Below are positions 1 to 64,000 of a stretch of 64,000 nt of DNA, piece after piece. The notes under the pieces were generated by a model that was given only the letters and a program-made list of their open reading frames with translations, did no database searches and was not told the DNA's origin. This stretch comes from a virus. The stretch lies in the IMG/VR virus record IMGVR_UViG_3300024502_000013, positions 9,995 to 73,994 of that record. The stretch is one strand, 5' to 3'. Within the stretch, counting starts at the first letter, position 1. Every line of letters starts with the position of its first letter. The position numbers were made by a program, and so were the translations under genes.

Positions 1-1079
1 AATATCCCACCAGGATCATGTCCACGTTGTTCGGTGATGAGTGTCAGATGGTTGATAAGGGTCAGGAAGATGTAATCCAAGAGATTAAATCTAATATTTG
101 GATGCCAAAAGAACCTGATGATTATGCAAATCTAAAACCAAAGATGGTTCTTTCGAATGGTCCTTTGGCGGATAAATGGAACACGTTGCGTACATTCTCA
201 TCCACAATGAAGAATAATTCCAACATTGGTCGCAATCTATTCTATACAGTTATTGATGAAGTTACCGAAAAGTTTCTCGGTGTTATCTGTATTTCATCCG
301 ACTTTTTGGACCTAACACCTCGTGACCAATTTATCGGCTGGCCTAAAGATATTAAGACAACCGGTAATATGATTAATCACACAGCAATCGGTTCAACAAT
401 TGTACCACTGCAACCTCTCGGATTTAATTATATGGGTGGCAAATTGTTGGCGTTGCTGTGTCTTTCTGACACCGTTCAATCTGATTGGAAAAGACAATAT
501 GATGATGTTCTTGTTGGCGTTACTACTACTAGCCTTTATGGTAATACAAAATCTAACGGTCTTTCACAGTACGATGGTCTGGAGCACTGGAGAAAGATGG
601 GTTTTAGTTCAGGCTCAGTTGCTTTTGATCCTAATAGAGATATTCTTAATCGCATTTATGATTGGGTAAAAGAGAATCACACTCGTCATTACTTTGAATG
701 GTGGGAAGCCAAGAAACCCAATGGACTGCCATACAAACGTGACCATAAAAACCGTACTCTACACTTTGCATATAGCAAATTGAAGATACCAAAAGAATTG
801 GTGAAGTGTGCTCACCAACGTGGCATTTATTTCTCGCCACTATATGACAACACACCCGAATTCCTCCGTAAAGAAATTACGGAAGATAAACTGGTAAAAT
901 CATTTGATACCAGTGAACAGGCCTTGACCGACATTTGGAAAACCAAATATGCCAAAGGCCGTATTTCCATGTTGAAGAAAAAAAATAATGTATCGTATGA
1001 ATCCCTATTCTATGATGACCTTATTTTTATGACATGGGAAGAAACCAAAGCGAAATATTTACCACAAGTTGGTCGGTAA
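1..1079 (+). CDS. DUF4338 / DruA-like protein, probably 5'-truncated by the window edge
   Basis: Motifs GRNL..FLGVICISS, VPLQPLGFNYMGGKLLALL, TTTSLYG..SQYDGL; the frame is open from position 3; paralog at 24785. Confidence 0.65.
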   Translation, partial: YPTRIMSTLFGDECQMVDKGQEDVIQEIKSNIWMPKEPDDYANLKPKMVLSNGPLADKWNTLRTFSSTMKNNSNIGRNLFYTVIDEVTEKFLGVICISSDFLDLTPRDQFIGWPKDIKTTGNMINHTAIGSTIVPLQPLGFNYMGGKLLALLCLSDTVQSDWKRQYDDVLVGVTTTSLYGNTKSNGLSQYDGLEHWRKMGFSSGSVAFDPNRDILNRIYDWVKENHTRHYFEWWEAKKPNGLPYKRDHKNRTLHFAYSKLKIPKELVKCAHQRGIYFSPLYDNTPEFLRKEITEDKLVKSFDTSEQALTDIWKTKYAKGRISMLKKKNNVSYESLFYDDLIFMTWEETKAKYLPQVGR

Positions 1080-1083
1080 ACGC

Positions 1084-1112
1084 TTGACAGAAGTACTATA
1101 TAATAGTATAAT
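1084..1112 (+). promoter_or_regulatory. sigma70 consensus promoter
   Basis: TTGACA(1084)-17 bp-TATAAT(1107). Confidence 0.85.
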
Positions 1113-1166
1113 GTGAATACTTGTGACACACAAGACTTTGTTTTTAACTTATTATTGGAGATTGAT

Positions 1167-1436
1167 ATGACTAAACTATCAGCTAAGCAAAAAATGTTGG
1201 CCGCTTTGAAGAAAAAAGAAGGTTACAACACTTTCACGGTTAAACAGGCGCAACGCCGTTTCGGTATCAAGAATGTATCCGCACGTATTGACGAACTACG
1301 TCAAGAAGGATATTGCATCTATACCAATACCAAGAAGTTGGAAGATGGTACACGAGTTAAATACTACCGAATGGGCACACCAACACGCAAGTTGGTACAA
1401 GCTGCTCTACGTGGTGGATTTAGCTTCACTGCCTAA
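1167..1436 (+). CDS. small winged-HTH DNA-binding protein
   Basis: GGAG RBS; FTVKQAQRRFGIKNVSARIDELRQEGY helix-turn-helix pattern. Confidence 0.7.
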   Translation: MTKLSAKQKMLAALKKKEGYNTFTVKQAQRRFGIKNVSARIDELRQEGYCIYTNTKKLEDGTRVKYYRMGTPTRKLVQAALRGGFSFTA

Positions 1437-1444
1437 ACCTTATT

Positions 1445-1475
1445 GGGAACCACATGAGTGGTTCCCTTTTTCTTT
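1445..1475 (+). terminator. intrinsic terminator
   Basis: GGGAACCAC-ATGA-GTGGTTCCC followed by TTTTTCTTT. Confidence 0.8.
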
Positions 1476-1484
1476 GGAGAGAAA

Positions 1485-2303
1485 ATGGAAATTTCAATTA
1501 AAAAAGAAGAATTATCACAAAAGAGTATTTTCGTTGCAACACCAATGTATGGTGGCATGAATCATGGCCTCTATGCAAAGGCTTGTTTGGATTTGCAGGC
1601 TCTATGTATGCAATATGGAGTTAAAGTCAAATTTTCATTTCTTTTCAATGAATCTTTGATTACAAGAGCCAGAAACTATCTTGTGGATGAATTCTTACAT
1701 CGTTCAGATTGCACACATCTTTTATTCCTAGATTCAGATATTCACTTTGATCCTAGAGATGTGATTGCACTACTTGCTTTAGATAAAGATGTTATTGGTG
1801 GTCCTTATCCCAAGAAAGCCATCAAGTGGTCATCCGTAAAGAAAGCAATTCAAAAGAATCCTGACATTGACCCCAATCAACTTGCGGCTGTTACAGGTGA
1901 TTATGTTTTTAACCCTGTTAAGGGTACACAACAATTCAGTGTAACTGAACCACTTACTGTATTGGAAATTGGTACAGGTTTTATGCTTGTGAAGCGTGAA
2001 GTCTTTAACAAGATGGAGAAGGCATACCCAATGATTCGTTATCGTCCTGACCATGTTGGACAGGCACACTTTGACGGTTCACGTTATATCCATGCGTTCT
2101 TTGATACAGTCATCGACACAAAAGACTCTATCACTGGTGGTGGTTCCGACCGTTATCTAAGTGAAGATTATATGTTCTGTCAAATGTGGCGTAAGATTGG
2201 CGGAGAAATCTATCTATGTCCTTGGATGCGTACAGACCATATCGGCACATACCATTTCCGTGGTGATATGCCTGCTGTTGCAAACTTTGTGGGAGAAATG
2301 TGA
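1485..2303 (+). CDS. GT-A fold glycosyltransferase-like protein conserved in T4-like phages
   Basis: ATPMYGG, ESLITRARN, LFLDSD (DxD), GTGFML, SEDY motifs. Confidence 0.7.
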   Translation: MEISIKKEELSQKSIFVATPMYGGMNHGLYAKACLDLQALCMQYGVKVKFSFLFNESLITRARNYLVDEFLHRSDCTHLLFLDSDIHFDPRDVIALLALDKDVIGGPYPKKAIKWSSVKKAIQKNPDIDPNQLAAVTGDYVFNPVKGTQQFSVTEPLTVLEIGTGFMLVKREVFNKMEKAYPMIRYRPDHVGQAHFDGSRYIHAFFDTVIDTKDSITGGGSDRYLSEDYMFCQMWRKIGGEIYLCPWMRTDHIGTYHFRGDMPAVANFVGEM

Positions 2304-2626
2304 TGGGTGAAGGCCGTAAATTTGATGGAGGTAAATCAGAATACGGTCTTTTGCCACCACTTGCACTAGAAGAAACTGTAAAAGTCCTAACTTTTGGTGC
2401 CCAAAAATACGAAAGAGATAACTGGAAAAAAGTACCTGATTCAAAACGCAGATACTTTGATGCATTGCAAAGACATATTTGGGCATGGAAAAGAGGTGAA
2501 CAAATTGACCCTGAATCCGGTCTACATCACCTGGCACATGCGATGTGCTGCTTGATGTTTTTATACGAACATGATATAATGTATTCTGTTGATAATGATG
2601 GAGATGTGAATGAAACTATCGAATGA
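2300..2626 (+). CDS. dATP/dGTP diphosphohydrolase-domain protein (DUF5664-like)
   Basis: KFDGGK..LLP..GAQKY..NW..DPESGLHHLAHA. Confidence 0.75.
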   Translation: MMGEGRKFDGGKSEYGLLPPLALEETVKVLTFGAQKYERDNWKKVPDSKRRYFDALQRHIWAWKRGEQIDPESGLHHLAHAMCCLMFLYEHDIMYSVDNDGDVNETIE

Positions 2627-3284
2627 AACCTTGAATGTACTTAAGAACTTTGCCGGAATTAATTCTGGTCTAGAGTTTAAAACTGGTAACAAGATTACCA
2701 CAATTTCTTCCACGAAAACTGTTTTGGCAAAAGCCACATTGAATGACAATTTTCCACAAGATTTTTGTATCTATGACTTGAATCAGTTTTTGTCTGTACA
2801 TTCCCTTGGCAAAGATACTGAACTGGACTTTGATAGCAACAATGTTATCTTTAAGTCTGGTCGTTCTAAGACCAAGTATAGAATGACGGCCAAGAACATG
2901 ATTGTTTCTCCTCCAGATAAAGAGTTGAAACTTCCTTCTGTTGATGGATCATTTAAATTAAATGAAGAAGATTTGGCACAAGCCTTGAAAAATGCATCTG
3001 TCCTACAGTCACCAAACATTGCATTTGAATCTGACGGCAACAAAGTGTCCGTAACGGTATTCAATGCAAAGGACGACTCTGCACACACAAACACAATTGA
3101 AATTGGTGACGCACAAAACGAAAAGAGATTCAAGGCAGTGTTTCTGACCGAAAATTTCAAAATGATTTCTTCAACCTACAATGTTGATATCTCTAAAGCC
3201 GGACTTGCACACTTTACAAACCAAGCTGGCGATTTGGAATATTACATTGCTATTGAAGCAAAAGATTCTAAATTTGGAGATTAA
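2610..3284 (+). CDS. 45: DNA polymerase sliding clamp gp45
   Basis: MKLSNETLNVLKNFAGIN..FCIYDLNQFL, C-terminal YYIAIE; synteny with 44/62. Confidence 0.95.
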   Translation: MKLSNETLNVLKNFAGINSGLEFKTGNKITTISSTKTVLAKATLNDNFPQDFCIYDLNQFLSVHSLGKDTELDFDSNNVIFKSGRSKTKYRMTAKNMIVSPPDKELKLPSVDGSFKLNEEDLAQALKNASVLQSPNIAFESDGNKVSVTVFNAKDDSAHTNTIEIGDAQNEKRFKAVFLTENFKMISSTYNVDISKAGLAHFTNQAGDLEYYIAIEAKDSKFGD

Positions 3285-3285
3285 A

Positions 3286-3471
3286 ATGATTTACCTTACT
3301 GATGTTCCTTCACAACGCAAAGTTGCACTTAATCCTGACCACATCATTGCAGTATTTGTTATTGCAGATGGTGATTATGCAGGCAAAACTGGAATCAATT
3401 TGTCTAATGGTTCTATCGTTGTTGAAGAACAAGACTTTGATGTTGTTGCAATGATTAATAATAATGGGTGA
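3286..3471 (+). CDS. hypothetical protein
   Basis: GGAG RBS and ATG right after gp45. Confidence 0.6.
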   Translation: MIYLTDVPSQRKVALNPDHIIAVFVIADGDYAGKTGINLSNGSIVVEEQDFDVVAMINNNG

Positions 3472-3474
3472 TAT

Positions 3475-3750
3475 ATGACAAAGGTGAACACACTATTTGG
3501 TTCTTTTGACGAAGAACAATTGAAGAAACTTAAAGGTTATGTTGATGAAGTGGTCTTACATATGACCCGCAACAAAAGCAACAATGATGCAATCAAAGAT
3601 ATCATTGATGTTGCATATGATGAATTAAAATTGCCTAAGAAAATTCTAAAGCGTATGGCAAAAACACAATTCAACAATTCATTCCAAACTGAAGTTGCTG
3701 AATCGAAAGAGTTTGAGGCTCTATTTGAATCCATGCAGGAAATCAAATGA
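3475..3750 (+). CDS. T4 DsbA-like dsDNA-binding protein
   Basis: Helical IKDII..ELKLPKKILKRMAK..FEALFE pattern. Confidence 0.6.
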   Translation: MTKVNTLFGSFDEEQLKKLKGYVDEVVLHMTRNKSNNDAIKDIIDVAYDELKLPKKILKRMAKTQFNNSFQTEVAESKEFEALFESMQEIK

Positions 3751-4094
3751 GTGGCCTGGTAGGACGTAGACAATTCGCCAAGACACTAGGCCTTTTTGGC
3801 CTAGTGGCCGCTGGCGTTGCTGCATATAAAGAAACTACAGAAACTACCAAAATTGTTTATAAACAGGATGAGTTGCCGACCAAAGAGTTAGAATCACAAC
3901 TTGAAGGTAAACCTGTATTGCAACTACAAGCAACATACGGAACACCAAAACCTACAGTATACAGTCCTTATGTAATTCATGGCATGGGTGTTGAATATGT
4001 TGAGGGCACAAGAAAAGATGTAAAGGTCAATATTGTGCCTGGTCCTGATGGTAAACTATACGTCAAAGAGAATGACACTTGGCGTAAAATCTGA
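3747..4094 (+). CDS. hypothetical protein with twin-arginine-like N-terminus
   Basis: GRRQFAK followed by a hydrophobic stretch. Confidence 0.6.
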   Translation: MSGLVGRRQFAKTLGLFGLVAAGVAAYKETTETTKIVYKQDELPTKELESQLEGKPVLQLQATYGTPKPTVYSPYVIHGMGVEYVEGTRKDVKVNIVPGPDGKLYVKENDTWRKI

Positions 4095-4126
4095 TACAAT
4101 GTTATTTTATATTATGGAGTTTTTGA

Positions 4127-5059
4127 ATGAGCGAACACATGTTGTGGGTGGAGAAGTATCGTCCCCAAACAATTGAAGAATGTATTCTGAATGACAACCT
4201 GAAAAAGACATTTCAGGAATTCGTCAACAAAAAAGAAATCCCTAACCTTTTACTTTGCGGTACCGCAGGTGTCGGTAAGACAACTGTGGCTCGTGCATTG
4301 TGTAATGAAATTGGTTGCGACTATATCATCATTAACGGTTCTGATGAGAACGGTGTCGATGCGGTTCGTAACAAGATTAAGAACTATGCGTCCTCCATGT
4401 CACTAACTGGTGGACGCAAGGTTATTATCCTTGATGAAGCAGACTATCTAACACCAAACGCACAAGCAATCCTACGTGCAGGTATTGAAGAATTCGCATC
4501 GAATTGTTCTTTCATCTTTACCTGTAACTTTAAGAATCGTATCATTGACCCACTACATTCTCGTTGTACGGTCATTGATTTCAAAGCCAACGGATCTAAA
4601 GCCAAGATGGCAACACAATTCTTTAAACGTGTTGAGAACATTCTAAAAGAAGAAGATATCAAATATGATAAAGAAGTTGTGGCTGCGGTCATCACCAAAC
4701 ACTTTCCAGATAATCGTCGTATTCTAAATGAACTACAACGATACAGTGCAAGTGGAGTCATCGACAAAGGCATTCTTGCTGCCGTTTCTGATGTACAACT
4801 TGGTGAACTAACCAAGGCATTGGCCAGTAAAGACTTTGCATCGGCTCGTAAATGGGTGACACAGAACCTAGATAACGACCCTGCAAGAATCTTCCGTAGT
4901 TTGTATGATACATTGTATGAACAACTAAAAGCTGGTTCTGTACCACAATTGGTTCTCATCCTTGCAAAGTATCAATATCAAGCCGCATTTGTTGCAGACC
5001 ATGAAATCAATCTCATGGCCTGTTTGACCGAGATTATGGTGGAGTGTGAATTCAAATGA
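4127..5059 (+). CDS. 44: clamp loader large subunit gp44
   Basis: WVEKYRP, GTAGVGKTT, LDEAD, SRC motifs. Confidence 0.97.
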   Translation: MSEHMLWVEKYRPQTIEECILNDNLKKTFQEFVNKKEIPNLLLCGTAGVGKTTVARALCNEIGCDYIIINGSDENGVDAVRNKIKNYASSMSLTGGRKVIILDEADYLTPNAQAILRAGIEEFASNCSFIFTCNFKNRIIDPLHSRCTVIDFKANGSKAKMATQFFKRVENILKEEDIKYDKEVVAAVITKHFPDNRRILNELQRYSASGVIDKGILAAVSDVQLGELTKALASKDFASARKWVTQNLDNDPARIFRSLYDTLYEQLKAGSVPQLVLILAKYQYQAAFVADHEINLMACLTEIMVECEFK

Positions 5060-5430
5060 CGCCGTTCGACTATGTTAATTTGGTGATGCACACCAAGAAA
5101 CAAGACGGTGAGTTGGATTATGTTGACTATGCACCGTTCATCGTAAATAGGTCCTTGTCTTATCATCTAGACTGCATACCTTACGCACAGGACATGAACC
5201 TATGGCCTGGACTGGACAAAGATATGCAGTTCCAGTACCTAATAAATAGTATCAGGCCTATGAAACGGAAGTTTGCTCCGTGGCAGAAAGCCAGTAAAGA
5301 CAAGGATATTGAGTGTGTCAAAAGATATTTTGGTTATTCTGACCAGAAAGCAATCGAAGCACTTCGTATACTTACAGATGAACAAATCGCTGAGATAAGA
5401 AAAAAAACAGACAAAGGCGGAGTGAAATGA
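5056..5430 (+). CDS. 62: clamp loader small subunit gp62
   Basis: YAPFIVNRSLS..YFGYS..KA; follows gp44. Confidence 0.9.
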   Translation: MTPFDYVNLVMHTKKQDGELDYVDYAPFIVNRSLSYHLDCIPYAQDMNLWPGLDKDMQFQYLINSIRPMKRKFAPWQKASKDKDIECVKRYFGYSDQKAIEALRILTDEQIAEIRKKTDKGGVK

Positions 5431-5834
5431 TTGATGTTAAGGATTTAGTAGAAGTTACATTGAAGGAACAAGATGATTTCCTAAAGGTCAGAGAGACACT
5501 TACCAGAATTGGTGTAGCTTCAAAGAAAGATAAAACACTATTTCAAAGTTGCCACATTCTCCACAAACGTGGACAATATTATGTGGTACACTTCAAAGAA
5601 CTATTTGCATTAGATGGTAAGCCAACCGACATTACCGAAAATGACTTGGCTCGGAGAAATGCGATTATTAATTTGTTGGAAGATTGGGGTCTATTAAAAA
5701 TTGTGGACAAAGACAAAACGGCCACACCAGAACCTATTTTCCTATCACAGATTAAGATTCTTTCTCATAAAGAGAAGAATGAATGGCAGTTGACACCCAA
5801 GTACAATATTGGTAAAAAACCACAAAATACTTGA
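5427..5834 (+). CDS. regA: translational repressor RegA
   Basis: DFLKVRETLTRIG..QSCHILHKRGQYYVVHFKELF. Confidence 0.97.
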   Translation: MIDVKDLVEVTLKEQDDFLKVRETLTRIGVASKKDKTLFQSCHILHKRGQYYVVHFKELFALDGKPTDITENDLARRNAIINLLEDWGLLKIVDKDKTATPEPIFLSQIKILSHKEKNEWQLTPKYNIGKKPQNT

Positions 5835-5859
5835 CTTTCTTATATAAATAGGATATAAT
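5831..5859 (+). promoter_or_regulatory. overlapping sigma70 promoter and T4 late promoter
   Basis: TTGACT-17-TATAAT with TATAAATA (5843-5850) inside the spacer. Confidence 0.75.
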
Positions 5860-5976
5860 CTTAGTCCCATCGGGATGGGAAGCTAGCGTACCTGTGTTAA
5901 GCTAGTAAAATATCCACAGGTGCCAATGCCTTCGGGGTTGGCAAAATTTATTAACTCGCTTATTAAGGAGAAAACC

Positions 5977-6414
5977 ATGACAGATTTATTCAGTCAATTC
6001 CGTAAATTTGACCCATTTTCTATTGGATACAATGAAGTGTTCAAAGAGTTGGAGTCCATGTCCAAAGCTGTTGCAAAAGCTGCAACATATCCTCCATACA
6101 ATATCAAACAAGTCAAAGACAACAAATTCGTTATTGAAATGGCTGTTGCTGGATTTGCAAAGTCTGATATTGAAATTACACTTGAGGGCAACAAACTTGT
6201 CGTTAAAGGTAATACACAGGAAGAGGATGCACCTGATAACTTCTTGTACAAAGGTATCGCAAATCGTAATTTTACCCGTGAATTCAAATTAGCCGACAAG
6301 GTTGAGATTGAAAATGCCGAACTTGTTAATGGTATGTTGAAAATCGGTTTACAGAATATGGTAAAAATTCAAGACCAAGTTAAAAAGATTCCTTTGTCCG
6401 CAAAAAATGACTAA
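5977..6414 (+). CDS. small heat shock protein Hsp20
   Basis: YPPYNI..IEMAVAGF..KGIANRNFTREF..NGML; AAGGAG RBS. Confidence 0.95.
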   Translation: MTDLFSQFRKFDPFSIGYNEVFKELESMSKAVAKAATYPPYNIKQVKDNKFVIEMAVAGFAKSDIEITLEGNKLVVKGNTQEEDAPDNFLYKGIANRNFTREFKLADKVEIENAELVNGMLKIGLQNMVKIQDQVKKIPLSAKND

Positions 6415-6490
6415 TTGGTGGCCTGTTTCAGATGAGGAATGGGAACGCCTCAATCATCCGGAAAGGTTCAAGGACAATAAAGATAAATAA
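6407..6490 (+). CDS. 27-aa peptide MTNWWPVSDEEWERLNHPERFKDNKDK
   Basis: ATG overlaps the hsp20 3' end; stop lies just before the terminator. Confidence 0.45.
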   Translation: MTNWWPVSDEEWERLNHPERFKDNKDK

Positions 6491-6504
6491 ATTATCTTCC
6501 ACAC

Positions 6505-6540
6505 AGGGGTCTTGACAGACCCCTTTTTTTATAGTATAAT
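6505..6540 (+). terminator. terminator overlapping a consensus promoter
   Basis: AGGGGTC-TTGACA-GACCCCT plus T-run; TTGACA(6512)-17-TATAAT(6535). Confidence 0.8.
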
Positions 6541-6549
6541 GGTGCCATT

Positions 6550-6747
6550 ATGAAAATTTTAAATCAAGAAGAACCCGTTAAAGTTTGCGTCATAGCAACT
6601 AAGGAAATTTATTACACCTTTAATAATTTGCCATCTATGTTAATTGATGGTGTAGAATTTATTGGGGTGTTTAAAAACAAACCAACTTCGGATAGCAATG
6701 AATCTCCGCATTTGATGCGGAAAGATTCGGTTGAATACGTAAAATAA
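6550..6747 (+). CDS. hypothetical protein
   Basis: ORF directly after a promoter. Confidence 0.6.
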   Translation: MKILNQEEPVKVCVIATKEIYYTFNNLPSMLIDGVEFIGVFKNKPTSDSNESPHLMRKDSVEYVK

Positions 6748-6749
6748 TT

Positions 6750-6825
6750 GTGACCGTGGCCAAACGGTTAAGGCAGCAAACTCATAATTTGTTGATTGTA
6801 GGTTCGAATCCTACCGGTCACACCA
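6750..6825 (+). tRNA. tRNA with CAT anticodon (Ile2 or Met)
   Basis: Acceptor GTGACCG/CGGTCAC, loop CTCATAA, TTCGAAT T-loop, encoded CCA. Confidence 0.9.
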
Positions 6826-7177
6826 TATGCTCAGGGTAATGTTCTTCCATATGACAGTTATGACATAAAACAATACATTTATTGGATTCTTCAACCAATT
6901 TTTTCCAACTTGTATTTGAACAACGGCGAATGTCTATACCAAATAACTTATCTCTTAGATGGTGAAAACATAAGGCTGAAGTGTTTTTGTTATAACCACA
7001 TTTTTGGCAGTATTTACCTTTTAAGTCGAGTAATTTTAATTTGTTTTTTAATCCTTTATTTTTTTGGCTTTCATAATTTTGATGTTTAAAATTTGAATTT
7101 TTCATCTTACATTTATTACAACAATATTTTGTTTGCTTACCAGATAATAAATTACCACAAGTTAAACAGCTTGACAT
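6818..7177 (-). mobile_element. HNH homing endonuclease with Zn-finger motifs
   Basis: CxxC motifs, LCFHH..KCIVLCHNCHMEEH; AT-rich; opposite strand to neighbours. Confidence 0.8.
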
Positions 7178-7337
7178 TTTAAACTCCTTATACTATAATA
7201 GTATATAGAATTATGAACATTTTCATAAACTATCACAACGATTAATAAAATCAATTAGATTTTCATTTAAAATAGTGATATACTATGATAAGTAATCTAT
7301 GAGGTTACTTAATTTTTTAATACTTGAAAGGGAAAAA

Positions 7338-7871
7338 ATGAAAACAGTTGGTGATAAATTAGAAGCATTTGCCGTAACAGGCATCAATCCTGGTAAAGAT
7401 GATTTTTTTACTATTACAGAAAAATCATTTGAGGGCAAATGGAAAGTGATTGTATATTATCCAAAAGATTTTACATTCGTTTGTCCTACAGAGATTGTTG
7501 CATATGATAAGTTGGCACAAGACTTTGAGGACCGTGATGCAGTTCTTTTGACTGGCAGTACAGATAATGAATTCTGTAAATTGGCTTGGCAAAATGCACA
7601 TGAAGATTTGAAGAAAATCAAACACATTCAATTTGCTGACACTCAGCGTGGTGATTTGAGTTTGATTGAACAGTTGGGTGTATTCTATGCACCTGCTGGT
7701 GCTGCTCTTCGTGCAACATTCATTGTTGATCCTAATAACGAAATTCAACATGTCACTGTGAACAACCTCAACGTTGGTCGTTCTCCAGAAGAAACCTTGC
7801 GTGTATTGGATGCATTGCAAACTGGTGAATTGTGTGCATGTAACCGTAAAGTTGGTGGGGAGACACTATAA
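7338..7871 (+). CDS. ahpC: peroxiredoxin AhpC
   Basis: YPKDFTFVCPTE, ALRATFIVDP, GRS..E, resolving Cys. Confidence 0.95.
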   Translation: MKTVGDKLEAFAVTGINPGKDDFFTITEKSFEGKWKVIVYYPKDFTFVCPTEIVAYDKLAQDFEDRDAVLLTGSTDNEFCKLAWQNAHEDLKKIKHIQFADTQRGDLSLIEQLGVFYAPAGAALRATFIVDPNNEIQHVTVNNLNVGRSPEETLRVLDALQTGELCACNRKVGGETL

Positions 7872-8377
7872 TGGCATTCATCGAGCAAGTCAAAGATGCC
7901 TTGCCTGATTACGCAAAGGACACCAAGTTAAATCTTGATGCTGTCCTTTTGCGTAGTTCATTAGATGTGGATGTGGCTATGGGTTGTGCCGTAGCTGCAC
8001 TTGCCGCAACAGGTAATGGTAAAGTGTTGGCTGTTATGTTAGCGGACAATCCTGTCCATGCTGCAAGTGCTATGACAGCCGCAAGTTTGATGGCACAAAA
8101 CAACGTATGGTATCCATATGTTGAAATGGCAGACGACGAACAACTGAAGGGATTGCCAGCACAGTTACGCATGAACGCTATTGCAAATCATGGCGGAACC
8201 ACTAAGGCAAACTTTGAAGCATTCAGTCTTGCAGCAAGTATTGTTGGTAAGTGTCATTTCTGTGTCAAGGCACACTATGATACCTTGAAAAAGGAAGGTT
8301 ATACTGTTGAACAACTTCGTGATATAGGTCGTATCGCATCAGTAATGAACAGTGTGGCAAAAGTTTTAAATAGCTAA
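7871..8377 (+). CDS. ahpD: alkylhydroperoxidase AhpD
   Basis: LPDYAKDTKLNL, MAQNNVWY, CHFCVKAH (CxxC). Confidence 0.92.
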   Translation: MAFIEQVKDALPDYAKDTKLNLDAVLLRSSLDVDVAMGCAVAALAATGNGKVLAVMLADNPVHAASAMTAASLMAQNNVWYPYVEMADDEQLKGLPAQLRMNAIANHGGTTKANFEAFSLAASIVGKCHFCVKAHYDTLKKEGYTVEQLRDIGRIASVMNSVAKVLNS

Positions 8378-8378
8378 A

Positions 8379-8807
8379 ATGAAACAAAAATTTCGTGATG
8401 CTTATATGAAAGTGGCTGAGACCTTTGCGGAGTTATCCTCCGCAAGGCGTCTCCATGTAGGAGCTATCGTTGTCAAAGATGATAGAATTATCTCAATCGG
8501 ATACAACGGTATGCCATCTGGTTGGGATAATAACTGTGAAGATGAGGTAACTTATTTTCCCAGAATCAAAGAACTCAAAACCAAACCAGAGGTTCTTCAC
8601 GCAGAAACAAACGCAATTGCCAAACTGGCAAAGTCCACCGAATCTGGACTTGGTGCTTCTTTGTTTGTTACCCATGCACCTTGTTTGGACTGTGCAAAAC
8701 TAGTCTACCAATCTGGTATCAATTCTGTTTATTACCGAAATAGTTACCGGGACGACAAGGGTATAAAATTCCTAGAAAAAGCAGGAGTTACCGTAGAAAA
8801 AATCTAG
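8379..8807 (+). CDS. cd: dCMP deaminase
   Basis: GYNG, HAETNA, PCLDC. Confidence 0.92.
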   Translation: MKQKFRDAYMKVAETFAELSSARRLHVGAIVVKDDRIISIGYNGMPSGWDNNCEDEVTYFPRIKELKTKPEVLHAETNAIAKLAKSTESGLGASLFVTHAPCLDCAKLVYQSGINSVYYRNSYRDDKGIKFLEKAGVTVEKI

Positions 8808-8838
8808 GTCTAAATATAAACTGGAGAGGAGTATTCTT

Positions 8839-9345
8839 ATGAATTTAAAGATTCTAAACTGTCCAGATAAGTATTTTAAACCTTATGTGACAAGGGCGGC
8901 GTTGTTTTACGCCAAGGAACTCATTCCAAACACACGGATACGCAATAACTGTTACACCACTATAAGATTTGATAGTAGAATCAAGGACTATGGTTCCTGT
9001 GGTGCGGAGGGGTATAATACAAAGAACGAACCCCGTGAATTCCTTATTGAAATACATCCTGGAATAGGCGCCAGAAGTATCTTGGAAACATTGGCGCATG
9101 AAATGGTTCATGTAAAACAGTTGATTTACCATGAAACCAACGATGACCTTTCCATGTGGAAGGGCAAGAGAGTTAATTCTGATACGCTGGATTATTGGCA
9201 TCATCCATGGGAAATTGATGCACACGGCCGTGAAACTGGCCTTTTAACCAAGTTTGCAGTTCAGGAATGTCTATGGGAAATCTTTGAAGGTTTCAAGGAT
9301 CCAAATGTACCGATAGTTTCGGTACCGATTAAGTGGAAAGCATAA
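8839..9345 (+). CDS. HExxH metallopeptidase-like protein
   Basis: LAHEMVHVKQ..PWEIDA; CTAAATA late-type box at 8810. Confidence 0.7.
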   Translation: MNLKILNCPDKYFKPYVTRAALFYAKELIPNTRIRNNCYTTIRFDSRIKDYGSCGAEGYNTKNEPREFLIEIHPGIGARSILETLAHEMVHVKQLIYHETNDDLSMWKGKRVNSDTLDYWHHPWEIDAHGRETGLLTKFAVQECLWEIFEGFKDPNVPIVSVPIKWKA

Positions 9346-9367
9346 AAAAATATTTTCAAAAAAGTTC

Positions 9368-9396
9368 TTGCCAAGGAAGCAAAACGCCTATATAAT
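9368..9396 (+). promoter_or_regulatory. sigma70 promoter of the leader peptide and tRNA island
   Basis: TTGCCA-17-TATAAT; ATG at 9403 sits at the expected start site. Confidence 0.75.
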
Positions 9397-9402
9397 AACA
9401 CT

Positions 9403-9507
9403 ATGACAAATTCAATACACAAACCTTTCAGTCAGCCAACATATCATGCAATTACATTTAATTGCGCCGATGAGTCATGGCTCTTTGGGTCTTGTGTAGG
9501 AGAATAA
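9403..9507 (+). CDS. putative attenuator leader peptide MTNSIHKPFSQPTYHAITFNCADESWLFGSCVGE
   Basis: Leaderless 34-codon ORF; its 3' part carries the antiterminator strand. Confidence 0.65.
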   Translation: MTNSIHKPFSQPTYHAITFNCADESWLFGSCVGE

Positions 9508-9573
9508 TACTAGAGTATTAAACCAAACTTCAAACATAAGACCCAACCCCTCAAAAGGTTGGGTCTTTTGTTT
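9485..9573 (+). terminator. terminator/antiterminator pair
   Basis: Terminator AAGACCCAACC/GGTTGGGTCTT plus TTGTTT; alternative 13-bp helix 9485-9497 with 9534-9546. Confidence 0.8.
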
Positions 9574-9600
9574 GGTGTTTCAAAAAAACAACACCATGTA

Positions 9601-9661
9601 TTGCCAAAATCTTTGGTTCTGGTATAATACAAAACTTGTTCTTTAAAAATTTGTAGAGTCA
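9601..9661 (+). promoter_or_regulatory. promoter with boxA-like leader (copy 1)
   Basis: TTGCCA-16-TATAAT with TGn extension, then ACTTGTTCTTTAAAAATTTGTAGAGTCA. Confidence 0.75.
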
Positions 9662-9668
9662 AATTTGT

Positions 9669-9746
9669 TCCCCGTTCGCCTAGTCTGGCCTAAGGCACTG
9701 GTCTTTGAAATCAGTATCGTTGGTTCGAATCCAACACGGGGTGCCA
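9669..9746 (+). tRNA. tRNA-Gln(TTG)
   Basis: Cloverleaf, loop CTTTGAA, CCA. Confidence 0.92.
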
Positions 9747-9868
9747 TATAAAAACACTTTGAGTGACTACAGCGGATAAACAGCAACTTGCAAATGTCGA
9801 CCAATGCAAGAACCTGCCGTGAAGTAGGGTCGCCGTGGATTCAAGTACCGCAGAGTGTTTCTATATGG
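9744..9868 (+). ncRNA. structured spacer RNA closed by an 18-bp stem
   Basis: CCATATAAAAACACTTTG / CAGAGTGTTTCTATATGG enclosing several hairpins. Confidence 0.5.
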
Positions 9869-9958
9869 AAGTGTGGCAGAGTCCGGTTTATTGCAGCAGT
9901 CTTGAAAACTGCCGGTCGTGCAAACGGCCCGTGAGTTCGAATCTCACCGCTTCCACCA
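9867..9958 (+). tRNA. tRNA-Ser(TGA)
   Basis: Long variable arm, loop CTTGAAA, CCA. Confidence 0.93.
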
Positions 9959-9962
9959 TTTT

Positions 9963-10083
9963 TAGGATACTTACAGCAAAAAATATTTCGCCTTCTAAGC
10001 GAGAGGTTGTTGGTTCGAGTCCAACTTTTTCCACTAGGGAAAAATAGCGCAATTGGTAGCGCACTAAAAAGAGTATCCTGTTG
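9963..10083 (+). ncRNA. CAGCAA-scaffold RNA A carrying a circularly permuted tRNA-Arg(TCT)
   Basis: Stem AGGATACTT/GAGTATCCT, ACAGCAA; cargo order is anticodon arm, T arm, acceptor stem, D arm. Confidence 0.8.
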
Positions 10084-10102
10084 TTTAAATTAAGGAGGAT
10101 GT

Positions 10103-10618
10103 ATGCCTAGTGTATTTCTTGTAAGTGATACGCACTTTGGTCACGCTGGCGTATGTCGCTTTATGCGTGATGATGGTGTAACAAAACTCCGTCCGTGGGA
10201 TAATCCTGACGAGATGGATGAAGAAATGGTCAAGAGGTGGAACGAAACTGTGAAGCCAAAGGACAAGGTTTACCACTTAGGTGATGTAGTGATTAACAGA
10301 AAGGCTCTGTCAATCATGCATCGTTTGAATGGTGACAAGGTTTTGATTAAGGGCAACCACGATATCTTTAAGTTAGAGGATTACACTCAACACTTTAGAG
10401 ATATCCGTGCTTACCATGTGATGGATAAAATTATGCTGAGTCACATTCCTGTGCATCCAGACAGCAAGGGTAGATTCCGTGGCAACATTCACGGACATAC
10501 TCATGCGAATAAGTTAGATGATCCATGGTATCAGTGCGTGTGTGTTGAACAAACGGACTTTAGACCAATTTTGTTTGAAGAAGTTCGTGCAAGGTTTGGA
10601 GAGTGGGCAGGACGGTAA
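10103..10618 (+). CDS. calcineurin-like metallophosphoesterase
   Basis: SDTHFGH, HLGD, GNHD, SH.P, HGHTH. Confidence 0.92.
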   Translation: MPSVFLVSDTHFGHAGVCRFMRDDGVTKLRPWDNPDEMDEEMVKRWNETVKPKDKVYHLGDVVINRKALSIMHRLNGDKVLIKGNHDIFKLEDYTQHFRDIRAYHVMDKIMLSHIPVHPDSKGRFRGNIHGHTHANKLDDPWYQCVCVEQTDFRPILFEEVRARFGEWAGR

Positions 10619-10687
10619 TGCAGCGGATTGCTAATCCGTAGACCGTTGAAAGACGGTCACAGGGTTCGACTCCCTGACTCTCCACCA
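10598..10687 (+). tRNA. tRNA-Ser(GCT)
   Basis: Long variable arm, loop TTGCTAA, CCA; overlaps the upstream CDS. Confidence 0.92.
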
Positions 10688-10688
10688 T

Positions 10689-10779
10689 GCCTCTGTAGTT
10701 TAATGGTAAAACAGCGGATTTATACCCCGTAGCGCCAGATAAGCGGCTGATAGGAGTTCGATTCTCCTCAGAGGTACCA
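10689..10779 (+). tRNA. tRNA with TAT anticodon (Ile) and long variable arm
   Basis: Acceptor GCCTCTG/CAGAGGT, loop TTTATAC, extended variable region, CCA. Confidence 0.8.
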
Positions 10780-10784
10780 ATCAT

Positions 10785-10860
10785 GTAGGTGTGACCCGAA
10801 TGGCTAGGGAAAGGATTGCAAACCCTTTTTATGCAGGTTCAAATCCTGTCACCTACTCCA
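10785..10860 (+). tRNA. tRNA-Cys(GCA)
   Basis: Loop TTGCAAA, U73, CCA. Confidence 0.92.
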
Positions 10861-10881
10861 GTTGTTTTTATACAACACTGG

Positions 10882-10941
10882 TTGACAAAGTTGCCGGTTG
10901 TGGTATAATACACACTTGTTCTTTAAAAATTTGTAGAGTCA
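10882..10941 (+). promoter_or_regulatory. promoter with boxA-like leader (copy 2)
   Basis: TTGACA-16-TATAAT with TGn extension, then a 28-bp exact repeat of 9634-9661. Confidence 0.8.
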
Positions 10942-10946
10942 TTTTT

Positions 10947-11021
10947 GCACCGTTCGTCTATCGGTTAGGACGCTGCCCTTTCAAGGCGGAAAGAGGAGTT
11001 CGATTCTCCTACGGTGTACCA
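10947..11021 (+). tRNA. tRNA-Glu(TTC)
   Basis: Cloverleaf, loop CTTTCAA, CCA. Confidence 0.93.
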
Positions 11022-11170
11022 TTTGTTTAGTGTTGTCAAGGTATCGTCATGGGACGCTTTGACTATGGGGTTGAGGGTGCGACCGGCAAGACCCCTGATA
11101 TAACTGCTACTCGCTCGTCAGTGCTAGCTACATTGTTGACAAATAGGCGGACAACACTAAACAAATGGTA
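11017..11170 (+). ncRNA. structured spacer RNA closed by a perfect 21-bp inverted repeat
   Basis: TACCATTTGTTTAGTGTTGTC / GACAACACTAAACAAATGGTA with inner hairpins. Confidence 0.55.
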
Positions 11171-11174
11171 GTAT

Positions 11175-11248
11175 GGGGGTATAACTTAGTGGCAAAGTAA
11201 CGGGCTTTTAACCCGCTAACCAGAGTTCGATTCTCTGTGCCCCTACCA
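11175..11248 (+). tRNA. tRNA-Lys(TTT)
   Basis: Loop CTTTTAA, CCA. Confidence 0.92.
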
Positions 11249-11256
11249 AAAAATTT

Positions 11257-11345
11257 GGAGCTTGTTCCCTACGGCGGACTGTAAATCCGTTACCTGAATT
11301 GTAGGGTGGTCAAGGTTAGTGGTTCGATTCCATCAGGCTCCACCA
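11257..11345 (+). tRNA. atypical tRNA-Tyr(GTA) lacking a canonical D-arm
   Basis: Acceptor GGAGCTTG/CAGGCTCC, loop CTGTAAA, TTCGATT, CCA; no D hairpin. Confidence 0.75.
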
Positions 11346-11351
11346 AATTAT

Positions 11352-11426
11352 GGTCCGTAAGTGTTCATGGACGCACGTAAGCTTGTCACGCTTAAAGAAG
11401 GGGCTCGATACCCCTACGGACCGCCA
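11352..11426 (+). tRNA. tRNA-Asp(GTC)
   Basis: Loop TTGTCAC, G73, CCA. Confidence 0.88.
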
Positions 11427-11439
11427 TATATAATTTTAT

Positions 11440-11516
11440 TCCCCAGTAGCTCAGTCGGTAGAAGCACTTGACTGTTAATCAAGGTGTCGGTGGTTCGAGC
11501 CCACCCTGGGGAGCCA
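11440..11516 (+). tRNA. tRNA-Asn(GTT)
   Basis: Loop CTGTTAA, G73, CCA. Confidence 0.95.
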
Positions 11517-11521
11517 AACAA

Positions 11522-11598
11522 CGGAGTATAGCACAGCCTGGTAGTGCGCCTGCTTTGGGAGCAGGAGGTCGTAGGTTCGAACCCTGCTACTCCGACCA
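11522..11598 (+). tRNA. tRNA-Pro(TGG)
   Basis: CGG start, loop TTTGGGA, CCA. Confidence 0.95.
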
Positions 11599-11603
11599 AA
11601 TTC

Positions 11604-11678
11604 GCCGGATTAGCTCAGTGGTAGAGCAACCGCCTTGTAAGCGGTAGGTCGTCAGTTCAATCCCGACATCCGGCACCA
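11604..11678 (+). tRNA. tRNA-Thr(TGT)
   Basis: Loop CTTGTAA, CCA. Confidence 0.95.
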
Positions 11679-11727
11679 AGACTCGCCTTGACTGACGGCG
11701 TAGAGAAGGATAAATTGTCAGTTATAT

Positions 11728-11803
11728 GGGGCCATAGCTCATCTGGGAGAGCGCCTGTTTTGCAAGCAGGAGGTGGTCGGTTCAAGTCCGACTGGTTCCA
11801 CCA
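11728..11803 (+). tRNA. tRNA-Ala(TGC)
   Basis: G3-U70 pair, loop TTTGCAA, CCA. Confidence 0.95.
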
Positions 11804-11806
11804 AGT

Positions 11807-11900
11807 TTTGCGTTAGTGTAATGGTAGCACAGGAAGTCCGAGACACCCCGGTGGAGTAGGCAACCAAATGCCAGGATGTGGTTCGATTCCACAGCGCAAT
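11807..11900 (+). ncRNA. tRNA-like RNA with D and T arms, aberrant anticodon region and no CCA
   Basis: TTGCGT/GCGCAA acceptor-like stem, GTGT-AATGGTA-GCAC, TGTGG-TTCGATT-CCACA. Confidence 0.6.
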
Positions 11901-11908
11901 TTATTTTC

Positions 11909-11983
11909 GGTGATATAGCATAGATGGATATGCACGGGTTTCATACGCCTGCAAGGTTGGATCGTTACCAACTATCACCACCA
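11909..11983 (+). tRNA. tRNA-Met(CAT), elongator-like
   Basis: GGTGATA/TATCACC, loop TTCATAC, atypical T-loop ATCGTTA, CCA. Confidence 0.82.
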
Positions 11984-11987
11984 ATTT

Positions 11988-12062
11988 CGGTCCTTAGTAA
12001 AATGAATATTACGCAGAGCTACGGACTCTGAAGTGGGAGTTTGATTCTCTCAGGACCGGCCA
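11988..12062 (+). tRNA. tRNA-Arg(ACG)
   Basis: CAGAG-CTACGGA-CTCTG, CCA. Confidence 0.88.
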
Positions 12063-12069
12063 ATTAAAT

Positions 12070-12143
12070 GCCCCGATAGCTCAATGGCAGAGCAAACGAC
12101 TGATAATCGTTAGACCCAAGTTCGATTCTTGGTCAGGGTACCA
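12070..12143 (+). tRNA. tRNA-Ile(GAT)
   Basis: Loop CTGATAA, CCA. Confidence 0.92.
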
Positions 12144-12147
12144 GTTT

Positions 12148-12213
12148 TAGGATAGTTCCAGCAACAATAAAAGCATTCAACTTGTAATTGAAAACGCAAA
12201 ACCTATCCTGTTG
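12148..12213 (+). ncRNA. CAGCAA-scaffold RNA B carrying a Thr(TGT) anticodon stem-loop
   Basis: AGGATAG/CTATCCT, CCAGCAA, TTCAA-CTTGTAA-TTGAA, CCTGTTG. Confidence 0.75.
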
Positions 12214-12218
12214 TTTAT

Positions 12219-12292
12219 GTCCCGCAAGTGTTCCGGTAGCACGAGAGTCTCCAAAACTTAAGGACGGGGTTCGATTCCCTGGCGGGGCGCCA
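12219..12292 (+). tRNA. tRNA-Trp(CCA)
   Basis: Loop CTCCAAA, G73, CCA. Confidence 0.88.
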
Positions 12293-12310
12293 TAAAAGAA
12301 AGGTGATTAT

Positions 12311-12787
12311 ATGAGAAATTTCGACGCTAATGAAGTAAAAGAATTCCTTGCAAATCAAGGACCTGATACCCGTGTATACTTGGGTGCCGACTCTGAAAGA
12401 GTAAGAGTTAATGGCGTATGGTATGCTGACTATGCTTTGGCTGTCGTTATTCACATTGATGGTCGCCATGGTTGTAAAATCTTCGGTTATGTTGACCGTG
12501 AATTAGATTACGACCACAAGAAAAGTAAACCTGCTATGCGTCTGATGACAGAAGTATATAAAGTATCTGAATTGTTTCAAGAATTACAAGAAGTGTTGGA
12601 AGATTTTCATGTTGAAGTTCATTTGGACCTAAACAAGAATGATGAATTCGGTTCTTCTTGTGTTGTGCAACAAGCGATTGGTTATATCAAAGGTACATGT
12701 AATGTTACACCAATGGTAAAACCAGATGCACCAGCTGCATCGTTTTGTGCCGACCGTTTGAAACGTATTCTTGCAGAACAGGAATAA
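12311..12787 (+). CDS. RNase H-like YkuK/DUF458 family protein
   Basis: YLGADS, RLMTEV..S, EVHLDLN, VKPDAPAASFCAD. Confidence 0.8.
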   Translation: MRNFDANEVKEFLANQGPDTRVYLGADSERVRVNGVWYADYALAVVIHIDGRHGCKIFGYVDRELDYDHKKSKPAMRLMTEVYKVSELFQELQEVLEDFHVEVHLDLNKNDEFGSSCVVQQAIGYIKGTCNVTPMVKPDAPAASFCADRLKRILAEQE

Positions 12788-12788
12788 T

Positions 12789-12863
12789 GCAGCGTTTGGT
12801 GTAATGGAAGCACACGAGTCTGTGGAACTCGTAGACACGGATCGTAACCGTAACGTCTGCCCA
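12789..12863 (+). tRNA. tRNA-His(GTG)
   Basis: G-1/C73 pair, loop CTGTGGA, CCA. Confidence 0.85.
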
Positions 12864-12873
12864 AAGGAATTTT

Positions 12874-13119
12874 ATGGAAGTAAAACATACTGTTGATACT
12901 CGTGGTGAATATTGTCCAATACCTATGATTAGCACACTCAAGGTTCTCAATCTTATTGAAATAGGAGAAAGAATTGAGGTGTATGCTTCAGATGAATTGT
13001 ATGAGAAACACCTAGGTGAATTAGTTGATGAAGGTGTTTGTAAAGTCATTCACCAAAATGAAGTAGGTTTTACCTCTCATTTTATTCTAGAAAAAACTGC
13101 ATCGTTAGCTCAGCGGTAG
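12874..13119 (+). CDS. TusA/SirA-like sulfur carrier
   Basis: VDTRGEYCPIP (CPxP), IEVYASD. Confidence 0.8.
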   Translation: MEVKHTVDTRGEYCPIPMISTLKVLNLIEIGERIEVYASDELYEKHLGELVDEGVCKVIHQNEVGFTSHFILEKTASLAQR

Positions 13120-13173
13120 AGCTGCGCCCTTACAAGGCGAAGGTCGGGAGTTCAATCCTCTCACGATGCACCA
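13099..13173 (+). tRNA. tRNA-Val(TAC)
   Basis: Loop CTTACAA, CCA; overlaps the upstream CDS. Confidence 0.93.
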
Positions 13174-13174
13174 T

Positions 13175-13250
13175 GCAACTTTAGCTGATGTGGTCATAGC
13201 GGCGGTCTGAAGAACCGTTGAACCAGGTTCGATTCCTGGAGGTTGCACCA
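13175..13250 (+). tRNA. tRNA-Phe(GAA)
   Basis: Loop CTGAAGA, CCA. Confidence 0.92.
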
Positions 13251-13252
13251 CT

Positions 13253-13326
13253 GCTCCTATAGTTTAGTGGTAAAACAAATCCATGGTAAGGATTAGATGT
13301 AAGTTCGATTCTTTCTAGGAGCACCA
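13253..13326 (+). tRNA. tRNA-Thr(GGT)
   Basis: AATCC-ATGGTAA-GGATT, CCA. Confidence 0.88.
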
Positions 13327-13481
13327 ATCTGTTTCATTTCAATTTTTTCCAATGGCTGCGCTTGCCTTGGTTCAAAAGATGGTGTAAAATCTCTTTCTGT
13401 TGTAGAGAATTTTCTTTCTATATACGGATATTGTTGTGCAATAAGCCGTAGTTCTTTTGTAGGATCGGTTTTTTTCTGCAT
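13293..13481 (-). CDS. small antisense ORF inside the tRNA array
   Basis: Fills a tRNA spacer; AATAAATA late-type box just upstream on the minus strand. Confidence 0.45.
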   Translation of the reverse strand: MQKKTDPTKELRLIAQQYPYIERKFSTTERDFTPSFEPRQAQPLEKIEMKQIGAPRKNRTYI

Positions 13482-13493
13482 CAAGTATTTATT

Positions 13494-13570
13494 GCCCCGG
13501 TGACGGAATTGGTATACGTGTTGGTCTTAGAAACCAAATTTTAGGAGTTCGACTCTCCTCTGGGGCACCA
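13494..13570 (+). tRNA. tRNA-Leu(TAG) with short variable region
   Basis: Loop CTTAGAA, Leu-type D arm, CCA. Confidence 0.9.
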
Positions 13571-13574
13571 ATAT

Positions 13575-13649
13575 CTGGCGTTAGTATAATGGATAATACA
13601 GCTGCCTTCTAAGCAGTCAATAGAGGTTCGATTCCTCTACGCCGGACCA
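13575..13649 (+). tRNA. tRNA-Arg(TCT)
   Basis: Loop CTTCTAA, CCA. Confidence 0.93.
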
Positions 13650-13652
13650 AAT

Positions 13653-13735
13653 GCGCCTATGGTGAAATTGGTAGACACAGGAGACTTAAAATCTCCCGCT
13701 TCGGCGTGCTGGTTCGATTCCGGCTAGGCGCACCA
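13653..13735 (+). tRNA. tRNA-Leu(TAA)
   Basis: Loop CTTAAAA, variable arm with UUCG loop, CCA. Confidence 0.93.
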
Positions 13736-13736
13736 C

Positions 13737-13765
13737 TTGCCAAAAGTTAAAGGATGATATATAAT
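13737..13765 (+). promoter_or_regulatory. sigma70 promoter
   Basis: TTGCCA-17-TATAAT. Confidence 0.65.
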
Positions 13766-13774
13766 ATATTCTAT

Positions 13775-13850
13775 GCGGGTATAGCTCAGTTGGTAGAGCG
13801 AAACCTTGCCAAGGTTTAGGCCATCGGTTCGAATCCGATTACCCGCTCCA
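13775..13850 (+). tRNA. tRNA-Gly(GCC)
   Basis: Loop TTGCCAA, U73, CCA. Confidence 0.95.
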
Positions 13851-13857
13851 ATAAAGC

Positions 13858-13886
13858 TTGACTCTACAAATTTTTTGTGTTATAAT
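13858..13886 (+). promoter_or_regulatory. promoter for scaffold RNAs C/D and the TROVE-like gene, containing the reverse complement of the boxA leader
   Basis: TTGACT-17-TATAAT; TGACTCTACAAATTTTT is the reverse complement of AAAAATTTGTAGAGTCA. Confidence 0.75.
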
Positions 13887-13904
13887 CAAGTTTGGAAAAT
13901 TTTT

Positions 13905-14057
13905 TAGGTAAGGTTCAGCAAGAACGTCTAAAGTGAAAGTTGGTAAACTATGGTAAACATTGGAGCTTGACGGCTTTGAAGGTGTTTATTGAAATAGAAC
14001 TAACAAGGAGAGTTTCGATTTCTCTCTGTAATCAAAAAGTAGGAAACTTACCTGTTG
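13905..14057 (+). ncRNA. CAGCAA-scaffold RNA C with a long structured cargo including a T-arm-like hairpin
   Basis: AGGTAAG/CTTACCT, TTCAGCAA, GAGAG-T-TTCGATT-T-CTCTC, CCTGTTG. Confidence 0.7.
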
Positions 14058-14061
14058 TTTT

Positions 14062-14122
14062 TAGGTTACTTTCAGCAATTTAAAAAACTTTTATGTCAAA
14101 AAAGCCAAAAGCGTAACCTGTT
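14062..14122 (+). ncRNA. CAGCAA-scaffold RNA D carrying a GTC (Asp) anticodon-like hairpin
   Basis: AGGTTAC/GTAACCT, TTCAGCAA, CTTTT-ATGTCAA-AAAAG, CCTGTT. Confidence 0.7.
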
Positions 14123-14140
14123 ATTTTGAAAGGAAATGTT

Positions 14141-15568
14141 ATGAACACTTTTGTGAATGCCGTTATGAATCAAGAAGCTCGTACCACTAATGGTATGAAG
14201 GCTCGTAAGTCTACCGCCAGTGCGGTCGTGGACTTGTTCTATAACATTGGTGCAAGCCGTGGCAAGGACATTGTTCCTGCTTTTACCGCTGCATTGGTTG
14301 AGAACCGTGAGTTGGCACTCCGTGTAGCTGCATGGGCTCGTGATGCTCGTGGTGGTGCAGGTGAACGTGAATCGTTCCGTAACATCCTCCGTTATTTGGA
14401 AAAGACTGATGTTGAAGCCGCAAAGGCACTCTTGGCTAAAGTTCCTGAACTTGGTCGTTGGGATGACATTTTTGTTTTCCAAACCGATGTGATGAAGTCT
14501 ATGGCTTATACCATGTTGGGTGACGCTTTGCGTTCTCGTAATGGTTTGGCTGCAAAATGGACTCCACGCAAAGGACCTATTGCGGCAGAAATTCGTGCGT
14601 TCTACGGAATGTCACCAAAATTCTACCGTAAGTCCTTGGTTGAATTGACCAAGGTTGTTGAAACCCAAATGTGTTCTAAAGAATGGGATGCCATTAACTT
14701 TAGTCATGTTCCTTCCGTAGCAGCTGCTCGTTATAAGAAGGCCTTCAACCGTAATACTCCAAAGTATGCGGAATATGTTGCCGAACTTATGAAAGATCCT
14801 AAGGATCGTACCATGGAAGTGAAGGTCAATGCAGGTGCGGTTTATCCGTATGATGTATTGAAGGGTCGTATCAGCCACTACTTGCCTTTTGACAAGACCG
14901 AATTGGACTTGATTCAAAAGCAATGGGAAGCATTGCCAAACTATGTAGGTGACGCAAGTATACTACCTCTAGTTGACGTTTCTGGTTCTATGTCCTGCCA
15001 TGCAGGTACGAACACCAAATTGTCTTGTTTAGAAGTTGCAGTGTCTCTTGGCCTGTATCTTGCAGACAAGAACAAGGGTAAGTTTAAGGATACCTTCCTG
15101 ACTTTCTCTGGTAGTCCAGAACTGATGCACCTAAAAGGCAACATCAACCAAAAGATTGACCAAATGGTTAAATCTAATTGGGACATGAACACTAACCTGA
15201 ACAAGGCATTTGAAAAAATCCTTGACACTGCGGTGAAGGGTGGTGTTCCACAAGAAGAAATGCCAGCGATGGTGTTGATTCTGTCTGACATGCAGTTTGA
15301 CGGTTGCGTTGAACATGATGACAGTGCAATTGAAATGATTGCACGTAAGTACCAAGAAGCTGGATACGAACTTCCAAAGGTTGTATTCTGGAACTTGAAT
15401 GCTTCATATGGCAACAGCCCTGTGAAGTTTGACAAGTCTGGTACTGCTCTGGTATCTGGATTCTCACCAGCAATCGTGAAACCTTTGCTGAGTGGAGACC
15501 TAGATGGTTTCACACCAGAGTCCGTGATGCTTAAAACCATCATGGATGAACGTTACAAAGTAATTTGA
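14141..15568 (+). CDS. DUF2828-type TROVE/Ro60-like helical protein with C-terminal vWA (MIDAS) domain
   Basis: RDARGGAGER, GRWDD, AAKWTPR in the N-terminal region; VDVSGSM, NTNL, ILSDMQFD, VFWNL in the vWA region; AAAGGA RBS. Confidence 0.8.
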   Translation: MNTFVNAVMNQEARTTNGMKARKSTASAVVDLFYNIGASRGKDIVPAFTAALVENRELALRVAAWARDARGGAGERESFRNILRYLEKTDVEAAKALLAKVPELGRWDDIFVFQTDVMKSMAYTMLGDALRSRNGLAAKWTPRKGPIAAEIRAFYGMSPKFYRKSLVELTKVVETQMCSKEWDAINFSHVPSVAAARYKKAFNRNTPKYAEYVAELMKDPKDRTMEVKVNAGAVYPYDVLKGRISHYLPFDKTELDLIQKQWEALPNYVGDASILPLVDVSGSMSCHAGTNTKLSCLEVAVSLGLYLADKNKGKFKDTFLTFSGSPELMHLKGNINQKIDQMVKSNWDMNTNLNKAFEKILDTAVKGGVPQEEMPAMVLILSDMQFDGCVEHDDSAIEMIARKYQEAGYELPKVVFWNLNASYGNSPVKFDKSGTALVSGFSPAIVKPLLSGDLDGFTPESVMLKTIMDERYKVI

Positions 15569-15595
15569 TAACGGGGTGATGCCTATATAATAGGC

Positions 15596-15671
15596 GTCAT
15601 TTTGAAGTATATTGTTGCAGACCCTAACGAAGGCGCTTGATTTAATCAAGAACAGTATATTTCAAAATGAT
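15596..15671 (+). ncRNA. spacer RNA closed by a 21-bp stem with G-U pairs
   Basis: GTCATTTTGAAGTATATTGTT / AACAGTATATTTCAAAATGAT. Confidence 0.5.
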
Positions 15672-15673
15672 AT

Positions 15674-15746
15674 GCGGGTATTCTCCTGGGAGAGAATTTA
15701 GCCTTCCAAGCTAACAGACTCGGTTCGAATCCGGGTACCCGCTCCA
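15674..15746 (+). tRNA. tRNA-Gly(TCC)
   Basis: Loop CTTCCAA, U73, CCA. Confidence 0.9.
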
Positions 15747-15752
15747 GTTTAT

Positions 15753-15819
15753 GCGGTTCGGTATTAACTGCACGAAATGCCCTTTCGTGAGTGTTGTGAG
15801 AATCAATAGAACCGCTCCA
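15753..15819 (+). ncRNA. 67-nt tRNA-Gly-like RNA with degenerate D and T arms
   Basis: GCGGTTC/GAACCGC plus TCCA; CACGAA-ATGCCCT-TTCGTG. Confidence 0.6.
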
Positions 15820-15834
15820 ATTAAGGTGATTGTT

Positions 15835-16032
15835 ATGGATGTGCCTTTGATTGCTCACACATATGGATGGTATAATGACATGCGAATGGTGACTGAATAT
15901 AAGACAACATATCATCAACAAGGCAATACAGAATATAAATCCGAAAGATGGTTTTATCCTGTGCAGATATATAATGAACAAGGTAAAGTGGTCCCAGATA
16001 ATAAAGGCCACAATATTGATATTATAGTTTGA
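15835..16032 (+). CDS. hypothetical protein
   Basis: AAGGTG RBS and ATG. Confidence 0.55.
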   Translation: MDVPLIAHTYGWYNDMRMVTEYKTTYHQQGNTEYKSERWFYPVQIYNEQGKVVPDNKGHNIDIIV

Positions 16033-16109
16033 AGCAGTGTAGAGAAGAGGCTATCTCACCAGGCTCATACCCTCGGAGGTCGGTGGTTCAAGTCCACCCA
16101 CTGCAACCA
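16033..16109 (+). tRNA. tRNA-Met(CAT), initiator-like
   Basis: Unpaired 1-72 (A.A), loop CTCATAC, CCA. Confidence 0.82.
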
Positions 16110-16122
16110 TTATGGAGATTGT

Positions 16123-16365
16123 ATGCAACCATTACATAATAAAGTGCTTGTTGAAAGAGTTCCTGGTGAAAGAACCACTTCATCTGGAATCGTATTAAGA
16201 ACCTCAGAAGAACCAGACCGTGCAAAGATTCTTGCGATTGGTCCTGATGTTAAAGAGGTATCTACTGGTGATGTTGTTCTATTAGATTGGAATGCAGCAA
16301 TCAAAACTGAAAATGAAAATTATGTTATACGGGAAGACCATATAGTTTTTGTTTACGGAGATTAA
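16123..16365 (+). CDS. groES: GroES-like co-chaperonin
   Basis: QPLHNKVLV..TSSGIVL..ILAIGP. Confidence 0.88.
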   Translation: MQPLHNKVLVERVPGERTTSSGIVLRTSEEPDRAKILAIGPDVKEVSTGDVVLLDWNAAIKTENENYVIREDHIVFVYGD

Positions 16366-16366
16366 T

Positions 16367-16567
16367 ATGTCAGATGGTGGTAAAGGTTCAAGTCCAAGAC
16401 CATTCAGCGTAGATAACAATACGTTCGCTGATAATTGGGAAAGAATTTTTGGTAAGAAAACACCAAAAGAAATTGACGATGCAATAGCTGAGGATGAGGC
16501 TTTTAAACAAGTCTTTGATAAGCAGGTTGTTATGAAACCTGAATATTACGATTTAGACCCTAAGTAA
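16367..16567 (+). CDS. conserved small phage protein
   Basis: MSDGGKGSSPRP..NWERIF; GGAG RBS. Confidence 0.65.
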   Translation: MSDGGKGSSPRPFSVDNNTFADNWERIFGKKTPKEIDDAIAEDEAFKQVFDKQVVMKPEYYDLDPK

Positions 16568-17191
16568 TTTTTCTAGTTCAGGTATTCTTGTTCTTGTGTT
16601 TTTACTACCAAGAACAATGACAACTTTATCATTTACCATTGCAACGATACATCCACCGGCTTTATTGATGAAGCCGGTTTTTGTTACTGTGTAATCGTAT
16701 TTACCCACTGTTGGGTTTGTGTTACGTTTCTTAATACTGCTAGCGTGTACAATTTCTGGATACTTACTGGATTCAATTACTATCTTCACTAATTCACCAG
16801 CAGTACTTACATTAAAGACAGACAGACCTGTTGGTTCTAAGAATTTGGTTTGTGTCAGGCCAAGTTCTCTGGCTTTTTGATTCATCATCCAGACACAATC
16901 ATAATAACCGCCAGGATAGATTTCACACAACTGTCTTGCAGCTTTGTTGTCTGAATAGACCAATGCACGTTCAACCAAATCCATTCTCTTTGGTAGATTT
17001 AATTCTCTTTGTGCATCTAGGTAGACCATGACTGTTACAAGTTTCGTAATGCTTGCAATTGGTCTTACCTCGTTTATGTTTTCACCATCAACTACACGGT
17101 TGTGGTCAACTACAATCCAACTTTTTGCTGTGACTTCAGCAAAAGAAGTTGAAGATACCAACATCAAAAACGAAAACAATAATTTAATCAT
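16553..17191 (-). CDS. peptidase S11 (PBP7/PbpG-like D-alanyl-D-alanine peptidase), secreted
   Basis: Signal peptide; SxxK (ASITK), SxN (SDN), KTG (TKTGF). Confidence 0.85.
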   Translation of the reverse strand: MIKLLFSFLMLVSSTSFAEVTAKSWIVVDHNRVVDGENINEVRPIASITKLVTVMVYLDAQRELNLPKRMDLVERALVYSDNKAARQLCEIYPGGYYDCVWMMNQKARELGLTQTKFLEPTGLSVFNVSTAGELVKIVIESSKYPEIVHASSIKKRNTNPTVGKYDYTVTKTGFINKAGGCIVAMVNDKVVIVLGSKNTRTRIPELEKLLRV

Positions 17192-17203
17192 AAATGAAAA
17201 TAT

Positions 17204-17332
17204 TTATTCTTCTATGTAATGTATTCCCACCAGTATGATGGCTACACATATTCCTAGAAAAATACTTATTGATAACGCTGCTCCAAATATTCCCAAGTCT
17301 AAGAGAATATCCCAAAATCCGTATTCGTCCAT
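17204..17332 (-). CDS. 42-aa membrane peptide
   Basis: MDEYGFWDILLDLGIFGAALSISIFLGICVAIILVGIHYIEE lies between two minus-strand genes. Confidence 0.5.
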   Translation of the reverse strand: MDEYGFWDILLDLGIFGAALSISIFLGICVAIILVGIHYIEE

Positions 17333-18097
17333 TTACCGTCCTATATAAATTTTCGGCTTCGCTTCCTCAGCTCTCTGTTCAGGAGTTTTGGGTATCCATT
17401 CTGTTCCTAAATGTGGATATTTTCTAATTCTATCTTCAACAACTAATGCAAACACCATTCCTATAGCACATGCTAGTACTAATGCTGATGTACCAAGCGC
17501 AATCTCAATCTTCAACCTACGCATTCTTCTGATTCTTCTTTTTCTTTCGGCTTCATCAGAACGCATTTGTTTCTTAATTGCGTTAACTTGTTCCTTTTTA
17601 ATCTTCTCCATCATTTCAGATACTTCGGTGTATAAAGCACCAAGTTCTGGCGGACTTTGATAGACTAACAATTCACGCAAATCAACACCCATTTTTTCAA
17701 GTTTTTTACGCATTAGAACCCTTTGCAGTGCTCTTTTACCAACACTCTCGGTTCCCGTATAAACTTCCTGAGCTTTTCTTTCTTCCTCGTCAAATATGGC
17801 AATACATTTAGCCATATTTTCAAAATATACTCCTAATTGTTCACCAATTTCAGCATAAACATCATCTGGATCCTTTTTGTTCAGTTCGACAACCCGTTGT
17901 TTTTCTTCCTGTAATTGCTGTCTAGCACCAGGAGGCACAGGTTTGCCCTCATATTTCTTACTGAATTGTTGGTCCAGGTCCTTGAGGATTTCTTTCACCT
18001 CACCGGCTGCACCTTTAATATCTTTGTATAACTTGCATCCTTGTTTAACAGCGGTAACCGCACCGTTAGCCAAAGCAAATAGCGTAAATGGATCCAT
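17333..18097 (-). CDS. coiled-coil membrane-anchored protein
   Basis: MDPFTLFALANGAV.., C-terminal TM helix; ATAAATA late box upstream (18184-18190, minus strand). Confidence 0.7.
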   Translation of the reverse strand: MDPFTLFALANGAVTAVKQGCKLYKDIKGAAGEVKEILKDLDQQFSKKYEGKPVPPGARQQLQEEKQRVVELNKKDPDDVYAEIGEQLGVYFENMAKCIAIFDEEERKAQEVYTGTESVGKRALQRVLMRKKLEKMGVDLRELLVYQSPPELGALYTEVSEMMEKIKKEQVNAIKKQMRSDEAERKRRIRRMRRLKIEIALGTSALVLACAIGMVFALVVEDRIRKYPHLGTEWIPKTPEQRAEEAKPKIYIGR

Positions 18098-18211
18098 TTT
18101 TTTCAGGGAAAATGATGTTGTCAGATGGTAAACAACGCACGGACCTATTGCAGATCCAGACAAAATCATATATAATACTGTAGTATTTATTAACTTAGTG
18201 AGGCTCTAATT

Positions 18212-18520
18212 ATGGATGTTAGATTATTAAAATTGGTGACGGGTGAAGAAGTTATGGGTGAAATTGTAAGTGACGGTGGAACGGTCATCTTAAAAAATCC
18301 AGTTCGTGTGGCTGTTGTCCGTGGTGCGGACGGTCAACCCAGTGTTGGTTTTGCACCATTTCCGTCTTATGCAGATGAGAAAAAAGACGCAACATTTGCC
18401 TTTCGTCTAGAACATGTAGTATACTCCTATGTTCCCGCACAAGATTTCTGCAAAAACTACGAACAAGTTTTTGGTCTTGGTTTAATTTTACCTGGTGAAA
18501 AACAAATTATTACTGGATGA
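18212..18520 (+). CDS. conserved T4-like small protein upstream of the polymerase
   Basis: RLLKLVTGEEVMGE..LKNP pattern. Confidence 0.7.
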   Translation: MDVRLLKLVTGEEVMGEIVSDGGTVILKNPVRVAVVRGADGQPSVGFAPFPSYADEKKDATFAFRLEHVVYSYVPAQDFCKNYEQVFGLGLILPGEKQIITG

Positions 18521-21060
18521 TGGACTTTTATACAAATGTACAGAGCTACGGTAACTATATTCTGTATCGTGGCATTATGGATGGTAAACGTGTCAAACAA
18601 AGAGTTGAATACCAACCATCACTTTATCTCCCAAGCAAGAAACAAACCGCATATAAATCCCTAGATGGAGTCAACCTGGAACCCAAACGGTTCGATTCCA
18701 TCCGTGATGCGAGAGATTTCTTTAAGAAGTATGACGGCATCCCTGGTGCACCTAAAATCTATGGTAACACCAGATTTGAGTATGCGTTTATTGCAGACCA
18801 ACACCCGGACATGGTTGAATGGGACCAAGACAAGATTGATATTGCAATTATCGACATTGAGGTTGGTTCTGAAAATGGTTTTCCCGACCCATATCAAGCC
18901 AACGAACCAATCACAGCCATTGCATGGAAGACCATGGGTGGTCACATGTATGTTTGGGGTTGTGGTGATTTTGTCAACGAAAACCCAGACAAGGTAAACT
19001 ACCACAAGTGCAAAGATGAATGGCATATGTGCAAGTCTTTTTTGACTGCATGGGCAACCAAAACACCTGATGTACTGACTGGTTGGAACACCAAGTTCTT
19101 TGATGTACCATATCTCGTCAACCGTCTACGAAAAGTTCTCGGTGAAGAAGAAACAAGAAAACTGTCACCATGGAATTTCATTACAGAACGAAAAACTGTA
19201 ATCAATGGCCGACAGATGACCGCATACGGTTTCTTGGGTGTTGAACAACTAGACTACATTGAACTATACAAATGGTATGCGCCAGGTGGTAAGTCACAAG
19301 AATCTTATCGTTTGGATAATATTGCCAACGTGGAACTCGGTGAGGGTAAAATCTCATATGATGAGTATGATAACCTGCACGACTTATACAAAAGAAACTA
19401 TCAGCTGTTTATTGAGTATAACATCAAAGATGCATTGTTGATTGAACGACTTGAAGATAAACTAAAGTTGGTCGAACTGGGTCTAACTCTTGCATACGAT
19501 ACCAAGTGCAACTACGAAGATATCTTTGCACAGACTCGTATGTGGGATTCGATGACTTATTCCTATCTACTGAATCAAGGTATTATTGTACCACCACGAG
19601 AGATTCAGGAAAAAGACTCTGCGTTTGAAGGTGCATATGTTAAAGAACCACAGGTCGGTGCACACAAATTTGTGGCATCATTCGACTTGAATTCTCTGTA
19701 TCCGCATTTGATGATGCAGTATAACATTTCGCCAGAAACTCTGATTGAACCGGAAAAGTACACACAAGAAATGCGTGATATCATTTCACAAGGCGTAAGT
19801 GTTGATAAAATGTTGCTTAAGACGGTTAACCTATCAAATTTGAGTGGTTGCACAATTACACCAAACGGTCAATTCTTCCGTACAGACATACAAGGTTTCT
19901 TGCCGAAGATGTTGGAAGAAATGTATGAAGACCGTAAGAAGTTTAAAAAGTTGATGTTGCAGGCACAACAGGAAAAAGAAAATGAAAAAGACAAATCAAA
20001 ACAATACGAAATTGAAAAACGAATCGCCAGATACAACAACCTACAACTCGCAAAGAAGGTCTCACTTAACTCTGCCTACGGTGCTTTGGGAAGCCAGTAT
20101 TTTAGGTTTTATGACCTACGCATGGCTCTGGGAGTCACTACAGCAGGCCAACTATCAATTCGTTGGATTGAACAAAAAATCAACCAGTACATCAACAAAT
20201 TAGTTGGTACAGAAAAAGAAGATTATGTTATTGCATCAGATACGGATTCAATTTACCTTAAACTTGGTCCTCTTATTGATAAGTTTGTTAAAGACCAAAC
20301 TGATACTGCAAAAGTTATCACCATCATGGATCGTATCTGTGAAGATAAAATTCAACCGTTCATTGATAAAAGCTACGAAGAACTTGCTACGTATGTAAAT
20401 GCGTATGCACAGAAGATGCAAATGAAACGTGAAGGTCTGTCTGACAAAGGTGTTTGGACTGCCAAGAAGCGTTACATTTTGAATGTATATAATAATGAAG
20501 GTGTTCAATATGCGAAACCTAAACTGAAAGTGATGGGTCTGGAAATGATTAAGTCATCCACACCGTCTGCTATCCGTGAACGCATGAAAGATACCATTGA
20601 ACTAATGATGAATGGTACAGAAGAAGATGTACAAAAGTTTATTGCCGATTTCAGAGAAGAATTTAAAAGATTGCCACCCGAAGAAATCTCTTTCCCTCGT
20701 GGTCTAAATGGATTAAATACCTATTCTGATTCGGTAACAATGTATAAGAAGGGCACACCAATTCATGTTCGTGGTGCAATTCTGTACAACCACAATCTGA
20801 AACAGATGGGTTTGGAAAAGAAATATCCGAAAATTCAAGAAGGTGAAAAACTCAAGTTTACCTATCTAAAGTTACCAAATCATTTCAAAGAGGATGTCAT
20901 TTCATATCCTTCACGAATTCCTCCTGAATTTGGTCTTGACAAATATATTGATTATGATGTACAATTCGATAAAGCGTTTCTGGAACCAATTCGCATTATC
21001 TTAAATTGTATGGGTTGGAAAACAGAAAAGACTAATTCATTAGAGGACTTTTTTGGATGA
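18517..21060 (+). CDS. 43: family B DNA polymerase gp43
   Basis: DIEV exonuclease motif, SFDLNSLYP, KVSLNSAYG, SDTDS, KKRY, C-terminal SLEDFFG clamp motif. Confidence 0.98.
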   Translation: MMDFYTNVQSYGNYILYRGIMDGKRVKQRVEYQPSLYLPSKKQTAYKSLDGVNLEPKRFDSIRDARDFFKKYDGIPGAPKIYGNTRFEYAFIADQHPDMVEWDQDKIDIAIIDIEVGSENGFPDPYQANEPITAIAWKTMGGHMYVWGCGDFVNENPDKVNYHKCKDEWHMCKSFLTAWATKTPDVLTGWNTKFFDVPYLVNRLRKVLGEEETRKLSPWNFITERKTVINGRQMTAYGFLGVEQLDYIELYKWYAPGGKSQESYRLDNIANVELGEGKISYDEYDNLHDLYKRNYQLFIEYNIKDALLIERLEDKLKLVELGLTLAYDTKCNYEDIFAQTRMWDSMTYSYLLNQGIIVPPREIQEKDSAFEGAYVKEPQVGAHKFVASFDLNSLYPHLMMQYNISPETLIEPEKYTQEMRDIISQGVSVDKMLLKTVNLSNLSGCTITPNGQFFRTDIQGFLPKMLEEMYEDRKKFKKLMLQAQQEKENEKDKSKQYEIEKRIARYNNLQLAKKVSLNSAYGALGSQYFRFYDLRMALGVTTAGQLSIRWIEQKINQYINKLVGTEKEDYVIASDTDSIYLKLGPLIDKFVKDQTDTAKVITIMDRICEDKIQPFIDKSYEELATYVNAYAQKMQMKREGLSDKGVWTAKKRYILNVYNNEGVQYAKPKLKVMGLEMIKSSTPSAIRERMKDTIELMMNGTEEDVQKFIADFREEFKRLPPEEISFPRGLNGLNTYSDSVTMYKKGTPIHVRGAILYNHNLKQMGLEKKYPKIQEGEKLKFTYLKLPNHFKEDVISYPSRIPPEFGLDKYIDYDVQFDKAFLEPIRIILNCMGWKTEKTNSLEDFFG

Positions 21061-22055
21061 TTTTCTTTACATTCTTAACAGCATTGGCTCTATCTGCCGT
21101 TGCCGCTTATTATTCTGTTATCGGTTTGGCTGCAATCTTTCCGGGTTCATATTGGCCAATCATTATTATGGGGTCTGTACTTGAAGCAGCCAAACTGGTA
21201 ACTGTATCTTGGTTATATCGTAACTGGAAGGTTGCACATTTGGGTTTGAAAACATACCTATCGGCAGCAACAATCATTCTCATGTTGATTACCAGTATGG
21301 GTATTTTTGGTTATTTGTCCAAAGCACACCTAGAGCATTCTTCGGACACTGCACCATTGGCAGCTAAGGTAGAACTATTGGACGAAAAGATCCGTGTTGC
21401 AAAGGAGAATCTAAATGCGAACCGCAAGATACTTAAACAGCTTGATGAACAGGTTGACCAAGCGTTGGGCAGAAGCAATGATGAAAAAGGTGTTGCTAAT
21501 TCCGTATACATCCGCAAAACCCAGCAAAGGGAACGAGTACGCATCTCTGATGAAAACGAAGCCTACCAGAAAACAATTAGCCAACTCACTGAACAACGGT
21601 TTCCATTGCAGAATGAACTCGCTAAAGCCGAATCGGATTTCGGACCAATAAAATATGTTGCTGAATTGATTTATGGTTCAGGTGAGAAAGACATTATTGA
21701 CAAGGCTGTTCGTCTTGTCATTATGTTAATTATGATTGTGTTTGATCCTTTGGCTGTATTGTTATTGATTGCGGCAAACATTTCAATGACTCAACCAAAA
21801 AAGGTGGATCCAAAACCTAAGAAAGAATGGGATTCATTCTTCAAGGGTAATACAGAAGAAAAACCAACCAAAATAGATGATATCGACATTCCGGTTTTTA
21901 CAAAATCACCTGATGTTGAATCTAAAACTGTTGAGGTGGAAAAAGATAATCTAATTGTAATTGATGGTGCGACAGAAGAAATGATACCTCCAATTACAAA
22001 GACTAAGTATGATTATACAGATAACTATTCATTTCGTGAAAAGGATAAAAAATGA
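21057..22055 (+). CDS. membrane coiled-coil protein
   Basis: N-terminal TM helices, ITSMGIFGYLSKAH, GPIKY, VFDPLAV. Confidence 0.7.
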   Translation: MIFFTFLTALALSAVAAYYSVIGLAAIFPGSYWPIIIMGSVLEAAKLVTVSWLYRNWKVAHLGLKTYLSAATIILMLITSMGIFGYLSKAHLEHSSDTAPLAAKVELLDEKIRVAKENLNANRKILKQLDEQVDQALGRSNDEKGVANSVYIRKTQQRERVRISDENEAYQKTISQLTEQRFPLQNELAKAESDFGPIKYVAELIYGSGEKDIIDKAVRLVIMLIMIVFDPLAVLLLIAANISMTQPKKVDPKPKKEWDSFFKGNTEEKPTKIDDIDIPVFTKSPDVESKTVEVEKDNLIVIDGATEEMIPPITKTKYDYTDNYSFREKDKK

Positions 22056-23125
22056 GTATTCTTGACAAAATTAAAAAGAACAGTTCCATCAAGGAATCTG
22101 CAATTCTCTCCAAATCAAAATTCTTTACGCAGAAGGACATGATTCCTACGGCAGTACCAGCAGTCAACATTGCACTGTCTGGTAAGTTGGATGGTGGCCT
22201 TACTCCAGGTCTTACGATGTGGGCTGGGCCGTCAAAACATTTTAAGACTGCATTTTCATTGTTGATGGCCAAATCTTATTTGGACAAATATGAAGACGCT
22301 GCATTACTATTCTATGATTCCGAATTCGGCACTCCGCAGTCTTACTTTGATTCTTTTGGTATCGACACAGAGCGGGTGCTCCATACTCCTATTACAGACA
22401 TTGAACAGTTGAAGTTCGATATTATGAATCAACTCACCAATCTTGAAAGGGGTGAGCATGTTATCATTGTTGTAGATTCCATTGGTAATTTGGCTTCTAA
22501 GAAAGAGGTTGAAGATGCACTCGACCAAAAATCAGTAGCTGATATGAGTCGTGCAAAACAAGTTAAATCTTTGTTCAGAATGATAACACCGCATCTGACT
22601 ATGAAAGATATTCCGATGATTGTTGTCAATCACACCTACAAAGAAATCGGAATGTTCCCTAAAGACATTGTGGGTGGCGGAACAGGTTCTTATTATTCTG
22701 CCGATAACATTTTCATTCTTGGTCGTCAACAAGAAAAAGATGGTTCTGAAATTACAGGTTACAATTTCATAATCAATGTGGAGAAATCAAGATATGTCAA
22801 AGAAAAATCTAAAATCCCTGTCAATGTTTCTTTTGACGGCGGTATTAACAAGTGGTCTGGTTTATTGGATCTTGCACTTGAATCCAAGCATGTTATCAAA
22901 CCTAGCAATGGTTGGTATTCGAAAGTAGATTCTGATGGTGTTTTGGAAGATAAAAAATACCGTGAGAAAGAAACCAACACTGCTGAATTCTGGTTACCAA
23001 TTCTAAAACAAAAATCCTTCCGTGATTTTGTTGAGAACAAGTATCGTGTTGCTGCATCGGAGATTATGCAAGACACTGACATTGAAAATGCATTTGATGT
23101 GGAGACAACAAATGGAGCTGATTGA
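22052..23125 (+). CDS. uvsX: RecA-like recombinase UvsX
   Basis: AGPSKHFKT, YDSEFG, DSIGNLAS. Confidence 0.97.
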   Translation: MSILDKIKKNSSIKESAILSKSKFFTQKDMIPTAVPAVNIALSGKLDGGLTPGLTMWAGPSKHFKTAFSLLMAKSYLDKYEDAALLFYDSEFGTPQSYFDSFGIDTERVLHTPITDIEQLKFDIMNQLTNLERGEHVIIVVDSIGNLASKKEVEDALDQKSVADMSRAKQVKSLFRMITPHLTMKDIPMIVVNHTYKEIGMFPKDIVGGGTGSYYSADNIFILGRQQEKDGSEITGYNFIINVEKSRYVKEKSKIPVNVSFDGGINKWSGLLDLALESKHVIKPSNGWYSKVDSDGVLEDKKYREKETNTAEFWLPILKQKSFRDFVENKYRVAASEIMQDTDIENAFDVETTNGAD

Positions 23126-23438
23126 AGGACAAGATTATTGTTTCATCTATCCCAAGGATGATGGTACAGCAGTACACATTAGATTCCTACAGGGACCATA
23201 CAAAGATACCGTTTTCAAATATGGTAAGGTAAAGTTTGAAGAAAGACACAACAATGTCTATTTACTTTTTGCTTACGATGTGATAGAATCTACAGTTATG
23301 AAACCCAAGAAATTGGAAAAAGACGAAACATTTAAGAACTACATTGGTGACTTATTGGTTGAATTAATGTCAAGCAATATTGAACAGGATATTATTGATG
23401 AAACTGGAACAAGCGATACTCAAGAATCTAATCTATAA
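23112..23438 (+). CDS. conserved protein in the gp40 position
   Basis: Lies between uvsX and gp41. Confidence 0.6.
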   Translation: MELIEGQDYCFIYPKDDGTAVHIRFLQGPYKDTVFKYGKVKFEERHNNVYLLFAYDVIESTVMKPKKLEKDETFKNYIGDLLVELMSSNIEQDIIDETGTSDTQESNL

Positions 23439-24801
23439 TGATGAATATCTACGTAAGGTATTACCTTTCCTAAAAGCAGAGTACTTTACGGATAGAACCG
23501 ATAGAACAATCTTCAAAGAGATTACCGAATTTGTAGAAACTTATAATTCTACACCAACGGTTGAAGCACTAGAACTGGCCGTCAAAGAGAAACGGAATCT
23601 CACAAACGAAGAAGTGGAAAAGTGTGAAGACTGTCTAAAAGAAATTGTCAAAGCCAAGGATGAACAATCTAAACTTGAATGGTTGATTGACAAAACGGAA
23701 AAATTCTGTCAAGAAAAAGCCATTTACAATGCAGTCTTGGGTTCTATTTCTATCCTTGATGGCAAAGATAAGACACAAGATAAAGGTGCAATTCCTAAGT
23801 TACTGTCTGATGCACTAGCAATCAGTTTCGATAACTCCGTTGGTCACGATTATCTGGAGAACACCGATGAACGATATGATTTCTATCACAGACATGAAGA
23901 AAGAATACCATTCGACTTAGATTACTTTAACAAAATCACAAAAGGTGGTCTACCAAATAAAACTCTCAACATTGCTTTGGCGGGAACCGGTGTTGGTAAG
24001 TCTCTTTTCATGTGTCATGTGGCCGCTGCTTGTATGGTTCAGGGCAAAAATGTACTTTACATTACGATGGAAATGGCTGAAGAAAAAATTGCAGAACGTA
24101 TTGACGCCAACCTGTTGAATGTTACACTAGATGAATTGGTTTCTTTACCAAAAGACTTGTTTGATAAAAAGATTGCAAGACTCCGTGAAAAGACTGTTGG
24201 TAAACTAATCATCAAAGAATATCCAACTGCATCAGCTTCTACTACACACTTTAGGACATTACTAAATGAACTTAATCTTAAAAAGTCTTTTAATCCTGAT
24301 ATTATTTTCGTTGATTATCTTAACATCTGTTGCAGTTCACGACTCAAGGCAGGTTCGAACGTCAACTCCTACACCTACGTCAAGGCCATTGCCGAAGAAT
24401 TGCGAGGTCTTGCAGTTGAGTTCGGACTCCCAATCGTCAGTGCTACGCAAACTACAAGAAGCGGGTACACTTCATCTGACCCCGGGTTGGAGGACACAAG
24501 TGAATCTTTTGGTCTGCCAGCAACCGCAGACTTGATGTTTGCTCTTATTTCTTCCGAAGAACTGGAACAAATGGGACAGATTATGGTCAAACAATTGAAG
24601 AATCGTTATAATGATCCAGGTTATTACAAACGATTCACATTGGGTATTGACCGTGCAAAAATGAGACTGTATGATATTGAACAATCAGCACAAGATGGAT
24701 TAGCTGATGCAGGCATCACACCACAACCAGATAAACCACTAAACAGTTTTGGTAATCGTGAAAAACCAATGAAGAAGAGCTTTGATGGATTTAAAGTTTG
24801 A
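23398..24801 (+). CDS. 41: replicative helicase gp41
   Basis: AGTGVGKS, DYLNIC, SATQTTR, KQLKNRY. Confidence 0.97.
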   Translation: MKLEQAILKNLIYNDEYLRKVLPFLKAEYFTDRTDRTIFKEITEFVETYNSTPTVEALELAVKEKRNLTNEEVEKCEDCLKEIVKAKDEQSKLEWLIDKTEKFCQEKAIYNAVLGSISILDGKDKTQDKGAIPKLLSDALAISFDNSVGHDYLENTDERYDFYHRHEERIPFDLDYFNKITKGGLPNKTLNIALAGTGVGKSLFMCHVAAACMVQGKNVLYITMEMAEEKIAERIDANLLNVTLDELVSLPKDLFDKKIARLREKTVGKLIIKEYPTASASTTHFRTLLNELNLKKSFNPDIIFVDYLNICCSSRLKAGSNVNSYTYVKAIAEELRGLAVEFGLPIVSATQTTRSGYTSSDPGLEDTSESFGLPATADLMFALISSEELEQMGQIMVKQLKNRYNDPGYYKRFTLGIDRAKMRLYDIEQSAQDGLADAGITPQPDKPLNSFGNREKPMKKSFDGFKV

Positions 24802-25891
24802 TGAAGCACTACATTGTGCAAAAGTATTTGAAGATTACTTTGGCAAATTCGACCGTATTGATGAATACATGAGAGACCAGAAGTTGGCTTCTCTATCAGA
24901 ATTGCCAACCAATCCTTTGTTTCCTTTGGAAGATGAATTGTTTTCAGATTTCACAATGCATCCCAATGACATGAATTTTGATGTTATGCCCATGCCACAA
25001 TCAGAGTGGGAAACATTACTAAACATTACATCGTCACATATCAACATTTCACCTGTTGGTCGGCAGATTCGTTTGGGTGTCAAAGAAACCAATACCAATA
25101 AATGGGTTGGTTTCATTCGCCTTGGTTCTCCTGTTATCAACATGAAACCTCGTAATGAATTACTTGGTCAAGTCTTCACACAACAAACTGAGTGGGCAAA
25201 ACGATTCAATGATTCGGCTTTGATGGGTTTTGTGATTGTACCAAGTCAACCGTTTGGTTATAATTATCTTGGTGGTAAGTTGTTGGCTGCAATCTGCACC
25301 TCACATGAAGTAAGAAAACTTGCATATCATCAATATGGAATGAATCTTTGTTTGTTTGAAACGACTAGTCTTTATGGTTCTTCTAAGACAGTTTCACAGT
25401 ATGACGGAATGAAACCATATATTCGTTACAATGGTTTGACTGATAGTGATTTTGTTCCCATGATGCATGGGAAACCCTATGAGAACCTAAAGAACTTTGT
25501 GGAGGATAAGGTTGGTGATATTGTGGATCCGGATGCTTCTAGTAAGAAACTTAAGATTACCATGAGAATCATAGCACTTACTAAAGCAGCTTTAAAAGGT
25601 ACACCTGAAGGACTGACATTCATCCAAACGATTGAGAAAGCAAAAGGGTTGACAGAACAGAAGCGTTATTACCATTCTGATTATGGTTTCAAAAATATGA
25701 AAGACTATATCAATTGTAAAACTGATGTCCTTTTACCTGGTGAAAATTATGAGAAACACCACATGAAGAATCTGGTCGAATGGTGGAGAAAGAAAGCCAT
25801 CAATCGTTACGATACACTAAAATCTGAAGGTCGATTGAGAACCGAAATGGAAGTCTGGACCTCAGGAAAAGATATTCAGATTATTAGATAA
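24785..25891 (+). CDS. DUF4338 / DruA-like protein (second paralog)
   Basis: GFVIVPSQPFGYNYLGGKLLA, ETTSLYG..SQYDGM. Confidence 0.65.
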   Translation: MDLKFDEALHCAKVFEDYFGKFDRIDEYMRDQKLASLSELPTNPLFPLEDELFSDFTMHPNDMNFDVMPMPQSEWETLLNITSSHINISPVGRQIRLGVKETNTNKWVGFIRLGSPVINMKPRNELLGQVFTQQTEWAKRFNDSALMGFVIVPSQPFGYNYLGGKLLAAICTSHEVRKLAYHQYGMNLCLFETTSLYGSSKTVSQYDGMKPYIRYNGLTDSDFVPMMHGKPYENLKNFVEDKVGDIVDPDASSKKLKITMRIIALTKAALKGTPEGLTFIQTIEKAKGLTEQKRYYHSDYGFKNMKDYINCKTDVLLPGENYEKHHMKNLVEWWRKKAINRYDTLKSEGRLRTEMEVWTSGKDIQIIR

Positions 25892-25917
25892 ATACTTTTA
25901 TTTAAAACATTAACAAA

Positions 25918-26694
25918 ATGTCCGCAAAATCAGATTTACACGAACACGCTGTCGCTAAAAGTATAGACGCTTCAATTAAAGGACTTTCAGCCGAAAGACC
26001 CAAAGTTGCAACGTCATTTCCTGATGTGAAAGTCGAATACAAGAACTTCACTGGAACAAATGCTGTTTGGGTGGAAGTTAAAATGAATCACACAGATAAT
26101 TTGATGAATCCCAGATTCTCTTATATCAACGGTAAATGGGTTACACCAGATTCATACAAATCACCAGCGACAGATATGTTGTGTGACATATGGAATAAAA
26201 ATAAAGAAGTCAAAGAATGGATTGAAGGTTTAAAAATATTTCTTGTTAAAAACAAATGGAAAGGTGATATTAAAAAAATGTCATTATATTCCAGTAAAAC
26301 AGAAAGAAACAGAGATCCAAATTCAGTTTCTTTAGACTTAATGAAAAAATATTTAAAATCTTTACCAAACAAAAATATCTGTAAAGTTCAAAATATTGAT
26401 GTTGGCACATTAGTATCAACACATTATTTAAAAGGAAAAGCTGCAGCTGCATATTATTTAAGTTCTGGTGATGACTTTTACCAATTCAAATTGAGTGGTG
26501 TTAAAAATAATCCGTTAAAAATACCAGATGTACCAGTATTTGAGGGTATGAATCAAATTATTCTCCGTGTTGGTGATAGAAGTGACAATTTTGAAATTCA
26601 AGCTGAGGTCAAAGTCAAATCATTAAAAAGCAGTAAATACTCTGTTGCACCAGGAACAAAAAAAGAAAATCCATTTAGATATATTAAAGTATGA
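25918..26694 (+). CDS. AT-rich hypothetical protein, possible PD-(D/E)xK nuclease
   Basis: FPDV..WVEVK; ATAAATA late box at 25888. Confidence 0.5.
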   Translation: MSAKSDLHEHAVAKSIDASIKGLSAERPKVATSFPDVKVEYKNFTGTNAVWVEVKMNHTDNLMNPRFSYINGKWVTPDSYKSPATDMLCDIWNKNKEVKEWIEGLKIFLVKNKWKGDIKKMSLYSSKTERNRDPNSVSLDLMKKYLKSLPNKNICKVQNIDVGTLVSTHYLKGKAAAAYYLSSGDDFYQFKLSGVKNNPLKIPDVPVFEGMNQIILRVGDRSDNFEIQAEVKVKSLKSSKYSVAPGTKKENPFRYIKV

Positions 26695-26960
26695 AAAACA
26701 GTGTAGAGATTGATGATGATGATTTTGGTTTCTCAGCTATATCAGCCGAAGAATATGAATCTAGAATAACAAAGGCAGCAGAGTCTGCTGCAGCACCTAT
26801 TGAAGAATACAAGAAAAGACTAGAAGATGTAGAGAAAATGGTTCTTCCGTTTCTACTAAAACTCCGTGACACTGGAGACAAAGAATACATATATTGGCCA
26901 AACAGAAAAGATATTATTGACAAACAAATAGATAAATTAAAGAAACTGACTAGAGGATGA
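26691..26960 (+). CDS. conserved hypothetical protein
   Basis: DDFGFS..EYIYWPNR. Confidence 0.65.
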   Translation: MKNSVEIDDDDFGFSAISAEEYESRITKAAESAAAPIEEYKKRLEDVEKMVLPFLLKLRDTGDKEYIYWPNRKDIIDKQIDKLKKLTRG

Positions 26961-26963
26961 TTT

Positions 26964-27674
26964 ATGAAAGCTACGGTGATTATACCGACCACTGGTTCAC
27001 CAGAGGTCATACATGCTATTGAGTCTGTACTAGACCAAGACATTGAGACACAGTGTTATGTTGTTTGTGATGGAGACCAATACAGAGGTAAGGTCAAACC
27101 AATCACAGACCGAAATGCAGGCAATCCATTCCAAAAAGTTGTTTACCTACCAATTAACGTTGGTGCAAACGGCTTTTATGGACATAGAATCTATGCTGCA
27201 TTTACCCATCTAATCAATACTGATTATGTCTTTTACCTGGACCAAGACTGTTGGTTTGAACCCAACCATGTGAGAACTTGTATTGAGACTATTGAAAAAG
27301 ACAACCTGGACTGGTCCTATTCACTCCGTAGAGTTGTGGACAAAGAAGGTGAATATGTCTGTAATGATGATTGTGAATCACTTGGTAAATGGCAAACATA
27401 TCATGGCATAAACCATATTGACACTAATTGTTATTGCATTAAAACCTCGGTTGCGATAAAATTAGCACAAGCATGGCATGGCGGTTGGGGGCAAGACCGT
27501 GTTTTCTTAGGTGCCATGTCACAACACTTTCCTAGATTTCATTGCACAGGTGAATACACAGTAAACTACCGTGTCGATGGAAATCCAGGTTCCGTGTCAG
27601 CAGATTTCTTTTTAAATGGCAATGAAGTGATGAAACAAAAATATAATGGAGTTTACCCATGGCGCAAGATTTAA
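26964..27674 (+). CDS. GT2-family glycosyltransferase
   Basis: VIIPT, YLDQD, GQDR. Confidence 0.85.
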   Translation: MKATVIIPTTGSPEVIHAIESVLDQDIETQCYVVCDGDQYRGKVKPITDRNAGNPFQKVVYLPINVGANGFYGHRIYAAFTHLINTDYVFYLDQDCWFEPNHVRTCIETIEKDNLDWSYSLRRVVDKEGEYVCNDDCESLGKWQTYHGINHIDTNCYCIKTSVAIKLAQAWHGGWGQDRVFLGAMSQHFPRFHCTGEYTVNYRVDGNPGSVSADFFLNGNEVMKQKYNGVYPWRKI

Positions 27675-28525
27675 TTATTGGTGGTGTTCAGAACTACGGT
27701 ATCAATCAACTGAAACCATGGGTCGAATCAATTGAAGAACACATTCCTGACGCACATAGAGTTTTGTGTGTCAATAACATTACAGATGAAACTAAAAAAT
27801 GGTTATTAAACAAGGGTTTCGAACTCGTTGATATGCCCACGGTTCAGATTCCCGTCCATGTTTTGCGTTTCCTTTCCATCTATGAATACTTAAGAGAGAA
27901 TGAGGGCAAGTTCCGTTATGTCATTACAACTGATGTAAAGGATGTTTATTTTCAGAAAAATCCTTTTGAATATTTAATTCAGGAAAACATCGGTATAAAT
28001 GGCAAAAAATTGATTGCAGGTTCCGAATCTATTCGTTATAGAGATGAAGGATGGGGAAATGAAAATCTATTGCAAGCATATGGACCATATGTACACAATC
28101 TGTTCAAAGATAACATAATCTATAATGTCGGTGTTTTGGCTGGTGATGCAGAATATGTCAAAGACTTGGTATTCAATATCTTCATCAACGGTATCAATCG
28201 TCCAATTTCAATCGTAGACCAGGCAGTTTACAATGTACTAATCAATACACAACCATACAAGAATGTTGTCTCTTTTAAATCACAAGAAAATCCTTGGGCA
28301 GTACAACTAGGAACAACGGGTGATCCGTCCAAGATTGAAGGGTTCAGACCATTCTTGACTGATAAAGAACCAATTTTCGATTTCGAAGATGGTTTGGTGA
28401 AAACAAGTTCTGGTCTTCCGTTTTACATTGTGCATCAATATGACCGTGTTCCTGATTGGGCAGAATTGGTGAGAAAGAAATACAATCAGGAAAATCCAAA
28501 TGAATATTTTACATATAGGGTATAA
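27659..28525 (+). CDS. glycosyltransferase-like protein
   Basis: TDVKDVYFQ.NPF, NVG, DQA.YN, HQYDR. Confidence 0.7.
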   Translation: MAQDLIIGGVQNYGINQLKPWVESIEEHIPDAHRVLCVNNITDETKKWLLNKGFELVDMPTVQIPVHVLRFLSIYEYLRENEGKFRYVITTDVKDVYFQKNPFEYLIQENIGINGKKLIAGSESIRYRDEGWGNENLLQAYGPYVHNLFKDNIIYNVGVLAGDAEYVKDLVFNIFINGINRPISIVDQAVYNVLINTQPYKNVVSFKSQENPWAVQLGTTGDPSKIEGFRPFLTDKEPIFDFEDGLVKTSSGLPFYIVHQYDRVPDWAELVRKKYNQENPNEYFTYRV

Positions 28526-28527
28526 AA

Positions 28528-29103
28528 ATGAGTGACATTATTACAATTAACACTGAAACACAAGCATGGCAAAATTTCCCTGGCAAAGAATTCAAATGTT
28601 CTGGTCAAGGCTTAGGTGAATTATCTAGAAAATATCTTGAACCTAAAATGTTGGAAATTGGTTGTGATATCGGAGACACATCCGAGTTTATGATGCGTTC
28701 TCATCCAAAGTTGCACTTGACTGCAATTGATCCATATGAAAACTACATTGATTGGAACGGAAACAATCTGAATGAGCGTGAAGAAGTCTACAATAGAATG
28801 GTAGAAAGAATGAAACATTGGCCAGACCGATTCGATTTGATTCGTATGACCTCTGATTCTGCCGTCAGCATTTTCAAAGATGAAGAATTCGACATTATCT
28901 TTATTGATGGTCTACACACCTATGAACAACTATCTAAAGATTGTGTAAACTACTATCCCAAATTGAAAAAAGGTGGTATCTTTGCAGGCCACGACTTTAG
29001 AGCAATCGAAGGCGTCAATAGAGCTTGTACCGAGTTTGCGGCAAAAGTCGGTAAAGATATCCTAACAACAGACAATGATGTTTGGTATTGGATTAAAGAC
29101 TGA
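28528..29103 (+). CDS. class I SAM methyltransferase (Methyltransf_24-like)
   Basis: LEIG, IDP, IFIDGLH, GHD. Confidence 0.85.
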   Translation: MSDIITINTETQAWQNFPGKEFKCSGQGLGELSRKYLEPKMLEIGCDIGDTSEFMMRSHPKLHLTAIDPYENYIDWNGNNLNEREEVYNRMVERMKHWPDRFDLIRMTSDSAVSIFKDEEFDIIFIDGLHTYEQLSKDCVNYYPKLKKGGIFAGHDFRAIEGVNRACTEFAAKVGKDILTTDNDVWYWIKD

Positions 29104-29792
29104 TGAAAAAATGTATTGTGTTGTCTGGTCAATACAGAACTTTTGACCAGACTTGGAAAAATATCAGAAACTTTATCGACTTGAATCTGTTGGATGTATA
29201 TTGTCATGTTTGGTCAACAGACCAGACAGAGATTGATAATATCACTGACAGATTGATGCCGAAGAACCTGCTTGCTGAGGATAACTCATTATTTCTTGAT
29301 ACATTCCAAAAAATAGAAGATAACATTCTAACCAATAACCCAAAAGGTCCAAATCAAGATAGGTTGGCTGGGAACGCATCAATGAACTATAGTCGAAAGG
29401 CAGCATTTGATTTAGTTCCTAAAGATGAATATGATACAGTTATTTACTGTCGGTATGATATTGGATTCCACGAATTATTTAGATTTGATGGTGTTGACAG
29501 AATTGTTACACCGTTAGAAGAATCTTATAATTTGATTTCGGATATTTTCGCAATCATGCCTATGAAAATGGCAAAGAGTTATTTTCTGTATGATGAATAT
29601 GAGAGATTACATTCAACTCCATGGGAACCTGAATTCTTAGACTGGTTAAGAAATGTCAAAAAATATCCAGAACAAGATGTACAAACACATATACATACAA
29701 GATACTGTCCTCATTTAATGTTGATGCGAAACATTATTATGAACGGACATAATTTTACGTTGATTGATTTACCTGTTTATTTACAAAGATGA
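29103..29792 (+). CDS. putative glycan-modifying protein
   Basis: IVLSGQYR, H.W, RYD, DIFA; paralog of the next ORF. Confidence 0.55.
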   Translation: MKKCIVLSGQYRTFDQTWKNIRNFIDLNLLDVYCHVWSTDQTEIDNITDRLMPKNLLAEDNSLFLDTFQKIEDNILTNNPKGPNQDRLAGNASMNYSRKAAFDLVPKDEYDTVIYCRYDIGFHELFRFDGVDRIVTPLEESYNLISDIFAIMPMKMAKSYFLYDEYERLHSTPWEPEFLDWLRNVKKYPEQDVQTHIHTRYCPHLMLMRNIIMNGHNFTLIDLPVYLQR

Positions 29793-30478
29793 AAATTGCA
29801 TTATGTTTCTGTGGTCAAGCAAGGTCTTACGATATTGGTTATGACTATTACTGGAAGAATTTACTTGTACACCACGATGTAGATATCTACATTCATTCTT
29901 GGAGATTTGAAGAAGCAAACAAATTCCTGGAAGTGTTCTTGCCTAAAAAATATCTATTGGAACTTCCTTTGGTTGGTGATTATGATATTAAGTACACAAG
30001 AACACCAAACATACACAAGTGGCCACCTAGATTTACTTACAGTGCATTGTATTCTATGTACAAAGTGAATTCATTAATTGAAGGTGAATATGATTGGATT
30101 ATTAAGACACGAACTGATTACGCATTGAACACCATTATACCGTTTGATGAACTTGACAACTCAAAACTATACATTCCAAATTGTCGCATGGTGCCGGAAC
30201 GGGATTTTGGTAATGACCAGTTTGCATTTGGTTCACAAGAAACAATGAACAAATATATGTCAACTTGGAAATACATTGATGAATATTATGATGCGGGTGT
30301 ACAGTTTATTGGTGAAGATTTAATGCAGGCCAATCTACGAAAACATGGACTGGTTGGAGATAATCTAGTTTATGTAAACATGAACAATCCATTTCCTCCA
30401 GGACCACACAATGGAACATGGCATTCCTTGATTCGTGATGATTATGACCACTGGACACAGACTAGTAAAACAATTTAA
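29789..30478 (+). CDS. putative glycan-modifying protein
   Basis: KIALCFCGQAR, HSW, RTD, NDQFA. Confidence 0.55.
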   Translation: MKIALCFCGQARSYDIGYDYYWKNLLVHHDVDIYIHSWRFEEANKFLEVFLPKKYLLELPLVGDYDIKYTRTPNIHKWPPRFTYSALYSMYKVNSLIEGEYDWIIKTRTDYALNTIIPFDELDNSKLYIPNCRMVPERDFGNDQFAFGSQETMNKYMSTWKYIDEYYDAGVQFIGEDLMQANLRKHGLVGDNLVYVNMNNPFPPGPHNGTWHSLIRDDYDHWTQTSKTI

Positions 30479-31193
30479 TGGTCATTCTGGTTCCAATGTT
30501 TTTCTAAGAGAATGGCCAGGTGGTGGATTCTACGTTGAAAAAATAGGCAATACAGAAAGAAACCATGAAAGAATGACCGCACTTCTTGATGCCGGTTATC
30601 CTGTTCCGAAAATATACTATGTGGAAAAAGACTATCTGATGATGGAATATATCCATGGACTTGACATGAAGAACTATTTGGTGTATAATACCACTATGTC
30701 TTTGTTGGGTTTTCTGATTGACACATTAGATTGTTTTTCTCAAGGTTCCAGAAGTAAAGACTACACAGAAATCTACCACAAAAAACTGGATTGGTTGCCA
30801 CAAGATTTCCTTTTCACCAAAGATGAGTTGATTGATAGATTACCAAAGGTGTTACCACAATCAACATATCATGGTGACCTGACACTTGAAAATATATTGT
30901 ATACTGATCCAGGATTTCACCTCATTGACCCTGTTACGATTGAATATGATTCATACATATTTGACATTGCAAAACTAAGGCAAGATGTGGAATGCAAATG
31001 GTTTCTAAGAAACAGTAATGTTCATTTGGACACTAAGTTGGAAATCATAAGAGATAAATTGAAAGAAGAATATCCACAGGCATTTGACAATTCTCTATTG
31101 ATTTTGATGTTGTTGAGAGTTTTAAAGCATTGTGAAAAGAATGATAGTAATTATCAGTTTTTGATGAAAGAGATTCATAGATTATGGAAATAA
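30444..31193 (+). CDS. APH/choline-kinase-like phosphotransferase
   Basis: GHSG, MEYI, HGDLTLENI, IDP, DIAKL. Confidence 0.8.
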   Translation: MTTGHRLVKQFNGHSGSNVFLREWPGGGFYVEKIGNTERNHERMTALLDAGYPVPKIYYVEKDYLMMEYIHGLDMKNYLVYNTTMSLLGFLIDTLDCFSQGSRSKDYTEIYHKKLDWLPQDFLFTKDELIDRLPKVLPQSTYHGDLTLENILYTDPGFHLIDPVTIEYDSYIFDIAKLRQDVECKWFLRNSNVHLDTKLEIIRDKLKEEYPQAFDNSLLILMLLRVLKHCEKNDSNYQFLMKEIHRLWK

Positions 31194-32212
31194 TTGTACC
31201 TGCAGCTGGACTGTCAACCAGATTCCCAGACATGAAACCAAAATATCTCCTGTACGATTACAAGGGTGATATGATGTTGATGAATGCTTTGCGTTCCTTT
31301 AGAGAAAAAGGATACAAAATACATCTAGGCATTCTAAAAGAACATGAAGAAAAATACAACGTCATTAAACAAATTCAACATGAGTGGTCTGATAATATCA
31401 ACTATGTAATCATCGACAAACCGACCAGAGGTCCAGCCGATACGGTTTATCAAATACTTAATGCCGCTGGCTTACATACCACAGAAATCTTTATCAAGGA
31501 TTGTGACAGTTTTTTTGAACATGATATTACAACAGGCGATAATTATGTTTGTGTTACAAAAATTTCACAACATGAAATATTGAAGAAACTGGCAGCAAAG
31601 AGTTTTACAATTGCCAACAATAATAGTATCATAACAGATATCGTTGAGAAAGAAGTTGTATCAGACACCTTCTGTGTTGGTGGTTATAAGTTTTCGTCAG
31701 CGATGTTGTACAGGCAAGCCTTCCATGAATTGAACACTGACAGAGAGGTGTTTGTTTCAGATGTGATTGGTCGATGCATTAATAATATGCAGATTTTCAC
31801 CAACAAATATGTAACTGATTATGTCGATGTTGGTACTGCACAAGACTGGTTTGAATACAATGACAGACCTGTTATCTTCTGTGATATTGACGGTACAATC
31901 ATCAAGGCACAATCTAGGATTGATTTGGAAAACAGACAACACTATGTAATCTTGGAAAAGAATGTTGTTCGCTTACTGGAATTACAGAGCAAAGGTGCTC
32001 AATTCATCTTTGTGACCGCAAGAGAACCACAATGGAGAGCAGAGACACACGGTATGCTAATGGAACTGGGTTTCAGAAACTTCCGACTACTAGACGGTCT
32101 GCAAAACTCCAGTCGCATTTTAATCAACGATTACAACAGTGCAAATCCATACCCACGAGCAATTGCAGTTAACATCAAGCGTGATTCAGATAACCTAAGT
32201 GACTTTCTATGA
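31184..32212 (+). CDS. nucleotidyltransferase-HAD phosphatase fusion
   Basis: PAAGLSTRF..KP, DCD, DVGT; DIDGT HAD motif, IND. Confidence 0.8.
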   Translation: MEIIVPAAGLSTRFPDMKPKYLLYDYKGDMMLMNALRSFREKGYKIHLGILKEHEEKYNVIKQIQHEWSDNINYVIIDKPTRGPADTVYQILNAAGLHTTEIFIKDCDSFFEHDITTGDNYVCVTKISQHEILKKLAAKSFTIANNNSIITDIVEKEVVSDTFCVGGYKFSSAMLYRQAFHELNTDREVFVSDVIGRCINNMQIFTNKYVTDYVDVGTAQDWFEYNDRPVIFCDIDGTIIKAQSRIDLENRQHYVILEKNVVRLLELQSKGAQFIFVTAREPQWRAETHGMLMELGFRNFRLLDGLQNSSRILINDYNSANPYPRAIAVNIKRDSDNLSDFL

Positions 32213-32904
32213 TTATACCAGATAAAAATCTTTTCATCGTAACTTCCGCACTCAAACCTATCATGGGTGTTTACAGTGAAACGGAAAGATTTCAACAGAC
32301 AATAGATTCCATAAGATCCATCAGGAAGAAGTTACCTGATGCAATCATTGTATTTTCGGATGTTTCTGTTATTCCTTTAAGTGACCTGGAGAAAACAGCG
32401 ATTGCAGAAAAGGTCAATTATTTTATTGACATGTCACAGGAACCAACCACATTAAAGTTGTCCAGAGACATGAAGAAAAGTCATGCCGAAAACGCACTCT
32501 TATTCAACACACTGCAAACTCTAAAGAATTCACCACAGACACAAGGTATGATGAGTTCAGTAAAGAGAATCTTCAAGTTTTCGGCAAGAACAGAGCTGGA
32601 AGATTCTTTCGATATTAGTGAATATGACAATCTGTTTGGTAAGTTCGTTTTTAAGAAAAGAATACCCACCTGGATGCATCCACCTTCTATACCCAACCTA
32701 CTGATTACAAGGATGTATTCTTTCTGTCCTTCACTGATTGACACCTATCTTCATGTGATAGTTAACAATATGCCTCTGTTGGACCAAGGTCTGGACACAG
32801 AACATGCACATTTCCACAACATTCCTAAGAAGTATCTGGTTGAATTCGACAAGATACATTGCTGGGGATGGCTGGCTGGAAATGGTCAAATCGAACATTA
32901 TTGA
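32209..32904 (+). CDS. hypothetical protein, glycosyltransferase-like
   Basis: IVTS..RFQQT..FKFSAR; last gene of the glycan cluster. Confidence 0.5.
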   Translation: MIIPDKNLFIVTSALKPIMGVYSETERFQQTIDSIRSIRKKLPDAIIVFSDVSVIPLSDLEKTAIAEKVNYFIDMSQEPTTLKLSRDMKKSHAENALLFNTLQTLKNSPQTQGMMSSVKRIFKFSARTELEDSFDISEYDNLFGKFVFKKRIPTWMHPPSIPNLLITRMYSFCPSLIDTYLHVIVNNMPLLDQGLDTEHAHFHNIPKKYLVEFDKIHCWGWLAGNGQIEHY

Positions 32905-32959
32905 CGCTATATATCGGTCCCAAGATTTGACCATTTTGGTCGACTTGGTGAAAAACTTG

Positions 32960-32967
32960 TATAAATA
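32960..32967 (+). promoter_or_regulatory. T4-type late promoter
   Basis: TATAAATA before the head-protein block. Confidence 0.8.
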
Positions 32968-33010
32968 GTTAACCGGCAACCAAAGTGTGTTGCATTTCTA
33001 GAGGCAATTA

Positions 33011-34207
33011 ATGTTATCATTTAAGACTTTTCTGAGAGAACAGGTGGAGGACTCCGAAGAAGGAGCAAGCCGCCAGATTAAGCATTTAACGCATGTAGAA
33101 GACAGACCATTCCAGAAAGGTGAGAAGGGCTTTTCTCACGCAATTAAGTCCTTAAATGCTGCAGCCGAACATATCAAACAGGGCAAGAAAACATCAGAAC
33201 TTACCACAAAATATGATGGTTCACCAGCCATTGTTTATGGACACCATCCAGAAAACGGTAAGTTTTTCGTGGCCTCAAAGTCTGCATTTAATAAGACACC
33301 GAAAATCAACTATACACCAGCTGACATTGAGAAAAACCATGGTCATGCACCAGGCTTAGTCGCAAAATTGAAGGACGCACTGAAACATCTACCAAAGATT
33401 GCACCAAAACAAGGTGTCTATCAAGGTGATATGATGTTCTCTGGTGAAGATAAAGTGAAAACCAAACACGGTACTTCCTTTCATCCTAACCCTTCTGGAC
33501 TGACATATACAGCTCACGGAACACACAAATCTGCGGTTGACAAAGCCAAGATTGGTGTAGTCACCCATCTATCATACCATGGCAAAGATTCCAAGAATCT
33601 GAATGCTTCGCATGAAGTTGACCATGAGAATTTTGGTAAACATTCTGATGTTTTCTCGGTTGACCCAAGAATGGACACATCCAAGGTTCATTTCAGTCCA
33701 GAACAACAAAAAGAATTCAACAAACATATTGCAGCTGCCGAAGTAGTACATCACACCCATGGTGATGATATGTACGCTGGAACCAGAACTCACCATGGAA
33801 TAGGTGGTCATCTGGAAGCCTATATGAATCACACAGTTAGAACTGGTGAAGAAGCCAACCACAAGAATTTTAAGAACTGGTTGGAAACTAAAAAGTTAAA
33901 AGAGATAGATAAGCTTAAGGTTGAAAAAAATAAGAAATCTAAGCAAGATGAATTGAAAAATGAATTGAACAAAGTTGAAATAAACAGAAAACATTATAAT
34001 AACATGTTCAAGATGCACGGTCATTTGCAAAAAGCTAAAAATGTATTAATAGATGTGATGAATCAACACCAAGAATTTGCACATGAACACGGTGGAGAAC
34101 CTGCAAATCCAGAAGGATATGTTTTCCACCACGGCAACGATACAGATAAATTCGTGAACCGCCAAGAGTTCTCACGTAGAAATTTTGCTGGAATTAGAAA
34201 CATATGA
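33011..34207 (+). CDS. DUF6267-like protein with ligase-type nucleotidyltransferase motifs, putative internal head protein
   Basis: KYDG, QGD, EGYV, KFVN; N-terminal MLSFKTFLRE. Confidence 0.6.
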   Translation: MLSFKTFLREQVEDSEEGASRQIKHLTHVEDRPFQKGEKGFSHAIKSLNAAAEHIKQGKKTSELTTKYDGSPAIVYGHHPENGKFFVASKSAFNKTPKINYTPADIEKNHGHAPGLVAKLKDALKHLPKIAPKQGVYQGDMMFSGEDKVKTKHGTSFHPNPSGLTYTAHGTHKSAVDKAKIGVVTHLSYHGKDSKNLNASHEVDHENFGKHSDVFSVDPRMDTSKVHFSPEQQKEFNKHIAAAEVVHHTHGDDMYAGTRTHHGIGGHLEAYMNHTVRTGEEANHKNFKNWLETKKLKEIDKLKVEKNKKSKQDELKNELNKVEINRKHYNNMFKMHGHLQKAKNVLIDVMNQHQEFAHEHGGEPANPEGYVFHHGNDTDKFVNRQEFSRRNFAGIRNI

Positions 34208-36033
34208 AAAGTTTTTTAGAGAAATTACAAGAAGATGCACAGACACATACACCTGTGGTGATGGCGTTCGGTCGTATGAATCCACCAACTATCGGCCATG
34301 AAAAATTGGTTGATAAAGTAAAACAGTTGTCCAAAGATTATCATGCACCGCACCATATCATTGTGTCTCATTCTATGGATGCAAAGAAGAATCCATTAGA
34401 CCTTGCAAGTAAAATCAAACACGCAAAGAGATTCTTCCCTGGTGCAAATGTTGTGGGCTCAAGTAAAGAGAAACCATCGTTCTTACAACATGCGGCTGCA
34501 TTACATGCTGCAGGACATGACCATCTAATTATGGTTGCCGGTTCAGACCGTATTCCAGAGTATGAACAAAAGTTGAATCAATACAACGGCGAAGGTCCAG
34601 GCAAACTGTTTAATTTCAAAAAGATTGAAGTTAAGTCTGCTGGACAAAGAGATCCTGACGCAGAAGGTGCTGAGGGAATGTCAGCCTCAAAGATGCGGGA
34701 ACATGCCAAAACTGGAGATTTCAATTCTTTCAGACAAGGTATTCCTTCCCATGTTCCAGAAAAACATGCAAAAGAACTGTTCCGTGATGTTCGTCGTGGC
34801 ATGGGATTAAACGAAAATTACAACCGTGGTCTGTTCAAAGCCATATTCGTTACAGGTGGTCCTGGTTCGGGTAAAGACATTATCATTCGTGAAGCTATTG
34901 CTGAACAAAAAGCCGTAGAAATTACGTCCGCACAAGCATACAATTATCTGATGGACAAGAAAGCACTTTCTGAAAAGTCGAATGATTTACGTAGAGAGTC
35001 TATTCGTAACCGTGGTCCTTTAATTGTCAATGGACCGGCAGATGACCATTCTAGAATTATTACTGTAAAAGAAGAACTGGAAGAACTTGGTTATTCAACA
35101 ATTATGGTATTTGTGAATACAACTAACGAAGCCAGCCAAGAAAGAAATGAGAAGTTGACGAAAATGATTGCGGAATCGGTTCGTAAAGAGAAGTGGGAAC
35201 AAGCCCAAGCCTCAAAAGAATCATATCGTCAAAACTTTAAGAATTTTATTTATCTGAATAATAGTGGTCCTCTGGAAACTATTGAAGAAGATATAACCAA
35301 TATTTACCAAAAAATCAATCTATTTTTGGAAGATAAAACGTATTTGGAAGAGGCTTATCGTTGGTTAGAAACTCACGGTAAGCTAAATACCAATGATTCT
35401 GTAATTGTTCTTGTTAAGGAAGATAATAATGTTGAAAAAGATTCTAGATTTGTTCAGAGGCTCAAAGAAAGTAGAAGAAAAGCATCCGTTGGACTTCACC
35501 GAAAGGACAGCGGCAGTCGAGCAGAAGGTCCAGGAGATATCCCAGCCGACAATCGTGCAGGAGACCCCAACGCAGACAGCATCAAGTGGGACGCTCCAAA
35601 AAGAAGAGGAAGTTACATCTTCAGAACCTACAGTGAAGAAAACGAAACGAGTCTCAAGGTCTACCCAGAGCCAAAAGAAAGCAACTTCAGCAAAGACAAA
35701 GAAAAAACAAAATTAAAAAGAAGATTTGTTGATTCTCCTACGGTAAACCAAAGAGTTAGAAACCAGTATGGAGTAGGACCTGAATTTGACACTCGCCAAC
35801 AGGGAACAGTATACCCTATGTCAGGACTAGGCGATGTTACTTACAGAGAAGAAAAGAATAGAAGTTTTAGTAATATTATTAAAGAATTTAAGGGTTTCCA
35901 AAATGATATCGAATCTGGTGTCGGTGGCACACTAAGTGGTTCTGATAACGTTGAACCCATTGAAAATCCAAAAAACAAGGTAGGTTACACCTACGATATC
36001 ATCAAAAGAAGAAAAAACGGAGCGAAAAAATGA
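34204..36033 (+). CDS. cytidylyltransferase-like (HIGH) domain fused to a P-loop kinase, putative internal head protein
   Basis: FGRMNPPTIGH, GSDR, MSASKMR; GGPGSGKD; N-terminal MKSFLE. Confidence 0.7.
   Translation: MKSFLEKLQEDAQTHTPVVMAFGRMNPPTIGHEKLVDKVKQLSKDYHAPHHIIVSHSMDAKKNPLDLASKIKHAKRFFPGANVVGSSKEKPSFLQHAAALHAAGHDHLIMVAGSDRIPEYEQKLNQYNGEGPGKLFNFKKIEVKSAGQRDPDAEGAEGMSASKMREHAKTGDFNSFRQGIPSHVPEKHAKELFRDVRRGMGLNENYNRGLFKAIFVTGGPGSGKDIIIREAIAEQKAVEITSAQAYNYLMDKKALSEKSNDLRRESIRNRGPLIVNGPADDHSRIITVKEELEELGYSTIMVFVNTTNEASQERNEKLTKMIAESVRKEKWEQAQASKESYRQNFKNFIYLNNSGPLETIEEDITNIYQKINLFLEDKTYLEEAYRWLETHGKLNTNDSVIVLVKEDNNVEKDSRFVQRLKESRRKASVGLHRKDSGSRAEGPGDIPADNRAGDPNADSIKWDAPKRRGSYIFRTYSEENETSLKVYPEPKESNFSKDKEKTKLKRRFVDSPTVNQRVRNQYGVGPEFDTRQQGTVYPMSGLGDVTYREEKNRSFSNIIKEFKGFQNDIESGVGGTLSGSDNVEPIENPKNKVGYTYDIIKRRKNGAKK
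35429..35716 (+). CDS. probable overprinted small basic protein
   Basis: CTAAATA at 35383, AAGGA RBS, MLKKILDLFRG..., K-rich tail; alternative frame inside 34204-36033. Confidence 0.5.
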   Translation: MLKKILDLFRGSKKVEEKHPLDFTERTAAVEQKVQEISQPTIVQETPTQTASSGTLQKEEEVTSSEPTVKKTKRVSRSTQSQKKATSAKTKKKQN

Positions 36034-37130
36034 CCAAGAAGCACTCTTTCTTAGAAGCACTAAAGGGAAATCAACACAAGATTGATAAAAACAAGAATAA
36101 TAAGATTGATTCTCAAGACTTCAAAATTCTCCGTGGCGAGAAAAAAGTTGAAGAAGAAGTCGATGTAAATGACCGCACAGAGGATCAAATTGGTGGTCGT
36201 ATCAAAACTGCAAAGAAAGATGATGTTGGTCCAGGCAGCAACTTCAAGTCAACTAAAGTCCGTTTCCATGCAGGTCCAAAAAATGAATCTTATACATTGA
36301 AATCTTTTAGAGAAAGATATGAAGAGCATTCAATTTATGACCAGATGATTCAAGAAGTTCTTGGTAAAGACGCATCTGCTGGTGATTGGATTCACGATTT
36401 TGTACATTCAGATAATCCTAAATTTAAGGGTAAGTCAAAAGAAATGCGTAAGAAGATGGCTCTAGCTGCTTACTATGCAAAGCAACGCAACGAGGAAGTT
36501 GAACAAGATATTTGTCCGGAATGTATGCAAGAACCTTGCGTGTGTGGTGGAAACCACGTTCAAGAAGAAGTTGAACAGATTGATGAACTATCTAAAGGCA
36601 CCCTCGGTTCTTATGTAAAGGGTGCTGCAAGAGATATGGCAGCTTCCAGAGGTCTTGCAAAAGAATTTGAACGTGATGCAAAAAGTGCAAGAAAACAAAG
36701 AACAAAAGATGCTAATAAACGCATTTCTGATAGGTTTATGAACACAGTTAACAAACGACATGCTGGCATTGGCAAAGCTGTCGAGCGTTTGGCTAAGGAA
36801 GAAACTGAACAGGTAGAAGAAAATGCATTTGATTGGAAGAAACCTCGTCCTCCAGAATCAAAAGGTGGTTCTGGTGTCAAGCTTGGTTCACGTTACGGTG
36901 GCGGCAAGCAAAAAGACAAACCAGAACAGGATGACGATAAAAAAAAAGTAACTGAATCGAAAAGACCTGAGACCGATTCAGTTCCTTTTGTGACTGACGT
37001 TGGTGTTGCACCAAAACCTGCAACAGTAACAGACAAGTCTGGTGCAAAACACACACCAATGTCAAGAGCAAAACATTTAGCTAGATTGTCAATGAAAAAG
37101 ATCCAAAAAGATTTGGGACAAAAGAAATGA
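36030..37130 (+). CDS. putative internal head protein with repeated acidic processing motifs
   Basis: EEVEQIDE-type repeats separating basic segments. Confidence 0.65.
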   Translation: MTKKHSFLEALKGNQHKIDKNKNNKIDSQDFKILRGEKKVEEEVDVNDRTEDQIGGRIKTAKKDDVGPGSNFKSTKVRFHAGPKNESYTLKSFRERYEEHSIYDQMIQEVLGKDASAGDWIHDFVHSDNPKFKGKSKEMRKKMALAAYYAKQRNEEVEQDICPECMQEPCVCGGNHVQEEVEQIDELSKGTLGSYVKGAARDMAASRGLAKEFERDAKSARKQRTKDANKRISDRFMNTVNKRHAGIGKAVERLAKEETEQVEENAFDWKKPRPPESKGGSGVKLGSRYGGGKQKDKPEQDDDKKKVTESKRPETDSVPFVTDVGVAPKPATVTDKSGAKHTPMSRAKHLARLSMKKIQKDLGQKK

Positions 37131-38170
37131 GCAAAACAAAAGAGTTGATTAAGAAAAGTCTTAATGAAACTGCACTACTGAACAGATACCTCAAATCCAG
37201 AGGTATCAACCCTCAGTTTGTCAATAAAGACCAAAAAGTTGCACACTCAAAAACAAATCAATTCAAGGTTTGGATGAGAGCTCATGTAAATGATCCTGTG
37301 CAAGAGGCAATTACGACTGAAAAAACTCCCGTACAGAAAAGATTACAAGTATTGAAAAAATCTGTACAAACACACAAAGAAATTCGTGTTCCTAACGGTG
37401 AAAAGAAATTACACACCGAAGCAGTCGATAAAAGGGATGTAGTTGCGTTTGACATACCACTATTGATTCGTATGTTAGAATATGCTCGTGAAGATGCAAA
37501 GACAGATATGGACTTACACAAAGTTGTGGAAAAATTGATTAGAATCCGCAACAAAGGTGTGTTGACAATGAAGGATTACAAGTTTGTCGTATCCATCCGT
37601 GAAGGTTTTGAAGAAGCTGGTATTCAACTAAATGAATTATCACCAGAAACACTTGGCCGTTACAAAGAAAAGGCCATGAAATCTGCTGATGAACTTGCAT
37701 CAAAAGGTAAATACAAGAAGTCAACAAACCGTTTGATGGGTCATATGAAAGCCACAGGTAAGCAGATTGAGAAGATGTATAAAAAAGAATCTATGGAACC
37801 TTTGGCCGCAACACAACAACCTTTTGATGTTGCAAATAATACAGATGACACGATTCCTGCAAAAAGAAAGAACATGAAAGAAATGTCCAAATCCGCAAGA
37901 ATCATTAAGTCCATCTACAAGAACAAGGGTGTAAAATCTGTAAAAGAGGAAATGTATGACCATGAAAAGGAAGACAAATCCACTGCACATCTTGGTAAGA
38001 AGGTAAAATTGCAGAAGCCAGGAATTGATACCACGACAAAACAAGCACCAGAGGCAGCTGCCGTTTTAACTGGTGGAAAAACCATGACTGGTGAGCCCCG
38101 TGACACTATTGAGATTGATCCTATGATGAAATCGAAAAAAGTATCACCAAATTCACAAAAAAGTCTTTAA
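37127..38170 (+). CDS. putative internal head protein
   Basis: LNE/VQE/VKE motifs, ELSPETLGRY segment. Confidence 0.6.
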   Translation: MSKTKELIKKSLNETALLNRYLKSRGINPQFVNKDQKVAHSKTNQFKVWMRAHVNDPVQEAITTEKTPVQKRLQVLKKSVQTHKEIRVPNGEKKLHTEAVDKRDVVAFDIPLLIRMLEYAREDAKTDMDLHKVVEKLIRIRNKGVLTMKDYKFVVSIREGFEEAGIQLNELSPETLGRYKEKAMKSADELASKGKYKKSTNRLMGHMKATGKQIEKMYKKESMEPLAATQQPFDVANNTDDTIPAKRKNMKEMSKSARIIKSIYKNKGVKSVKEEMYDHEKEDKSTAHLGKKVKLQKPGIDTTTKQAPEAAAVLTGGKTMTGEPRDTIEIDPMMKSKKVSPNSQKSL

Positions 38171-38210
38171 ATAAATAGTAGATAACCCTCGGTTAAAAGG
38201 AGAAATATAA

Positions 38211-38897
38211 ATGTCATCTTGGGGAAACAAAGATAATGCAGCTAACGCTCCATATTGGGCAGTTAACTCAACAATCGTAAATGCAGCAGGAGTTAAAGCT
38301 TCAGCTGCAGCACCAACCTCTGCAAACGTAGCTAAATTGTATGCAAATACAACTGCTGACGTTTATACAGTAGGAGAAACAATCGGTCTCTTCGGTGTCG
38401 ATGCACAAGAAGCATCCACATCAAATAAGACACACACAGGTTGGGTTCTAAGAACAACCGGTTCAGGTGGTCGTGCTGGTCGTGTACAAGAAGAAGTTCT
38501 TGTTGCATTGAGTGGTATGTCTGCTGATGGTACAGACGGCGATGCACAAGTTTACGCTAACGTGTCTATCACTCTGTCTGGTCCTTCAAACGGTTCAGTT
38601 GTTGCTAATGAAAGTTTTGCAAACGTGGTTTCTTTCACAGTGTCTCCAACACTAGATGGAAATACCGCAGCAACATTGACCTATCAGTGGCAATACAACA
38701 ATACGAACGGTTCAGCTGGTTGGAACAGCATTCCAGCAAACACCAATCCGATTCAGTGGTCTGGTGCAACGACTGCAACATTGCAAGCTCGCCCTGCAAC
38801 AACTGCAAACACCGGAACAGTTTTACGTGTTGTTGTAACAGCAGCAGACCAAGGCGTAATCGCTACATCTGCAAACGCAACACTAACTGTTGGTTGA
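38211..38897 (+). CDS. virion structural protein with C-terminal Ig-like domain
   Basis: ATAAATA late box at 38171, AAGGAG RBS, TYQWQ..LRVVVT, A/T/S-rich. Confidence 0.7.
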   Translation: MSSWGNKDNAANAPYWAVNSTIVNAAGVKASAAAPTSANVAKLYANTTADVYTVGETIGLFGVDAQEASTSNKTHTGWVLRTTGSGGRAGRVQEEVLVALSGMSADGTDGDAQVYANVSITLSGPSNGSVVANESFANVVSFTVSPTLDGNTAATLTYQWQYNNTNGSAGWNSIPANTNPIQWSGATTATLQARPATTANTGTVLRVVVTAADQGVIATSANATLTVG

Positions 38898-38901
38898 TAA
38901 C

Positions 38902-38920
38902 AGGGGCTTCGGCCCCTTAT
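38902..38920 (+). terminator. hairpin terminator with UUCG loop
   Basis: AGGGGC-TTCG-GCCCCT. Confidence 0.7.
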
Positions 38921-38924
38921 AATT

Positions 38925-39311
38925 ATGTTTGATAATTTGAATGAGGATAATTTCGTTTTGTATGCGATGAAGCATTATAATTCGCCGCATTGCATTATGT
39001 CGGAATTTGAGGGGGATATCAAGCGAACCAAGTATCTGAAAAGATTGTTTAGAAGATACAAAGTGACCAAATCACTAAAGGAACGCTTGATATTGAACCA
39101 CATCATTCTATTGAACAATGTTTTTGGTCCAGAAGTCACATCAAGAATATTGTTCTATAAGATTGATGAAAGAGATTATGACATTCTAAAAACATTTTTG
39201 GAATATCTCAATATTATGCCGGAAGTTATATACGGAATAAATGGTAAAAACATCTATTCAAATGATATAAAAATAGATTTAGAAATAGCAGAAACACTGG
39301 TAAAAATATGA
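38925..39311 (+). CDS. conserved T4-like protein
   Basis: YAMKHYNSP.C..ERLILNHII.L.NVFG. Confidence 0.7.
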   Translation: MFDNLNEDNFVLYAMKHYNSPHCIMSEFEGDIKRTKYLKRLFRRYKVTKSLKERLILNHIILLNNVFGPEVTSRILFYKIDERDYDILKTFLEYLNIMPEVIYGINGKNIYSNDIKIDLEIAETLVKI

Positions 39312-39658
39312 AAAAATTTAAACAGTTTGTTGATGAAAAAAGTAGATGTTGGCCAGGTTACAAACCAGTTCCAGGTAAAGCACCTTTCACACCAGGAAGT
39401 TGCACCAAGGAAGAAATTGAACAAGTAGATGAAGATTTACGCAAATGGTTCAAACAAAAATGGGTCCGAATGGACACCAAAGGCAATATTAAAGGACAAT
39501 GTGCTCGTGATCCAGGTGAGGGAAAACCAAAGTGTTTACCGCAAGCCAAAGCTCATGCACTAGGAAAAGAAGGCCGTGCTGCAGCGGCTAGAAGAAAGCG
39601 CAGAGAGGATCCAAATCCAGAACGCAGAGGCGCACCAATTAATGTTAGGACAAAATAA
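39308..39658 (+). CDS. basic putative internal head protein
   Basis: MKKFKQFVDE, CWPGY, EDLRKWF..KW. Confidence 0.65.
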   Translation: MKKFKQFVDEKSRCWPGYKPVPGKAPFTPGSCTKEEIEQVDEDLRKWFKQKWVRMDTKGNIKGQCARDPGEGKPKCLPQAKAHALGKEGRAAAARRKRREDPNPERRGAPINVRTK

Positions 39659-40159
39659 ATGAAAAGCTTTAATACATTTAGAAACGAATATCTAGAAGAA
39701 GCTTATCTAGAGGAAAAGAATAAACCAACAAGTCCTGAAAAGTGGGCAAGAGCAAAGGCCGCAGCAAAATCAAAGTTTGCTGTTTATCCTTCTGCATATG
39801 CAAATGCATGGGCTGCCAAGAAATACAAATCCATGGGTGGTGGTTGGAGAGCAACATCAGAAGAAGTCGAACAAATTGATGAAGCCACTCCAGCATGGCA
39901 ACGCAAAGAAGGTAAGAATCCTTCTGGTGGTTTAAATGCAAAAGGTGTTGCATCATATCGCCGTGAAAATCCAGGTTCTAAACTAAAGACAGCTGTTACA
40001 ACAAAGCCATCTAAATTGAAACCAGGATCTAAAGCAGCTAATCGTCGTAAGTCGTTCTGTGCAAGAATGGGTGGTATGAAGAAACGTCTGACCTCTGCAA
40101 AAACCGCAAGAGATCCAGATTCAAGAATCAACAAAGCTCTAAGAAAGTGGAACTGCTGA
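39659..40159 (+). CDS. basic putative internal head protein
   Basis: MKSFNTF, YPSAYAN, EEVEQIDE, RRKSFCARM. Confidence 0.65.
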   Translation: MKSFNTFRNEYLEEAYLEEKNKPTSPEKWARAKAAAKSKFAVYPSAYANAWAAKKYKSMGGGWRATSEEVEQIDEATPAWQRKEGKNPSGGLNAKGVASYRRENPGSKLKTAVTTKPSKLKPGSKAANRRKSFCARMGGMKKRLTSAKTARDPDSRINKALRKWNC

Positions 40160-40764
40160 TGAAAACATTTAAACAATTTAATGAAGGCAAGATGAAAGAT
40201 GTTGTGACAGATTACGACTTTCATCCTGATATAAAAGCTCAACACTTAGGTCATATTGCCACTGCACAAAGAGATAAAGAAGAAATTGCTCGTCAGAAAG
40301 AACACTTAGCCGATAAAGCTAAAAAAAGTTATGAACAATCTGAAAGAGAAGGTGGTGGCGGTGCTGCTAGAGCCAAAGGTGTTTCTTATGAAGCTGCAAG
40401 AGACAACATCAAAGAAGAAGATAGTCTTGCAGACCAAATTTTAGCCGCTGCTAAAAAAGCAGGACTTAAAGCTAAGTTACATACAACAACACCGGAACAA
40501 GACAGAAGAGCCACAAACACAATGATGAGAAAGCGTGCCGAAAAAGACAAAGCCGCTGGCATCAAAAGACCTGCTGGTTTAAATGTCTACACTCGTAATA
40601 AAATGAGTGAAGAAACAGTCAATGAAGAAGGTGGAATGTCAGTTGCAGGTATTGCTGGTTCAGGTGATGCGAGATTGCCAACAGACCAAAGAGAGCCTGG
40701 TGTTAGCAAGAAACGCAATCCAGTTATGAAAACAATGGTGAGAAGATTATTACCTAAGGTGTAA
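40159..40764 (+). CDS. putative internal head protein
   Basis: MKTFKQFNE N-terminus. Confidence 0.6.
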   Translation: MKTFKQFNEGKMKDVVTDYDFHPDIKAQHLGHIATAQRDKEEIARQKEHLADKAKKSYEQSEREGGGGAARAKGVSYEAARDNIKEEDSLADQILAAAKKAGLKAKLHTTTPEQDRRATNTMMRKRAEKDKAAGIKRPAGLNVYTRNKMSEETVNEEGGMSVAGIAGSGDARLPTDQREPGVSKKRNPVMKTMVRRLLPKV

Positions 40765-40766
40765 AA

Positions 40767-41201
40767 ATGTGGATTTTGAAATGGTTACCTGATTGGATTT
40801 TTTATCTCATACTGTTCTCTGGTGTAATAGGTTACGCACTTACCTATTTACTTAAATTCATACCAATTCCTTTTGTTTATATGTACAAGACTCCAATTCA
40901 GTTGGGGTCTTTGACAGCTATTGTTGTTGGAACATTCATGTCTGGTGCAATCTATGATAACAATGCATGGTTAGACCGTGTACATGAAATGGAAGCCAAA
41001 GTCGAGAAGGCAGCAGAAGAATCAAAAGAAGCTAATGTGAAGATAGACGATAAAGTTGAAAAGATACAAACCAAGATTGTTGAAAAACAAGTTGTACTTA
41101 AAGAATATGTTGACCGTGAAGTTGTGAAATATGATAATGAATGCAAGATACCAAAAGAATTCACAGAAGTAATAAACAAAGCAGCGGAGCCACCAAAATG
41201 A
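40767..41201 (+). CDS. i-spanin-like inner membrane protein
   Basis: N-terminal TM helices, coiled coil and Cys; overlaps the lipoprotein gene. Confidence 0.7.
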   Translation: MWILKWLPDWIFYLILFSGVIGYALTYLLKFIPIPFVYMYKTPIQLGSLTAIVVGTFMSGAIYDNNAWLDRVHEMEAKVEKAAEESKEANVKIDDKVEKIQTKIVEKQVVLKEYVDREVVKYDNECKIPKEFTEVINKAAEPPK

Positions 41202-41500
41202 ATGAAAGACGAGAAGGTGCAGGTTCTTTTGTTTTAGTTGCACTTGTATTAGTTTTTGTGCTCGCAATGCTTATGGGGTGTTCAACTACAGTTCCTGTTA
41301 AACCAAAATGGCCTGACCCACCTAAATATGGGTTGAAACCTTGTCCACAATTATTAAAACTAAGAGAAGATGCCAAGTTGAGTGATGTGGCTGGGACAGT
41401 TATCTATAATTATTCTACATACTACGAATGTGCTGTGAGAAATGATGCTTGGATTGAATGGTATCACGTTCAGAAACACATTTACGAAGGTGTAAAATAA
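41198..41500 (+). CDS. o-spanin-like lipoprotein
   Basis: Lipobox LMGC, Pro-rich segment. Confidence 0.75.
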   Translation: MNERREGAGSFVLVALVLVFVLAMLMGCSTTVPVKPKWPDPPKYGLKPCPQLLKLREDAKLSDVAGTVIYNYSTYYECAVRNDAWIEWYHVQKHIYEGVK

Positions 41501-41502
41501 TA

Positions 41503-42117
41503 ATGGAATTGACAAAAGAACAACTAAAACAATTACTTCCAAAAAACCCTTACATTGACCAGTGGCACCATGCTCTGAGTCAACTATTACCTGACTATGA
41601 AATCAATACACCTCAACGTATTGCTGCTTTCATGGCTCAATGTGCTCACGAATCGGGCAACTTTGTTTTCCTACAGGAAAATTTAAACTATAAAGCTGCA
41701 TCGTTGCGTAAGATATTTGGTAAGTATTTTCCTGATGACGCAACAGCATTAGCATATGAAAAGAAACCCGAGAAAATTGCAAATAGAATTTATGCCAGTC
41801 GTATGGGGAATGGTGATGAGCAGTCTGGTGACGGCTGGCGTTATCGTGGTCGTGGGCTTATTCAAGTAACAGGAAAAACAAACTACACTTGGTTTGCTGC
41901 ATCATTACAAATAACACCAGAAGAAGCCGCAGAATATATGCAGACATTTGAAGGTGCTGCACAATCTGCATGTTGGTTCTGGGAATCAAACAATCTCAAC
42001 CAATGGGCTGATAAAGGTGACATTGTTACACTCACCAAGAAAATTAATGGTGGCACAATTGGTTTAGAAGACCGTATTAAACACTACGAACACGCATTGC
42101 ACGTATTTGGAGTTTAA
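41503..42117 (+). CDS. glycoside hydrolase family 19 endolysin
   Basis: AQCAHES, ENLNY, YRGRGLIQVTG, INGG. Confidence 0.92.
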   Translation: MELTKEQLKQLLPKNPYIDQWHHALSQLLPDYEINTPQRIAAFMAQCAHESGNFVFLQENLNYKAASLRKIFGKYFPDDATALAYEKKPEKIANRIYASRMGNGDEQSGDGWRYRGRGLIQVTGKTNYTWFAASLQITPEEAAEYMQTFEGAAQSACWFWESNNLNQWADKGDIVTLTKKINGGTIGLEDRIKHYEHALHVFGV

Positions 42118-42118
42118 T

Positions 42119-42397
42119 ATGACAGACTTCAAATTAGCCAAGTATATGTTAATACTCCTTGCTTTACCAGTTGGTATGGCAATGTGTAGTGGTGATAGAT
42201 TCAGATATCCATGTCAAGACCCAGCCAATTGGGATAAAGACATGTGTAAGATGCCTCAGTGTGATGTTCGTAGAGAATGTCCAGAACACATATTTAAAGG
42301 TCAGCGTGATCCTAGATTAGGACCACCAAAAGAAGGACAAACGACTGCTGCGCCGGTCACACCTGTTGCCAGCCAAGGAGTAAGCTGTGGAAAATAA
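42119..42397 (+). CDS. Cys-rich exported protein or lipoprotein
   Basis: Signal-like N-terminus, RYPCQDPANW. Confidence 0.6.
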   Translation: MTDFKLAKYMLILLALPVGMAMCSGDRFRYPCQDPANWDKDMCKMPQCDVRRECPEHIFKGQRDPRLGPPKEGQTTAAPVTPVASQGVSCGK

Positions 42398-42887
42398 TAA
42401 AGAAACATTCCTATACACAGAAGAGCAATTAATGGCTCGTCTGAAATTTTTTATTGGTATCTGCCTTGCATTGACATTGACAGGTATTGTTTTTGTTGTG
42501 TTGTATTCACTTATCTTTGTGACACAACCACTAAACGCAATTTCACCAATCGACCAGAAGTTCTTTGAACTGATTGTACCAATTGCAACATTCTTAACTG
42601 GTACACTGTCAGGTATTATGTTGGCAGGTAATAGTAAAGAAGATAAAGAAGCAATGTTGGCTGCACAAAAGGCTGCAAGTGAAAACTTTGAGGCAACAAA
42701 GAAAGCCATGTCGGCACCTCCACCAGCGCCTGCACCAGCAACAAAACCAATTGGTCCTGCACCTACGGGTTTCAATGGTACAAGTATGAGTGACCTTGCT
42801 TCAACAGTTGCTGATTTTGCGCCACAAGTTGTTTCTGGTTTCGGTGGCAAACCTGCACCAGCACAACCACCACATCCTGAAAGATAA
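42387..42887 (+). CDS. two-TM membrane protein (holin-like)
   Basis: Two TM helices and a Pro-rich tail; lysis region. Confidence 0.55.
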   Translation: MENNKETFLYTEEQLMARLKFFIGICLALTLTGIVFVVLYSLIFVTQPLNAISPIDQKFFELIVPIATFLTGTLSGIMLAGNSKEDKEAMLAAQKAASENFEATKKAMSAPPPAPAPATKPIGPAPTGFNGTSMSDLASTVADFAPQVVSGFGGKPAPAQPPHPER

Positions 42888-43114
42888 TGAAAGCCTGGTT
42901 CACTAGTTTATTGGCGGATGGCCATAACGGTTCAGTAAGCAGCAAAAGAGTCATAACTTTTGTTGCTTTTGGACTTTGCTCTCTATCTTTTGTATGTGAG
43001 ATGTTCCTAAATAAACAAGTATCTGCACAAACATTCGATTCAATGATGTATATCGTTATTGCAGGTCTAGGATTCACTGCATCCGAAAAATTTACCAAAA
43101 AGGAAGAAAAATGA
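42887..43114 (+). CDS. small two-TM protein (holin-like)
   Basis: SSKR.., GLGFTASEKF. Confidence 0.55.
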   Translation: MKAWFTSLLADGHNGSVSSKRVITFVAFGLCSLSFVCEMFLNKQVSAQTFDSMMYIVIAGLGFTASEKFTKKEEK

Positions 43115-43308
43115 AACAATTAATTGCATTGTTGACACTTACTATTGCTGCCGGTGCATTTGCTGCTGAAGAAAAGAAAGTTTGTGTAGATAGAGTCGGT
43201 AAAGATGGAAAAGTTGTTGTCGGTAAAGATGGTAAACCACAACAAGATTGCAAAGTAATCAAGATTCATAAGAAACTTGAGGGCACAGAAGTTCCTGTAA
43301 AGAAATAA
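43111..43308 (+). CDS. small secreted protein
   Basis: Signal peptide ending AFA-A; two Cys. Confidence 0.6.
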   Translation: MKQLIALLTLTIAAGAFAAEEKKVCVDRVGKDGKVVVGKDGKPQQDCKVIKIHKKLEGTEVPVKK

Positions 43309-43309
43309 T

Positions 43310-43744
43310 ATGTCCGAACAAGATATCACACAATTAAAGGTAGATGTTGGCGTCCTGAAAACTCAGGTATCGTCCATTACTGTTTTGTGTGATAAAATGG
43401 ACAAAGTTATTGAACGACTAACTGTAAGTCAAGAAAAAATTGTAGAACAGATTTATAACGATATGCGTCAAAGAGAAGAAGAAAAGGATGAAGATGTAAA
43501 AGAGATTCATTCTAGGATTACTACCATTAGTAGGGAGTTGTCCGACAAGGTGGAACTTACCGAACGCAGACTAATGGAAGAAATCAAGGCATTACGCAAA
43601 GACATTGCCGAACACAACAAAAAAGAAGATACCGAAATACAAAAAATCCTGGAATGGAAATGGATGGCAGCCGGTGGTATTCTTGTTTTGGCATGGTTGA
43701 TATCTCACCTGAAAAGTGATATAATTACGAAATTGATTAACTGA
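43310..43744 (+). CDS. coiled-coil protein with C-terminal TM helix
   Basis: Heptad pattern; WKWMAAGG. Confidence 0.6.
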   Translation: MSEQDITQLKVDVGVLKTQVSSITVLCDKMDKVIERLTVSQEKIVEQIYNDMRQREEEKDEDVKEIHSRITTISRELSDKVELTERRLMEEIKALRKDIAEHNKKEDTEIQKILEWKWMAAGGILVLAWLISHLKSDIITKLIN

Positions 43745-43761
43745 TTGTCTTTGTTTTTGTT

Positions 43762-44784
43762 ATGTCCATTTATATTGATAGAACCTTCTTGTTGAGGGTA
43801 TCTCCAAAACTTCCAAAATTCACACAGAAAAAAACGGATCTCTATAACTTCCGTTGTCCTATCTGTGGCGATTCATCCAAAAATAAAACAAAAGCCCGTG
43901 GCTACGTGTATGCCAAGAAGGGCAACTATTTCTTTATGTGCCACAATTGTGGTGCATCCATGTCCTTTTATAATTTCCTGGACAAAGTTGACTCCAGCTT
44001 ACTTAAAGAGTACTCACTAGAGCGTTACAAGAACGGTGAAACCGGCCGTGACAACTACAAAAAACCTGATTTTGAAATCGTAAAGGATACACCTAAGTTT
44101 AAAACTAAATTGTCACTGCCATCCATACAATCGTTGCCAGATGGTCACTATGCAAAAGATTATGTCCTTAACCGGAAGATTCCTGCGATACACCACGGTT
44201 CGTTGTATTATGCCGAGGATTTTAAGAAGTTTGTTGAAATTGATATGAAGATTGAAAAGGAGGGTTTAAAAGAGAACGATCCTCGTTTGGTCATTCCATT
44301 CTATGATGAGAATAAAAATCTCGTAGCCTTCCAAGGTCGTGCATTGGGTGAATCCAAGTTACGATACATAACAGTGAAGATGCAAGATGACAACATCAAA
44401 CTCTTTGGACTTGATAGGATCGACCTTGGTGATGAAGAAACTAAAGTGTATGTCACTGAGGGACCAATTGATTCCTTGTTCTTGGAGAACGCCGTGGCCA
44501 CGGCAGACGCAACTCTTACCAAAGCCGCAAACTATATTGACAAATCAAAAATAGTTTTGATTTACGATAACGAACCAAGAAATAAAGATATTTGTCGTCA
44601 CATGGAAAAAGCCATTGAGGAACATTATCTTATTGTCATCTGGCCAGAAATGATTGAGGAAAAAGATATTAATGAAATGATTTTGTCTGGTTTTTCACCG
44701 GACGAAATTCAAGATATTATAAGTAAAAATACATTCCAAAATTTGAGAGCGAAAATAGAATTTATAAACTGGAAAAAGGTGTGA
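43762..44784 (+). CDS. 61: DNA primase gp61
   Basis: NFRCPICGDS, CHNC, EGPIDS, DNE, KDIN. Confidence 0.96.
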   Translation: MSIYIDRTFLLRVSPKLPKFTQKKTDLYNFRCPICGDSSKNKTKARGYVYAKKGNYFFMCHNCGASMSFYNFLDKVDSSLLKEYSLERYKNGETGRDNYKKPDFEIVKDTPKFKTKLSLPSIQSLPDGHYAKDYVLNRKIPAIHHGSLYYAEDFKKFVEIDMKIEKEGLKENDPRLVIPFYDENKNLVAFQGRALGESKLRYITVKMQDDNIKLFGLDRIDLGDEETKVYVTEGPIDSLFLENAVATADATLTKAANYIDKSKIVLIYDNEPRNKDICRHMEKAIEEHYLIVIWPEMIEEKDINEMILSGFSPDEIQDIISKNTFQNLRAKIEFINWKKV

Positions 44785-44785
44785 A

Positions 44786-45442
44786 ATGACTGTTAGATTA
44801 ATTAATTATTCTCAGGACCCTGAGGGTCGCAATCTATTGGAACAAATTGCATATTGTGCAAGAGTATCCAACCCAGCAAATCAAGACAACACAGACACAG
44901 CAGAAAAGCTTGTTCGTTATTTGATTAAAAATCAACATTGGTCACCACTTGAAATGGTGAGTGTATGTTTAGAGATTGAAACGACAAGAGATATTGCTCG
45001 TCAGATTCTAAGGCATCGTTCATTTTCATTCCAAGAGTTCTCACAGCGTTATGCTGTTGCGGATTTAGGATATGAGTTGAAGGAGTGTCGCCTACAAGAC
45101 ACAAAGAATCGACAGAACAGTATTTCAATTAGTGGTACTGATGAAGAACGTCGATTGGCGTATCAGTGGGAGAATATGCAAAAGAATATTCACAAGATTA
45201 CACATGATACTTACAATTGGGCAATTGAACATGGTATTGCAAAAGAACAAGCACGAGCTGTTTTACCTGAAGGTATTACAGTATCAAGAATGTATATGAA
45301 TGGAACACTACGTTCATGGGTTCACTATATACAACTCCGTTCGGGTAATGGTACACAAAAAGAACATCAACAAATTGCTTTGAGGTGTGCTGATGCCATC
45401 GAACCTATCTTTCCTATGATTAAGGAGTTCATCAATGTATGA
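44786..45442 (+). CDS. thyX: flavin-dependent thymidylate synthase
   Basis: RHRSFSFQEFSQRY. Confidence 0.96.
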   Translation: MTVRLINYSQDPEGRNLLEQIAYCARVSNPANQDNTDTAEKLVRYLIKNQHWSPLEMVSVCLEIETTRDIARQILRHRSFSFQEFSQRYAVADLGYELKECRLQDTKNRQNSISISGTDEERRLAYQWENMQKNIHKITHDTYNWAIEHGIAKEQARAVLPEGITVSRMYMNGTLRSWVHYIQLRSGNGTQKEHQQIALRCADAIEPIFPMIKEFINV

Positions 45443-45785
45443 TGACGTTGTAAAATTTATTGAGGCGTGTGAACAGGAAAGAAACGGTCAGAACGCAGTA
45501 CTATATAAGAAACTCATTCGTGAAGAATTTGATGAATTCATTCGTGATTATCTTTCCAATGATGAAGTGGGGCAATTAGACGGTTGCATGGATATGATTT
45601 GGGTGATATTGGGTTATTGTTACATGAAAGGTTATGATGTGAACGGTGCATGGGATGAAGTTGCTCGTTCTAATCTTTCTAAAATTGATCCAGTGACCGG
45701 TAAAGTAAACAAGCGTGCAGATGGTAAAGTGTTGAAGCCTGAAGGTTGGACACCACCTAATCTGGAACCATTCGTAAAAAAATAA
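45435..45785 (+). CDS. MazG-like (PRA-PH type) NTP pyrophosphohydrolase
   Basis: EEFDE, D..D, V..SNLSK, DGKVLKP. Confidence 0.85.
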   Translation: MYDDVVKFIEACEQERNGQNAVLYKKLIREEFDEFIRDYLSNDEVGQLDGCMDMIWVILGYCYMKGYDVNGAWDEVARSNLSKIDPVTGKVNKRADGKVLKPEGWTPPNLEPFVKK

Positions 45786-45798
45786 TAAGGTAAAGAAA

Positions 45799-47610
45799 AT
45801 GGAATATCTTGGGATTAATATAGATTTAGAGAGAGATAAATTATTCGATGAGTTGGGTATCAAAAGACTTAAAGAATCATATATGCGAGAAGATGAAGAA
45901 TCTCCACAACATCGTTTTGCGTTTGTTTCGAAACAGTTTGGAAGTAATCCTGCTCACACTCAGCGTTTGTATGATTACAGCAGTAAGCATTGGCTTTCTT
46001 ATTCTACTCCCATTTTATCTTTTGGCCGTTCTAAGCGTGGGATGCCTATCTCTTGTTTCCTTAATTTTATTGAAGACACAGCGGAGGGACTAGTTGACAA
46101 TCTTAGTGAAACTAATTGGCTTTCTATGCTTGGCGGCGGTGTGGGCATTGGTTTCGGCATACGTTCTTCTGATGATAAATCAACAGGAGTCATGCCACAC
46201 CTCAAAATCTACGATGCGAGTTCTTTGGCTTATCGTCAAGGCCGCACTCGCCGTGGCAGTTATGCTGCTTACCTTGATATATCTCATCCTGATATTATCC
46301 CTTTTCTAGAAATGCGTAAACCAACAGGCGACCAAAATATGCGTTGTCTGAATCTACACCATGGAGTGAATATTCCAGATTCATTCATGGAAATAATCGA
46401 GCGTTGCATGATTGACAAAAACGCAAACGATGATTGGGAATTAAAAGATCCACATTCAGGTGAAGTGCGTGAAGTTGTATCTGCTAAGATGTTGTGGGAG
46501 AAATTAATGGACCTGCGTATGCACACAGGTGAACCATACATCCATTTTATTGATACAAGCAATCGTATGTTGCCACAATGGTTGAAAGACAAAGGTTTGA
46601 AAGTACATCAATCAAATCTATGTTCGGAAATTATTTTGCCGACAGATGAAAATCGTACTGCTGTATGTTGTCTTTCATCATTAAACTTGGAAACATATGA
46701 TGAGTGGAAGAATGATACACTTTTTCTACGTGACGTAGCAGAAATGCTTGATAACGTGTTGCAATATTTCATTGACAATGCTCCTGACTATATTGCTCGT
46801 GCCAAATATTCTGCTATGCGTGAACGTTCTATTGGCGTTGGCGCTTTGGGTTTCCATGCTTATCTCCAACGAAAAGGTGTGGCTTTCGAATCTGCAATTG
46901 CAAAATCAATCAACAATCAAATCTTTAGAACAATAAGAAAGGGATTAGATGAAGCAAATGTTCAACTCGGTCTGGAACGTGGCGAAGCACCCGATGCTGT
47001 GGGCACTGGTTTCCGTTTTAGTCATCTTATGGCTATTGCTCCAAATGCTTCTTCGTCTATCATATTGGGAAATACTAGCCCTAGTGTTGAGCCTTGGCGT
47101 GCTAATGCATACCGTCAGGACACTTTATCGGGCTCATATCTAAACAAGAACCGTTATCTTGATAAAGTCATTATGAATTATCTTGCACCAGATGGCACAC
47201 CATTAACACCAAAAGGTGAAGATGAGTATCAACAAATTTGGTCGAGTATCATTGCTAACGATGGTTCAGTTCAACATTTAGAGTGGATGAGTGAAATTGA
47301 TAAAGAAGTCTTTAAAACATCCATGGAAATTGACCAGCGTTGGGTGATTGAACATGCTGCTGACCGTCAACAATACATTGACCAGGCACAAAGCCTAAAT
47401 GTATTCTTTAGACCAGACAGCCATGTTAAGTATATTCATGCCGTACACTTTATGGCATGGAAAAAAGGATTAAAGACACTTTATTACTGCCGTAGTGAAA
47501 AATTGGCTAAGGCTGATAAAGTATCAAAGAGGATTGAGCGTGAAGTCATTAAAGAATTAGATATGACACAGATTGCTCAAGGAAACGATTGTATTGCTTG
47601 TGAGGGTTAA
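45799..47610 (+). CDS. nrdA: ribonucleotide reductase class I alpha subunit
   Basis: SCF, SNLCSE, APNASS, YY, C-terminal CxxC. Confidence 0.96.
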   Translation: MEYLGINIDLERDKLFDELGIKRLKESYMREDEESPQHRFAFVSKQFGSNPAHTQRLYDYSSKHWLSYSTPILSFGRSKRGMPISCFLNFIEDTAEGLVDNLSETNWLSMLGGGVGIGFGIRSSDDKSTGVMPHLKIYDASSLAYRQGRTRRGSYAAYLDISHPDIIPFLEMRKPTGDQNMRCLNLHHGVNIPDSFMEIIERCMIDKNANDDWELKDPHSGEVREVVSAKMLWEKLMDLRMHTGEPYIHFIDTSNRMLPQWLKDKGLKVHQSNLCSEIILPTDENRTAVCCLSSLNLETYDEWKNDTLFLRDVAEMLDNVLQYFIDNAPDYIARAKYSAMRERSIGVGALGFHAYLQRKGVAFESAIAKSINNQIFRTIRKGLDEANVQLGLERGEAPDAVGTGFRFSHLMAIAPNASSSIILGNTSPSVEPWRANAYRQDTLSGSYLNKNRYLDKVIMNYLAPDGTPLTPKGEDEYQQIWSSIIANDGSVQHLEWMSEIDKEVFKTSMEIDQRWVIEHAADRQQYIDQAQSLNVFFRPDSHVKYIHAVHFMAWKKGLKTLYYCRSEKLAKADKVSKRIEREVIKELDMTQIAQGNDCIACEG

Positions 47611-48249
47611 ATGGCTCATATAATTGCCAACTTACCTCCAGTTAGGTGTTTTATTAGAAAAGAATTCCTATATGATTTTCAAAAGGGATTTGGTGAATTG
47701 GTTCCTTGTTGGTGGATAAGTATCAAATCAATAAGAGGTCAAGCTTTTCGTATAGAATCATATCTGAATGAATATGGTGCTTTATATGATAAATTACCAA
47801 TTAGTGCATATTGTTGGAAACCAATTGAAGGTGAACCACTGTCTTTGGACTATTTGCAACTATGGGATAGTTTGAGTTATGATATAACTGTTTTGAAAAA
47901 ATCACAGTTACAATCAATGAGGTGCAAATTTAAATTAAAAGATGGTGGTTGGATGTATGGTGAATATATGTTTACTGTAGATTCTGCACATCCAGATTTT
48001 AATATATTGGATACAGGATTTTCAGAAGAAATTGAGGACCACAAATCCTATAATTTCATTAAATGTGATAACGGCCAATTCGCTGCACAACCAAACAATA
48101 GATTAATCATATTTGAACCATCAAGCAATCCAAAAGAATTGAAAATGCCTGATTTTAAAGTATCAACAAAAAGATGGTCAGTTGAAACTAATGCAAAATG
48201 GTCTTTAGGTGACACTGACACAGTAATGTATGAAAGAGAGAACAAATGA
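47611..48249 (+). CDS. conserved hypothetical protein
   Basis: GALYDKLPISA, GQFAAQPNNR. Confidence 0.7.
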   Translation: MAHIIANLPPVRCFIRKEFLYDFQKGFGELVPCWWISIKSIRGQAFRIESYLNEYGALYDKLPISAYCWKPIEGEPLSLDYLQLWDSLSYDITVLKKSQLQSMRCKFKLKDGGWMYGEYMFTVDSAHPDFNILDTGFSEEIEDHKSYNFIKCDNGQFAAQPNNRLIIFEPSSNPKELKMPDFKVSTKRWSVETNAKWSLGDTDTVMYERENK

Positions 48250-48491
48250 AAGTTATTAGATTTACCGCATCGTGGTGTCAACCATGTAAAATGTTAGAAA
48301 AGAATTTACAGTCAATTAAAACAAACATTCCTATTGAAGTTGTTGATATTGATGAAAATACAGAAGCTGCTATGAATTTTGGTATACGTAGTGTACCAAC
48401 TCTGGTGATGTTGGACGAAAATTACAACATTTTGAAAAAACAAACTGGTGTGCAGTCATTAAAACAATTAGAGGAATGGTTCAATGATTAA
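48246..48491 (+). CDS. thioredoxin
   Basis: WCQPC, SVPT. Confidence 0.9.
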   Translation: MKVIRFTASWCQPCKMLEKNLQSIKTNIPIEVVDIDENTEAAMNFGIRSVPTLVMLDENYNILKKQTGVQSLKQLEEWFND

Positions 48492-49470
48492 AAAACAAAA
48501 TTATAAGTTAACTGACGAACGCAGTAGCTTTAAACCATTTGTATATCCTTGGGCATATGAAGCATGGTTGAAACATGAACAGATTCACTGGCTTCATACC
48601 GAAGTTCCTATGTTAGAAGATGAAAAAGACTGGAAAAGGAAATTAAGTAATGATGAAAAACAATTCCTTACGCACATTTTTAGGTTCTTTACTCAAGGTG
48701 ATATTGATGTGGCAGGCGGCTACGTTAGGAATTATCTACCTTATTTCCCACAGCCTGAGGTGAGAATGATGCTCATGGGTTTCGCTGCCCGTGAAGCATT
48801 GCATATTGCTGCATATTCTCATTTGATTGAAACTCTTGGTCTGCCAGAAACAACATACAATGAATTCCTAGAGTATTCGGAGATGCGTGACAAACATGAA
48901 TATGTTTTGGACATTGCATCAAACAATAGTACAAAAGAGAACACTGCACGCCATATCGCCGTGTTCAGTGCTTTTACTGAAGGTATGCAGTTGTTCTCCT
49001 CTTTCATTATGTTGTTAAATTTCCCACGTAACGGAAAGATGAAGGGCATGGGTCAGATTGTTACTTGGTCTATTGTTGATGAAACAATGCACGCCGAGAA
49101 CATGATGAAATTATTTAAAACATATATAAATGAAAACCCGGAAATTTGGAATGATGAGTTGAAATCTTCAATCTATACCATTGCTGAAAGAATGGTGGAG
49201 TTAGAAGACAAGTTTATTGATTTGGCGTTTGGTGTAACTGAAATGGAAAGACTAACAAAAGAAGATGTTAAGAAATACATTCGTTACATTGCTGACCGTA
49301 GATTGATTGGGCTTGGTATGAAGGGTATTTTTAAAGTTAAGCGCAATCCATTACCATGGGTTGAAGAAATGATTAATGCTCCAACACATACCAACTTCTT
49401 TGAGAATCGTGCAACAGACTACGCAAAAGGTGCTCAGCAAGGAACTTGGGGTGATGTTTGGGCTCATTAA
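48484..49470 (+). CDS. nrdB: ribonucleotide reductase class Ia beta subunit
   Basis: EALH..Y, EG..F, DETMH, NFFE..Y. Confidence 0.96.
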   Translation: MIKKQNYKLTDERSSFKPFVYPWAYEAWLKHEQIHWLHTEVPMLEDEKDWKRKLSNDEKQFLTHIFRFFTQGDIDVAGGYVRNYLPYFPQPEVRMMLMGFAAREALHIAAYSHLIETLGLPETTYNEFLEYSEMRDKHEYVLDIASNNSTKENTARHIAVFSAFTEGMQLFSSFIMLLNFPRNGKMKGMGQIVTWSIVDETMHAENMMKLFKTYINENPEIWNDELKSSIYTIAERMVELEDKFIDLAFGVTEMERLTKEDVKKYIRYIADRRLIGLGMKGIFKVKRNPLPWVEEMINAPTHTNFFENRATDYAKGAQQGTWGDVWAH

Positions 49471-49479
49471 GGAGTCAAA

Positions 49480-49665
49480 ATGACCAAACTAGTTACTGGC
49501 GAATGCCTGAATTGTGAATCAAGTTATGAAGTTGCTTATGTAGAACAATTGGTGTCGCAAGAATTACCAGAACATTGCCCATTTTGTGGAGAACTCATCG
49601 AAGATATACAAGAAGAATATATAGATGAGGATGAACAAGATGATGATGATTCAAAATGGGATTAA
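49480..49665 (+). CDS. zinc-ribbon protein
   Basis: CLNC, CPFC, acidic tail. Confidence 0.7.
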   Translation: MTKLVTGECLNCESSYEVAYVEQLVSQELPEHCPFCGELIEDIQEEYIDEDEQDDDDSKWD

Positions 49666-50063
49666 ACTGGACATATAATGACACTGAATTTACCGAGGAA
49701 ATGATTGGTGATAACTATGGATTCGTCTATTGTATCACCAACACAACAAACGGAAAGAAGTACATAGGTAAGAAATTCTTTTACAGTTCCAAAACCAAAC
49801 AAGTAAAAGGTAAGAAAAAACGTTACAAAGTTTTTTCAGACTGGCAAACTTACTATGGTAGCAATGAGGAATTGAAAAAAGATGTTATAATACACGGAAA
49901 GGAATGTTTCAAGCGAGAGATACTCCATTTGTGCCTATCCAAAGGTGCAGCAGGTTATCTTGAAGCAAAGGAACAATTTGTCAATGGTGTATTAGAAAGT
50001 GATGAGTATTACAATACCTGGATTATGGTAAGAGTGAGAAAATCGCATCTTAAAGGAATTTAA
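49656..50063 (+). CDS. GIY-YIG endonuclease (Seg-like)
   Basis: GFVY..KYIG..YYGS..YN. Confidence 0.85.
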   Translation: MGLNWTYNDTEFTEEMIGDNYGFVYCITNTTNGKKYIGKKFFYSSKTKQVKGKKKRYKVFSDWQTYYGSNEELKKDVIIHGKECFKREILHLCLSKGAAGYLEAKEQFVNGVLESDEYYNTWIMVRVRKSHLKGI

Positions 50064-50419
50064 TGTTAGAAATTTTCAAACACATTGGAGATTATGATAC
50101 AATCTTTTTTGTGCCACACCCGGAAGGTGATGACGACCAAGTGAAATTGGAAGTTGCACAATATAGAGAAAAGAGTGAAAAAGTTGGTGGTTCAGAAATG
50201 GGTGATTTGTTCGATATCATCATTTTTCGTATGAATGAAGAATATGATATTGTGGACTTGGATAGATTCGATGGCATTCTAATTGATCCTAGAGAATATG
50301 TTACAAGAATGATTAAAGATGATTGGTATGGTATGATTACCAGGAAAACTACCACATCCGACAAACTGGCCAAGGACATATTTGCCAAATGGTCAAATTT
50401 GAGTTATAATAACGAATAA
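50063..50419 (+). CDS. hypothetical protein
   Basis: Translationally coupled ORF. Confidence 0.6.
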   Translation: MLEIFKHIGDYDTIFFVPHPEGDDDQVKLEVAQYREKSEKVGGSEMGDLFDIIIFRMNEEYDIVDLDRFDGILIDPREYVTRMIKDDWYGMITRKTTTSDKLAKDIFAKWSNLSYNNE

Positions 50420-50438
50420 CAACTTTTAATGATACATT

Positions 50439-51302
50439 ATGATTCTCGTTGATTTAAATCAAGTACTGTTGGCAGGCCTCATGGCTCAAATTGCCAACCA
50501 AAAGCCGAAACTCAAATTAGAAGAAGATTTGATTCGTCACATGGTTCTGAATATCATCAGAACTCACCTAAAGAACTTCCGCAAAGAATACGGTGAGGTT
50601 GTTCTGTGTGCTGACAACCGTAAATACTGGCGCAAGGAATTCTTCCCCTTCTACAAGGCACACCGCAAGAAAGCACGGGAGAAATCCGACCTTGATTGGC
50701 ATCTTATCTTTGATATGCTTGCCAAATTCAAAGTTGAACTCAAGGAAAACTTTCCATACAAAGTAATTGATGTTGAAGGTGCAGAAGCCGATGATATCAT
50801 TGGTACGCTTGCACCTCGAGCTGTCATGCATGAAGATGTATTGATTATTTCCAGTGATGGAGACTTTCTACAACTGCAAATGTATAATAACAAGTCACAA
50901 CACAAAATCAAACAATATAATCCTGCACAGAAGAAATTCCTTGTGTCAGAAGATCCGTTGAAAGAATTGAAAATGAAAATTATCAACGGAGATAAAGGTG
51001 ACGGTATTCCAAACATCATTTCTTCTGGTGATACATTCGTTACTGGCCAAAGGCAGAAACGTATGACTGAGCAAAAGATGGAGAAATACCTAAATGAAGA
51101 ATATGTAAATTACGATACGATTGCAAACACAGGATTCGCACGTAATCAGGTACTAATCGACCTGAGAAACATACCAGGCGAAATAAAGACTAAAATCATA
51201 AATACCTATGAAGAAACAAAACCCGCATCTAAGGGAAAAATTTTAGATTACTTTATCGCAAACAAACTTAAAAACCTAATGGATGTTATTGAGGAATTTT
51301 GA
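50439..51302 (+). CDS. rnh: T4 RNase H (5'-3' exonuclease)
   Basis: YWRK..YKA.R, EADD, SSDGDF.QL, GDKGDGIPN. Confidence 0.95.
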   Translation: MILVDLNQVLLAGLMAQIANQKPKLKLEEDLIRHMVLNIIRTHLKNFRKEYGEVVLCADNRKYWRKEFFPFYKAHRKKAREKSDLDWHLIFDMLAKFKVELKENFPYKVIDVEGAEADDIIGTLAPRAVMHEDVLIISSDGDFLQLQMYNNKSQHKIKQYNPAQKKFLVSEDPLKELKMKIINGDKGDGIPNIISSGDTFVTGQRQKRMTEQKMEKYLNEEYVNYDTIANTGFARNQVLIDLRNIPGEIKTKIINTYEETKPASKGKILDYFIANKLKNLMDVIEEF

Positions 51303-51727
51303 TGAAACCACTTTATGAAATTTTTGATGAATTTGAAGAAGCCAAAAATAAACAAGAACGAATGGCTGTAATTGGCAAATACCTTTCACATACATTAGTT
51401 GATGTTTTGAGGATGACATATCATCCCGACTATCAATGGAAAGTCAAAGAATTACCCGACAACTACAAAGTGCCAACAGATATTTTACCTGGCATCACAT
51501 ATGATGGTCTTAATGCACAATTACGCAGATTGTATATGTTTCAAGTCGGAAATCCAACAGCAGAAAATCTAACAGATAAAAGACGCAAAGAGCTTTTAAT
51601 TCAAGTGTTGGAATCTATCGAACCCAGAGAAGCTGAAATCATTCTTGGAATTTTCCAGAAAGATTTGGGTGTTAAAGGCCTTGATTATAAATTTGTCAAG
51701 GCAGCATTTCCTAATATGTTACCTTAA
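51299..51727 (+). CDS. conserved T4-like protein
   Basis: Follows rnh; LESI..EAE..K..AFP. Confidence 0.65.
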   Translation: MMKPLYEIFDEFEEAKNKQERMAVIGKYLSHTLVDVLRMTYHPDYQWKVKELPDNYKVPTDILPGITYDGLNAQLRRLYMFQVGNPTAENLTDKRRKELLIQVLESIEPREAEIILGIFQKDLGVKGLDYKFVKAAFPNMLP

Positions 51728-51739
51728 TAAGGAGTTTTT

Positions 51740-51922
51740 GTGTCTAAAGTTATGTCTAAGTTTCGTAAAGCTCGGGACTACGATGATGATGATTTTCTTG
51801 ATAAAGAATATGATAAGAAAAAAGTACGCAAAAAGGATCAGCGTAAATTAAAGTATTATGATGACTATGAATCCTACTACGGTAGTCGTCAAAGTGCAAA
51901 GACACAAAAATACCGATACTGA
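51740..51922 (+). CDS. small charged protein
   Basis: AAGGAG RBS. Confidence 0.55.
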   Translation: MSKVMSKFRKARDYDDDDFLDKEYDKKKVRKKDQRKLKYYDDYESYYGSRQSAKTQKYRY

Positions 51923-51974
51923 TGTTGTAGATACACAACAAATCACTTGACAATATCTCCAGCTATGTTATAAT
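51923..51974 (+). promoter_or_regulatory. palindrome followed by a promoter
   Basis: TGTTGTAGATACACAACA, then TTGACA-16-TATAAT with TGn extension. Confidence 0.7.
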
Positions 51975-52000
51975 ACATTTTATTCGTTGGAGATATTGTT

Positions 52001-52333
52001 ATGATGATTTACACTCGCACACCAAAATCCAAAAAGCGTAAACCTAACGCTACTCAGCGCCAACTTGCTGCTGAGTGGGATGAAATTGTCAAAAAATACG
52101 AACCCAAAAAACCCGTAAAGTACAAAGCTGTCACTTGGCAGCCTTCCAAGCCTTTTGTACGTGAAACTCCTAAGTATCCATCATTAAATAGCTTTGGCGG
52201 CAACGCCACAAAAGCAGAAACCAAGGTTTACACAGGCGACAAGATGCTCGGAATTGCAACTTTGCACAAATCAAACGCTGTTCCTGTGTTTAACAGCGAG
52301 GAAGCAGTAGATATTTCGAAAATGAGGCGTTAA
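52001..52333 (+). CDS. conserved basic phage protein
   Basis: YTG..GIATLHKSNAVPV..ISKMRR. Confidence 0.75.
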   Translation: MMIYTRTPKSKKRKPNATQRQLAAEWDEIVKKYEPKKPVKYKAVTWQPSKPFVRETPKYPSLNSFGGNATKAETKVYTGDKMLGIATLHKSNAVPVFNSEEAVDISKMRR

Positions 52334-52564
52334 AATGAGCCAAAAAATGAATTTTGTTGTAAAATTGCAACGGCCTGTTTGTAGGACGCCCATTAAGCCT
52401 GTTCAAAAGCACAAAAATGAGGTAAAATATGAGCGAAAACCAAAACACCGAGCAAAATCTCTCACCTATTGATTGGAGAACGCTTGACCAAGCAGTCCGT
52501 AGATGGGTTGCTCTGTCTGGTTATGAAAAAGATTTAGAAAAATACAGATCCTTACAAGAAGATT

Positions 52565-52741
52565 ATGACGAAAAAATACTACGTGGATATAATTGATGCT
52601 GGTGATGGTTCAGATGATGTAATTTTACAACTACCTGATGATTTGATACTTGACATGGGTTGGAAACCTGGTACAATACTAAATCTGAAGGTTGAAGAAA
52701 CGCCAACCGGCAATATTTTGATTATGACGGAGAAAAAATGA
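52565..52741 (+). CDS. AbrB/MazE-like small DNA-binding protein
   Basis: DVILQLPDDLILDMGWKPGTILNL. Confidence 0.65.
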   Translation: MTKKYYVDIIDAGDGSDDVILQLPDDLILDMGWKPGTILNLKVEETPTGNILIMTEKK

Positions 52742-54927
52742 GTTTACTTGCACAAAAATCCTTGCTTGCCAAGCTTATGGCTACTGAAAACCTGACAATT
52801 TATCAGGCTCAAGTGCCTACAGCTAGCTTCAATGTGCAAACCCGCACACTGACCGTGCCTATTCTTGACCAAAAACTATCCAAAGAGCTGTATGACTTGT
52901 TTATGGGTCACGAGGTTGGTCACGCTCTCTATACTCCTTTCGAAGGAATGAAGAAAGCCAAAGAAGAAAAAGTAAATATGTCCGTTTTGAATGTCGTGGA
53001 AGATTCCCGAATCGAACGAAAAATCAAAAACAAGTATCCTGGCATCAAAGCTCCGTTTATCAAAGCATACAAAGAGCTACTTGACCGTGATTTCTTTGGT
53101 ACATCAAACAAAGATGTAACAAAAATGAACTTTATTGACCGTGTTAATCTGCATTGCAAGATTGGTGCATCACTTGCTTTGCCATTTAATGAAGAAGAAC
53201 GCAAGCTTCTAGATGAAGTTGAGTCTACCGAAACATATGAAGAAGTTGTAGAGCTCACAAAACGCATTTGTGAATTCATGGAAGACCAATATGAGAATAT
53301 GCAATTTGAAGAAATTGATGTTATCCTCGATGATGATGGTGAATTAGAAATTGACGATGAAGATTTAGACGTTTTTGGTTCTTCACAATCAGACGATGTT
53401 GATGGAGAAATTGAATCCGAGCAAAAATCTGAACAAGAAACTAAAGCCGAAGGTGAATCCGAAGATACGGATGGCACCGAAGCAGATGGAACAACAGCAG
53501 GTGCTGGCATGGGTGCTGGTCGTAATCTGAAACCCAATTCAAAACCACTAGAAATTCGTTCGGAAACTGATGATGCTTATCGTAAGAACGAAGGCAAACT
53601 GTTTGACCAAAGCAAATACACAAAACATATCTATGGAAATATTCCTTTTTACGATACTTCCAAGATTGTTGACTACAAAGAAGTGTATAGCCGTTACAAA
53701 AATGAAGGCCTTGAACTTCCTTTGGCTAAATTCAATCAATATCGCCGTGAATCCTCTAAGGTTGTGTCGTATCTTGTGAAAGAATTTGAACTCCGCAAGA
53801 ATGCCGACCAATATAGCCGTGCAAAAGTTTCTAAAACTGGTGAATTGAACATGAACAAATTGTATGCGTACAATTTCACCGATGATATTTTTAAGAAAAT
53901 GACAACCTTGCCTCAAGGCAAGTCACACGGATTGGTGATGTTCATTGATTGGTCTGGTTCCATGGTCAATCACATTGAAAATACCGTGAAACAATTGCTC
54001 AACTTGGCATTGTTCTGCAAGAAAGTAAACATTCCCTTTGATGTTTATTGTTTTATTGAAAGTACAGAATCCCAATATATGAGCAGACCTGTTCGAAAAG
54101 GTGGTGACCTTGTTCTGTCTCAATTTGGTATTATTAATTTGCTTTCTTCCCGTATGAAAGCACATGAATTTACCACTGCTGGCGCTGCACTATTGCAAAT
54201 GTCAGGCGGAGCAACTCCACAAGTTTACGGTAATAGCCGTTATCATCGAACATACACACCGCCTTGGCTTGGCTTTTCTGGCACTCCTTTGAATGAGTGT
54301 ATCATTGCTGCCATGGAAATTGTTCCTCAGTTTCAGAAAAACAACCGTTTGCAAATTGTCAACACCGTGTTTCTGACTGATGGTGAAGGTTCCACAATTA
54401 ACAATGTGTTTGATAGTGATTATAATGATTCTAGTATTGAGAGTCATGGTTATACACATATGCACATTTGTGATCCGATTACAAAAAATGAAGAAGTATT
54501 TTCCCGTATCGGTCAAAGCTGGCGCATGAACAATGCAATGAGACAGACCGATTGTTTTTTGCGTTTACTCAAACAGCGTACTAATTCCCATGTCATTGGA
54601 TTCTTTGTTGGTGAAACAAAAGACATTGCACAACGAGCCGGTTATTTCTGGCCAGAGTGTGATGGCTTTGAATATAATCAAAAAGAAAAATACATTCAAC
54701 AATTCAAGGACAAGTTTAAGAAAGAATCTTGCCTTGTAATTAATTCAACTGGCTTTGATGATTACTATGTTCTCCGTTCAACAGGCCTAAGTATTGATGA
54801 TGAAGAAGAACTTGTGTTCAAAGAAAATGCAACAACCCGTGGTATGGTCTCCGCATTTACAAAGCACACAGGTAAGAAGATTACAAGCCGTGTTGTTCTC
54901 AACCGTTTTATTGATTTGATTTCATAA
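52738..54927 (+). CDS. metallopeptidase plus vWA (CobT-like) protein
   Basis: GHEVGHAL, NVVED.RIE, acidic linker, IDWSGSM, GTPL, LTDG. Confidence 0.85.
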   Translation: MSLLAQKSLLAKLMATENLTIYQAQVPTASFNVQTRTLTVPILDQKLSKELYDLFMGHEVGHALYTPFEGMKKAKEEKVNMSVLNVVEDSRIERKIKNKYPGIKAPFIKAYKELLDRDFFGTSNKDVTKMNFIDRVNLHCKIGASLALPFNEEERKLLDEVESTETYEEVVELTKRICEFMEDQYENMQFEEIDVILDDDGELEIDDEDLDVFGSSQSDDVDGEIESEQKSEQETKAEGESEDTDGTEADGTTAGAGMGAGRNLKPNSKPLEIRSETDDAYRKNEGKLFDQSKYTKHIYGNIPFYDTSKIVDYKEVYSRYKNEGLELPLAKFNQYRRESSKVVSYLVKEFELRKNADQYSRAKVSKTGELNMNKLYAYNFTDDIFKKMTTLPQGKSHGLVMFIDWSGSMVNHIENTVKQLLNLALFCKKVNIPFDVYCFIESTESQYMSRPVRKGGDLVLSQFGIINLLSSRMKAHEFTTAGAALLQMSGGATPQVYGNSRYHRTYTPPWLGFSGTPLNECIIAAMEIVPQFQKNNRLQIVNTVFLTDGEGSTINNVFDSDYNDSSIESHGYTHMHICDPITKNEEVFSRIGQSWRMNNAMRQTDCFLRLLKQRTNSHVIGFFVGETKDIAQRAGYFWPECDGFEYNQKEKYIQQFKDKFKKESCLVINSTGFDDYYVLRSTGLSIDDEEELVFKENATTRGMVSAFTKHTGKKITSRVVLNRFIDLIS

Positions 54928-54936
54928 GGAGCTAAA

Positions 54937-55170
54937 ATGGAAATTTATTCCGAATACTACAACGGTGAAAGGAAGGCCACCGTTACTCTAATTAAGAGAC
55001 ACTGGGATTCCAAGTTTAATGTTTGGGAAGTTGCAATGTATGTTGGTACAACTTGTATTCGCCGTGCATCCATGACCAATGAGGTTGCTGCTGAAAACCT
55101 TGCTGAAGATTTTGTCAATGGTGGTGATTCAGCACCCACACTTTTAAATGAAAACATTTCTAATGGATAA
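54937..55170 (+). CDS. hypothetical protein
   Basis: AAGGAG RBS. Confidence 0.6.
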   Translation: MEIYSEYYNGERKATVTLIKRHWDSKFNVWEVAMYVGTTCIRRASMTNEVAAENLAEDFVNGGDSAPTLLNENISNG

Positions 55171-55438
55171 TCAAATCAAGGAAATTCTCTGCATTACACA
55201 GGAAGAATGTGCAGAGGTTTCCCAATCAGTCTCCAAAATCTTCCGCTTTGGTTGGGAATCCAAACATCCAAAAACAGGTGTCAATAACCGTGAACACCTA
55301 GAGGAAGAAATTGGTGACCTATTGGCCATGGTTGACATCCTTGTGGAAAAGTGTATAATCTCAGATAGTGCAGTAAATGCTGCTCGAAAAGCCAAACGGG
55401 AAAAACTGAAAGCCTGGTCATCTATTGAAGGACTATAA
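55163..55438 (+). CDS. MazG-like protein
   Basis: QEECAEV..SK..RFG..EEEIGD. Confidence 0.75.
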   Translation: MDNQIKEILCITQEECAEVSQSVSKIFRFGWESKHPKTGVNNREHLEEEIGDLLAMVDILVEKCIISDSAVNAARKAKREKLKAWSSIEGL

Positions 55439-55439
55439 A

Positions 55440-55889
55440 ATGGATTATGATTTTGAACGATACTGTTTTCTTCTACAGACATTGATGGAAGCATCCTATC
55501 GTGATCCTGATGACTTAGTGATTGGTGAAAACATCTCCGACATTCCACCTGTCAAAATCATCTTTGATGGTTATGGTGACCTGGAAGATGAAGATGAAAA
55601 CGGTGAGTATCGTTACACCGAGGGTGGCAACAAAAACATGGAGTCCTATGCAATCTTTATTCACAAAGATGCGTTAACACCAGAGTTTGAGTTTCCAGAA
55701 CACGAGACTTGGTTTGCAATCATCCACCGTCCAAAGGAAGAAGTCTGTATCTATGCATGGTATGATGTAGAAGCCGATTCTTGGGAATTCCTGCCATTAG
55801 AAGATAGACTTGATGAAGATTCACCAATGACCGAAGAAGATGTAATGAAAATCCTTGAAGGCCTTTACAGAGAGTATTATGAAGGATGA
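55440..55889 (+). CDS. acidic hypothetical protein
   Basis: AAGGA RBS. Confidence 0.6.
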   Translation: MDYDFERYCFLLQTLMEASYRDPDDLVIGENISDIPPVKIIFDGYGDLEDEDENGEYRYTEGGNKNMESYAIFIHKDALTPEFEFPEHETWFAIIHRPKEEVCIYAWYDVEADSWEFLPLEDRLDEDSPMTEEDVMKILEGLYREYYEG

Positions 55890-55999
55890 AGACGTACTAT
55901 TTCATTATCGACAAATGGAAGAACTCTACGGCGAGCTTCCAGATCCAGACCATTGCCCTATTGAGTTTGCTTATCTTGTAAAACTATACCGGACTTATC

Positions 56000-56233
56000 A
56001 TGCAAAAGAAAATCTACACCGAACTACTTGAACAAAAAATCATTGACCTAGAACAACAGGTCGAAGAAATGAAAGCTGAACTTGTCTCCATGGCAAAACT
56101 CTTGGTTGACAACCGTATTCCAACCCTATCAGAATGTTCCAAATGTGGTATTCAAATTACTCCCGATATTAAACAATTCTGTCTAGACCTCAAATGCCCC
56201 TCAGGCCTAGGTCCAGTCTATTACCGTTATTAA
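56000..56233 (+). CDS. hypothetical protein (coiled coil plus Cys cluster)
   Basis: CSKC..C..CP. Confidence 0.55.
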   Translation: MQKKIYTELLEQKIIDLEQQVEEMKAELVSMAKLLVDNRIPTLSECSKCGIQITPDIKQFCLDLKCPSGLGPVYYRY

Positions 56234-56258
56234 TTTTTCCAGCGCTTCCGGATACTCC

Positions 56259-56552
56259 ATGGCCAAAACCACATACCACAGAGTTACTGTGAAACTCGTC
56301 AATGGATTCCAGTACAGTTACACCTGCATTGGCAGAATGCTCGAGGGTATGAAGAAAAGCTCTCAGAGCCACTGGACCGATTCCATCACAGTCACTGAAA
56401 TCACCGAAGAAGAACACAGAGAATCTTGGTACTCCGAACCTAAACCCATAAAGAAAACGAATCCACAGTTTTCATCCTTAGAGGACTTCTTTGACGGTGA
56501 AAAGAAAGAAACACCTAAGCCTAAAACAAGAAAACCACGTAAATCTGTATGA
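56259..56552 (+). CDS. hypothetical protein with an SLEDFF clamp-binding-like motif
   Basis: SSLEDFFD matches the gp43 C-terminus SLEDFFG. Confidence 0.55.
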   Translation: MAKTTYHRVTVKLVNGFQYSYTCIGRMLEGMKKSSQSHWTDSITVTEITEEEHRESWYSEPKPIKKTNPQFSSLEDFFDGEKKETPKPKTRKPRKSV

Positions 56553-56869
56553 ATGGAAAGTATTTCGTTGTCGCTGGTAACAAATCAGAATATCTGAAAT
56601 TTGTTGAACAAAAGTGCCAGGAACATTGGGCAATGAACAATACACAAAACCTATCGTATTCCAATTTTGTCTATGCAACCGCCGATAATCTCAGAGGATA
56701 CAGAAATCCATCCGGTTGGTTCGTTTACTCTTGGTATATGAGAGATGACATACATGATATCTTTACACAATTAAGAGGTGCTTGTGATGATCCAGTTAAA
56801 TCCCAACAAATACAAAAACTGTACAATAAACTGATTGAAATAGAGTGTAACGAAAACTTATACAAATAA
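56549..56869 (+). CDS. hypothetical protein
   Basis: Translationally coupled ORF. Confidence 0.55.
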   Translation: MNGKYFVVAGNKSEYLKFVEQKCQEHWAMNNTQNLSYSNFVYATADNLRGYRNPSGWFVYSWYMRDDIHDIFTQLRGACDDPVKSQQIQKLYNKLIEIECNENLYK

Positions 56870-56888
56870 AATTAAGGGAAGATAAAAA

Positions 56889-57131
56889 TTGAAAAAGTGG
56901 ATGGAAAAAGAGTTTGGCTTTTGGGCTTACTATGACGATGAAGATGGACAAATCATTGGTGCCGTCCATAAGGTAGGTACAGGATCAACCGCAGTATGGC
57001 TTGCAAAGATGTATAGAGTAGAAAACTTTATGCACCATGAATTACACAATGGACAATTTGTAGATTCAGAATACGCAAAGAGATCCATAGAGAAATACTG
57101 GGAAATACAGAGCAGAACACTCCTGGAGTGA
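56889..57131 (+). CDS. hypothetical protein
   Basis: RBS; last gene of the plus-strand block. Confidence 0.55.
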   Translation: MKKWMEKEFGFWAYYDDEDGQIIGAVHKVGTGSTAVWLAKMYRVENFMHHELHNGQFVDSEYAKRSIEKYWEIQSRTLLE

Positions 57132-57305
57132 TAGGGGCTCCAGAAAAAAATTTCGAAATCCTTAATGCCGGCCCCGAAAAATAAAAAATGGAAAAAAAGA
57201 GTTTGACCTGGAGGAGCTTTTTTTAGCTAACGCTTCCCCATGGGGCTTCATCCCTTCCACCTATAGTCAAACCGAGTCCGCAAACAAAAGTATACCATTA
57301 GAGCC

Positions 57306-57330
57306 AAAAAAAGGGGGCTTCAGAGCCCCC
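57306..57330 (-). terminator. terminator of the minus-strand early block
   Basis: GGGGGCT/AGCCCCC stem with a T-run on the minus strand. Confidence 0.75.
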
Positions 57331-57351
57331 ATAAAGCCGCAAACCAAAGTA

Positions 57352-57996
57352 TTAAGCGGCTACAGCAATGCGAATAACTTTGGCCATTTTACGGCCGTGT
57401 GCCGGATATCCGATAACCGCCACGGATTTGTCATAGCAAGCACGGCAGCTCAGGCACTTGCCGTCTTGGTTATAGGCTTGGCATACTGTAACGCCTGCAG
57501 GTGCTGAGGTAGCATCAGGTAAAATGGTGCTACCATGGAGGCCAGGTGTATAGGTGCCATCCACGGCATCGCTACTATAACGGACCATGACATTGGGAAG
57601 GGCTTGCATTTTGGCCAACACAGCCTGGAATTTAGGGAATTTATACATTCTGGTGGGTAACCAGTGCTTGGTGTTGGGGGTGGCTTCCATAATGGCCAGC
57701 ATTTTTTCGGCAAGCTCTAGAGCATACATGTCGCCGGAATCAAACCAACGGAAATGGGTGTCCTTGGACAGAGCCTTCACCATATCAGCAACCCAGCCAT
57801 CACGCTGCCAGTCCTTTTTATTGTCAGCACGGACAGCTTTGACGGGACCAAAATGGTACATGCCGGTGGTGGCGTAGCAACCAGAGCAAGCGGCAACCAA
57901 TTGGCCGTTGGTCAATTTAGAACCGGGGCAGGTTTCGAGAGCCTGGAGGGACCAGCTTTTGGTACCGAGCTTGGAGGTTTTTGAGAGCTTTAGCAT
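57352..57996 (-). CDS. Gp88-like Cys-rich protein
   Basis: SKL..SWSL..TCPGS..CSGCYA, FRWFDSGD, C..C..C..C. Confidence 0.7.
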   Translation of the reverse strand: MLKLSKTSKLGTKSWSLQALETCPGSKLTNGQLVAACSGCYATTGMYHFGPVKAVRADNKKDWQRDGWVADMVKALSKDTHFRWFDSGDMYALELAEKMLAIMEATPNTKHWLPTRMYKFPKFQAVLAKMQALPNVMVRYSSDAVDGTYTPGLHGSTILPDATSAPAGVTVCQAYNQDGKCLSCRACYDKSVAVIGYPAHGRKMAKVIRIAVAA

Positions 57997-58098
57997 TGCT
58001 GTTTCCTTTTCTTTACTATGGAATGGATTGTAATGGAACCAGCGGGAATGGCAAGCGTCCATTAAAAAACCCACCGGAGTGGTGGGTCATGGTTGCCA

Positions 58099-58347
58099 TT
58101 AGTCCAAAAGTATCATATACTCCCGAGGATAGAACCGGCGGAACCATTCTAGTCCGGTCTGGACGGTCCGATAAGCACCAAAGGTCTGGGCACCCATAAT
58201 GATATCATACACCGCCACGGCCACTGGAGTAAGCTCGCAGCTTTCACCTGAAAAGGGATTGGTCACCACCACTGGCTCCGTATCCAACACCTGGCCACCC
58301 TCAAAAGGAATGGTATCCTTGTCCATTTTAATCCGTCCAACCATTAC
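58099..58347 (-). CDS. hypothetical early protein
   Basis: NPFSGESCELTP..VYD.I.G..FRR..Y..LLD; start codon uncertain. Confidence 0.6.
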   Translation of the reverse strand, partial: VMVGRIKMDKDTIPFEGGQVLDTEPVVVTNPFSGESCELTPVAVAVYDIIMGAQTFGAYRTVQTGLEWFRRFYPREYMILLD

Positions 58348-58638
58348 ATTCTCCAAATAAAAAGGTCAATTAGCAAAACAACCAGCGCCAAAGCACCAAC
58401 GGTGGTCAGGATGGCCAGCTCATTCCGATTCCAAAAGCTATCCATGTTAAGCTCCAAAATAACGGACAATCATAGCAAGCGCATAACCAACGGACATTCC
58501 GGAAAGATATACGGCGGCAAGCTCTAAGCGGGAGAAAATCATCATTTTTTGTTCCTTTTTCATCATCATGGAATGGATTGTAGTGGAATCCTTGGGGGAT
58601 GGCAACCGTAAACTTTAGTATTCCATCCCCCTACTGGA

Positions 58639-58965
58639 TTAAGCGCTTGCCTTTTTAGCCATAATAGCAGAGGCTATACGGTTGTCCTCGGCACCATAGG
58701 TTGTAACCTTGCCAGGCTTACGGGCGGCTTTGGCAGCCTTAATACCAACGGGAGCTGCCTGCTTCTCCAATAGCTTCTGAAGCCGTGCTTGTGCTTTCAC
58801 AATGGCCGCTTCACGCTTGGCCTGTAGTGCAGCCTGCTTGGCTTCCTTGGTGGCAAGCTTGGTTGCCTTGGTTGCTTCACGCTCAGCAGCAATGGCTTCA
58901 CGGAGGGCTTTAACCTGAGCCTGGGCGGTTGCCAGCTCAGCACGGAGGGTTTTCAATTTGGACAT
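58639..58965 (-). CDS. Ala/Lys-rich basic coiled-coil protein
   Basis: AAGGAG RBS after a cassette promoter. Confidence 0.7.
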   Translation of the reverse strand: MSKLKTLRAELATAQAQVKALREAIAAEREATKATKLATKEAKQAALQAKREAAIVKAQARLQKLLEKQAAPVGIKAAKAARKPGKVTTYGAEDNRIASAIMAKKASA

Positions 58966-59014
58966 AGCTGTCTCCTTTTCAATCATCATGGAATGGATTC
59001 TAACCAAAAAGCCG

Positions 59015-59260
59015 TTATTCGGCAACCTGTAAACGTTTTTCTTCCATCATTTCGCTCAAGATATATTTCGCACGGTTCAGCTCCTTCCGAGCCTGATCCG
59101 TTGCTTGTGCATGGCCAAAGCTCATCAGCTCTTGAGCATCGGACAGGATGGACATAACCACCATTTCCAGTCCAGAGCACCGAGCGGTGATGCTTTCCAT
59201 ATACTGCTCTTGGATATCCGCTTCGCTCATACCATAGCACCGTTGCTCAAATTCCGTCAT
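59015..59260 (-). CDS. hypothetical early protein
   Basis: AAGGA RBS after a cassette promoter. Confidence 0.65.
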   Translation of the reverse strand: MTEFEQRCYGMSEADIQEQYMESITARCSGLEMVVMSILSDAQELMSFGHAQATDQARKELNRAKYILSEMMEEKRLQVAE

Positions 59261-59324
59261 TGCTGCGTCCTTTTCAATCATCATGGAATGGATTGTAGAG
59301 CATTTTACCGGTTTTGGCAACTGT

Positions 59325-59590
59325 AAACTTTTTTCTTACAGGAGATTTTGTGAGAACTTTTTTCTTATATTGACAGGAACTCTTGGACCTGTATAATGGA
59401 CCCATTCGAAAGCAGGACTGGGGTGGACACGGACCCTGGTCGCCTTATGGGGATGCTCTCGGATTAAAACTTTTTTCTTACAGGGGCTGCGGAATGAGAA
59501 ACCAAAGAATGGCTCCGAGGCATTTTGTTTGCATCCTGGTCGATCCTGTAATGAAATGGAATGCCACCCAGGCACTAAGTCGGATTAATA
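59325..59590 (+). other. divergence point with direct repeats, a promoter and a GC-rich nested structure (ncRNA or origin candidate)
   Basis: AAACTTTTTTCTTACAGG twice, TTGACA-16-TATAAT, nested stems. Confidence 0.45.
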
Positions 59591-60140
59591 CCAAAATATT
59601 AGCGTATTCCTGCGATTCACCATGCGAAAAATTGCACTTTATTGCACAATATTGCACCTATGGATGAATTATAGTGCATACGATGGTTTTTTAAAACTTT
59701 TCGACTACTTGGGTAGTCTATTTTATTACTTTACCTTACTGGAATACTATGGTTTACCATTGCCAATATTGGTTTTTTATGGTCTAATCCATTGGAAGAT
59801 ATGGACACGGGATGGAATACTTGACCGGACTGGTTGGTATACTATAGTGTTATATTGACATTCTACTGGATTCCTGTATAGTCCAACCATTATACAGCAA
59901 GGAGAAAGCATGGAAGAAAAATTGTATACTTTGGTTTTGGAGAACAAATGAAAATGAGTAAGAATGACTACATTGCTCTGATTGTAGAGCATATTGTAAA
60001 CCAAGGTTATAAGTCCTCGGACGATTTTGTGAACTATATTACTATGATTCTACCGATGATGAATACGGAAGACTTACAATCTGAGTTGGAAGATTTGGAA
60101 ATTAATGCTATTGGTTTAAGTGAATAAGAAAGGTTTAATT

Positions 60141-60344
60141 ATGTCGAAAATGTCAGAAATTGATATTACATTGCAGGAATACGAGGAAAGTTTGAATACT
60201 TTTGGTCACGCTGACCCGTTGGTCGTGGCGTTAAAACGTGAACTTTTAGGTTACGGCATCTCGGATGTGAATGATTTGGTTCGTGGTATTGACGATGAGT
60301 TTGATATGTTAGTATTCAATAACCAAACCGAAGGTAGGTTCTAA
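60141..60344 (+). CDS. hypothetical early protein
   Basis: GAAAGG RBS. Confidence 0.55.
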   Translation: MSKMSEIDITLQEYEESLNTFGHADPLVVALKRELLGYGISDVNDLVRGIDDEFDMLVFNNQTEGRF

Positions 60345-60479
60345 GTATTAAGGTTAGTATGCACTTGGTTCAGGTAGCATACTTTAGTATTCGAGCAGGT
60401 AAATGGAATACTAAAGCATTCGACTTGACAATCAGGTAGGATTCAGGTAGAATTATTGGAAATTTGAAAAGGAGTTGGT

Positions 60480-60737
60480 ATGAATGTCGATACAGTGAAC
60501 GATTTTGTGGATGAGTTGTTGGACATGGAAGGTGATGTTGTCATCGGAGGTGTGACATTTTCACGGTCTTACATTTTGAAGGAATTGGACCCTATTGCAT
60601 ACCGTCAGGTAGCATTGGATGTGATTGACACGCATTTGGAAGATTTGCGATATGACTTGGAGTCCTTGGACCCTGAGTTGGATGCCGATGAGGTAGAAAA
60701 CCTGCAAGCTCTAATTGCTGAGTTGGAAGATTATTAA
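60480..60737 (+). CDS. acidic hypothetical early protein
   Basis: TTGACA..TAGAAT promoter at about 60425, AAGGAG RBS, ILKELDPIAYR. Confidence 0.65.
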   Translation: MNVDTVNDFVDELLDMEGDVVIGGVTFSRSYILKELDPIAYRQVALDVIDTHLEDLRYDLESLDPELDADEVENLQALIAELEDY

Positions 60738-60749
60738 GAGGTAATTCAA

Positions 60750-60983
60750 ATGAAATTGATTTGTAAATCGGTTGTAGGTGGTTGGCAGTCCTTTGATGAG
60801 GATACAGGTCTTGCTTTTGGTCCTGCATTCCACAAGGTACAGGACCTGTGGAATTGGCAAGGTGAGAATATTACCGCTGACAAGGTGGTGGTTAAAAGCC
60901 TGATGACAGGTGAAGGTGTGCTGATTGATTCAGATACGCCGTGGTGCTGTAATCCGTCATCCGAAACATATTGGAGTATGTAA
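60750..60983 (+). CDS. hypothetical protein
   Basis: GAGG RBS; TPWCCNPSSETYWSM tail. Confidence 0.65.
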   Translation: MKLICKSVVGGWQSFDEDTGLAFGPAFHKVQDLWNWQGENITADKVVVKSLMTGEGVLIDSDTPWCCNPSSETYWSM

Positions 60984-61252
60984 CATGGATATAATGATTC
61001 GAGCAAATGAGCAAGGTGAGGTTGGTATTGACACCGAGGTAAGCCCTGGGTTGGGAAAATATTATGTAAAAACCTATGATGGCGAATACAATGCTTGTGG
61101 ATTTGATACGGTTGAAGAAGCATGGGAAGAATTGGAATTTGTAATTGAAACACTGAATCTTGACAAAATTGCTTGAGAACTTTTGTACTACAGTTGCCAT
61201 TCCTACCATTCCCTGTAGAATTCACTGTATTGATTGATTGAAGGAGAAAATC

Positions 61253-61477
61253 ATGGGTTGGAATAAGGACGGTTCTACCATCAAAGCGAAATACCTTGGT
61301 GATTATGAATTCACCGGTGTGGTACAGGAATCCCGTGTATCATACGGTGGTCAGGTTTTGTACACCGTGCTGTGTGATGAGCCCTTGGTTCTGCCGTTTT
61401 CTGGTGAAGCCCGTGAGGTGGTGATTGTAAACGAAAACCAAGTGCTTGCTGATTTTGGTGTAATTATGGAGGCTTAA
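61253..61477 (+). CDS. hypothetical protein
   Basis: TTGCCA..TAGAAT promoter at about 61194, AAGGAG RBS. Confidence 0.6.
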   Translation: MGWNKDGSTIKAKYLGDYEFTGVVQESRVSYGGQVLYTVLCDEPLVLPFSGEAREVVIVNENQVLADFGVIMEA

Positions 61478-61686
61478 TGCGTAAACACAAAATTTCCCGT
61501 GATGACATTAACACCAAGCTCACCCATTTTTTGGTGAATATACCCGAGCGCCACCACCAAGATGCATTGGAGTATATTCTCTCCCAATATGTTGCAGTGT
61601 TGGCCGATGGTTCTGGCAAATTGCAAAAAGAGCATATTGCCGGCATGAATGAATTTTACAAGGAGTTGCAAAATGCAGCATTATAA
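61477..61686 (+). CDS. hypothetical protein
   Basis: GGAGG RBS. Confidence 0.55.
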   Translation: MRKHKISRDDINTKLTHFLVNIPERHHQDALEYILSQYVAVLADGSGKLQKEHIAGMNEFYKELQNAAL

Positions 61687-61993
61687 AGACCGTATCGTAA
61701 CCTCTGGAACTGGCCTTTGGTCTAGTAAAATCAAGGAAGTCCATGTCCATGCATTTACCGTTCCTTATGTGAACGAAGAATGTGATTTTGGTGAATTGCG
61801 TGTATATTTTGATACCGACACCTGGGATGTGGAGAATGATGGTCTAATCTATACGGACCCGGCTTTCTTGGAATCCATCCGTGTGGCATTTGGCACCAGT
61901 GACATTCATTATTCTGAGCAGGGTATGCAAGGAGATAATTTTGTGTCATTTGATGTTGGTCGTGAATTTTTGTGTGAATATGAAGGAGCATAA
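61673..61993 (+). CDS. hypothetical protein
   Basis: GELRVYF..GLIYTD..YSEQGMQG..VS.DV. Confidence 0.6.
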   Translation: MQHYKDRIVTSGTGLWSSKIKEVHVHAFTVPYVNEECDFGELRVYFDTDTWDVENDGLIYTDPAFLESIRVAFGTSDIHYSEQGMQGDNFVSFDVGREFLCEYEGA

Positions 61994-62276
61994 TTGTGAA
62001 TAATGATTTTCAATGGGATTTGATGGTCGCCCAATTGCGTGGCGTAGAGCTGAATAACTTTGGCCTGCACCAGGTCGCCCAATTATCGTGTGGTGAAGTT
62101 ACCGGCAGCCAAACGCATGACCTGCTGACCCAACGCCTGTATGAACAGGATTGGCGTGACCGATTCTTGGCAAAATGAGTACTTTTTTCTTCAACCTGGC
62201 AAATGGAATACTTTCTTCTGAATTGCCATATCCGACCAGCCTGTTATAATCCTTCCATAGTTGATAAGGAGATTTG

Positions 62277-62795
62277 ATGAATTTCAGTAAAGATAAACCA
62301 ACCGTAACTGCCATGTACTTGGTCGACCGTGACAAGCAGGGCAAAGCCTATCGCTGGTACAATGCGGAGACCGGCCAATGGGGTCGTTGTGGTTTTGATA
62401 TGCAGGAAGCACTTGACAATAAAGAAACCACAGCGGTCGATTTTTATCCGTGGGTCGGCCCCTTGACTGGTCCCAATTTCAAGACCAACAAACCCGTTGT
62501 CCAGGTTTCAGAGGATGAAAAACCATCCAAACCTGCCCGTGGTTATCAAACCAAGAAAAAGGTTGCTGCCACCCGTATGGCAAAATCACCTGCACCTGTT
62601 GCACCTAAGGTCAAGGCAACCAAAGCACCGAAGTCCACCCATGCTGATGGCACCGTGTGGTATCGTGCAGACCGTGGTAAGTGGATTGCACAGTGGAATT
62701 CAAAACAAGAGGCAGCTAGACCCACCGCTGAGGCGTGTTTAAATTTCTTGAAGAAGAAATATAATGTTGTCGGTGTTGTTATTCCGAAAGACTGA
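62277..62795 (+). CDS. hypothetical early protein with K/P/A-rich linker
   Basis: TTGCCA..TATAAT promoter at about 62223, AAGGAG RBS. Confidence 0.65.
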   Translation: MNFSKDKPTVTAMYLVDRDKQGKAYRWYNAETGQWGRCGFDMQEALDNKETTAVDFYPWVGPLTGPNFKTNKPVVQVSEDEKPSKPARGYQTKKKVAATRMAKSPAPVAPKVKATKAPKSTHADGTVWYRADRGKWIAQWNSKQEAARPTAEACLNFLKKKYNVVGVVIPKD

Positions 62796-62859
62796 TAAAT
62801 AGGTGTGGGTCGCCACCCGCCACAGGCGCACCCACTCTAACGCTTATAGGAGCATCAGC

Positions 62860-63234
62860 ATGAAGTATATATACAACTCTGCCAAATTTAACCGTAAGAT
62901 GTGTGAAATTTTTGAGGTTGCATATACACCTTCAAAACCTGATAGAATTCAGGTAGACAAAATAAATTCAATTGCACCTGTTAATTTAGGTATTGATATC
63001 GGTGTTGTAGGTAAAGAACCCTGGAATAAAGGAAAAAAAACTGGTTCACTATCTGACGAACACAAATTGGCGTTGTCGATTGCAGGTAAGTCTTATGAAA
63101 AAACACAAGAACATCGAAAAAAATTATCTGAATCGTTAAAGGGTAACAAAAACGGAAAAAACAACATTAAACCAAAATCTCAAGAGCATAAAGAAAAAAT
63201 CAGACAATCAATTTTAAAAAGGAAAATGAAATGA
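62860..63234 (+). CDS. NUMOD3-repeat protein (homing-endonuclease-derived DNA-binding module)
   Basis: PWNKGK, SDEHK, TQEHRKKLSESLKG, SQEHKEKI; ATAAATA late box at 62795. Confidence 0.7.
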   Translation: MKYIYNSAKFNRKMCEIFEVAYTPSKPDRIQVDKINSIAPVNLGIDIGVVGKEPWNKGKKTGSLSDEHKLALSIAGKSYEKTQEHRKKLSESLKGNKNGKNNIKPKSQEHKEKIRQSILKRKMK

Positions 63235-63431
63235 CAAATACATTGCGTGATAAAATGAATGTTGATATTGATTCAATTATTTCCAAATTGAGTCTATTGA
63301 AATTGACCCCTGGTTACCGTGCAAAGGTGCATGGCATGGACCGAGTTATCGACCAGGTAGAAGGTTTTATTGCATACTGGGATTATAAACTGGATGATTT
63401 GGAACAAGATGCACAACAGGATGTAGTCTAA
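63231..63431 (+). CDS. hypothetical protein
   Basis: AAGGA RBS. Confidence 0.5.
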   Translation: MTNTLRDKMNVDIDSIISKLSLLKLTPGYRAKVHGMDRVIDQVEGFIAYWDYKLDDLEQDAQQDVV

Positions 63432-63616
63432 AAGGATGGCCAATGCGTTGGAGTGGGTATAACTTTAAGGAGTTTATATGAAACACCATGACATTGTGTT
63501 GGCCGTTAAAGAGTTGCTCGAAAGGCATTGGGATGTATATCAAATGGCCGCAAGGTTGAAAGTTGATCCAATACTGATTCAGCAAATAATTGATGCGTTG
63601 ACATAAGGAGTTTATC

Positions 63617-64000
63617 GTGGGTTTAGATATGTTTGCTTGGCGGGTTAAGGCCAAAGATGCACTTGGTGATTTTGAAATTGCTAAAGCCGGTGATGGTGCT
63701 CAAATAGTGGAAGAATTCTTTTACTGGCGTAAACACCACGACCTCCATGGTTGGATGGAAAAACTGTATCGTAACCGAGGCGGTGATGCAAAATCATTTA
63801 ATTGTATTCCCGTTCGATTATATTCACATGATTTGGATGCATTACAGTTTGACCTATTGAATGATAGTCTACCACCAACAACCGGTTTCTTTTTTGGTGA
63901 TAATCCACCTGACCTTGAATCACTGAAAGAGGATTTAAAATTCATACAATCGGCTCGTGATATCATTGCCGAAGGCGATGCAGTATATTATGATTCATGG
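63617..64000 (+). CDS. conserved phage protein (MGLDM..YWRK..LHGW), runs off the window edge
   Basis: AAGGAG RBS, GTG start, frame open to the end. Confidence 0.65.
   Translation, partial: MGLDMFAWRVKAKDALGDFEIAKAGDGAQIVEEFFYWRKHHDLHGWMEKLYRNRGGDAKSFNCIPVRLYSHDLDALQFDLLNDSLPPTTGFFFGDNPPDLESLKEDLKFIQSARDIIAEGDAVYYDSW

Follow-up and report, generated by a model that had tools for sequence, protein, structure and literature searches.

The stretch of DNA analysed here (64,000 nt, referred to as the window) comes from a 74-kb IMG/VR virus record and belongs to an uncultured T4-like phage that is present in river and other freshwater metagenomes and whose DNA polymerase is 51% identical to a T4-like cyanophage homologue. 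The window carries a run of 25 tRNA genes that begins with tRNA-Gln(UUG). In front of this run lies an element, complete in less than 250 nt, in which a promoter (P1) is followed by a short open reading frame (ORF), predicted hairpins, and an intrinsic terminator; a second promoter (P2) and a boxA-like sequence lie between the terminator and the first tRNA gene (Table 1). Both promoters fit the sigma-70 consensus. ARAGORN called no tRNA-Tyr in the island, and a sub-threshold tRNA-Sec-like match in Rfam (11256-11342, 30.5 bits) may represent an unconventional tRNA-Tyr.

Table 1. Features of the element and of the start of the tRNA island (positions in the window).
Feature	Positions	Strand	Basis or remark
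Promoter P1: -35 TTGCCA, 17-nt spacer, -10 TATAAT	9368-9396	+	consensus scan, 11/12
Leader ORF, 34 codons + TAA, predicted leaderless ATG	9403-9507	+	encodes MTNSIHKPFSQPTYHAITFNCADESWLFGSCVGE
Segment 1 (ACACAAACCTT), predicted partner of segment 2 in untranslated RNA	9416-9426	+	minimum-free-energy fold
Hairpin H2, codons 11-27, conserved TATCGC...GNGATA core	9434-9482	+	fold; arms co-vary
Segment 2 (TTGGGTCTTGTGT), antiterminator 5' strand, codons 28-32	9485-9497	+	duplex energy, covariation, nascent folding
Hairpin H3 over stop codon, predicted (AATAC...GTATT)	9506-9520	+	fold; AGAAC/GTTCT at the same place in relatives
Segment 3, antiterminator 3' strand and terminator 5' arm	9534-9548	+	pairing and covariation
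Segment 4, terminator 3' arm and T tract (GGTTGGGTCTT TTGTTTGGTG)	9557-9577	+	covariation on alignment A2
Promoter P2: TTGCCA, 16-nt spacer, TATAAT, TG before the -10 box	9601-9628	+	consensus scan
boxA-like pre-tRNA leader TGTTCTTTAAAAATTTGT	9637-9654	+	2 exact matches versus 0.05 expected
tRNA-Gln(UUG), first gene of the 25-tRNA run	9669-9746	+	ARAGORN

Several further observations were made in the surroundings of the element. A gene directly upstream of P1 (8839-9345) encodes a 168-aa protein with an HExxH motif (HEMVH) that falls in no Pfam family and corresponds to phrog_10499; the gene is conserved beside the element, and relatives of the protein are encoded in more than 560 viral stretches. 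Farther upstream, adjacent genes (7299-8377) specify an AhpC/TSA peroxiredoxin and a CMD/AhpD-like protein; a dCMP deaminase gene (8379-8807) follows, and these may be auxiliary redox genes. A 65-codon ORF between a promoter at 6512 and tRNA-Met (6750) was considered as a second attenuator and rejected because no terminator lies between them. Just after tRNA-Ser, a weak Rfam match to YrlA (Y RNA-like) was recorded at 9976-10090 (33 bits, E = 3.5e-4) together with a weak Rfam tRNA match at 9975-10033 (31 bits). Together with the ORF at 14126-15568, which matches the PHROG 'RNA-binding protein' family phrog_850 (E = 1e-136), the YrlA-like RNA could form a Ro/Y-RNA-like pair. Contig depth summed over 9916-10016 was 121-420 in four riverine metatranscriptome runs, as compared with approximately 15-30 in the flanks, and many contigs of approximately 31 nt at 9929-9958 correspond to the 3' part of tRNA-Ser(UGA); this peak may be due to a stable RNA of very high abundance or to a tRNA sequence that is shared with other organisms. 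At the leader itself, the contigs of these runs, the only form of the data used, end at 9328-9431 and restart at 9553-9684, with none spanning the leader, and are uninformative on expression or termination.

Relatives of the element were gathered by three anchors, namely the upstream 168-aa gene, the pre-tRNA leader motif, and a motif derived from the leader. In uncultured T4-like phages, 62 distinct homologous elements were identified in this way, and a leader-anchored scan added 34 distinct peptides. With approximately 100 distinct copies, the family is widespread among freshwater T4-like phages, and its members have a layout in common: P1, ORF, internal hairpin, stop-codon hairpin, terminator, usually P2, boxA-like sequence, and tRNA. 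Searches of cultured-phage genomes returned tRNA matches only and no isolate relatives at the DNA level. A search of Rfam with region 9397-9582 (E <= 1) returned no family, the sole match being one to psRNA14 at chance level (9530-9599, 27 bits, E = 0.41).

The preliminary description of this locus proposed that P1 initiates at about the ATG of the leader ORF, and the promoter and start codon are present as described, with the ATG 6 nt 3' of the -10 box and its A at the usual transcription start position; the P1 mRNA would be leaderless. P1 occupies the equivalent place in 56 of the 62 distinct homologues. Directly 3' of the promoter, a short ORF with start signals is found; although insertions and deletions are numerous, none of the 62 homologues has lost its frame, which spans 31-45 codons. 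In 27 homologues the start is leaderless, with the ATG exactly 6 nt past the -10 box, and in 28 it is led by a Shine-Dalgarno sequence; in the latter, a leader has been inserted and an ATG, GTG, or TTG is found 29-40 nt past the -10 box with a purine-rich Shine-Dalgarno sequence before it. Since the translation start has been rebuilt while the frame was kept, these elements are hard to reconcile with a non-coding RNA, and translation of the leader ORF looks real. The peptide, as judged from sequence comparison, is not conserved as a protein would be, and its sequence drifts: variable sites by codon position are 53, 56, and 85, amino-acid-changing differences among variable codons exceed synonymous ones (89 versus 36), and no Pfam match was obtained for the peptide. 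Certain residues (EYR, D..W, GFCV) nevertheless recur across the leaders of relatives.

An intrinsic terminator stands between the ORF and the tRNA genes, and a mutually exclusive antiterminator draws one of its strands from the end of the ORF. Both had been proposed in the preliminary description and both hold in the window. The terminator (9538-9548/9557-9567) consists of 11 bp, 6 of them G-C pairs, followed by a T-rich tract. Segment 2, TTGGGTCTTGTGT (9485-9497), can form a continuous 13-bp helix, including one G-U pair, with ACATAAGACCCAA in segment 3 (9534-9546), and this 2:3 duplex, with a short extension, has an energy of -23.0 kcal/mol (RNAduplex). Conservation in related phages of a diverse-codon upstream ORF together with a covarying antiterminator had been put forward as the decisive comparison, with a lack of conserved antiterminator complementarity counting against the proposal. 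Both features are kept: the terminator is found in all 62 homologues, and the 2:3 duplex is present in every one of them at -13 to -25 kcal/mol.

RNAalifold applied to a MAFFT alignment of the whole element recovered the terminator only, since indels disrupt the alignment of the 5' half, and helices were therefore assessed by alignment-free tests in which each strand was paired with its own partner or with swapped partners. Among 30 diverse representatives, the 2:3 duplex averaged -19.2 kcal/mol with own partners versus -15.3 kcal/mol with swapped ones (z = -7.5, 0 of 5000 permutations). The terminator arms, included as a positive control, gave z = -11, and the negative-control pairings 1:3, 2:4, and 1:4 gave no own-versus-swapped signal. 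When scored on a neutral MAFFT alignment, the 2:3 helix has 78.5% pairing and double changes in 8 of its 13 pairs, and its covariation score is 0.139 as compared with 0.101 +/- 0.008 after shuffling (0 of 500); for the terminator, pairing is 91.7% and the score is 0.274 versus 0.138. The changes can be followed in individual registers. The T run of segment 2 and the A run of segment 3 vary in length together, as in the pairs GGG-TTTTGTGT / ACACAAGA-CCC, GGGG-TTTGTG / CACAAA-CCCC, and GGGGG-TTGTGGA / TCCACAA-CCCC. Moreover, the ACA[C/T]AA position is unpaired in the terminator and yet co-changes with segment 2 (ATGT:ACAT, GTGT:ACAC, GTAT:ATAC).

As a whole, RNA 9403-9580 folds at -59.5 kcal/mol versus -33.7 +/- 4 kcal/mol for shuffled sequences (z = -6.45). 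In addition to the terminator and the antiterminator, the arms of H2 are matched to one another (-18.3 kcal/mol with own versus -15.2 kcal/mol with swapped partners, z = -6.3), and the H2 core and its covariation indicate that the recurring EYR...D..W residues reflect a constraint on the RNA. A 1:2 helix is predicted in the minimum-free-energy folds of most representatives, but it is weak (mean -11 kcal/mol) and covariation of this helix was sought twice and not found (z = 0.4); on these predicted folds, the role of segment 1 in the switch is uncertain.

At equilibrium, the full-length RNA adopts the terminator with P = 0.97 wherever a ribosome footprint is placed, so any switch must be kinetic, as in known attenuators. 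Folding programs cannot show a kinetic switch, and nascent transcripts that end before segment 4 were folded instead. In these, the 2:3 helix has a probability of 1.0 when no ribosome is present or when the A site lies anywhere from codon 2 to codon 25; the value drops to 0.7 at codon 26, approximately 0.1 at codon 27, and approximately 0 over codons 28-34, and is 0.12 for a ribosome at the stop codon. The modelled positions thus agree with the earlier suggestion that a ribosome at the end of the ORF would mask the antiterminator and that one stalled earlier would permit it, with the boundary at codon 26. It should be noted that some relatives have their stop codon 16-19 nt past the core of segment 2, such that a terminating ribosome would cover that segment only partly.

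The leader ORF is unusual in its amino-acid composition. In the window, its 34 codons specify 19 of the 20 amino acids, Arg alone being absent as originally noted, which has a probability of approximately 0.012 given the composition of the window's own proteome; random peptides of window composition would be expected to hold 15-17 distinct residues. Among the 62 distinct leaders, 50 use the full set of 20 amino acids, 10 use 19, and 2 use 18. A further 24 of the 34 additional distinct peptides are complete, for a total of 74 of 96. As a control, the remaining small ORFs of matching length from these loci were counted: only 16 of 4638 (0.3%) encode all 20 amino acids, and at least 2 of those 16 are further leader homologues. 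Completeness holds across leaders that look unrelated, such as L020 (31 residues) and L087 and L123 (42-43 residues), with Met frequently supplied by the start codon alone. Substitutions between relatives spare residues that occur once (139 observed versus 372 expected), and the full set is retained in 88% of pairs of relatives as compared with 29% in simulations with the same number of random replacements. These two observations indicate that it is the composition of the leader, rather than its sequence, that is under selection.

The position of residues within the leader also matters, since a ribosome stalled in the last approximately nine codons covers segment 2, and residues confined to this tail would probably go unsensed. 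Val is confined to the last codons in 40 of the 62 leaders and Gly in 24, largely because these residues are coded by segment 2 itself (GGG, GTG, GTA). In the zone before segment 2, the family averages 17.3 distinct residues in 25.6 codons versus 13.6 expected. The window leader is among the least diverse of the family: its G, L, V, and W are confined to the tail, and the 14 distinct residues in the 24 codons 5' of the antiterminator strand are ordinary, at chance level. The leaders contain no codon runs of the kind expected of regulatory codons and show maximal diversity instead, and this completeness in place of codon enrichment is the point of departure from classical attenuators. The diversity fits the content of the array, in which ARAGORN called tRNAs for 19 amino acids, along with the possible unconventional tRNA-Tyr.

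The gene that follows the element is consistently a tRNA gene. At every one of the 67 leader-anchored loci that extend far enough downstream, the next gene is a tRNA: tRNA-Gln at 61, tRNA-Pro at 5, and tRNA-Ser at 1. As tRNA-Gln nearly always comes first, a sensor specific for Gln was entertained, and it was rejected since leaders hold only 1-2 Gln codons, at positions that are not conserved. P2, which is located 30 nt downstream in the window, had been raised as a caveat, and this concern is real for the window: by its consensus match, P2 is a source of expression that is independent of the switch, and the switch may add little there. Most relatives possess P2, but at least 16, comprising 11 from the first set and 5 tRNA-Pro loci, do not. 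In these phages, the tRNA begins 3-53 nt past the T tract with no promoter between, so the only visible sigma-70 route to the first tRNA is through the attenuator. In the five tRNA-Pro loci (L203, L221, L231, L233, and L234), which represent a sub-lineage, the homologous leader and terminator are followed by tRNA-Pro at 3-10 nt past the T tract, a distance so short that the 5' end of this tRNA would need to be processed from a read-through transcript.

The boxA-like sequence recurs within the island. A second exact copy of TGTTCTTTAAAAATTTGT lies at 10917-10934, and both copies are found just 3' of consensus promoters in the tRNA island. The motif is also present in more than 100 related viral contigs, frequently in two copies per island, and directly follows the terminator in several relatives that lack P2. 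It resembles rrn-type boxA leaders in following tRNA promoters and in its close similarity to the E. coli rrn boxA, TGCTCTTTAACAA, a sequence that occurs in a primer of a study that also mentions boxA (PMC2176067). This analogy suggests rrn-style antitermination of phage tRNA operons by TGTTCTTTAAAAATTTGT. The candidate site is a downstream neighbour of the attenuator and not part of the switch.

Collectively, the element is probably a ribosome-mediated (trp-type) transcription attenuator that heads a tRNA island and whose leader samples nearly the whole repertoire of amino acids and tRNAs. The conserved diverse-codon ORF, the covarying 2:3 helix, and the modelling of ribosome positions all lend support to the general tRNA-depletion attenuator that was initially proposed. 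In the suggested mechanism, P1 would initiate at the ATG of the 34-codon leader and, as polymerase advances, segment 2 (9485-9497) would pair with segment 3 (9534-9546) and block the terminator at 9538-9567. A ribosome that keeps pace with polymerase would reach the last approximately nine codons or the stop codon and cover segment 2, allowing the terminator to form, and under such prompt decoding the P1 transcript would end at approximately 9570-9580. Slow decoding anywhere in approximately the first 25 codons would leave segment 2 free when segment 3 emerges, and the resulting antiterminator would allow read-through to proceed via the boxA-like site into tRNA-Gln and the remaining array. The outcome would be a demand-driven feedback whereby slow decoding yields more phage tRNA. 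We infer the direction of control, the shortage of charged tRNA as the signal, and the use of the switch against tRNA depletion.

Several known systems resemble this element in part. The trpL, hisL, pheL, and leuL leaders and the multivalent thrL and ilvGMEDA leaders likewise combine a promoter-proximal short ORF with an intrinsic terminator, and in them, as in the phage element, the antiterminator shares a strand of the terminator and takes its other strand from the 3' end of the ORF, such that ribosome position decides between the two. The phage element differs in that it lacks a run of regulatory codons and samples nearly all amino acids, controls tRNAs rather than biosynthetic enzymes, is phage-borne, and is leaderless in half of the family. 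The 1:2 helix of trp gives termination when the leader is untranslated; the corresponding anti-antiterminator of the phage element is without covariation support. T-box riboswitches are also cis-acting terminator/antiterminator switches and respond to tRNA charging, but they act by direct binding of a single uncharged tRNA and do not require translation, whereas the phage element has a conserved ORF; no specifier loop, T-box sequence, or stem I platform was found in 9397-9582 via Rfam. The erm and cat leaders are examples of leaders that respond to antibiotics or translation stress. Another leader attenuator of this type is bmrB of bmrCD in Bacillus subtilis (PMC4191407). As proposed for the phage element, leaders of the bmrB, erm, and cat type respond to general translation trouble through slowed ribosomes on a short ORF that relieve downstream termination or occlusion; they differ in controlling resistance genes via arrest peptides or drug-bound ribosomes, as opposed to amino-acid completeness and tRNA output in the phage element. 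The nearest published functional parallel is the trn tRNA array of Anabaena sp. PCC 7120, which is induced under translational stress (PMC8421152, PMC10272220). Like the phage array, trn is a long accessory tRNA array, and its expression rises when translation is impaired. The trn array is, however, controlled by a protein repressor, TrcR, and resides on a cellular megaplasmid, and PMC10272220 mentions no leader, attenuator, uORF, or terminator. In the literature searched, neither a pan-amino-acid leader nor an attenuator of phage tRNA genes was found.

Other explanations of the locus were weighed against this reading. An attenuator of the same build could report on global translation (ribosome availability, elongation rate, or ribosome-targeting toxins and antibiotics), with amino-acid diversity being secondary. 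The architecture needs merely a ribosome that lags behind polymerase, the leaders carry no single-codon runs, Val and Gly sit mostly where stalling cannot be sensed, and antibiotic-responsive leader attenuators such as bmrCD behave in this manner (PMC4191407). Yet a sensor of global translation would have no reason to keep every amino acid, as 74 of 96 leaders do versus 0.3% of controls, nor to spare single-occurrence residues from substitution, and the genes under control are tRNAs; we regard this explanation as unlikely.

Two further explanations dispense with the switch. P1, the ORF, and the terminator, followed by a strong P2, resemble two separate units in the window, and could thus represent a free-standing micro-protein gene with its own promoter and ordinary terminator beside a tRNA island that is transcribed from P2; the recurrence of EYR, D..W, and GFCV across relatives could be taken in the same sense. 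These conserved residues, however, coincide with the H2 stems and segment 2, which covary as RNA, and amino-acid-changing differences exceed synonymous ones in a peptide that has no Pfam match. A micro-protein role would not explain why the end of the ORF pairs and covaries with the terminator arm, and at least 16 relatives lack P2 and have a tRNA 3-53 nt past the terminator. Further, we know of no protein family that needs all 20 residues in 31 positions, and a micro-protein gene is considered very unlikely. Alternatively, the P1 transcript of approximately 170 nt might be a structured non-coding or dual-function small RNA whose 3' end is merely set by the terminator, given its strong conserved secondary structure and its own promoter and terminator, and given that attenuator-derived small RNAs that act in trans exist (PMC6614838). 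An ORF that stays open in each of the 62 distinct copies although indels are frequent, two alternative designs of translation start, a complete amino-acid set, and the lack of an Rfam match make this explanation extremely improbable, and a role in trans could coexist with attenuation rather than replace it.

Little is known about the means by which phages regulate their tRNA genes. Phage tRNAs are now thought to offset a mismatch in codon usage and host defences that cleave tRNA. If the element is the attenuator favoured here, its leader might serve as an all-amino-acid 'test message' of a tRNA homeostat, in which a shortage of any charged tRNA boosts the phage's own complete tRNA set, a proposal to which we assign an even chance. 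Such a shortage could stem from the codon demand of the phage, from host anticodon nucleases, or from other tRNA-depleting defences. The leader would then be a natural, compact sensor of translation speed, one that is available in approximately 100 natural variants and that is directly testable in E. coli. If true, the homeostat would be the sensing arm of a phage counter-defence and would represent a new logic for the control of tRNA genes. With a leader selected for completeness, attenuation would no longer be confined to 'one amino acid, one pathway' but would cover decoding capacity as a whole, with the tRNA pool as its object.

What the first reader, a model, noticed from the sequence alone, without database searches (positions are those of the whole stretch)
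9987..10063. Complete circularly permuted tRNA-Arg(UCU) in a phage
Seen, 5' to 3': anticodon arm TTCGC-CTTCTAA-GCGAG (9987-10003), variable loop AGGTT, T arm GTTGG-TTCGAGT-CCAAC (10009-10025), acceptor 3' strand TTTTTCC, linker ACTAG (discriminator plus CTA where CCA would be), acceptor 5' strand GGAAAAA (10038-10044), TA, D arm GCGC-AATTGGTA-GCGC, A. All arms have canonical length. The chain is opened at position 26/27 and the acceptor end is sealed by a loop, so it cannot be charged unless re-ligated and processed. A normal tRNA-Arg(TCT) with the identical anticodon loop exists at 13575, so this copy is not needed for decoding. Known: permuted tRNA genes are described in some algae and an archaeon; I am not aware of phage examples. 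Inference: an uncharged L-shaped decoy.
Basis: seen in the sequence. Interest (0 to 1): 0.9.

Follow-up and report, generated by a model that had tools for sequence, protein, structure and literature searches.

The report
Permuted tRNA mimic on Ro60-like handle RNA
The "permuted tRNA" is real and conserved, but it is most likely not a decoding tRNA: it is the tRNA-shaped part of a small RNA whose conserved handle probably docks it onto the phage's Ro60-like ring protein, a pairing not found in Rfam or in the papers searched.

Summary
Observation confirmed. Window 9987-10063 holds an anticodon-like arm, T arm, loop-closed 7-bp acceptor and D arm in permuted order, all of canonical size. At least 73 related phage contigs carry the element; 95% of pair cells are paired and all five helices covary. 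The anticodon-like loop is not conserved, so it is not specifically tRNA-Arg.

Four RNAs in the window share the handle with different cargo, all on the tRNA strand. Two abut ORF 14141-15565 (Pfam DUF2828+DUF7788, no TROVE match), whose AlphaFold model matches only Ro60 structures over its full length. Handle and gene sit together in Salmonella, Aeromonas, Campylobacter, Listeria, Synechococcus and Mycobacterium phages. A complete relative lacking the gene lacks the handles.

Best reading (0.7): a Y-RNA-like tRNA mimic of the YrlA type that partners the Ro60-like protein. A decoy role is possible but untested. A tandem-tRNA remnant is excluded; a re-ligated decoding tRNA is unlikely.

This scan has noted the same handle/Ro60-like pairing before on other DNA (29 notes, at least 27 genomes). 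I found it in neither Rfam nor the papers searched.

The parts
9601..9628 (+). Promoter-like site (TTGCCA-16-TATAAT with TG) upstream of tRNA-Gln, tRNA-Ser and the element
   Evidence: 11 of 12 consensus matches. No terminator-like site lies between it and the element. A consensus match only.
9867..9958 (+). tRNA-Ser(tga) with encoded CCA, ending 1-2 nt before the element's U-run
   Evidence: The element directly follows a tRNA 3' end in the window and in relatives.
9960..9963 (+). 5' U-run; U9963 can pair with G10080 (U-G in 66 of 66 sequences)
   Evidence: pair 4-209.
9964..9970 (+). Handle stem, 5' strand AGGATAC
   Evidence: The stem covaries (AU/UA/CG/GC) at 5 of its 10 modelled pairs.
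9971..9979 (+). Handle motif: 3 nt (TTA) followed by CAGCAA (9974-9979), predicted unpaired
   Evidence: Invariant in alignments A1 and A2. NCAGCAA in 62 and NCAGCAU in 4 of 66 sequences. Also present in the Salmonella, Aeromonas, Campylobacter, Listeria, cyanophage and mycobacteriophage elements.
9980..9986 (+). A/U-rich 5' linker
9987..10003 (+). Anticodon-arm mimic TTCGC-CTTCTAA-GCGAG (5-bp stem, 7-nt loop)
   Evidence: All 5 pairs covary. The loop sequence varies across the family.
10004..10008 (+). Variable-loop equivalent AGGTT
10009..10025 (+). T arm GTTGG-TTCGAGT-CCAAC
   Evidence: T loop is UUCGA/UUCAA type in 66 of 66 sequences and 100% of cells are paired.
10026..10044 (+). Acceptor stem closed into a hairpin: TTTTTCC, loop ACTAG, GGAAAAA (7 bp)
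   Evidence: All 7 pairs covary. The closing loop is not conserved in sequence or length, ranging from 2 to 15 nt.
10045..10062 (+). U8-A9 equivalent (TA) and D arm GCGC-AATTGGTA-GCGC
   Evidence: Position 8 is U in 65 of 66 sequences. D loops are of the A-R-(N)-GG-U-A type.
10063..10072 (+). A26 equivalent and A-rich 3' linker CTAAAAAGA
10073..10086 (+). Handle stem 3' strand GTATCCT and tail GTTGTTT
   Evidence: G-U-U after the stem is the conserved part of the tail.
12149..12216 (+). Second handle RNA (AGGATAG/CTATCCT). Cargo is the anticodon-arm mimic TTCAA-CTTGTAA-TTGAA. It fills the spacer between tRNA-Ile and tRNA-Trp.
13906..14060 (+). Third handle RNA (AGGTAAG/CTTACCT) with about 134 nt between the stem strands, of unknown fold
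14063..14126 (+). Fourth handle RNA (AGGTTAC/GTAACCT, tail GTTATTT), ending 14 nt before the Ro60-like gene's ATG
   Evidence: Rfam Dicty_Class_I_RNA 34.7 bits over the full model.
14141..15568 (+). Ro60-fold protein gene (475 aa, Pfam DUF2828 + DUF7788, vWA domain with MIDAS residues)
   Evidence: Pfam. AlphaFold2 pLDDT 94.4, pTM 0.92. Foldseek top 12 hits are all Ro60 over the full length, TM 0.35-0.65 (11 of 12 at 0.46 or higher), E 7e-8 to 6e-6, followed by vWA-only hits. Invariant D279, S281, S283, T351 and D383.
13575..13649 (+). Ordinary tRNA-Arg(tct) with the same anticodon loop CTTCTAA and an A20-type D loop
10103..10618 (+). Calcineurin-like metallophosphoesterase gene directly downstream. 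It served as the synteny anchor for finding relatives.

Best explanation
Window 9960-10086 encodes a small non-coding RNA of about 125 nt. It is probably co-transcribed with the tRNA cluster, though its ends have not been mapped. It has two modules.

1. A conserved handle: a 7-bp stem joining the 5' and 3' ends, followed on the 5' side by three nucleotides and unpaired CAGCAA, and on the 3' side by G-U-U.
2. A cargo that imitates a whole tRNA in circularly permuted order: anticodon-like arm, variable loop, T arm, acceptor stem sealed by a loop, U8, D arm. The chain ends leave the body at position 26/27 through A-rich linkers.

The handle is most likely the docking site for the phage's Ro60-fold ring protein (14141-15565). 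That would make this a Y-RNA-like particle of the YrlA type, in which the tRNA-shaped body is held out to engage something that recognises tRNAs.

Shown here by computation:
- The structure is real, conserved and covarying.
- The handle is shared by four RNAs in the window and by many in relatives, always on the strand of the Ro60-like gene.
- The protein has the Ro60 fold.
- Handle and gene co-occur in six unrelated phage groups, and the handles are missing from a complete relative that lacks the gene.

Inferred:
- The protein binds the handle.
- The body folds into an L-shape.
- The particle acts on or competes with tRNA-binding factors. The candidates are a bait or decoy for host anticodon-directed nucleases, or an adaptor for tRNA quality control or repair. 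I cannot separate these two.

It is most likely not a decoding tRNA.
For: Structure:
- The MFE fold gives all five helices, z = -3.2.
- RNAalifold on 8 homologs finds 26 pairs, 13 with compensatory changes.
- On 66 distinct homologs, 95.2% of cells are paired against 68% in shuffles (0 of 500 reach it) and 36-45% when slid. Covariation is seen in the handle (5 of 10 pairs), AC-like arm (5 of 5), T arm (3 of 5), closed acceptor (7 of 7) and D arm (3 of 4).
- tRNA tertiary-contact nucleotides are kept: U8, the GG of the D loop, the UUCGA/UUCAA T loop.

Kinship with YrlA:
- Rfam YrlA aligns the T arm, closed acceptor, UA and D arm in register: 33.3 bits, E 5e-6 locally.
- Chen et al. 2014 (PMC4201824) describe this order and its location near Ro60 on the same strand.

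Handle family:
- Four handles in the window, all on the + strand, with different but complementary stems.
- 55 distinct handles in the first loci, with 17 stem variants, all complementary.

Protein:
- DUF2828 + DUF7788.
- AF2 pLDDT 94.4.
- Foldseek top 12 are all Ro60, including Thermus phage phiLo Ro60, over the full length.

Linkage:
- In 57 loci with the gene, 165 handles are on its strand and 0 on the other. 35 of 52 loci have one ending less than 200 nt upstream.
- The same handle lies beside the gene in Mycobacterium phage DirkDirk, where R1 (41.2 bits) and YrlA (39.8 bits) hit one spot.
- It also lies beside the gene in Synechococcus phage BUCT-ZZ01, Salmonella Felixounavirus BPS17L1 with the same permuted body, Aeromonas LAh_9, Campylobacter PC14 and Listeria LMSP-25.
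- Complete relative G001, which has the gene, has 6 handles against 0.6 expected. Complete relative G003, which lacks the gene but has 26 tRNAs, has only 2 background-level matches far from its tRNA cluster.

Expression context:
- Metatranscriptome contigs cover the element colinearly with its neighbours.
Against: - No binding data exist. The protein-RNA link is guilt by association, and within the window's own lineage conserved synteny alone could produce it.
- The element scores below Rfam's YrlA threshold (33.3 against 69 bits). The YrlA model also gives sub-threshold hits in 6 of 14 control genomes.
- The Ro60-binding motif of known Y RNAs (GNCGAAN0-1G, or CGAA) is absent; CAGCAA stands in its place.
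- The protein is not detected by Pfam TROVE.
- The element itself lies 4 kb from the gene. It is the other handles that abut it.
- RNA-library contigs cannot prove transcription, ends or abundance.
- The absence test rests on a single complete genome without the gene.
- The function beyond 'partner RNA' is unsupported by any direct evidence.
Confidence: 0.7

Rival explanations
1. It is a working tRNA made in pieces. RNase P cuts the acceptor-closing loop before G10038. The upstream piece is trimmed and receives CCA. The two pieces, held together by the handle stem and tertiary contacts, form a chargeable split tRNA-Arg(UCU), possibly guarded by the Ro60-like protein.
For: - The acceptor stem is 7 bp and stacks on a canonical T arm, which is the main RNase P determinant.
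- M. smegmatis YrlA, which has a 7-bp acceptor, is cut by RNase P in vitro and is cleaved and CCA-tailed in vivo (PMC4201824).
- The anticodon-like loop is canonical (C32, U33, A37, A38).
- BUCT-ZZ01 has two tRNA-like genes with open, CCA-ended acceptors and what I read as the handle closed by a loop and inserted at 26/27. That is the exact circular permutation of this element.
- In relative G001, ARAGORN calls the normal-order framed cargo tRNA-Arg(tct).
Against: - The closing loop has no conserved sequence or length and no CCA.
- The anticodon-like loop changes freely among homologs, and the aligned loop is shorter than 7 nt (1-6 nt) in roughly a third of them.
- The D loop is a generic GGUA type (U20). 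The A20 that is the main arginyl-tRNA synthetase identity element in E. coli (my knowledge) is present in the window's true tRNA-Arg but not here.
- A normal tRNA-Arg(UCU) is already encoded.
- No re-joined or rearranged form appears in four metatranscriptome assemblies, though contigs drop rare forms.
- The long A-rich linkers at 26/27 would sit at the tRNA core.
Confidence: 0.12
2. The handles are processing or stabilising cassettes of the tRNA operon: leader-trailer stems that direct or block host RNases. They have no dedicated protein partner, and the tRNA-like cargo is a by-product of tRNA gene turnover inside the cluster.
For: - Handles lie exactly between tRNAs. Number 2 fills the tRNA-Ile/tRNA-Trp spacer, and number 1 starts just after a CCA end.
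- All are on the tRNA strand.
- In relatives a normal-order tRNA-like body sits between the handle halves like a pre-tRNA with paired leader and trailer.
Against: - The handle also occurs beside the Ro60-like gene in phages where it is not inside a tRNA array: DirkDirk and Aeromonas LAh_9.
- A complete relative keeps 26 tRNAs but has neither handles nor the gene.
- CAGCAA is conserved across phages of hosts as distant as Listeria, Mycobacterium, Campylobacter and cyanobacteria. That points to a phage-encoded reader rather than host RNases.
- The sealed acceptor and the permuted body are under purifying selection with covariation.
Confidence: 0.1
3. It is a decaying remnant of two tandem tRNA genes: the 3' part of one and the 5' part of the next.
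For: - Tandem tRNAs give the same arm order. Chen et al. warn that dimeric tRNAs can be false positives for YrlA.
- My model R1 also hit many tandem-tRNA junctions over positions 28-105.
Against: - The acceptor hairpin covaries at 7 of 7 pairs, which two unrelated tRNAs would not do.
- The enclosing handle is conserved and covaries.
- 73 full-length homologs keep the same boundaries.
- The same architecture occurs in a Salmonella phage and a mycobacteriophage.
Confidence: 0.01
4. It is a classical permuted tRNA gene, as in Cyanidioschyzon merolae. The transcript is circularised through a bulge-helix-bulge motif and reopened at the acceptor to give a normal linear tRNA.
For: The 3' half precedes the 5' half, and all arms are of canonical size.
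Against: - The termini form a plain 7-bp helix followed by unpaired CAGCAA. There is no 3-nt-bulge/4-bp-helix/3-nt-bulge motif.
- Bacteria and their phages are not known to have the splicing endonuclease (my knowledge).
- RtcB ligase is absent from this record and from three complete relatives.
- No joined 10063-to-9987 form appears in RNA contigs.
- The anticodon is not conserved.
Confidence: 0.03

Closest known systems
YrlA-type bacterial and phage Y RNAs bound by Ro60/Rsr (Rfam RF02553; Chen et al. 2014, PMC4201824)
   Same: - A 5'-3' terminal stem carries a conserved unpaired motif on its 5' side.
- It encloses a tRNA-like domain in the order (V arm), T arm, loop-closed acceptor stem, U-A, D arm.
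- The RNA is encoded near a Ro60-fold protein on the same strand.
- There are several paralogous RNAs per genome with one shared protein-binding module and different second modules.
- The 7-bp acceptor resembles that of M. smegmatis YrlA.
   Different: - The score is below Rfam's threshold (33.3 against 69 bits).
- The handle motif is CAGCAA after a 7-bp stem, not GNCGAAN0-1G.
- The partner is a DUF2828/DUF7788 protein that Pfam TROVE does not detect.
- The body includes a canonical 5-bp/7-nt anticodon-arm mimic, so the whole tRNA is imitated and the chain opens at 26/27. In YrlA the terminal stem takes the place of the anticodon stem.
- The same handle also carries bare anticodon-arm hairpins and normal-order tRNA bodies.
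Thermus phage phiLo Ro60 with Yrl1/Yrl2 (PMC12135203; PDB 9KOP, 9L5Y)
   Same: - A phage-encoded Ro60-fold protein has its partner RNAs encoded just upstream of its gene.
- 9KOP is the best Foldseek match of the window's protein.
- The RNAs have a 5'-3' stem flanking an internal loop with a short conserved motif.
   Different: - phiLo Ro60 is a TROVE-type protein, and its Yrl RNAs carry a CGAA motif. The passages I retrieved describe no tRNA-like domain for them.
- Sequence identity to the window's protein is about 15%.
Permuted tRNA genes of Cyanidioschyzon merolae and other algae, and split or permuted tRNAs of archaea
   Same: The 3' half of a tRNA is encoded upstream of the 5' half in one transcript, with the acceptor strands joined by a short linker.
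   Different: - Those genes give mature decoding tRNAs through a bulge-helix-bulge motif, the splicing endonuclease and a ligase.
- Here there is no such motif, the break is at 26/27, the anticodon is not conserved, and the ends are tied into a conserved handle.
Two-piece (permuted) tmRNA (Rfam RF04321)
   Same: It is a circularly permuted tRNA-like domain in bacteria and phages. One is encoded in the related cyanophage BUCT-ZZ01.
   Different: tmRNA keeps an open, chargeable acceptor end and carries a tag reading frame. It has no CAGCAA handle.
Class I RNAs of dictyostelid amoebae (Rfam RF01414; Kjellin et al. 2021, PMC7919456)
   Same: - A short covarying stem joins the 5' and 3' ends.
- A conserved motif lies next to the 5' strand. 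The Rfam consensus is CCUUACAGCAA; the window has CUUACAGCAA.
- The 3' end is CUGU and the interior is variable.
- The window's short handle RNA at 14064-14120 scores 34.7 bits over the full model.
   Different: - Class I RNAs are reported as unique to Dictyostelia, are 42-65 nt, have their own upstream promoter element, and their known binder is an RRM protein.
- The permuted-tRNA element is twice that length and scores only 16.3 bits.
- Whether the likeness reflects common descent is untested.

Membership tests
YrlA / bacterial Y RNA (RF02553) | tRNA-like domain in the order T arm, loop-closed acceptor stem, U-A, D arm | tested here: met
   The cmscan alignment places all three arms in register. 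The fold and covariation agree.
YrlA / bacterial Y RNA (RF02553) | Score at or above Rfam's gathering threshold (69 bits) | tested here: not met
   33.3 bits. The outer-stem part of the model is aligned with non-canonical pairs.
YrlA / bacterial Y RNA (RF02553) | GNCGAAN0-1G motif in the Ro60-binding module (Chen et al. 2014) | tested here: not met
   No such motif lies between the terminal stem and the body. CAGCAA is the conserved motif in that position.
YrlA / bacterial Y RNA (RF02553) | Encoded within about 4 kb of a Ro60 ortholog and on the same strand | tested here: met
   The gene for a Ro60-fold protein starts 4.05 kb downstream on the same strand. Two sister handle RNAs abut it. Caveat: the protein is a DUF2828 type, not a Pfam TROVE type.
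YrlA / bacterial Y RNA (RF02553) | Physically bound by the Ro60 protein | not testable with these tools
   Needs EMSA, RIP or a structure.
Ro60/TROVE proteins (for the neighbouring gene) | Helical-repeat ring followed by a vWA domain with MIDAS residues | tested here: met
   AF2 model pLDDT 94.4. Full-length Foldseek matches only to Ro60 structures. Invariant D-x-S-x-S, T and D in 105 homologs.
Ro60/TROVE proteins (for the neighbouring gene) | Match to Pfam TROVE (PF05731) | tested here: not met
   No match in the record, in five relatives, or in four distant homologs even at E <= 1. phmmer against PDB sequences finds nothing.
Permuted tRNA genes (Cyanidioschyzon type) | 3' half encoded upstream of 5' half, with the acceptor strands joined by a linker | tested here: met
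Permuted tRNA genes (Cyanidioschyzon type) | Bulge-helix-bulge motif formed by the transcript's ends for circularisation | tested here: not met
   The ends form a continuous 7-bp helix plus a U-G pair, flanked by unpaired CAGCAA and a U-rich tail.
Permuted tRNA genes (Cyanidioschyzon type) | A re-joined mature tRNA exists | tested here: inconclusive
   No 10063-to-9987 joint in contigs of four metatranscriptomes, but contigs drop rare forms.
Permuted tRNA genes (Cyanidioschyzon type) | Anticodon and identity elements conserved among orthologs | tested here: not met
   Loops are diverse and the D loop is generic. The window's true tRNA-Arg has a different D loop.
Ordinary tRNA gene | Recognised as a tRNA by ARAGORN or the Rfam tRNA model with all four arms in order | tested here: not met
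   ARAGORN makes no call here. Rfam tRNA gives 31.2 bits only for a reading without a D arm, at 9975-10033.
Dictyostelid Class I RNA (RF01414) | Short covarying 5'-3' stem, conserved motif beside its 5' strand, 3' CUGU | tested here: met
   The stem covaries. CUUACAGCAA aligns to the consensus. The 3' end reads CCUGUU. Definition taken from PMC7919456.
Dictyostelid Class I RNA (RF01414) | Score at or above the gathering threshold (41.5 bits) and length 42-65 nt | tested here: not met
   16.3 bits and 127 nt for this element. Its short sister RNA at 14064-14120 reaches 34.7 bits at 57 nt.

The most novel reading that the evidence does not exclude
DUF2828-type Ro60-like ring proteins and CAGCAA-handle RNAs form a widespread, uncatalogued phage ribonucleoprotein. 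It displays interchangeable tRNA bodies and bare anticodon arms as baits or adaptors against host factors that target tRNAs, such as anticodon nucleases. The same parts occur in three circular permutations: handle outside with a normal-order body, handle outside with a permuted body as here, and handle inserted at 26/27 of a CCA-ended tRNA. The handle may share ancestry with the unexplained Class I RNAs of social amoebae.
Probability: 0.3. Interest if true: 0.9.

Novelty: new variant of a known kind. Interest (0 to 1): 0.75.

Why it matters
Ro60 and its Y RNAs are a conserved RNA-surveillance particle, and what the tRNA-like domain of bacterial Y RNAs does remains an open question.

- **A second branch of the particle.** This protein family is invisible to the TROVE model, yet it is present in 696 of 50,697 cultured phage records. 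It comes with its own RNA handle.
- **More complete tRNA mimicry.** These RNAs imitate a whole tRNA, or only an anticodon arm, with many different "anticodons".
- **The question becomes testable.** The system occurs in easily handled phages (Felixounavirus on E. coli and Salmonella, and phages of Listeria, Aeromonas and mycobacteria). Protein-RNA binding, RNase P cleavage, charging and protection against anticodon nucleases can all be assayed directly.
- **A case study in RNA circular permutation.** Related phages carry normal-order and permuted bodies at one genomic position.
- **Annotation.** tRNA finders miss these elements, or in the normal-order form call them tRNAs.

Tried and rejected
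- **T-loop/acceptor/D-arm pattern scan.** It returned mostly ordinary tandem tRNAs, so I did not use it.
- **Exact AGGATAC...GTATCCTG within 20-50 nt.** No matches, because the cargo is longer than that.
- **blastn of the region against cultured phages.** Only the neighbouring tRNA-Ser matched.
- **Sequence route to Ro60.** phmmer of the protein against PDB sequences found nothing. Pfam TROVE found nothing in the record or in relatives. Only the structural route showed the Ro60 fold.
- **RtcB.** Absent from the record and from four relatives, three of them complete. A self-contained ligation pathway is therefore not supported in this lineage, although Listeria phage LMSP-25 has an RtcB gene about 1.3 kb downstream of its Ro-like gene.
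- **Pseudoknot between AGCAA and UUGUU of the tail.** Rejected. The tail beyond G-U-U is not conserved in the family or in distant phages.
- **Pairing of GCAAAAA (9976-9982) with the TTTTTCC acceptor strand.** This is the Rfam tRNA reading without a D arm. Rejected, because relatives with other acceptor sequences do not keep it.
- **Contig breaks at 10038 and 10067 as an RNase P cleavage signal.** Rejected. The two contigs overlap by exactly 30 nt (k-1), which marks an assembly-graph branch.
- **Higher summed depth over 9914-10070.** Not used as evidence. The bin includes half of tRNA-Ser, and contig depths cannot rank parts.
- **Sources not held.** The supplementary tables of Chen et al. 2014 and the Ro60 review PMC10870794.
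- **Protein atlas.** It returned only viral DUF2828 clusters, so it gives no information on amoebae.
Full report
**1. The observation**

- a 5-bp/7-nt hairpin, TTCGC-CTTCTAA-GCGAG
- AGGTT
- a T arm, GTTGG-TTCGAGT-CCAAC
- TTTTTCC, a 5-nt loop ACTAG, then GGAAAAA
- TA
- a D arm, GCGC-AATTGGTA-GCGC
- A

ARAGORN finds 27 ordinary tRNAs in the window but nothing here. Rfam's tRNA model gives only a weak 31.2-bit reading without a D arm, at 9975-10033. The normal tRNA-Arg(tct) at 13575 has the same loop CTTCTAA on a different stem. The energy is -36 kcal/mol, z = -3.2, and none of 200 shuffles folds as well.

**2. It is conserved and covaries**

I used the downstream phosphoesterase gene as an anchor and fetched 80 related IMG/VR loci. 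Seven held full-length homologs at 70-81% identity. RNAalifold found the outer stem, T arm, closed acceptor and D arm by itself, with compensatory changes at 13 of 26 pairs.

I built a covariance model of the five-helix structure, R1. R1 then gave 73 full-length matches at E <= 1e-11.

On the 66 distinct sequences:

| Measure | Observed | Control |
|---|---|---|
| Pair cells paired | 95.2% | 68.0% in shuffles (0 of 500 reach the observed value); 36-45% when partners are slid |
| Cells changed on both sides | 506 | 154 expected |

All five helices covary, including 7 of 7 pairs in the sealed acceptor and 5 of 5 in the anticodon-like arm. The alignment was fitted to the model, which favours the structure. 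The independent MAFFT/RNAalifold result and the slid controls point the same way.

This excludes a decaying tandem-tRNA remnant.

**3. What is and is not conserved**

The body keeps the nucleotides that build a tRNA's L-shape:
- U8 in 65 of 66 sequences
- D loops of the A-R-(N)-GG-U-A type
- T loops of the UUCGA/UUCAA type in all 66

The anticodon-like loop is not conserved. CUUCUAA occurs in 6 sequences, alongside CUGAAAA, CUGUAAA, CUUGAAA, CUGAUAA, CUGGAAA, CUUAUAA and others; in roughly a third of the sequences the aligned loop is shorter than 7 nt.

The loop sealing the acceptor varies from 2 to 15 nt with no CCA-like consensus. The D loop is generic and does not follow the "anticodon". 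The window's true tRNA-Arg has GGA (A20, the main ArgRS identity element in E. coli by my knowledge), while the mimic has GGU.

So the element is a generic tRNA body with an exchangeable anticodon-arm mimic. It is not a tRNA-Arg gene.

**4. The handle**

R1 also hit short, AT-rich stretches spanning its whole length. Reading them showed that the outer stem and its flanks form a repeated frame: UUUU-AGG-NNNN, three nucleotides, CAGCAA, cargo, N'N'N'N'-CCU, then G-U-U.

The window has four such frames, all on the + strand inside the tRNA cluster:

| Frame | Stem | Cargo |
|---|---|---|
| 9964-10079 | AGGATAC/GTATCCT | Permuted tRNA body |
| 12149-12209 | AGGATAG/CTATCCT | Hairpin TTCAA-CTTGTAA-TTGAA |
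| 13906-14053 | AGGTAAG/CTTACCT | About 134 nt between the stem strands, unknown fold |
| 14063-14119 | AGGTTAC/GTAACCT | About 43 nt between the stem strands, A-rich |

Across the first set of loci there are 55 distinct frames, all on the + strand of their loci (the strand of the phosphoesterase gene), with 17 different but always complementary stems.

Cargo falls into classes:
- single 5-bp/7-nt hairpins with CU-NNN-AA loops
- normal-order tRNA-like bodies
- permuted bodies
- longer unknown inserts

In the complete relative G001, the element at the window's position upstream of the phosphoesterase gene carries a normal-order body with the same CUUCUAA loop. ARAGORN calls it tRNA-Arg(tct). 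That genome also has a standalone tRNA-Arg(tct) and a separate permuted element.

In cyanophage BUCT-ZZ01, two 113-nt tRNA-like genes have open, CCA-ended acceptors and a 37-nt insert at 26/27 that reads stem'-GUAA-stem-AAUU-CUGCAA. I read this as the handle closed by a loop. That is the exact circular permutation of the window's element. This parse was done by eye, and the anticodon arms of those two RNAs are imperfect.

**5. The neighbour is a Ro60-fold protein**

Frame 4 ends 14 nt before the ATG of a 475-aa ORF (14141-15565). The ORF matches Pfam DUF2828 and DUF7788. It does not match TROVE or any PDB sequence.

With 104 diverse homologs, AlphaFold2 gave pLDDT 94.4 and pTM 0.92. The 12 best Foldseek matches in the PDB are all Ro60 over the full length:
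- Thermus phage phiLo Ro60 (9KOP, 9L5Y)
- Xenopus Ro (2I91, 1YVP, 1YVR)
- human Ro60
- Deinococcus Rsr

TM-scores are 0.35-0.65 (11 of 12 at 0.46 or higher) and E-values run from 7e-8 to 6e-6. Next come vWA-only matches at E > 4e-3. The MIDAS residues are invariant. Homologs occur in 696 cultured-phage records. Mycobacteriophage annotators call it "Ro-like RNA binding protein".

**6. Handle and protein go together**

- In the 57 fetched loci that contain the gene, all 165 handles are on its strand and none on the other. 155 lie upstream. 35 of 52 loci have one ending less than 200 nt before the start codon. Most of these loci are one lineage, so synteny could contribute.
- Mycobacterium phage DirkDirk (protein 35% identical): R1 (41.2 bits) and Rfam YrlA (39.8 bits) hit one spot about 100 nt downstream of the gene. 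It reads GGACUC-UAG-CAGCAA, T arm, 7-bp closed acceptor, D arm, GAGUCC-AGUU.
- BUCT-ZZ01 has three handles directly upstream of the gene.
- Salmonella Felixounavirus BPS17L1 has a permuted tRNA-like element (AGACCGU-UUA-CAGCAA...ACGGUCU-GGU) and a short handle downstream.
- Aeromonas LAh_9 has three short handles upstream.
- Campylobacter PC14 has two handles and Listeria LMSP-25 has one, all upstream. The Listeria locus also holds an RtcB ligase and a phosphohydrolase.
- Among complete relatives, G001 (gene present) has 6 handles against 0.6 expected from shuffles, clustered just upstream of the gene. G003 (gene absent, but with 26 tRNAs and the phosphoesterase) has only two wobble-containing matches on opposite strands, more than 40 kb from its tRNA cluster. 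This is a single contrast, but it goes the predicted way.

**7. Expression context**

A promoter-like site (TTGCCA-16-TATAAT with TG) lies at 9601-9628, upstream of tRNA-Gln, tRNA-Ser and the element. There is no terminator between them.

The region is held by 24 riverine metatranscriptome runs. Contigs from four of them cover the element colinearly. One 1,380-nt contig spans 9600-10932 without a difference. No re-joined 26/27 form appears.

These are assemblies from RNA libraries. They cannot prove transcription, ends or levels. The breaks at 10038 and 10067 are k-1 overlaps, not RNA ends.

**8. Comparison with what is known**

- **YrlA.** Rfam's best local match is YrlA (33.3 bits, E 5e-6). 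It aligns the T arm, closed acceptor, UA and D arm in register. Chen et al. 2014 define YrlA by this tRNA-like domain, a GNCGAAN0-1G motif in the Ro60-binding module, and a location within 4 kb of Ro60 on the same strand. They found it in 254 bacterial species and 22 phages, but searched only TROVE-annotated genomes. They also showed that M. smegmatis YrlA, with a 7-bp acceptor, is cut by RNase P in vitro and is cleaved and CCA-tailed in vivo.
- **Thermus phage phiLo.** Its Ro60 binds two upstream Y-like RNAs with a CGAA motif, together with host PNPase (PMC12135203).
- **Jumbo phages.** A survey treats TROVE proteins plus a tRNA-like partner as an RNA-repair platform (PMC7824862).
- **This element.** It shares the logic and the arm order of YrlA. 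It fails Rfam's threshold, has CAGCAA instead of the known motif, and partners a protein family outside TROVE. It also imitates the anticodon arm, so the chain opens at 26/27 rather than in the anticodon loop.
- **Literature.** I found no paper on DUF2828 function, on phage permuted tRNAs, or on this handle.

**9. Earlier notes of this scan**

The scan holds 29 notes in at least 27 genomes on the same pairing, and follow-up agents reached the same reading. I reached mine before reading them; they agree.

One of those notes pointed to Dictyostelium Class I RNAs. My own Rfam runs list RF01414 at 16.3 bits on this element, with CUUACAGCAA aligned to the consensus. On the short frame at 14064-14120 the score is 34.7 bits over the full model (threshold 41.5, E 2.9e-4).

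The published definition is 42-65 nt, a short covarying terminal stem, an 11-nt motif beside its 5' strand, and a 3' CUGU (PMC7919456). The short handle RNAs fit this closely. Whether that is shared ancestry is untested.

**10. Verdict**

The element is best explained as the tRNA-mimic cargo of a Y-RNA-like handle RNA that partners the phage's Ro60-fold protein (confidence 0.7).

| Claim | My estimate |
|---|---|
| It is a real structured RNA | About 0.97 |
| It does not decode | About 0.8 |
| Its role is specifically a decoy for anticodon nucleases | About 0.25 |

The split-tRNA rival (0.12) deserves a direct test. The 7-bp acceptor, the M. smegmatis precedent and the CCA-ended permuted forms in BUCT-ZZ01 all speak for it.

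Noticed in passing
L112 (Synechococcus phage BUCT-ZZ01, ON615601.1) 7581-7693 and 7711-7824: Two tRNA-like genes of about 113 nt have open, CCA-ended acceptor stems and a 37-nt insert between the D arm and the anticodon stem (position 26/27). The insert reads CAUUCU-GUAA-AGAAUG-AAUU-CUGCAA, which I take to be the handle closed by a loop. This is the circular permutation of the window's element. Rfam tRNA scores them 37.6 and 50.7 bits, and ARAGORN does not call them. Their anticodon stems have a bulged C.
   Followed up: partly
L112 1749-2167: The same cyanophage encodes a permuted (two-piece type) tmRNA: Rfam tmRNA_permuted 111.9 bits, ARAGORN tag peptide ANDETFSMALAA.
   Followed up: no
window 14064-14120 (also 9965-10080): The short handle RNA matches Rfam's Dictyostelium Class I RNA model over its full length at 34.7 bits (threshold 41.5). 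The handle motif CUUACAGCAA and the 3' CUGU equal the Class I consensus. Class I RNAs are published as unique to social amoebae and have no known function.
   Followed up: partly
G001 (complete relative, 168,911 bp) 82607-82712, equal to L081 2868-2973: At the position of the window's permuted element, this relative has a normal-order tRNA-Arg(tct)-like body, with no encoded CCA and an A-A mismatch in the acceptor, inside the same handle. The same genome also has a standalone tRNA-Arg(tct) at 89678 and a permuted element at 87038-87145.
   Followed up: partly
L012 2275-2371, L051 2880-2976, L063 1724-1820, L079 2497-2593, L034 2588-2685: A further cargo class: inside the handle sit a D-like hairpin, an anticodon-arm mimic (for example UUUGC-CUUUUAA-GCAAA) and a T arm, with no acceptor stem of their own. 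The 7-bp handle stem occupies the acceptor's place.
   Followed up: partly
L233 (Listeria phage LMSP-25) 5117-7061; L111 (DirkDirk) 2185-3081; L235 (Aeromonas LAh_9) 4552-5460: Neighbours of the Ro60-like gene recur across phage groups. The Listeria phage has an RtcB 'tRNA splicing ligase' and a metal-dependent phosphohydrolase. The mycobacteriophage and the Aeromonas phage have band-7/SPFH proteins.
   Followed up: no
window 10103-10618, 12311-12787, 12874-13119: Protein genes interleaved with the tRNAs: a calcineurin-like phosphoesterase, an RNaseH_like (PF04308) protein and a TusA-like sulfur carrier. The window also carries HSP20, AhpC, CMD and dCMP deaminase genes upstream.
   Followed up: no
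window 9961 (run X4, loose end): In one metatranscriptome, a contig matching 9961-10983 continues upstream into different sequence containing CTATTCTGTTGTTTT, which looks like the 3' end of another handle. A related strain therefore probably has another handle RNA in place of tRNA-Ser at this spot.
   Followed up: no

Follow-up and report, generated by a model that had tools for sequence, protein, structure and literature searches.

The window, a 64,000-nucleotide stretch of viral DNA (IMGVR_UViG_3300024502_000013, positions 9,995 to 73,994), is taken from a 73,994-bp IMG/VR viral contig with a completeness estimate of 44%. The contig encodes T4-type replication genes, a clamp loader, and a family B polymerase; no tyrosyl-tRNA synthetase (TyrRS) gene was found on it. 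ARAGORN identifies 27 tRNAs in the window, which represent 19 amino acids and do not include tyrosine, and leaves empty a slot between tRNA-Lys (end 11248) and tRNA-Asp (start 11352). This gap is filled by an 89-base gene (11257-11345) that resembles a tyrosine tRNA with the anticodon GUA and lacks a D hairpin. With this gene, referred to here as the rewired gene, the array covers all 20 amino acids. A pattern consisting of the Tyr anticodon loop and the T loop has one match in the 74-kb contig, the rewired gene itself.

All parts of the gene lie on the + strand. The acceptor stem comprises eight base pairs, including one U.G, between an eight-nucleotide 5' strand (GGAGCUUG, 11257-11264) and a 3' strand at 11334-11341 (CAGGCUCC). 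The stretch that joins the acceptor stem to the anticodon arm is UUCCCUAC followed by a G; at nine nucleotides, this spacing is too short for any D hairpin, and the cloverleaf criterion of a D hairpin is not met. The stretch begins with the linker UU (11265-11266), which is two nucleotides long throughout the family (UU, AU, CU, or UC). Next is CCCUAC (11267-11272), strand a of a helix termed H2; this strand stands in for one strand of the D stem and leads on into the anticodon stem. The junction G (11273) is at the position of nucleotide 26; it faces U11300 in phage copies (as G.U) and an A in most bacterial copies, and by inference it is analogous to the 26-44 pair. The anticodon arm (11274-11290) has the stem GCGGA/UCCGU and the loop CUGUAAA, with the anticodon at 11281-11283. 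It retains U33, G34-U35-A36, and A37-A38, and it meets the tRNA criterion of a 5-bp stem and a 7-nt loop.

A single U separates the anticodon arm from a variable-arm stem of four base pairs, in which ACCU (11292-11295) is paired with AGGU (11313-11316). The loop of this stem contains an A/U-rich linker, GAAUU (11296-11300; A-rich and variable in length within the family), which is inferred to run along the H2 groove. It also contains H2 strand b, GUAGGG (11301-11306), the complement of 11267-11272, and the trinucleotide UGG (11307-11309), a proposed stand-in for G18-G19 of the D loop. Since H2 crosses the variable stem, the fold is a pseudoknot. The 4-bp stem is found at the class II variable-arm position and covaries; its loop is tied into the knot, and its orientation is undetermined. 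The T arm (11319-11333) has a 4-bp stem, GUGG/CCAU, and a canonical loop, UUCGAUU, that meets the criterion of a GUUCRA-type loop. The discriminator A73 (11342) is followed by an encoded CCA (11343-11345), and the window gene has the complete Tyr identity set of GUA, A73, and G1-C72. An earlier, sequence-only reading of this locus had noted the absent D hairpin, the short link, the CCCTAC/GTAGGG complement, the ACCT/AGGT stem, and the TGG; each is confirmed at the place it had given.

Standard tools do not recognize the gene, as that reading had considered possible for tRNA scanners. ARAGORN calls none of 156 rewired genes, and there is no Rfam match above threshold: the best is tRNA-Sec (RF01852), at 30.5 bits versus a gathering score of 47. 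No RF00005 match is listed for the rewired gene in the Rfam search; because the clan match kept is tRNA-Sec, any RF00005 match must have scored lower. No family for the rewired tRNA was found in Rfam 15. The minimum free energy (MFE) of the gene, -27.6 kcal/mol, is not significant (z = -1.3). The MFE fold pairs CCCUAC with GUAGGG atop the anticodon stem and omits the variable stem, and the folding tools used cannot represent pseudoknots. Given this ordinary fold energy, thermodynamic folding by itself is no proof of the structure.

Homologs were collected from viral and prokaryotic sequences. A first viral scan required GUAGGGUGG and found 36 loci. A second viral scan, in which the anticodon arm and the T loop were the sole requirements, added rewired genes with the helices CUCUAC/GUAGAG, CCACAC/GUGUGG, CCCAAC/GUUGGG, CCCUGC/GCAGGG, CCUCUC/GAGAGG, CCUGAC/GUCAGG, and CCACCCA/UGGGUGG. 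UGG follows strand b in all of these additions, even though the pattern left it free. It is present in all 137 homologs of the final alignment, 18 distinct viral sequences fetched without requiring UGG among them. A scan of one genome per prokaryote species yielded 114 loci, 101 of which have the rewired gene (80 in Planctomycetota, 14 in Pseudomonadota, and a few in other groups). The sequence-only reading had spoken of phage homologs; phage copies do exist, but the gene is not restricted to phages, and its copies at the bacterial assembly loci are usually in tRNA arrays. After removal of duplicates, 137 distinct sequences from viral contigs and bacterial tRNA arrays were aligned with MAFFT, and pairs were counted on this alignment with the knot written in. 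The anticodon loop CUGUAAA was required by every search pattern, and GGUGG and GGUUCRAUUCC were each required by two of the three patterns, so the invariance of these motifs is partly by design. In the bacterial set, the forced motifs extend to the final two pairs of H2; the searches placed no constraint on the other four pairs of this helix, on the discriminator, or on the acceptor and variable stems.

Covariation is seen in all five helices across the 137 homologs. Two-sided changes are found in 8/8 pairs of the acceptor helix and 5/5 pairs of the anticodon stem (99.3% of cells paired in each), in 5/6 pairs of H2 and 3/4 pairs of the variable stem (97.8% in each), and in 2/4 pairs of the T stem (92.2%). 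Overall, 97.7% of cells are paired, versus 78% in shuffled alignments, none of which reaches the observed value (0/500); sliding the partners by one to three columns reduces pairing to 42-60%. When the tree is inferred (FastTree) with the H2 columns left out, at least 22, 13, and 24 Watson-Crick switches are needed at the three middle pairs of H2; the short alignment makes this tree rough, and the counts may be inflated. The eighth acceptor pair occurs as GC (115), UG (12), UA (4), AU (3), and CG (1), and the middle pair of the variable stem as UA (65), CG (60), GC (8), and AU (4). In the T stem the two inner pairs are invariant G-C, in part through search design, and the two outer pairs vary. 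Three proposals made from the single sequence are thus upheld in the family: the pairing of CCCUAC with GUAGGG, the 8/4 arrangement of acceptor and T stems (a covarying eighth acceptor pair with a T stem of four pairs), and the TGG behind the pairing strand.

A lone 6-bp complement could be due to chance; conservation and compensatory change in 137 distinct homologs place this one beyond it. The gene might instead be a decayed tRNA-Tyr pseudogene, with or without a fortuitous complementarity, and both its rejection by tRNA finders and its unremarkable fold energy would suit such an origin. That explanation is already contradicted by the covariation, since every helix is kept by compensatory change in the distinct copies, and also by the presence of the gene in many phage lineages and bacterial arrays; it can be virtually dismissed. 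Another possibility is a working tRNA without a knot in its mature form, in which the crossing helices exclude each other and the molecule has either the variable hairpin or the long nested helix seen in the MFE fold. The MFE fold does consist of H2 without the variable stem, and it was obtained with tools unable to fold pseudoknots. Yet H2 and the variable stem each covary and are almost always paired in the same sequences, and exclusive use of one helix is quite improbable. As far as comparison of sequences can demonstrate it, both helices are under selection, and because they cross, the selected structure is a pseudoknot. The structural interpretation offered by the sequence-only reading is to this extent supported.

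The discriminator, which was absent from every search pattern, is an A in 137/137 GUA copies; G1-C72 is found in 134/137 homologs, and the phage copies encode the CCA end. The knotted 8/4 scaffold is also found with the anticodon GCA, and every such copy has a U as discriminator. The GCA copies form five distinct sequence groups (L138 and its relatives, L282, L287, L290/L293, and L292), exemplified by genes at L138:1057-1142 (-), L282:12267-12354 (-), L287:267-354 (+), L290:387-473 (+), and L292:2227-2309 (-). Further GCA/U73 relatives are found at L151, L174, L207, L265, L266, L273, L274, and L293, and most GCA copies have a rewired tRNA-Tyr as a neighbor within their array. Covariation of H2 extends to these copies (CCUCCC/GGGAGG, CCUGGU/ACCGGG, CCUAGU/ACUAGG, and CCCCAU/GUGGGG). 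GCA together with U73 is the identity set of CysRS (PMC5389517). Judged by these identity elements, the GCA/U73 copies are tRNA-Cys on the rewired scaffold. The coupling of anticodon and discriminator (GUA with A73, GCA with U73) is what charging by synthetases predicts. This identity switch is the strongest new argument for a working tRNA, and its support for charging is indirect only. No anticodons other than GUA and GCA were found in the scaffold in a descriptor scan of the 2.0 Mb of fetched loci, and viral scans for G-V-A and H-U-A anticodons (including amber and ochre suppressors) returned nine loci, none with the scaffold.

In five large viral records, the rewired gene is the only match to the pattern of Tyr anticodon loop and T loop. 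One of them is a 343,632-bp record rated 99% complete, in which the ARAGORN tRNAs cover the other 19 amino acids and the rewired gene is the only one for tyrosine; tRNA-Asp and tRNA-Asn follow directly downstream of it, the same arrangement as in the window. The suggestion that this is the sole Tyr tRNA of a full set thus holds both for the contig and for a nearly complete relative.

In bacteria the setting of the gene is different in that a normal class II tRNA-Tyr is encoded elsewhere in the genome in 5/5 Planctomycetota carriers checked, so the rewired gene is dispensable there. A median of 12 tRNA genes is found within 2.5 kb of rewired genes, and Planctomycetota arrays can be dense (e.g., 39 tRNAs in 8 kb in Schlesneria and 27 in Lacipirellula). 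The Planctomycetota rewired gene fits a gap of its exact size between Leu(CAA) and Glu(CUC). With model R1, the gene was detected in 8/151 sampled Planctomycetota genomes, which is a lower bound, as the first-look filter scored few candidates; at this frequency, the idea of a core tRNA of the clade was rejected. From its location in arrays, the normal tRNA-Tyr of the carriers, and this sparse distribution, the rewired gene is an accessory gene of tRNA arrays common to phages and bacteria. BLAST comparison of three representatives with 50,697 phage records, and of one representative with 72,556 plasmids, gave only anticodon-arm matches and thus no cultured phage or plasmid carrier. A match in Aeromonas phage 25 (NC_008208) was rejected as a carrier, because its Tyr gene belongs to the normal class II type and has a D hairpin. 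This tRNA-Tyr(GUA), at about 1473-1557 of locus L244 between tRNA-Asn and tRNA-Gly, has an encoded CCA, is not annotated as a tRNA, and is overlain by an opposite-strand CDS for a “hypothetical protein.”

The retention of a normal tRNA-Tyr in all five bacterial carriers would also be compatible with a tRNA-like decoy or regulatory RNA, which would soak up a tRNA-Tyr-directed nuclease or bind TyrRS without decoding. Arrays of tRNA genes have been discussed as anti-defense elements (PMC12803027), and some irregular 8/4 tRNAs are charged yet unused in translation (PMC5389517). A decoy role is at odds, however, with phage sets that are otherwise complete and have the rewired gene as their only Tyr gene. 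A decoy for one nuclease would have no need of a joint switch from GUA/A73 to GCA/U73, nor does such a role account for the retained anticodon loop, T loop, and 12-bp arm used by EF-Tu. On balance, a decoy is unlikely.

The array is present in eight river metatranscriptome runs. Contigs from two of the three RNA runs compared span the rewired Tyr gene with zero differences. Depth over the region ranges from about 5 to 650 in the RNA libraries, whereas in a DNA run it is mostly 7-12, with a few peaks to about 85; RNA-library depth is strongly uneven and that of the DNA run far more even, a contrast that suggests that the libraries reflect RNA. The metatranscriptome contigs are consistent with transcription and contain no information on mature ends, processing, strand, or level. 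Processing of the transcript into a normal cloverleaf was rejected, as the segments do not follow a circularly permuted order and the RNA-library contigs have neither a joint nor an edit in the gene.

The gene probably encodes an elongator tRNA-Tyr(GUA) that is functional and departs from the cloverleaf in the threading of its core; its charging, decoding, and three-dimensional fold are inferred. That the molecule is charged and decodes is very likely, though unproven. The 8-bp acceptor stem and 4-bp T stem add up to the usual 12-bp arm, the arm used by EF-Tu, and the anticodon arm and T loop are canonical. A canonical tRNA core contains the U8-A14-A21 triple, the 26-44 pair, the 45-[10-25] triple, and the G18-Psi55 and G19-C56 pairs. 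The three-dimensional argument is reasoning from this core, without a model. H2 is inferred to stack on the anticodon stem in the fashion of a D stem, with its strands swapped relative to the cloverleaf: the 5' strand would occupy the place of D-stem residues 22-25 and continue into the anticodon stem, and the variable-loop strand would occupy the place of residues 10-13, rise toward the elbow, and lead into UGG. UGG would act as G18-G19, docking on the unchanged T loop and closing the L shape. The six pairs of H2 may replace a D stem of 3-4 bp together with the 8-14 and 15-48 layers, as in tRNA-Sec, which fits the weak tRNA-Sec match. Displacement of the junction by one pair (8/4) plausibly lets the two-base linker reach the elbow end of H2. 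The host TyrRS is presumed to charge the molecule through A73, G1-C72, the GUA anticodon, and the retained base of the variable arm. The rewired gene would thus be the Tyr member of tRNA arrays in large phages and in bacterial chromosomes, mostly those of Planctomycetota.

Several known RNAs share parts of this architecture. Canonical class II tRNA-Tyr(GUA) (RF00005; e.g., the normal Tyr genes of the same Planctomycetota genomes and that of Aeromonas phage 25) has the same CUGUAAA loop, A73, G1-C72, canonical T loop, UUCC after the acceptor stem, and stem at the base of the long variable arm. The rewired form differs in that it has no D hairpin, is 8/4 instead of 7/5, is pseudoknotted, and places the second D-type strand and the GG after the anticodon arm, inside the variable loop. 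The (8/4) allo-tRNAs, which are tRNA-Ser and tRNA-His of bacteria and alphaproteobacterial phage clusters, share the 8/4 12-bp arm and the long variable arm; like the rewired gene, they occur in phage tRNA clusters and are missed or mis-called by finders (PMC5389517). They are, however, cloverleaves with a D hairpin like that of tRNA-Sec (a long stem and a tetraloop), which the rewired tRNA lacks, and the main text of that study (Mukai et al. 2017) describes 8/4 Ser and His forms, no Tyr member, and no knot (PMC5389517). tRNA-Sec (RF01852) has a long acceptor stem, a long variable arm, and a 6-bp D-type helix that dispenses with the 8-14 and 15-48 tertiary pairs. The rewired tRNA scores below the threshold for that family, has GUA rather than UCA, and builds its D helix by pairing in trans with the variable loop instead of folding a hairpin.

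Two further comparisons concern RNAs without a D hairpin or with a knot. D-armless mitochondrial tRNAs (e.g., mammalian mt-tRNA-Ser(AGY)) also have no D hairpin, and their linker contacts the variable and T regions; they are shrunken, have no replacement helix, and need adapted partner proteins (PMC7609411). In contrast, the rewired tRNA is full-sized, has a rebuilt 6-bp helix, and occurs in bacteria and phages. The tRNA-like structures of plant RNA viruses (TLS-Val and TLS-His) are L-shaped mimics built with a pseudoknot, some of which are aminoacylated (PMC7749636, PMC8127992). There the knot builds the acceptor arm at the 3' end of a non-decoding RNA genome, whereas the rewired knot builds the D helix of a free-standing array gene. 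No published description of a pseudoknotted tRNA-Tyr was found in a full-text literature search; one seeming match turned out to concern an integrase. A 2020 review of non-canonical tRNAs includes no such case (PMC7609411), the tRNAscan-SE 2.0 paper makes no mention of a knotted tRNA-Tyr, and a 2024 paper states that all known bacterial tRNAs are cloverleaves (PMC11551756), a generalization that would fail if the rewired tRNA is charged and decodes. What is new here is a tRNA variant with a knotted fold for which no published description was found.

The Septu and Retron-Eco7 PtuAB nucleases cleave tRNA-Tyr within its variable arm, and phages offset the attack by encoding a tRNA-Tyr themselves; the tRNA-Tyr of T5 is reported to resist cleavage through its distinctive variable loop (PMC13096335, PMC11555353). 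Because these systems cut the variable arm of tRNA-Tyr, evasion of defense is plausible: a rewired tRNA-Tyr with its variable loop locked in a knot could be an escape form from nucleases of the variable or D arm, an untested guess. The fuller scenario, in which a natural, decoding, non-cloverleaf scaffold with a strand-swapped, knotted D helix exists for Tyr and Cys in mobile arrays and is kept through escape of the Septu/Retron-Eco7 PtuAB type, is tentative and rather doubtful as a whole. If the rewired tRNA is charged and decodes, the L shape is attainable by another threading of the chain, and TyrRS, CysRS, EF-Tu, RNase P, and the ribosome all tolerate that altered threading. In that case, many large phages and bacterial arrays would have one of their twenty tRNA types missed by standard annotation. 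Genetic-code engineering would also gain a natural scaffold that may be nuclease-resistant and may be orthogonal, and the arms race between phages and Septu or retrons over tRNA-Tyr would gain a concrete test case.

The arrays include other genes of unusual form. Bacterial tRNA-Leu normally has a long variable arm. The window encodes a tRNA-Leu(UAG) (13494-13570) with a variable loop of only 5 nt, and tRNA-Leu genes of class I length (73-77 nt) are also found at 4135-4210, 4661-4735, 4830-4905, and 4918-4990 of locus L164; unorthodox tRNAs of more than one type may be present in the arrays. At 10689-10779 of the window, and at 11095-11185 of L295, a locus of the nearly complete 344-kb viral record (G156), lies a 91-nt tRNA with a 7/5 fold; its anticodon is UAU, its variable region is long, and its CCA end is encoded. 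It recalls the UAU-anticodon allo-tRNAs of Mukai et al., and its amino-acid identity cannot be assigned. L295 also has a tRNA with the anticodon CUA, of amber suppressor type, at 1960-2034 (“Pyl” according to ARAGORN) and, in the same tRNA region, a tmRNA gene at 16304-16717 with the tag ANDEVYALAA.

Protein-coding genes are also present in and near the array of the window. A 480-aa ORF inside the array (14126-15568, +) matches Pfam DUF7788 and DUF2828 and phrog_850, annotated as “RNA-binding protein,” and has no solved relative; its depth is about 100-650 in three metatranscriptome runs versus about 10 in the DNA run. phrog_850 was rejected as a protein partner of the rewired tRNA, since it is beside rewired Tyr genes in 3/54 cases versus 14/68 for normal Tyr genes. 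An RNase H-like ORF and a phosphoesterase ORF were likewise rejected as partners, as they merely mark related phages. At 18-1079 (+) of the window, a phage ORF matches Pfam DruA, the Druantia defense protein, with E = 1.4e-20.
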